Below are positions 1 to 12,354 of a DNA stretch of 12,354 nucleotides, in pieces. This DNA is from Candidatus Phoenicimicrobium oleiphilum. GTDB lineage: Bacteria; Atribacterota; Phoenicimicrobiia; Phoenicimicrobiales; Phoenicimicrobiaceae. The translations under genes were made by a program, and so were the position numbers. The notes under the pieces were generated by a model. It ran no database searches and was not told where the DNA came from. It was given only the letters and a program-made list of their open reading frames with translations. Location: positions 1-12,354 of the forward strand of contig JBDIWJ010000044.1 of assembly GCA_039638295.1 (NCBI GenBank), in the 5' to 3' direction. Position 1 is the first letter of the stretch; each line of letters begins with the position of its first letter.

Positions 1-1
1 T

Positions 2-151
<150 letters not shown>

Positions 152-182
152 AAAATATTTAAGATATATTAAAAAAGGAAAA

Positions 183-1070
183 TTGCTTACCATGGATCGA
201 TCATCATCAACAAAGGCAGCTGAAAGCGGTCTAAGGGTACAGGGAATTTTGATGATGCTTATTGCGGCATTTTGTTTTGCTGTTATGGCTATGTTGATAA
301 AATTTGTATCAGATATCCCCTTAATGGAAATAATATTATTCCGCAATATCCCTATAATGTTAGTAATTCCTTTAATGATACTAGAAAAAGGAATACCTAT
401 TTTAGGGAATAACCGGTCTTTATTGTTATTACGAAGCGTCCTTATTATTTTTGCTATGGCCTCTTATTTTTATACTGTTAAAGTTATGCCCTTAACCGAT
501 GCTATCACCATTAAAGAATTGGCCCCCTTTTTATCAGTATTTTTTGCAGCTATATTTTTAAAGGAAAAGATAAGTTTAAAATCGGTTTCTATATTTGTTT
601 TTGGTTTTTTGGGGATGTTATTAGTAGTGAAACCGGGAATTCGCGTAGATATTTTCCCGGTATTCATTGGTTTAGGGGGAGCAATACTGACTGCAGTGGG
701 TTATATAATGATACGTTATTTACGTTCAGATGACCATCCCTTAGTAATAGTTAATTACTTTGGATACATTATAGGTTTGACGGCTTTGGGGGTATTATTG
801 TGGCAAAAAAATTTCATCATCCCGGACCTAAAAAGCTTAATTATTTTAATTTTGATAGGAATAGCAGGATTAGGTGGGCAATATTTTCTAACCTTATCAT
901 ATTATATAGCGCCCCCAAAATTGGTGTCTCTTTATTTATATTCACAAATTATATTTGGTGCTATTTTTGACATTTTTATTTTTAAAAAAGCTCCTGATTT
1001 ATTTAGCTTATTCGGTGCCTCTTTTATAATTTTAAGCGGATATTTAAATTATAAATTGAAAGCGGAGTAA
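183..1070 (+). CDS. EamA/DMT family drug/metabolite transporter
   Basis: About 295 aa, very hydrophobic, about 10 TM segments in two EamA repeats (FRN..., APFLSVFFAAIFLKEKIS, LLVVKPG). The start is either TTG 183 or ATG 192. Confidence 0.9.
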   Translation: MLTMDRSSSTKAAESGLRVQGILMMLIAAFCFAVMAMLIKFVSDIPLMEIILFRNIPIMLVIPLMILEKGIPILGNNRSLLLLRSVLIIFAMASYFYTVKVMPLTDAITIKELAPFLSVFFAAIFLKEKISLKSVSIFVFGFLGMLLVVKPGIRVDIFPVFIGLGGAILTAVGYIMIRYLRSDDHPLVIVNYFGYIIGLTALGVLLWQKNFIIPDLKSLIILILIGIAGLGGQYFLTLSYYIAPPKLVSLYLYSQIIFGAIFDIFIFKKAPDLFSLFGASFIILSGYLNYKLKAE

Positions 1071-1150
1071 TGCATACTTTGTTTTGTAGTTTTCAGCAAA
1101 GTTGTTAAAGAATCCTATTATGATGGTATTTTTTAAAAAAAGGTGAATAG

Positions 1151-2722
1151 ATGATGTCTGACTATCGAGGTGATGATTTTACTAATAAGGATGAGAGATT
1201 TATTGGTGGAGAGATTGGTTTTCTCCAGAAATCACTACAGCTCTTTGGTGGATGTCCTTTTCTTATTGATGATAAACATACTTACTCGTTTCTCGAGACC
1301 GATAGAATTTCTACTCAGCTTAGCCGTGGACTAAGTCGTCTTGGGATAAGACAGGGAAACAGGATAATCCTATACCTGGAGGGTGGAGCGGAATTTGTTT
1401 TCTCTCGCTTAGCATTGCGAAAACTTGGCGCTGTGATAATTCCTTTAAATACTGATTTTAGTGCTCCGAAGATTGAAAAAATTATTGGCGATATTAAGGC
1501 AGATTGGATGATAGTTAGTAAAAGACTCCTATGTGTTTTGCAAAAAACAACCCTTCCTGGCTTGTCTGGACGGGTGATTGTTGTTGGCGAAATTCCGTGG
1601 GATTTTAAAGGTTTTAAAGTAAAAAGTTTCAAGCAGTTACTCGAAGAAAGGGAATCAGATATACATTTTATAACTACTGACCTTAATAGCGATGCTACAA
1701 TTTGTTATACTTCAGGTACTACTGGCCCTCCAAAAGGCATAGTATATACACACCGAAATACCCTGGCTGCTGGTAGGTGGATGGCAAAGGCGACAGGGAT
1801 GCAACCTGGTGATGTGTTGCTTACTGCTATCCCTATGTATGTTTCTTCGAATTTTAATGGCCACTTTCTTGCCAGCTTAATGCAGGGGGTGTCGATAGTC
1901 TTATTAAAAAGATTCGATCCGGAAGATGTGCTGGCAAAGATAGAAGCCCACAAGGTAACAATTTTTCATGCCACAGGAAATATGTATGTCAATATCTTAA
2001 ATAATAAAAATTTCTCTAATTACAATCTCTCTTCTCTGAAAATGGTGACCTGGTCCAATATCTTGCCGAAAGCACTGCAGTTGCAACTGCGTAGGGCTTT
2101 TCCCAGCGCGGAAATAATGCAGTTTTACGGTTTTGCTGAGGGGGGACCTGTGGGAACATATATAAAACTTCAAGATCTTTTTCAGAAACCTGGTTCATGT
2201 GGCAAGATTGATCCAGGGTTTGCCTGCTTTCGGGTTGTTGATGAAAAGGGGAGCGATGTGTCCCCAGGAGAGATTGGTGAGATTATCTACCAGAGTCCAG
2301 GTCTTATGCGAGCATACTATCAGAATCCGCAGGCAACAGAGAAAGCCATTAGAAATGGCTGGTATTATACCGGGGATTTGGGAAGACTTGATCAAGATGG
2401 TTTTTTATATATTGTCGGCCGCAACAAGGACATTATCAATTGTGGTGGTGAGAGAGTTTATCCTGTAGAAGTAGAAGAAGTATTATTTAAACATCCCGCA
2501 ATATTGGACGTAGCCGTACTAGGTGTGACGCATCCTACACTCGGACAGGAGATTAAAGCCTTTGTAGTGCTAAAAGAAGGGTTTCAAGTTACCGTAGAAG
2601 AACTTATTGTCCATTGCCAAAAGATGAATTTATCTCCATATAAAATACCTGGTAAAATTGAATTTAGAAAAGCATTACCTAAAAATAGTATGGGGAAGAC
2701 ATTGAAGGGCGAATTAATTTAG
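1151..2722 (+). CDS. AMP-binding (ANL superfamily) acyl/aryl-CoA ligase, substrate unknown
   Basis: YTSGTTGPPKG P-loop, YGFAEG, YYTGDLG, GRNKDII and C-terminal PKNSMGK with the catalytic Lys. AGGTG RBS at 1141-1145. Confidence 0.9.
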   Translation: MMSDYRGDDFTNKDERFIGGEIGFLQKSLQLFGGCPFLIDDKHTYSFLETDRISTQLSRGLSRLGIRQGNRIILYLEGGAEFVFSRLALRKLGAVIIPLNTDFSAPKIEKIIGDIKADWMIVSKRLLCVLQKTTLPGLSGRVIVVGEIPWDFKGFKVKSFKQLLEERESDIHFITTDLNSDATICYTSGTTGPPKGIVYTHRNTLAAGRWMAKATGMQPGDVLLTAIPMYVSSNFNGHFLASLMQGVSIVLLKRFDPEDVLAKIEAHKVTIFHATGNMYVNILNNKNFSNYNLSSLKMVTWSNILPKALQLQLRRAFPSAEIMQFYGFAEGGPVGTYIKLQDLFQKPGSCGKIDPGFACFRVVDEKGSDVSPGEIGEIIYQSPGLMRAYYQNPQATEKAIRNGWYYTGDLGRLDQDGFLYIVGRNKDIINCGGERVYPVEVEEVLFKHPAILDVAVLGVTHPTLGQEIKAFVVLKEGFQVTVEELIVHCQKMNLSPYKIPGKIEFRKALPKNSMGKTLKGELI

Positions 2723-2859
2723 ACTACTATTAATAGAAGCAGTAGCATTGCGGATTTAAGCCTCCGAGGCATTTATTTAGAAAAATGCTATTAAATTTTA
2801 TTGAAAAATTTAATGGTGAAGTTAAGAAAGAACAAGAAAAAATAATTTATTGGCAAAAT

Positions 2860-2888
2860 TTGACAAATTTTATAAATAATGATAAAAT
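2860..2888 (+). promoter_or_regulatory. sigma70/sigmaA promoter for the riboswitch-ANTAR-gdh unit
   Basis: TTGACA 2860-2865, 17-nt spacer, TAAAAT 2883-2888 with extended -10 TG at 2880-2881. Predicted TSS near 2895, just before the aptamer. Confidence 0.8.
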
Positions 2889-2910
2889 TTCAAAAAAATT
2901 GAATATATTT

Positions 2911-3025
2911 ACAGAAGTGTGCCTAGGGTTCCGTCTAAATTAATTATTAGAGTCTGGACCAAGCGGCGCAAGGTATCAACTTGATACTACACTTTTAGGA
3001 TAAAAGCCTGAGAGATAGGTTCTGT
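2911..3025 (+). ncRNA. ykkC-family riboswitch aptamer, most like the ppGpp-sensing subtype 2a
   Basis: Conserved blocks CUAGGGUUCCG (2923-2933), CUGGACCAAG (2954-2963), ACAC and the AUAAAAG loop (3000-3006). P0 ACAGAA/UUCUGU (2911-2916/3020-3025), P1 UGUGCC/GGCGCA, P2 GUAUCA/UGAUAC. P0 is present (absent in guanidine-I) and the loop is AUAAAAG rather than the PRPP-type AUAGAAG. Confidence 0.88.
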
Positions 3026-3060
3026 TAATACAACCATTACCTATTTTTCAGGCTTTTTTT
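3002..3060 (+). terminator. Intrinsic terminator (riboswitch expression platform, ON-switch layout)
   Basis: 19-bp stem AAAAGCCUGAGAGAUAGGU (3002-3020) / ACCUAUUUUUCAGGCUUUU (3039-3057) with a U run to 3060. The left arm is the 3' end of the aptamer, so the two folds exclude each other. Confidence 0.9.
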
Positions 3061-3137
3061 ATAAATAAAAGCATTTAATGCTTTAATTAAATGAAGAAAA
3101 AATTTATTAATTTTAAAAAAATAATAAGGAATATTGT

Positions 3138-3842
3138 ATGGCTGACTTGGATTATAAAGATTATTTAAAGACATTAAATAAAATAAGCAGAGCTATAGTT
3201 TCTGATCTTTATCTTGAGGACATCTTAAAGCTCATCGTGACTCTAACTGCCAACGTGATGAAAGCAAAGGTCTGTAATGTGTGGTTAATAGATGAAAAAA
3301 AACAAGAATTTAATATTAAAGCAACACAATCAATGCATCAGGAATATTTAGATAAAAGAACCATAAAATTAAACGAAGGTATTGTAGGGCTAGTAGCCAG
3401 AGAAAAAAAACCAAAGATAATTTATGATGTATTAAAAGAGGAACAATATAAAGAAAAAAAACTTGCCAGAAAAGAAGGTTTAGTTTCTATGGCAAGTATC
3501 CCTATGATGGTTAGAAATAAAGTTATAGGAGTACTTAATGTATATACCAATAAGCCTTATGAATTTAGTAAAGCGGAAGTTACGCTTTTGAGCACTATTG
3601 CCAATCAGGCAGCAGTGGCTATAGAAAAAACTGAGCTAATAGTTAAAACGAAAATAATTCAAGAAGAGTTAGATACGAGAAAAAGAGTAGAAAGGGCAAA
3701 AGGTATATTAATGGAAGAAAGGAATCTAAACGAAAGTGAGGCTTTTTCTTTAATTAGAAGAACTAGTATGGATAAACGAATTTCTATGAGAGAGGTCGCT
3801 GAAGCTATAATTCTTTCTTATGAAATACGTCAAGTAAAATAA
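3138..3842 (+). CDS. GAF-ANTAR one-component RNA-binding antitermination regulator
   Basis: N-terminal GAF domain (EGIVGLVA...SIPMMVRNKVIGVLNV...F...EVTLLSTIANQAAVAIE), a coiled coil, then ANTAR (RKRVERAKGILMEERNLNESEAFSLIRRTSMDKRISMREVAEAII). No receiver domain. AAGGA RBS at about 3127-3131. Confidence 0.93.
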   Translation: MADLDYKDYLKTLNKISRAIVSDLYLEDILKLIVTLTANVMKAKVCNVWLIDEKKQEFNIKATQSMHQEYLDKRTIKLNEGIVGLVAREKKPKIIYDVLKEEQYKEKKLARKEGLVSMASIPMMVRNKVIGVLNVYTNKPYEFSKAEVTLLSTIANQAAVAIEKTELIVKTKIIQEELDTRKRVERAKGILMEERNLNESEAFSLIRRTSMDKRISMREVAEAIILSYEIRQVK

Positions 3843-3874
3843 TATAAATAAAATACGATATTAACGGTTCGAAT

Positions 3875-3940
3875 TTCTACAAGGGAGTAGAATATACGGC
3901 AAAGAAGCCTAATTATTTCCACAAGGCCAAAGAAGTCCTT
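3875..3940 (+). promoter_or_regulatory. ANTAR target RNA element with three hexaloop hairpins
   Basis: H1 UUCUAC-AAGGGA-GUAGAA (3875-3892); H2 GGC-AAAGAA-GCC (3898-3909); H3 AAGGCC-AAAGAA-GUCCUU (3923-3940, one mismatch). Each has a C-G closed 6-nt loop with A1 and G4, the ANTAR substrate consensus. H3 overlaps the terminator. Confidence 0.85.
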
Positions 3941-3978
3941 TTATGACAATGTTTGTCTTAAGAGGGCTTCTTTTTTTT
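3929..3978 (+). terminator. Intrinsic terminator upstream of gdh, overlapping ANTAR hairpin H3
   Basis: AAAGAAGUCCUUUUA (3929-3943) pairs with UAAGAGGGCUUCUUU (3959-3973), extended by GACAA/UUGUC. U8 tract at 3971-3978. Confidence 0.88.
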
Positions 3979-4123
3979 GAACAGGCCTTTGCACTTAAGA
4001 TAAACAGAAGAAAACAGGAGGTGGTGCGTCTTATTCGGTTCTAAATATTAAATAGAAAAGATAAAAAACATTTTTTATAATTCAAGAAATTTTACTATTA
4101 TTTAGATAGAAAGGGGATTAACA

Positions 4124-5425
4124 ATGGCGAATCAAATGGATACTCTTGAAATGTTACAAATGAAGTTAGAAAAGGATGCTGATAAAATAGATGCTTTTAA
4201 AATGGCACAAATACAGTTAGAAAAAGCTGCCCATAAGATGAATTTGGACTTTAATATTTTATCTCAACTGAAAGAACCAGAAAGAGTATTAATGGTTTCT
4301 ATTCCAGTAAAGATGGATGATGGAACGGTGAAAGTATTTACTGGTTTTAGATCACAATATAATACTGCTCGAGGACCAGCAAAAGGTGGAGTAAGATACC
4401 ATCCTGATGTTACTTTAGATGAAGTGAAAGCTCTTTCTGCCTGGATGACCTGGAAATGCGCGGTGGCGGGGATACCCTATGGTGGAGCCAAAGGAGGAGT
4501 AATTTGCAATCCAAAAGAAATGTCAGAAGGGGAATTAGAGAGACTTTCCCGGAGATATATCTATGAAATTTCATCTATTATTGGTCCTGAAAAAGATATT
4601 CCCGCACCTGATGTATATACAACTCCCCAGGTTATGGGTTGGTATATAGACACCTATAATAAACTTACTGGTAAAGCAAATTATTCCACCATAACTGGGA
4701 AACCTTTAGAATTATGGGGTTCGGAAGGAAGAGGAGAAGCAACTGCTCGTGGTTTATCTTATACAGTAGAAGTAGCTGTCAAACAACTAAATATCAACCC
4801 TTCAGAGGCAAAAGTAGTAATTCAAGGATATGGTAATGCTGGTTCAATTGCTGCAAAATTACTACACGATCAAGGATATAAAATTATTGCGGTTAGTGAT
4901 TCAAAAGGTGGGGCTTACAATCCTCAAGGGATCGATCCCTTGCAAATTTTAAGTTATAAGGCTACAACTGGTTCTGTAAGGGGATTTCCAAATACGAAGT
5001 TCATCTCTAATGAGGATTTACTGGAATTAGAATGCGATGTTTTAGTACCGGCAGCCTTAGAAGGGGTAATTACCGAGAAGAATGCAAATAATATAAGAGC
5101 GAAGATTGTAGCTGAAGCTGCTAATGGGCCTACTACTCCTGAAGCGGATGAAATACTGTTCCATAAAGGAGTTTTTGTAATACCTGATATTTTAGCTAAT
5201 TCTGGGGGAGTTACTGTATCTTACTTTGAGTGGGTACAAGGTCTTTATGGTTATTTCTGGGACGAAGAAAGAGTAAATAGAAGGTTAAAAAAATTAATGG
5301 TAAAGGCCTTTAGTGAAGTATTGAGAGTTGCTCAAAAGGAAAAGACAGACAATCGAACTGCTGCCTACATATATGCTATATCACAAGTAGCGAAAGCAAT
5401 GAAAGCACGAGGGATTTGGCCCTAA
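4124..5425 (+). CDS. gdhA: Glutamate dehydrogenase (Glu/Leu/Phe/Val dehydrogenase family)
   Basis: GPAKGGVRYHP, MTWK, PYGGAKGG, DIPAPDV, GRGEATARG, QGYGNAG dinucleotide motif, EAANGP and PDILANSGGVTVSYFEWVQ. AAAGGGGA RBS at 4110-4117. Confidence 0.95.
   Translation: MANQMDTLEMLQMKLEKDADKIDAFKMAQIQLEKAAHKMNLDFNILSQLKEPERVLMVSIPVKMDDGTVKVFTGFRSQYNTARGPAKGGVRYHPDVTLDEVKALSAWMTWKCAVAGIPYGGAKGGVICNPKEMSEGELERLSRRYIYEISSIIGPEKDIPAPDVYTTPQVMGWYIDTYNKLTGKANYSTITGKPLELWGSEGRGEATARGLSYTVEVAVKQLNINPSEAKVVIQGYGNAGSIAAKLLHDQGYKIIAVSDSKGGAYNPQGIDPLQILSYKATTGSVRGFPNTKFISNEDLLELECDVLVPAALEGVITEKNANNIRAKIVAEAANGPTTPEADEILFHKGVFVIPDILANSGGVTVSYFEWVQGLYGYFWDEERVNRRLKKLMVKAFSEVLRVAQKEKTDNRTAAYIYAISQVAKAMKARGIWP
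4134..4235 (+). repeat. Degenerate in-frame 51-nt tandem duplication at the gdh 5' end
   Basis: 4134-4184 vs 4185-4235 are 39/51 identical with no gaps (counted by hand). They encode MDTLEMLQMKLEKDADK and IDAFKMAQIQLEKAAHK. Confidence 0.85.
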
Positions 5426-5496
5426 TTTATTTATTATTTATTGGTGATTTGGTAAAAAACAATGAAAAACTCAATTAGCGAAGTGGGTGAGGAAAG

Positions 5497-6912
5497 ATGG
5501 CAAAAATAGAATTTAGTAATCGAACAAATCTTATAGAACAGGCAGTTTATAAATTTAACCTTCAGGATGTAGCGGAACCAAACCTTTATCGGGAAATATT
5601 CCCCTACACAGAGATACCCAGAGTAACCTTTAACCATAGACTTGTTCCGATGTTTGTCCCTGAGGAGATCTGGATTACGGATACTACTTTTAGGGATGGC
5701 CAGCAATCCAGGTCTCCCTATAAAGCAGATCAGATAGTAAGAATTTACGATTATTTACATAAACTTGATAATGATTCAGGGCTTATAAGGCAAACGGAAT
5801 TTTTTATTTATTCTAAAAGTGATAGGGAAGCTGTAGAAAAATGTCTAAGCAAAGGATACAAGTACCCAGAAGTAACCACCTGGATAAGGGCGAAAGAAGA
5901 GGATTTTAAATTAGCAAAAAAGATGGGGATAAAAGAGACCGGCATATTAGTCCCTTGTTCTGATTATCATATATTTAAAAAGCTTAACCTTACTCGGGCA
6001 AAGGCCGTAGAATTATATATTTCTGTTGTCAAATTAGCTTTGGAAAACGGAGTGATCCCCCGATGTCATTTTGAAGATATTACTCGGGCTGATTTTTATG
6101 GGTTTGTAGTTCCCTTTGCCAATGAGCTTATGAAACTTTCCCAACAGGCGAAAATTCCTATCAAAATTAGAGCTTGTGATACTTTAGGTTTAGGTGTTTC
6201 TTATCCAGGAGCTGCTTTGCCTCGATGTGTGCAAGGTATTATATATGGGCTTAGGCATTATGCTGAAGTGCCTTCAGAATGGCTCGAGTGGCACGGACAC
6301 AATGATTTTTATAAAGTTGTAACCAATTCTACTACGGCTTGGCTTTATGGAGCTTCTTCAGTAAATACGTCTCTTTTAGGAATAGGTGAAAGAACGGGAA
6401 ACTGTCCTCTGGAAGCAATGGTTATTGAATATGCTCAACTTAGAGGAACTTTAAAAAATGTAAAATTGGAAGTAATAACTGATATAGCTAATTATTTCGA
6501 AAAAGAAGTCAAATATAAAATTCCATCTCGAACTCCTTTCGTAGGGAAAAATTTTAATAAAACCCGGGCAGGGATTCATGCTGATGGGGTACTAAAATAT
6601 GAAGAAGTTTATAATATTTTCGATACAGAAAAATTTTTAAAAAGACCGTTGAAAGTATCAGTTGGTGCGCATTCAGGTCTGGCAGGAATTGCTTTTTGGG
6701 TAAATAATTATTTTAAGCTTGAAGGTGACAGAAAAATAGATAAAAGAGACTCAAGAATTTCAAAGATAAAAGAATACATAGATAGAGAATATGCCAAAGG
6801 CAGGGTGACAAGTTTTAGCGATGAAGAATTAGAATCTCTAGTAACCTTATTTTTTGAAAGAGGAGTATGGGGCGAAGGAGAAGTACCTGGTTTTGATTCG
6901 GCGGAACCATAA
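5497..6912 (+). CDS. Re-citrate synthase (DRE-TIM metallolyase; often auto-annotated as 2-isopropylmalate or homocitrate synthase)
   Basis: ITDTTFRDGQQ, SDYHIFKKL, RCHFEDITRADFYGFVVPF, EWHGHNDF, GIGERTGN and TRAGIHADG match my recollection of clostridial Re-citrate synthase. No LeuA regulatory domain. Followed by aconitase and icd. Confidence 0.88.
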   Translation: MAKIEFSNRTNLIEQAVYKFNLQDVAEPNLYREIFPYTEIPRVTFNHRLVPMFVPEEIWITDTTFRDGQQSRSPYKADQIVRIYDYLHKLDNDSGLIRQTEFFIYSKSDREAVEKCLSKGYKYPEVTTWIRAKEEDFKLAKKMGIKETGILVPCSDYHIFKKLNLTRAKAVELYISVVKLALENGVIPRCHFEDITRADFYGFVVPFANELMKLSQQAKIPIKIRACDTLGLGVSYPGAALPRCVQGIIYGLRHYAEVPSEWLEWHGHNDFYKVVTNSTTAWLYGASSVNTSLLGIGERTGNCPLEAMVIEYAQLRGTLKNVKLEVITDIANYFEKEVKYKIPSRTPFVGKNFNKTRAGIHADGVLKYEEVYNIFDTEKFLKRPLKVSVGAHSGLAGIAFWVNNYFKLEGDRKIDKRDSRISKIKEYIDREYAKGRVTSFSDEELESLVTLFFERGVWGEGEVPGFDSAEP

Positions 6913-6934
6913 GGAAAGAGGAGGTTTTTTAATT

Positions 6935-8857
6935 ATGCAATTAACAGTTACACAAAAGATAATAAATAAGCATTTGATAAATGGGGAGATGATTCCAGGG
7001 AGAGAGATTGCAATAAGTATTGACCAGACACTCACTCAGGATTCAACCGGAACTATGACCTATCTTGAACTTGAGGCTTTAGGCATTGATAAGATAAAGA
7101 CTAAAAAATCAATAGCTTATATTGATCACAATATGCTGCAAACAGGGGCTGAAAACGCTGATGATCATATTTATATTCAAACAGTAACCAGTAAGTACGG
7201 AATATTTTTTTCAAAACCAGGTAATGGGATATGCCATCAAGTTCATTTAGAGAGATTTGCTGTTCCAGGGCAGACCCTTTTAGGTTCGGATAGCCATACG
7301 CCGACAGCTGGGGCGGTAGGGATGTTAGCTATAGGTGCAGGAGGGATGGATGTTGCTGTAGCTATGGGTAGTGGAGAATATTATATGACTTTGCCAAAAA
7401 TTGTAAAAGTAGAACTCAAAGGGCAATTAAAACCTTGGGTATCTGCAAAGGATATCATACTTGAACTTTTAAAAAGACTGACTGTTAAAGGTGGAATAGG
7501 AAAGATATTTGAATATTCTGGTGAGGGTATCAAAGAGCTGTCTGTCCCTCAGAGGGCAACAATTGCTAATATGGGAGCAGAATCGGGGGCGTTAACTTCT
7601 ATATTTCCGAGTGACGAAATAACCTTAAATTTTTTAAAGGCCCAAGGCAGAGAAAATGAATTTTCAAAAATAGAAGCAGATAAAGGAGCAATTTATGATG
7701 AGGAGATAGAAATAAACCTTTATCAATTAGAGCCCTTAGTAGCCTGTCCTCATAGCCCAGATAGGGTAGTACCAGTATCTTCTTTAAGAGGGCTTAGAGT
7801 TGATCAAGTGGTTATAGGCAGTTGCACAAATTCTTCATATAGTGATTTAATGAAAGTAGCGAAAATTCTTAAGGATAAAACCATTGCTAAACACGTTTCT
7901 TTGGCCATAGCACCAGGGTCAAAACAAGTTTTGTCTATGCTTGCTAAAAATGGAGCTCTAGCAACACTAATTGAGTCAGGTGCAAGGATTCTTGAATGTG
8001 CTTGTGGTCCCTGTATTGGTATGGGTCAATCACCTTCCACAAATGGTGTGTCTTTAAGGACCTTTAATCGCAATTTTGAAGGGAGGTCTGGTACATTTTC
8101 AGCAAAAATCTATTTGGTTAGTCCCGAGGTTGCTGCAGTATCAGCCATTAACGGCTATTTGAGTGATCCAAGGGAATTAGGGAAGCCTCCTTTAGTTAAA
8201 GAACCAGAGCTATTCTTAGTAAATGATAATTTAATTATACCACCAACTAATAATCTTGATGAAATAAAAATAATAAAGGGGCCTAATATAAAACCGTTTC
8301 CATTAGGCAAGCCTTTAAGCTCAAAGATTCAGGGGAAAGTTTTAATAAAGCTGGGGGATAATATTACAACTGACCATATTATGCCATCGAATGCTAAATT
8401 ACTCCCTTATAGATCAAACATTCCTTATCTTTCTAATTATTGTCTGACTCCTTGTGATAAAGATTTCCCCGAGAAGGCTAAGAAAAATAGAGGAGGTTTT
8501 ATAGTTGGGGGTATTAATTATGGACAAGGTTCAAGTAGAGAACATGCCGCCCTTGTTCCTTTGTATCTTGGGATAAAAGTAGTTTTAGCAAAGTCATTTG
8601 CCAGGATACATAAGGCAAATCTTATTAATAGTGGGATAATCCCCTTAGCTTTTAAAAATTTAGAAGATTATGACTATGTTGAGGAAGGAGATGAACTTTT
8701 GATTGAAGATGTCATTTCCCAGGTCAAGGGTAAAACAATTAATGTTATAAATATGACTAAGGACAAAGAATATAAGATGATTTTAGATATTACTCCCCGA
8801 CAGAGAGAGATAATAATTCAAGGAGGTCTTTTGAATTTAATAAGATTGAAAAAATAA
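6935..8857 (+). CDS. Aconitate hydratase (short single-chain type, about 640 aa)
   Basis: QDSTG, DHN, GICHQ, GSDSHT, Fe-S ligands GSCTN and CACGPCIG, RNFEGR, TTDHI and NYGQGSSREHA. Start moved from 6854 to ATG 6935 because GAGGAGG lies at 6918-6924 and this removes the overlap with the upstream gene. Confidence 0.92.
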   Translation: MQLTVTQKIINKHLINGEMIPGREIAISIDQTLTQDSTGTMTYLELEALGIDKIKTKKSIAYIDHNMLQTGAENADDHIYIQTVTSKYGIFFSKPGNGICHQVHLERFAVPGQTLLGSDSHTPTAGAVGMLAIGAGGMDVAVAMGSGEYYMTLPKIVKVELKGQLKPWVSAKDIILELLKRLTVKGGIGKIFEYSGEGIKELSVPQRATIANMGAESGALTSIFPSDEITLNFLKAQGRENEFSKIEADKGAIYDEEIEINLYQLEPLVACPHSPDRVVPVSSLRGLRVDQVVIGSCTNSSYSDLMKVAKILKDKTIAKHVSLAIAPGSKQVLSMLAKNGALATLIESGARILECACGPCIGMGQSPSTNGVSLRTFNRNFEGRSGTFSAKIYLVSPEVAAVSAINGYLSDPRELGKPPLVKEPELFLVNDNLIIPPTNNLDEIKIIKGPNIKPFPLGKPLSSKIQGKVLIKLGDNITTDHIMPSNAKLLPYRSNIPYLSNYCLTPCDKDFPEKAKKNRGGFIVGGINYGQGSSREHAALVPLYLGIKVVLAKSFARIHKANLINSGIIPLAFKNLEDYDYVEEGDELLIEDVISQVKGKTINVINMTKDKEYKMILDITPRQREIIIQGGLLNLIRLKK

Positions 8858-8918
8858 AAGAGTAATTTAATTGTAGTTGAAATATTAAAAAAGAAAAAGG
8901 AAAAACTTAAAGTTAAAT

Positions 8919-9114
8919 TCGTATCTAATAACTCGTATATCGTTAAGATAGTTAACAAGTTTACCCGTTACCTGGTTCAAGAATATAAAACTTTTACTTA
9001 ACTGATTAATTCTTATTATTCAACCGAGAACTTGTTTTTGAAATTAACGATTAGAATTAACTGACTAACTGGCAAACGGGGTAACTAGGAAACTATACGC
9101 ATACTATATACTAT
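8919..9114. repeat. Nested, inverted, degenerate 7-mer and 8-mer micro-arrays in the aconitase-icd spacer
   Basis: Left: TCGTATC/TAATAAC/TCGTATA/TCGTTAA (8919-8946), then GTT-initiated octamers at 8951, 8959, 8967 and 8975. Right: octamers ending in AAC at 9061, 9069, 9077, 9085 and 9093, then TATACGC/ATACTAT/ATACTAT (9094-9114). Confidence 0.6.
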
Positions 9115-9151
9115 GACTGATTAACTAATTTAATGGCAGGAGGTGACTTAA

Positions 9152-10150
9152 TTGACTTATAATATCACCTTAATTCCGGGGGATGGGATTGGTCCGCAAG
9201 TTACCGAAGCGGCTAAAATGGTTTTGGAGGTAAGCGGAGTAAATATTAACTGGGAAGTTGTAGAAGCTGGACAAAAGGCCATTCAAAAATATGGCACACC
9301 TCTTCCTGATTTTGTGATAGATAGTATCAAAAGAAATAGAGTGGCATTAAAAGGACCGGTTACAACACCTATAGGGACAGGTTTCAGAAGTATTAATGTA
9401 GCATTAAGACAAGCGTTAAACTTATATGCAAATGTTAGACCTGTAAAGTCATATAAAGGTATATCATCAAGATATGATGGTATTGATTTGATAATAGTTA
9501 GAGAAAATACAGAAGATCTTTATGCTGGAATAGAGCATAAAATAGGAGAAGATGCAGCTGAGAGTATAAAAATAATAACTAGAAAGGCGAGCGAAAGGAT
9601 TGCAAAGTTTGCTTTTGAACTGGCCAAGAAAGGAGAGAGGAGAAAAGTTACAGCAGTTCACAAGGCAAATATAATGAAATATACAGACGGACTTTTTTTA
9701 GATTGTGTTAGAAAAGTGTCTCAAGAATACCCTAAGATAATTTTTGAAAATGTGATAGTTGATGCAATGAGTATGAAGCTGGTTCAAACACCTCAAGATT
9801 ATGAGGTTTTGGTTATGCCAAATCTTTATGGAGATATACTCTCCGATTTAGCTGCAGGGTTGGTTGGTGGATTAGGGATAGTGCCGGGAGCTAATATAGG
9901 GGAGATGGAAGCTGTATTCGAGCCCGTACATGGATCTGCTCCTGAGTTAGACCCAAATATGGGTAATCCGACAGCGGCAATTTTGTCAGGAGTTATGATG
10001 TTAAGATATTTAGGCGAAAGTAAGGCAGCAGATAAGGTAGAAAAAGCTGTAGAAAAAGTGTTAGAAGAAGGAAGATATTTAACTTGTGATATCGGTGGTA
10101 ATACCAGGACATTAGAATATGCTGAAGCCATTATAGATGCTTTAGAATGA
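9152..10150 (+). CDS. icd: Isocitrate dehydrogenase (isocitrate/isopropylmalate dehydrogenase family), probably NAD-type
   Basis: IPGDGIG, the isocitrate-type substrate loop TTPIGTGFRSINVALRQ (Ser/Asn), RENTED, HKANIMK, NLYGDILSD and EPVHGSAP. TTG start with AGGAGGTG at 9138-9145. Follows citrate synthase and aconitase. Confidence 0.85.
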   Translation: MTYNITLIPGDGIGPQVTEAAKMVLEVSGVNINWEVVEAGQKAIQKYGTPLPDFVIDSIKRNRVALKGPVTTPIGTGFRSINVALRQALNLYANVRPVKSYKGISSRYDGIDLIIVRENTEDLYAGIEHKIGEDAAESIKIITRKASERIAKFAFELAKKGERRKVTAVHKANIMKYTDGLFLDCVRKVSQEYPKIIFENVIVDAMSMKLVQTPQDYEVLVMPNLYGDILSDLAAGLVGGLGIVPGANIGEMEAVFEPVHGSAPELDPNMGNPTAAILSGVMMLRYLGESKAADKVEKAVEKVLEEGRYLTCDIGGNTRTLEYAEAIIDALE

Positions 10151-10178
10151 GGGTAAAATGGTTGTTCAGTTATTTTTC

Positions 10179-10207
10179 TTGACATACAATATGTTTTAAT
10201 ATATTAT
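10179..10207 (+). promoter_or_regulatory. sigma70/sigmaA promoter for the ilvD leader
   Basis: TTGACA 10179-10184, 17-nt spacer, TATTAT 10202-10207. An overlapping TATAAT at 10205-10210 would need a 20-nt spacer. Confidence 0.75.
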
Positions 10208-10221
10208 AATCTTCAAATTAC

Positions 10222-10343
10222 GGGAGTATGCCTAAGATTCTGTCTTATCAAGTTAAGATTAAAGCCTGGACCAAGTGGTATAAAACGCTAATAGTAGTAT
10301 TGGTGTTACACCTTGGGTATAAAAGACCCCAGCGGATAGGCCC
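10222..10343 (+). ncRNA. Second ykkC-family riboswitch aptamer (ppGpp subtype 2a-like, variant 5' core) upstream of ilvD
   Basis: CUAAGAUUCUG (10232-10242), CUGGACCAAG (10266-10275), P1 UAUGCC/GGUAUA, P2 AACGCUAAUA/UAUUGGUGUU, ACACC, GGGU-AUAAAAG-ACCC-CAGCGG-AUAGG, and short P0 GGG/CCC. Branched-chain amino acid genes are the classic subtype 2a association. Confidence 0.83.
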
Positions 10344-10388
10344 CTTTTGTTTTAATTAACGAAATGGATTTATTTGTTGGGGGTTTTT
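10327..10388 (+). terminator. Intrinsic terminator overlapping the 3' end of the second aptamer
   Basis: CCCCAGCGGAUAGG (10327-10340) pairs with UUUAUUUGUUGGGG (10369-10382, several G-U pairs), with inner stem UUUGUU/AACGAA and U5 at 10384-10388. Confidence 0.7.
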
Positions 10389-10426
10389 ATAAACGTGAAA
10401 TAAAAAATTAAAAGTAGGTGAAAAAT

Positions 10427-12088
10427 ATGCGGAGTGATGTAATAAAAAAGGGTTTGGCGAGAGCCCCTCATCGTTCTCTGCTTAAAGCATTAGGAATAAC
10501 CGATGAGGAGATGAAGAAACCCTTCATTGGAGTTGCTCAGGCAGCTAATGAAGTAATTCCGGGACATCTTCATCTGAAGAATATTGCTCAGGCAGTAAAA
10601 GATGGGATAAGAATGGCTGGAGGTGTGCCCTTTGAATTTTCCACTATCGGAATTTGTGATGGTCTGGCTATGAATCACGAAGGGATGAAGTATTCCTTGC
10701 CTAGTAGAGAATTAATTGCTGATTCTATTGAGGTTATGGCTAAGGCACATGCCTTTGACGCATTGGTATTAGTTCCTAATTGTGACAAGATTGTCCCTGG
10801 GATGATTATGGGGGCCTTAAGAGTTAATATACCTACTATCTTAGTAAGCGGTGGTCCTATGCTGGCTGGATTTCACCAGGGAAAGAACATTGCCTTGAGT
10901 AATGTCTTTGAAGCAGTAGGAAAGTTTCAGACAAATTCTATAAGTGAGCAAGAATTAAAAGAAGTAGAAGATTGTGCTTGTCCGGGAATTGGTTCTTGTG
11001 CTGGTCTATATACCGCCAATTCTATGAATATCTGGGCTGAGGCGGCAGGGATAGCTCTTCCTGGTAATGGTACTATTCCTGCTGTTGATGCCCGCAGAAT
11101 AAGGTTAGCCAAACATGCAGGAATGAAAATTATGGAATTGTTTAAAAAAGATGTTAAATTTTTGGATATCCTTACCAAAGAGGCTATAGAAAATGCGATT
11201 ACAGTAGAGATGGCTTTAGGTGGTTCATCTAATACTATGCTCCATTCTTTAGCTATTGCCTTTGAAGCAGGTATCCCTTTGACTATAGATGATTGCAACA
11301 GGATTAGTGAAAAAGTACCTCAACTTTGTAGTTTATCTCCTGCTGGGAGATATCATATTCAAGATTTAGATAGAGCCGGAGGAGTTTTTGCTTTAATTAA
11401 AGAATTAAGTAAAAAGAGGATAATTAATTTACAGGCAATTAGCGTAAATGGTAAAAATATTAGGGAAAATATTACTGACGCCAAAATATTAGATAATGAG
11501 GTAATACGTAATCTGGAAAATCCTTATAATTCAGAAGGCGGTATTATCTTCTTAAAAGGTAATCTGGCTCCCCAGGGGGCAGTAGTGAAGAAGTCAGCAG
11601 TTCATCCTGATATGCTGATACATGAGGGACCAGCCCGGGTATTTGAATCAGAAGAAGAGAGTACCAAAGCAATATTAGAGGGAAAGATTAAAAAAGGAGA
11701 TGTTATAGTAATCCGCTATGAAGGTCCTAAAGGCGGACCGGGAATGAGGGAGATGTTGACTCCTACCTCAGCAATTGCTGGTATGGGTTTGGATAAAGAT
11801 GTGGCTTTGATTACCGATGGACGTTTTTCGGGGGCTACTCGAGGAGCATCTATCGGGCACATATCTCCAGAAGCAGCGGTGGGAGGACCTATAGCCATTG
11901 TAGAAAACAGAGATATTATCAAAATTGATATCCCGCAAAAGAGATTAGACCTAAAGTTAGAAGAAAAAGAGATAAAGAAGAGATTAAGTGAATTGAAATT
12001 GCCTTCTTCTAAAATAAAATCAGGGTATTTAAAATATTATACTAATTTTGTGGGACCTGCAGATAAAGGAGCAGTGAGGAGTATTTAA
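10427..12088 (+). CDS. ilvD: Dihydroxy-acid dehydratase
   Basis: MRSDxxKKGxxRAPHRSL N-terminus, [58 protein letters not shown] and [10 protein letters not shown] 10427 is preferred to GTG 10418 because that GTG is part of the AGGTG RBS (10416-10420). Confidence 0.96.
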
Positions 12089-12179
12089 TAATGACAGAAA
12101 AGAGGAAGCTCCGATGGCAGAAGAAAATGTAAAGGTATTTAGAAAACGAACTAATATATACTTGACACTTATTTTTTTC

Positions 12180-12208
12180 TTGACATTTAGAATTAATTGT
12201 AGTATAGT
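12180..12208 (+). promoter_or_regulatory. sigma70/sigmaA promoter for the T-box leader
   Basis: TTGACA 12180-12185, 17-nt spacer, TATAGT 12203-12208. Confidence 0.75.
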
Positions 12209-12230
12209 TTTTTACAATAAATAAAAAATA

Positions 12231-12354
12231 AAACTTTGGAAGGAAAAGTAGGCTAACTGAATTGCTAAAGAGAGCCAATGGGTGGTGTGAATTGGCAGCA
12301 TAAGTTTGTCGAAGATCTCGCCTTCAATATTTTAGGCACAGGTGAACTTTTAAT
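12231..12354 (+). ncRNA. T-box riboswitch leader, Stem I (truncated by window end), probable Leu (CUC) specifier
   Basis: GAAGG (12239-12243) pairs with CCUUC (12321-12325). AGUA/GAA loop-E motif, AGAGAG bulge, GCCAAU/AUUGGC stem with a GGUGUGA distal loop, and specifier loop GAAGAUCUCG with CUC at 12317-12319 followed by a purine. The T-box antiterminator is outside the window. Confidence 0.8.

What the first reader, a model, noticed from the sequence alone, without database searches (positions are those of the whole stretch)
2860..10150. Two-tier RNA cascade: ppGpp-type riboswitch, then GAF-ANTAR protein, then ANTAR antiterminator, then a glutamate synthesis operon
Seen: one clear promoter (2860-2888), a ykkC aptamer overlapping terminator 1, a GAF-ANTAR gene, ANTAR hairpins overlapping terminator 2, then gdh, Re-citrate synthase, aconitase and icd. 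I found no convincing promoter between the two terminators. Established: ykkC subtype 2a RNAs are ppGpp ON switches linked to BCAA and glutamate synthase genes, and ANTAR proteins (AmiR, NasR/NasT, EutV) antiterminate at tandem hexaloop hairpins. Inference: the enzymes need both the riboswitch ligand (to pass terminator 1 and make the regulator) and the GAF signal (to pass terminator 2). That would be a protein-relayed AND gate on one transcript, coupling the stringent response to nitrogen/carbon status. I do not know of this architecture being described, but could not search the literature.
Basis: partly seen in the sequence, partly recalled or inferred. Interest (0 to 1): 0.88.

Follow-up and report, generated by a model that had tools for sequence, protein, structure and literature searches.

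The report
Alarmone riboswitch gates glutamate antiterminator relay
In an uncultured Atribacterota lineage, an RNA switch predicted to sense the starvation alarm (p)ppGpp sits in front of the gene for an RNA-binding protein, and that protein likely has to override a second predicted stop signal before the glutamate-making genes behind it are read, a two-step wiring of known parts that we did not find in print.

Summary
Observation confirmed. One strong promoter (2860-2888) precedes a ykkC aptamer overlapping terminator 1, a GAF-ANTAR gene, three (not two) A1/G4 hexaloop hairpins with the third inside terminator 2, then gdh, a Re-citrate-synthase-like gene, aconitase and icd. All 14 ANTAR-bearing genomes among 52 of the order carry the riboswitch-plus-gene; 13 with enough sequence keep the hairpins. 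The aptamer has the (p)ppGpp-type features and resembles validated binders, whereas this genome's purE aptamer has the PRPP-type G. No internal promoter is conserved: a TTGAC(A/T) box precedes the hairpins in 0 of 12 close loci but 19 of 23 loci of other phyla. Four sister genomes have the same aptamer directly on gdh, so the ANTAR tier looks inserted (direction unproven). Best reading: a coherent feed-forward/AND circuit, (p)ppGpp then a nitrogen signal, probably glutamine or 2-oxoglutarate. Ligand binding, termination, co-transcription and the GAF ligand are untested; RNA data were uninformative. Parts and AND logic have precedents (T-box+ppGpp, eut, hutP); this wiring was not found in five targeted searches. 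The scan noted the same system earlier in another genome (e1-5293633).

The parts
2860..2888 (+). sigma70-type promoter with extended -10 (TTGACA-17-TG-TAAAAT)
   Evidence: 11/12; conserved 11/12+TG in 13 of 14 loci
2911..3025 (+). ykkC aptamer, subtype 2a ((p)ppGpp-type) by features: P0 2911-2916/3020-3025, G2917, G-C at 2963-2964, ACAC 2989-2992, fully paired P3 2993-3014 without the S-turn G, AUAGG 3015-3019
   Evidence: feature definitions from PMC6031431 and PMC9881157; P3 nearly identical to validated natA aptamers C94/C101
3006..3060 (+). intrinsic terminator 1, mutually exclusive with aptamer P3/P0 (ON switch)
   Evidence: fold -51.6 kcal/mol with terminator vs -38.7 with P0+P3 locked; conserved in 14 of 14
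3138..3842 (+). GAF-ANTAR one-component antiterminator, 234 aa; only ANTAR gene found in the genome
   Evidence: model pLDDT 87.7 with GAF, long helix 145-195 and ANTAR helices; nearest solved folds PtsP GAF
3875..3892 (+). ANTAR hairpin H1 (6-bp stem, loop AAGGGA)
3898..3909 (+). ANTAR hairpin H2 (3-bp stem, loop AAAGAA); two compensatory pairs in the most distant relative
3923..3940 (+). ANTAR hairpin H3 (4 bp + C.U mismatch + closing C-G, loop AAAGAA), the antiterminator
3929..3978 (+). intrinsic terminator 2; 5' arm is the loop and 3' strand of H3
   Evidence: -34.7 kcal/mol vs -16.9 with H2 and H3 locked; 88% of 220 cells paired in 13 loci
4124..5425 (+). glutamate dehydrogenase (archaeal/Thermotoga-like GdhA)
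5497..6912 (+). DRE-TIM (HMGL-like) enzyme, inferred Re-citrate synthase
   Evidence: identity by context is inference
6935..8857 (+). aconitate hydratase (longest frame opens at 6854; 6935 is the likelier start)
9152..10150 (+). isocitrate dehydrogenase
   Evidence: 20-30 nt behind acn in 7 of 9 relatives that show both

Best explanation
A single conserved promoter likely drives one transcript on which a predicted (p)ppGpp riboswitch gates the gene for a GAF-ANTAR protein, and that protein is predicted to bind three hexaloop hairpins and override a second terminator in front of gdh, a likely Re-citrate synthase, aconitase and icd. Without alarmone, polymerase would stop near 3060. With (p)ppGpp bound, P0/P3 sequester the terminator's 5' arm, the regulator is made, and polymerase reaches terminator 2. 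An active ANTAR dimer, recruited by H1/H2, would stabilise the weak H3 and block terminator 2, so the acetyl-CoA + oxaloacetate -> citrate -> 2-oxoglutarate -> glutamate route is expressed. The GAF domain most likely reads nitrogen status (glutamine inhibiting about 40%, 2-oxoglutarate activating about 20%, other or none 40%). The result is a coherent feed-forward loop with AND logic: amino-acid starvation alarm AND low fixed nitrogen, with a built-in delay while the protein accumulates. Shown: the parts, their order, overlap geometry, conservation. Inferred: ligand identity, termination, co-transcription, protein-RNA binding, GAF ligand, anabolic direction of this GDH.
For: Aptamer: P0, G6, G48 followed by a pyrimidine, and A at the PRPP-defining G position in 14 of 14; ACAC in 13 of 14; AUAGG in 12 of 14 (criteria). 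Its fully paired P3 matches experimentally validated natA aptamers C94 and C101. Internal control: the genome's purE aptamer has the CCCAGGCGG P3 of PRPP-type RNAs, the ilvB and ilvD ones do not. Close aptamers elsewhere in the order precede LivK-like binding proteins, BrnQ, ilvB and gdh. A 716-codon RelA/SpoT frame is present; CodY was not found. ANTAR tier: RNA-binding residues R142, K143, E160, M172, R175 of EutV are kept; loop A1 of H2 and G4 of H1 and H2 are invariant, H3 loop keeps A1/G4 in all 13 when the most distant row is read by hand; 97% of 181 cells pair; one triple-hairpin/terminator site and one ANTAR gene per genome. Coupling: 14 of 14 ANTAR-bearing genomes of the order have the riboswitch upstream; full four-gene block in 8 of 11 larger regions. 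One transcript: TTGAC(A/T) within 110 nt before the hairpins in 0 of 12 close loci vs 19 of 23 loci of other phyla, background 4%. Nitrogen link: homologues in other phyla lie beside glnA-, amtB- and glutamate-synthase-like genes; nearest solved GAFs are PtsP (E 9e-29; TM 0.83-0.89 of target), a family reported to sense Gln/2-oxoglutarate. No canonical glutamate synthase found in this 91%-complete genome.
Against: No binding, termination or expression data; the four RNA runs were contigs with flat cover that included silent DNA. In PMC9881157 some predicted 2a aptamers bound neither ligand. H2-H3 linker is 13 nt (loop-to-loop 28; 26-34 in relatives), at or beyond the 5-12 nt that works for EutV, where 14 nt cut induction. 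H3 has a C.U mismatch in most rows. The only two double-sided changes come from one sequence (10 of 500 shuffles) and terminator 2 covariation is not above shuffles (174 of 500); the sequences are close kin. EutV K147, Y164, N173, R177 are replaced by R, F, D, S. A 10/12 promoter-like site lies at 4053-4081 in this genome. PtsP likeness is only 23-30% identity and cAMP-binding GAFs rank just behind. Promoters of other sigma factors were not tested. One relative lacks gdh and one has only gdh behind the hairpins.
Confidence: 0.62

Rival explanations
1. Single-input relay: the riboswitch is the only regulated input, and the GAF domain is just a dimerisation scaffold or is always on. The ANTAR tier then acts as a delay, threshold or leak filter for the (p)ppGpp signal.
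For: Sister genomes manage with the riboswitch alone on gdh; no ligand is known for this GAF family; ANTAR domains are intrinsically able to bind RNA (PMC7496416).
Against: The GAF is whole and conserved (75-91% within the lineage, 62-68% to Omnitrophota homologues); in other phyla the same protein serves nitrogen genes with no ykkC RNA in 74 loci, which implies its own input.
Confidence: 0.17
2. Two transcription units: an undetected promoter between terminator 1 and the hairpins, or downstream of terminator 2, drives the enzymes. If upstream of the hairpins, the AND logic survives through the protein alone; if downstream, the operon has an ungated basal route.
For: 10/12 site at 4053-4081; AT-rich spacers of 42-374 nt between gene and H1; homologous targets in other phyla have their own promoter.
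Against: No such site is conserved in sequence or position (best 7-9 of 12); 0 of 12 have the -35 box that marks the other phyla.
Confidence: 0.12
3. The aptamer senses another nucleotide (a new ykkC variant, or PRPP, or NDPs), so the first input is not the stringent alarm.
For: ykkC subtypes differ by single bases and one subtype is still orphan; P3 differs from the ilvB/ilvD aptamers of the same genome; some close aptamers precede an aminotransferase or SNF/TRAP transporters.
Against: All listed (p)ppGpp-binding features are met and the P3 type has validated binders; PRPP-defining G absent; gene contexts are amino-acid ones, not purine, NUDIX/HAD or EamA/TauE downstream.
Confidence: 0.07
4. 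The hairpins are a non-functional relic and terminator 2 is an ordinary leaky intergenic terminator that steps expression down.
For: Weak covariation statistics; long H2-H3 spacing.
Against: The hairpin block stays conserved while the spacer before it varies from 42 to 374 nt; it stays when gdh is lost; a stop between a regulator and four enzymes needs an override.
Confidence: 0.02

Closest known systems
ppGpp riboswitch, ykkC subtype 2a (Sherlock 2018, PMC6003355; Jagodnik 2023, PMC9881157), including its tandem with Leu T-boxes
   Same: Aptamer features, P3-as-antiterminator ON switch, link to glutamate and branched-chain amino acid genes, AND logic by two terminators in series.
   Different: The 105 published RNAs precede BCAA (78), glutamate synthase (15) or natA-type (12) genes, mostly in Firmicutes; none lists ANTAR, GAF, gdh or Atribacter in the supplement searched. 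Here the second gate is operated by a protein encoded between the two terminators.
EutV/EutW with the AdoCbl riboswitch sRNA EutX/Rli55 (PMC5821096, PMC3369931, PMC8934654)
   Same: ANTAR protein, A1/G4 hexaloops overlapping a terminator, a riboswitch that supplies a second required input.
   Different: EutV is a REC-ANTAR response regulator; the riboswitch acts in trans through a sponge RNA on a separate transcript; two hairpins 5-12 nt apart. Here a one-component GAF-ANTAR, riboswitch in cis on the regulator's own mRNA, three hairpins.
NasR (NIT-ANTAR) one-component antiterminator, and predicted ANTAR regulons of glutamate synthase genes in Desulfotomaculum (PMC7496416, PMC3369931)
   Same: One-component sensor-ANTAR, nitrogen-metabolism targets.
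   Different: Different sensor domain; no GAF-ANTAR had been characterised in the 2012 and 2020 passages read; no upstream riboswitch.
B. subtilis hutPHUIGM (PMC12591593)
   Same: Antiterminator gene first, terminator between it and the enzymes on one transcript, with an upstream layer of control.
   Different: Upstream layer is DNA-binding CodY/CcpA, not a riboswitch; HutP is unrelated to ANTAR and binds NAG triplets; the operon is catabolic.

Membership tests
ykkC subtype 2a ((p)ppGpp riboswitch) | ykkC fold (P1-P3 core) | tested here: met
   RF00442 59.6 bits, E 9e-9; 47.6-65.4 bits in 13 of 13 relatives
ykkC subtype 2a ((p)ppGpp riboswitch) | P0 helix with A5 and unpaired G6 | tested here: met
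   14 of 14 (criterion)
ykkC subtype 2a ((p)ppGpp riboswitch) | pyrimidine after G48 (guanidine-I has A) | tested here: met
   C in 14 of 14 (criterion)
ykkC subtype 2a ((p)ppGpp riboswitch) | no G at the PRPP-defining position 96 / no S-turn | tested here: met
   A in a fully paired P3 in 14 of 14; purE aptamer of the same genome has the PRPP-type P3. Mapping of number 96 onto this RNA rests partly on recall
ykkC subtype 2a ((p)ppGpp riboswitch) | P2-ACAC and 4-5 nt P3-P0 single strand (A)NARG/NAGG | tested here: met
   ACAC 13 of 14; AUAGG 12, AGAGG 1, AUUGG 1 (criterion)
ykkC subtype 2a ((p)ppGpp riboswitch) | BCAA/glutamate gene context; host makes (p)ppGpp | tested here: met
   RelA_SpoT 158 bits
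ykkC subtype 2a ((p)ppGpp riboswitch) | binds (p)ppGpp and reads through its terminator | not testable with these tools
   needs in-line probing and transcription assays
ykkC subtypes 2c/2d | NUDIX/HAD or EamA/TauE downstream genes; own consensus | tested here: not met
   downstream genes do not fit; their covariance models were not available to score
ANTAR antitermination system | ANTAR domain with RNA-contact residues | tested here: met
   PF03861 76 bits; 5 of 9 EutV contact residues identical, 2 conservative, 2 changed
ANTAR antitermination system | hairpins of at least 3 bp with hexaloop A1/G4 | tested here: met
   all three pass a strict script in 10 of 13 loci, two of three in the other 3; 97% paired
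ANTAR antitermination system | 3'-most hairpin mutually exclusive with an intrinsic terminator | tested here: met
   12 of 13 close loci, the miss being a contig end
ANTAR antitermination system | inter-hairpin linker of 5-12 nt as in eut | tested here: inconclusive
   H1-H2 5 nt, H2-H3 13 nt; longer in two relatives and in Desulfobacterota-type loci
ANTAR antitermination system | signal-dependent binding and read-through | not testable with these tools
   needs EMSA and transcription assays
PtsP/NifA-type Gln/2-oxoglutarate-sensing GAF | closest structural kin and ligand binding | tested here: inconclusive
   PtsP GAFs rank first by profile and fold but at 23-30% identity; pocket residues not compared; binding untested

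The most novel reading that the evidence does not exclude
A natural, protein-relayed AND gate and feed-forward loop on one mRNA: a (p)ppGpp riboswitch licenses synthesis of a glutamine/2-oxoglutarate-sensing GAF-ANTAR protein that then unlocks its own transcript through a three-hairpin array, built by dropping a laterally acquired regulator-plus-target cassette, minus its promoter, between an existing riboswitch and gdh. It would be the first riboswitch acting in cis on an ANTAR regulator, the first GAF-ANTAR with an assigned target and ligand class, and would give a CodY-less deep-biosphere lineage an almost wholly RNA-level stringent regulon.
Probability: 0.42. Interest if true: 0.76.

Novelty: new variant of a known kind. 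Interest (0 to 1): 0.62.

Why it matters
It shows how two known RNA-level devices can be wired in series through a protein, and it preserves the likely evolutionary steps (riboswitch on gdh alone; regulator with its own promoter elsewhere; the fused circuit here). It gives the uncharacterised GAF-ANTAR class a defined RNA target and a short list of ligands, testable with a 234-aa protein and a 110-nt RNA, with a cultured organism (Desulfobulbus alkaliphilus DSM 24258, locus L112) carrying the riboswitch-free version. It extends predicted (p)ppGpp riboswitches to Atribacterota and suggests how these slow-living anaerobes decide when to make rather than scavenge glutamate. A three-hairpin target would test the successive-binding model for ANTAR proteins.

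Tried and rejected
RNA evidence: 7 runs listed, 4 laid; all contigs, with flat or patchy cover that included the silent stretch before the promoter, so DNA cannot be excluded; no conclusion on expression, ends or co-transcription. Promoter-like site 4053-4081 rejected as not conserved. Rfam SpF19, CRISPR-DR15 and sR24 matches are chance-level. First pair count on the hairpins used a mis-registered structure and was discarded (redone). A hand-picked comparison of -35 boxes (18 of 18 vs 0 of 12) was replaced by a rule-based one over all 67 and 13 loci. Guanidine-I and PRPP ligands rejected on diagnostic bases. A wider ANTAR regulon in this genome: not found; three other hairpin-pair-plus-hairpin hits fold weakly (-11 to -14.5) against 0-1 in three shuffles. 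The tree is the quick version, midpoint-rooted; the lineage's 15 rows form a clade (99) in an unresolved position among Omnitrophota sequences and apart from other Atribacterota; no one-clade test was run, so donor and direction are not shown. No complex prediction was run. Literature searches with no hit: ANTAR + ppGpp riboswitch, ANTAR + riboswitch + ykkC, Atribacter + riboswitch; GAF-ANTAR gave one passing mention; riboswitch/antiterminator protein/feed-forward/ANTAR gave only eut-type and review papers.


Full report
What is there. The window is a whole contig of a 1.65-Mb, 91%-complete genome. The closest named homologues of the regulator (76-91%) are nearly all from Atribacterota; the class label JS1 is recalled. 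The promoter count of the window is at chance level, so the promoter claim rests on conservation: 11 of 12 with TG in 13 of 14 loci. There are three hexaloop hairpins, not two.

The riboswitch. Rfam's only ykkC model scores 59.6 bits, below its cut-off of 63. By the criteria in PMC6031431 (passages) and PMC9881157 (passages, section 19, supplement searches) the RNA is subtype 2a: P0, G6, G48 plus pyrimidine and no S-turn G in 14 of 14, ACAC in 13 of 14, AUAGG in 12 of 14. Its P3 is fully paired, unlike the classical ilv-type P3, but nearly identical to natA aptamers C94 and C101, which were shown to bind (p)ppGpp with a pppGpp preference; the long P1 (about 53 nt by my count) and NAGG strand suggest ppGpp or both. 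The genome offers controls: three more ykkC RNAs, before purE (PRPP-type P3), ilvD and ilvB, the last directly behind a T-box terminator, which is the tandem described in PMC6003355 (parts 1-3 of 5 read). RelA/SpoT is present, CodY was not found. Terminator 1 uses the aptamer's 3' strand, so ligand would favour read-through.

The protein and its target. The 234-aa protein is GAF, a long helix and ANTAR. Of nine EutV residues named in PMC8934654 (passages), five are identical, two conservatively changed and two changed. It is the only ANTAR gene found in the genome, and a genome-wide scan found one triple-hairpin array overlapping a terminator, this one. The hairpins pass a strict test in 10 of 13 loci and two of three pass in the rest; 97% of cells pair, with two double-sided changes, both from the most distant row. 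That covariation is weak, and terminator 2 shows none above shuffles. More telling is that the block stays while the spacer before it ranges from 42 to 374 nt, and stays when gdh is missing. The H2-H3 linker (13 nt) is at the edge of what works for EutV (PMC3369931, passages). Locking H2 and H3 destroys terminator 2 at a cost of about 18 kcal/mol, so the default is stop.

Conservation and origin. Of 52 genomes of the order, 14 have an ANTAR gene, one each, and all 14 have the riboswitch upstream; the other 38 are partly incomplete, so this is 'not found'. Eight of 11 larger regions hold the full gdh-synthase-acn-icd block; one is cut by a contig end, one lacks gdh, one has gdh only. In four genomes of the sister family the same aptamer lies directly before gdh; in the three read over 12 kb there is no ANTAR gene or citrate branch nearby. 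In 74 loci of more distant homologues my own model found no ykkC RNA upstream, while it found all controls (several loci have short upstream flanks). There the protein lies beside glnA-, amtB- and glutamate-synthase-like genes, and where a hairpin overlaps a terminator downstream (23 of 67 loci) a -35 box precedes it in 19, against 0 of 12 in the close group and 4% at random. Kin are not independent, so this is a pattern, not a statistical test. The simplest history is that a regulator-plus-target cassette lost its promoter and came to lie between the riboswitch and gdh; the quick tree fits this but does not prove it.

How it likely works. Alarmone low: stop near 3060. Alarmone high: the regulator is made and polymerase reaches terminator 2, where an active dimer would hold H3 and allow the four enzymes to be read. 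Citrate synthase, aconitase and icd give 2-oxoglutarate in anaerobes without a full cycle (established, recalled), GDH aminates it; no canonical glutamate synthase was found, two more distant gdh paralogues and glnA are elsewhere. PtsP GAF domains are the nearest solved relatives and are reported to sense the glutamine/2-oxoglutarate ratio (PMC5024086, passages). Inhibition by glutamine would give negative feedback on this operon and suits the glnA/amtB contexts, so I favour it. AND logic survives even if a hidden promoter lies before the hairpins, because the protein itself is riboswitch-gated; only a start downstream of terminator 2, or a signal-blind GAF, breaks it.

What is known. Series AND gates with this riboswitch (T-box) and riboswitch-plus-ANTAR logic (eut, via a sponge RNA; PMC5821096, passages) are published, as is an antiterminator gene ahead of its own terminator (hutP; PMC12591593, passages). 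GAF-ANTAR proteins were uncharacterised in the 2012 and 2020 passages read. Subtype definitions were checked in PMC7266159 (passages). Five searches found no report of this wiring; subscription journals are mostly outside the library, and the supplements of PMC6003355 and PMC3369931 were not read and could list such loci.

Verdict. Real, conserved, and most likely a functioning two-tier attenuation circuit: a new variant built from known parts. Confidence 0.62 for the full AND reading; interest 0.62.

Noticed in passing
window 10179-10392: Second promoter (11/12) and second ykkC riboswitch with terminator before ilvD (10418); the usually invariant core is changed (CUAAGAUUCUG for CUAGGGUUCCG), 28 bits on Rfam, 53 on my model. 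No terminator seen between icd and this promoter, so read-through from the glutamate operon could reach it.
   Followed up: partly
window 12180-12354 and G000:C39 end: Promoter and T-box with a CUC (Leu) specifier-like triplet; the window's last 99 nt recur at the end of contig C39, where the T-box terminator is followed at once by a ykkC RNA and ilvB: the published tandem T-box + ppGpp gate, here outside Firmicutes.
   Followed up: yes
L046 (G000:C6:10029-10224): PRPP-type ykkC riboswitch before purE; both subtypes coexist in this genome.
   Followed up: yes
window 4015-4045: A Shine-Dalgarno-like GGAGGTG about 40 nt after terminator 2, kept in 13 of 13 loci, 100 nt before the gdh start; followed by no conserved peptide (1-24 codons, or an upstream gdh start in two). 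Possibly a ribosome-loading or stabilising element, or the relic of a lost gene.
   Followed up: partly
window 8858-9151: The acn-icd gap is 294 nt here but 20-30 nt in most relatives and holds several TAACTGA-like short repeats, recalling the Beggiatoaceae repeats of PMC4679880 (search listing only). The heptamer occurs 352 times in the genome; no chance level computed.
   Followed up: partly
order-wide: ykkC RNAs occur in 47 of 52 genomes of the order (up to 8 matches each) and in 0 of 34 other genomes of the phylum; close copies precede LivK-like proteins, BrnQ, SNF and TRAP transporters and a class-III aminotransferase: a large predicted stringent-response riboswitch regulon.
   Followed up: partly
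L068, L110, L112, L095: Riboswitch-free versions: GAF-ANTAR, then a promoter, two or three hexaloop hairpins and a terminator before a 527-550 aa glutamate-synthase-like gene; L068 has two attenuators in tandem and a terminator much like terminator 2 here; L112 is a cultured strain.
   Followed up: partly
L015-L021: Other Atribacterota families have a 49-51% GAF-ANTAR with neither riboswitch nor adjacent hairpin/terminator; their targets were not sought.
   Followed up: no
L053: A 2-kb contig in a bin labelled Fusobacteriaceae carries the whole cassette at 89% identity; probably mis-binned.
   Followed up: no
window 183-2722: EamA transporter and acyl-CoA ligase upstream; not part of the conserved block (upstream neighbours vary).
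   Followed up: no
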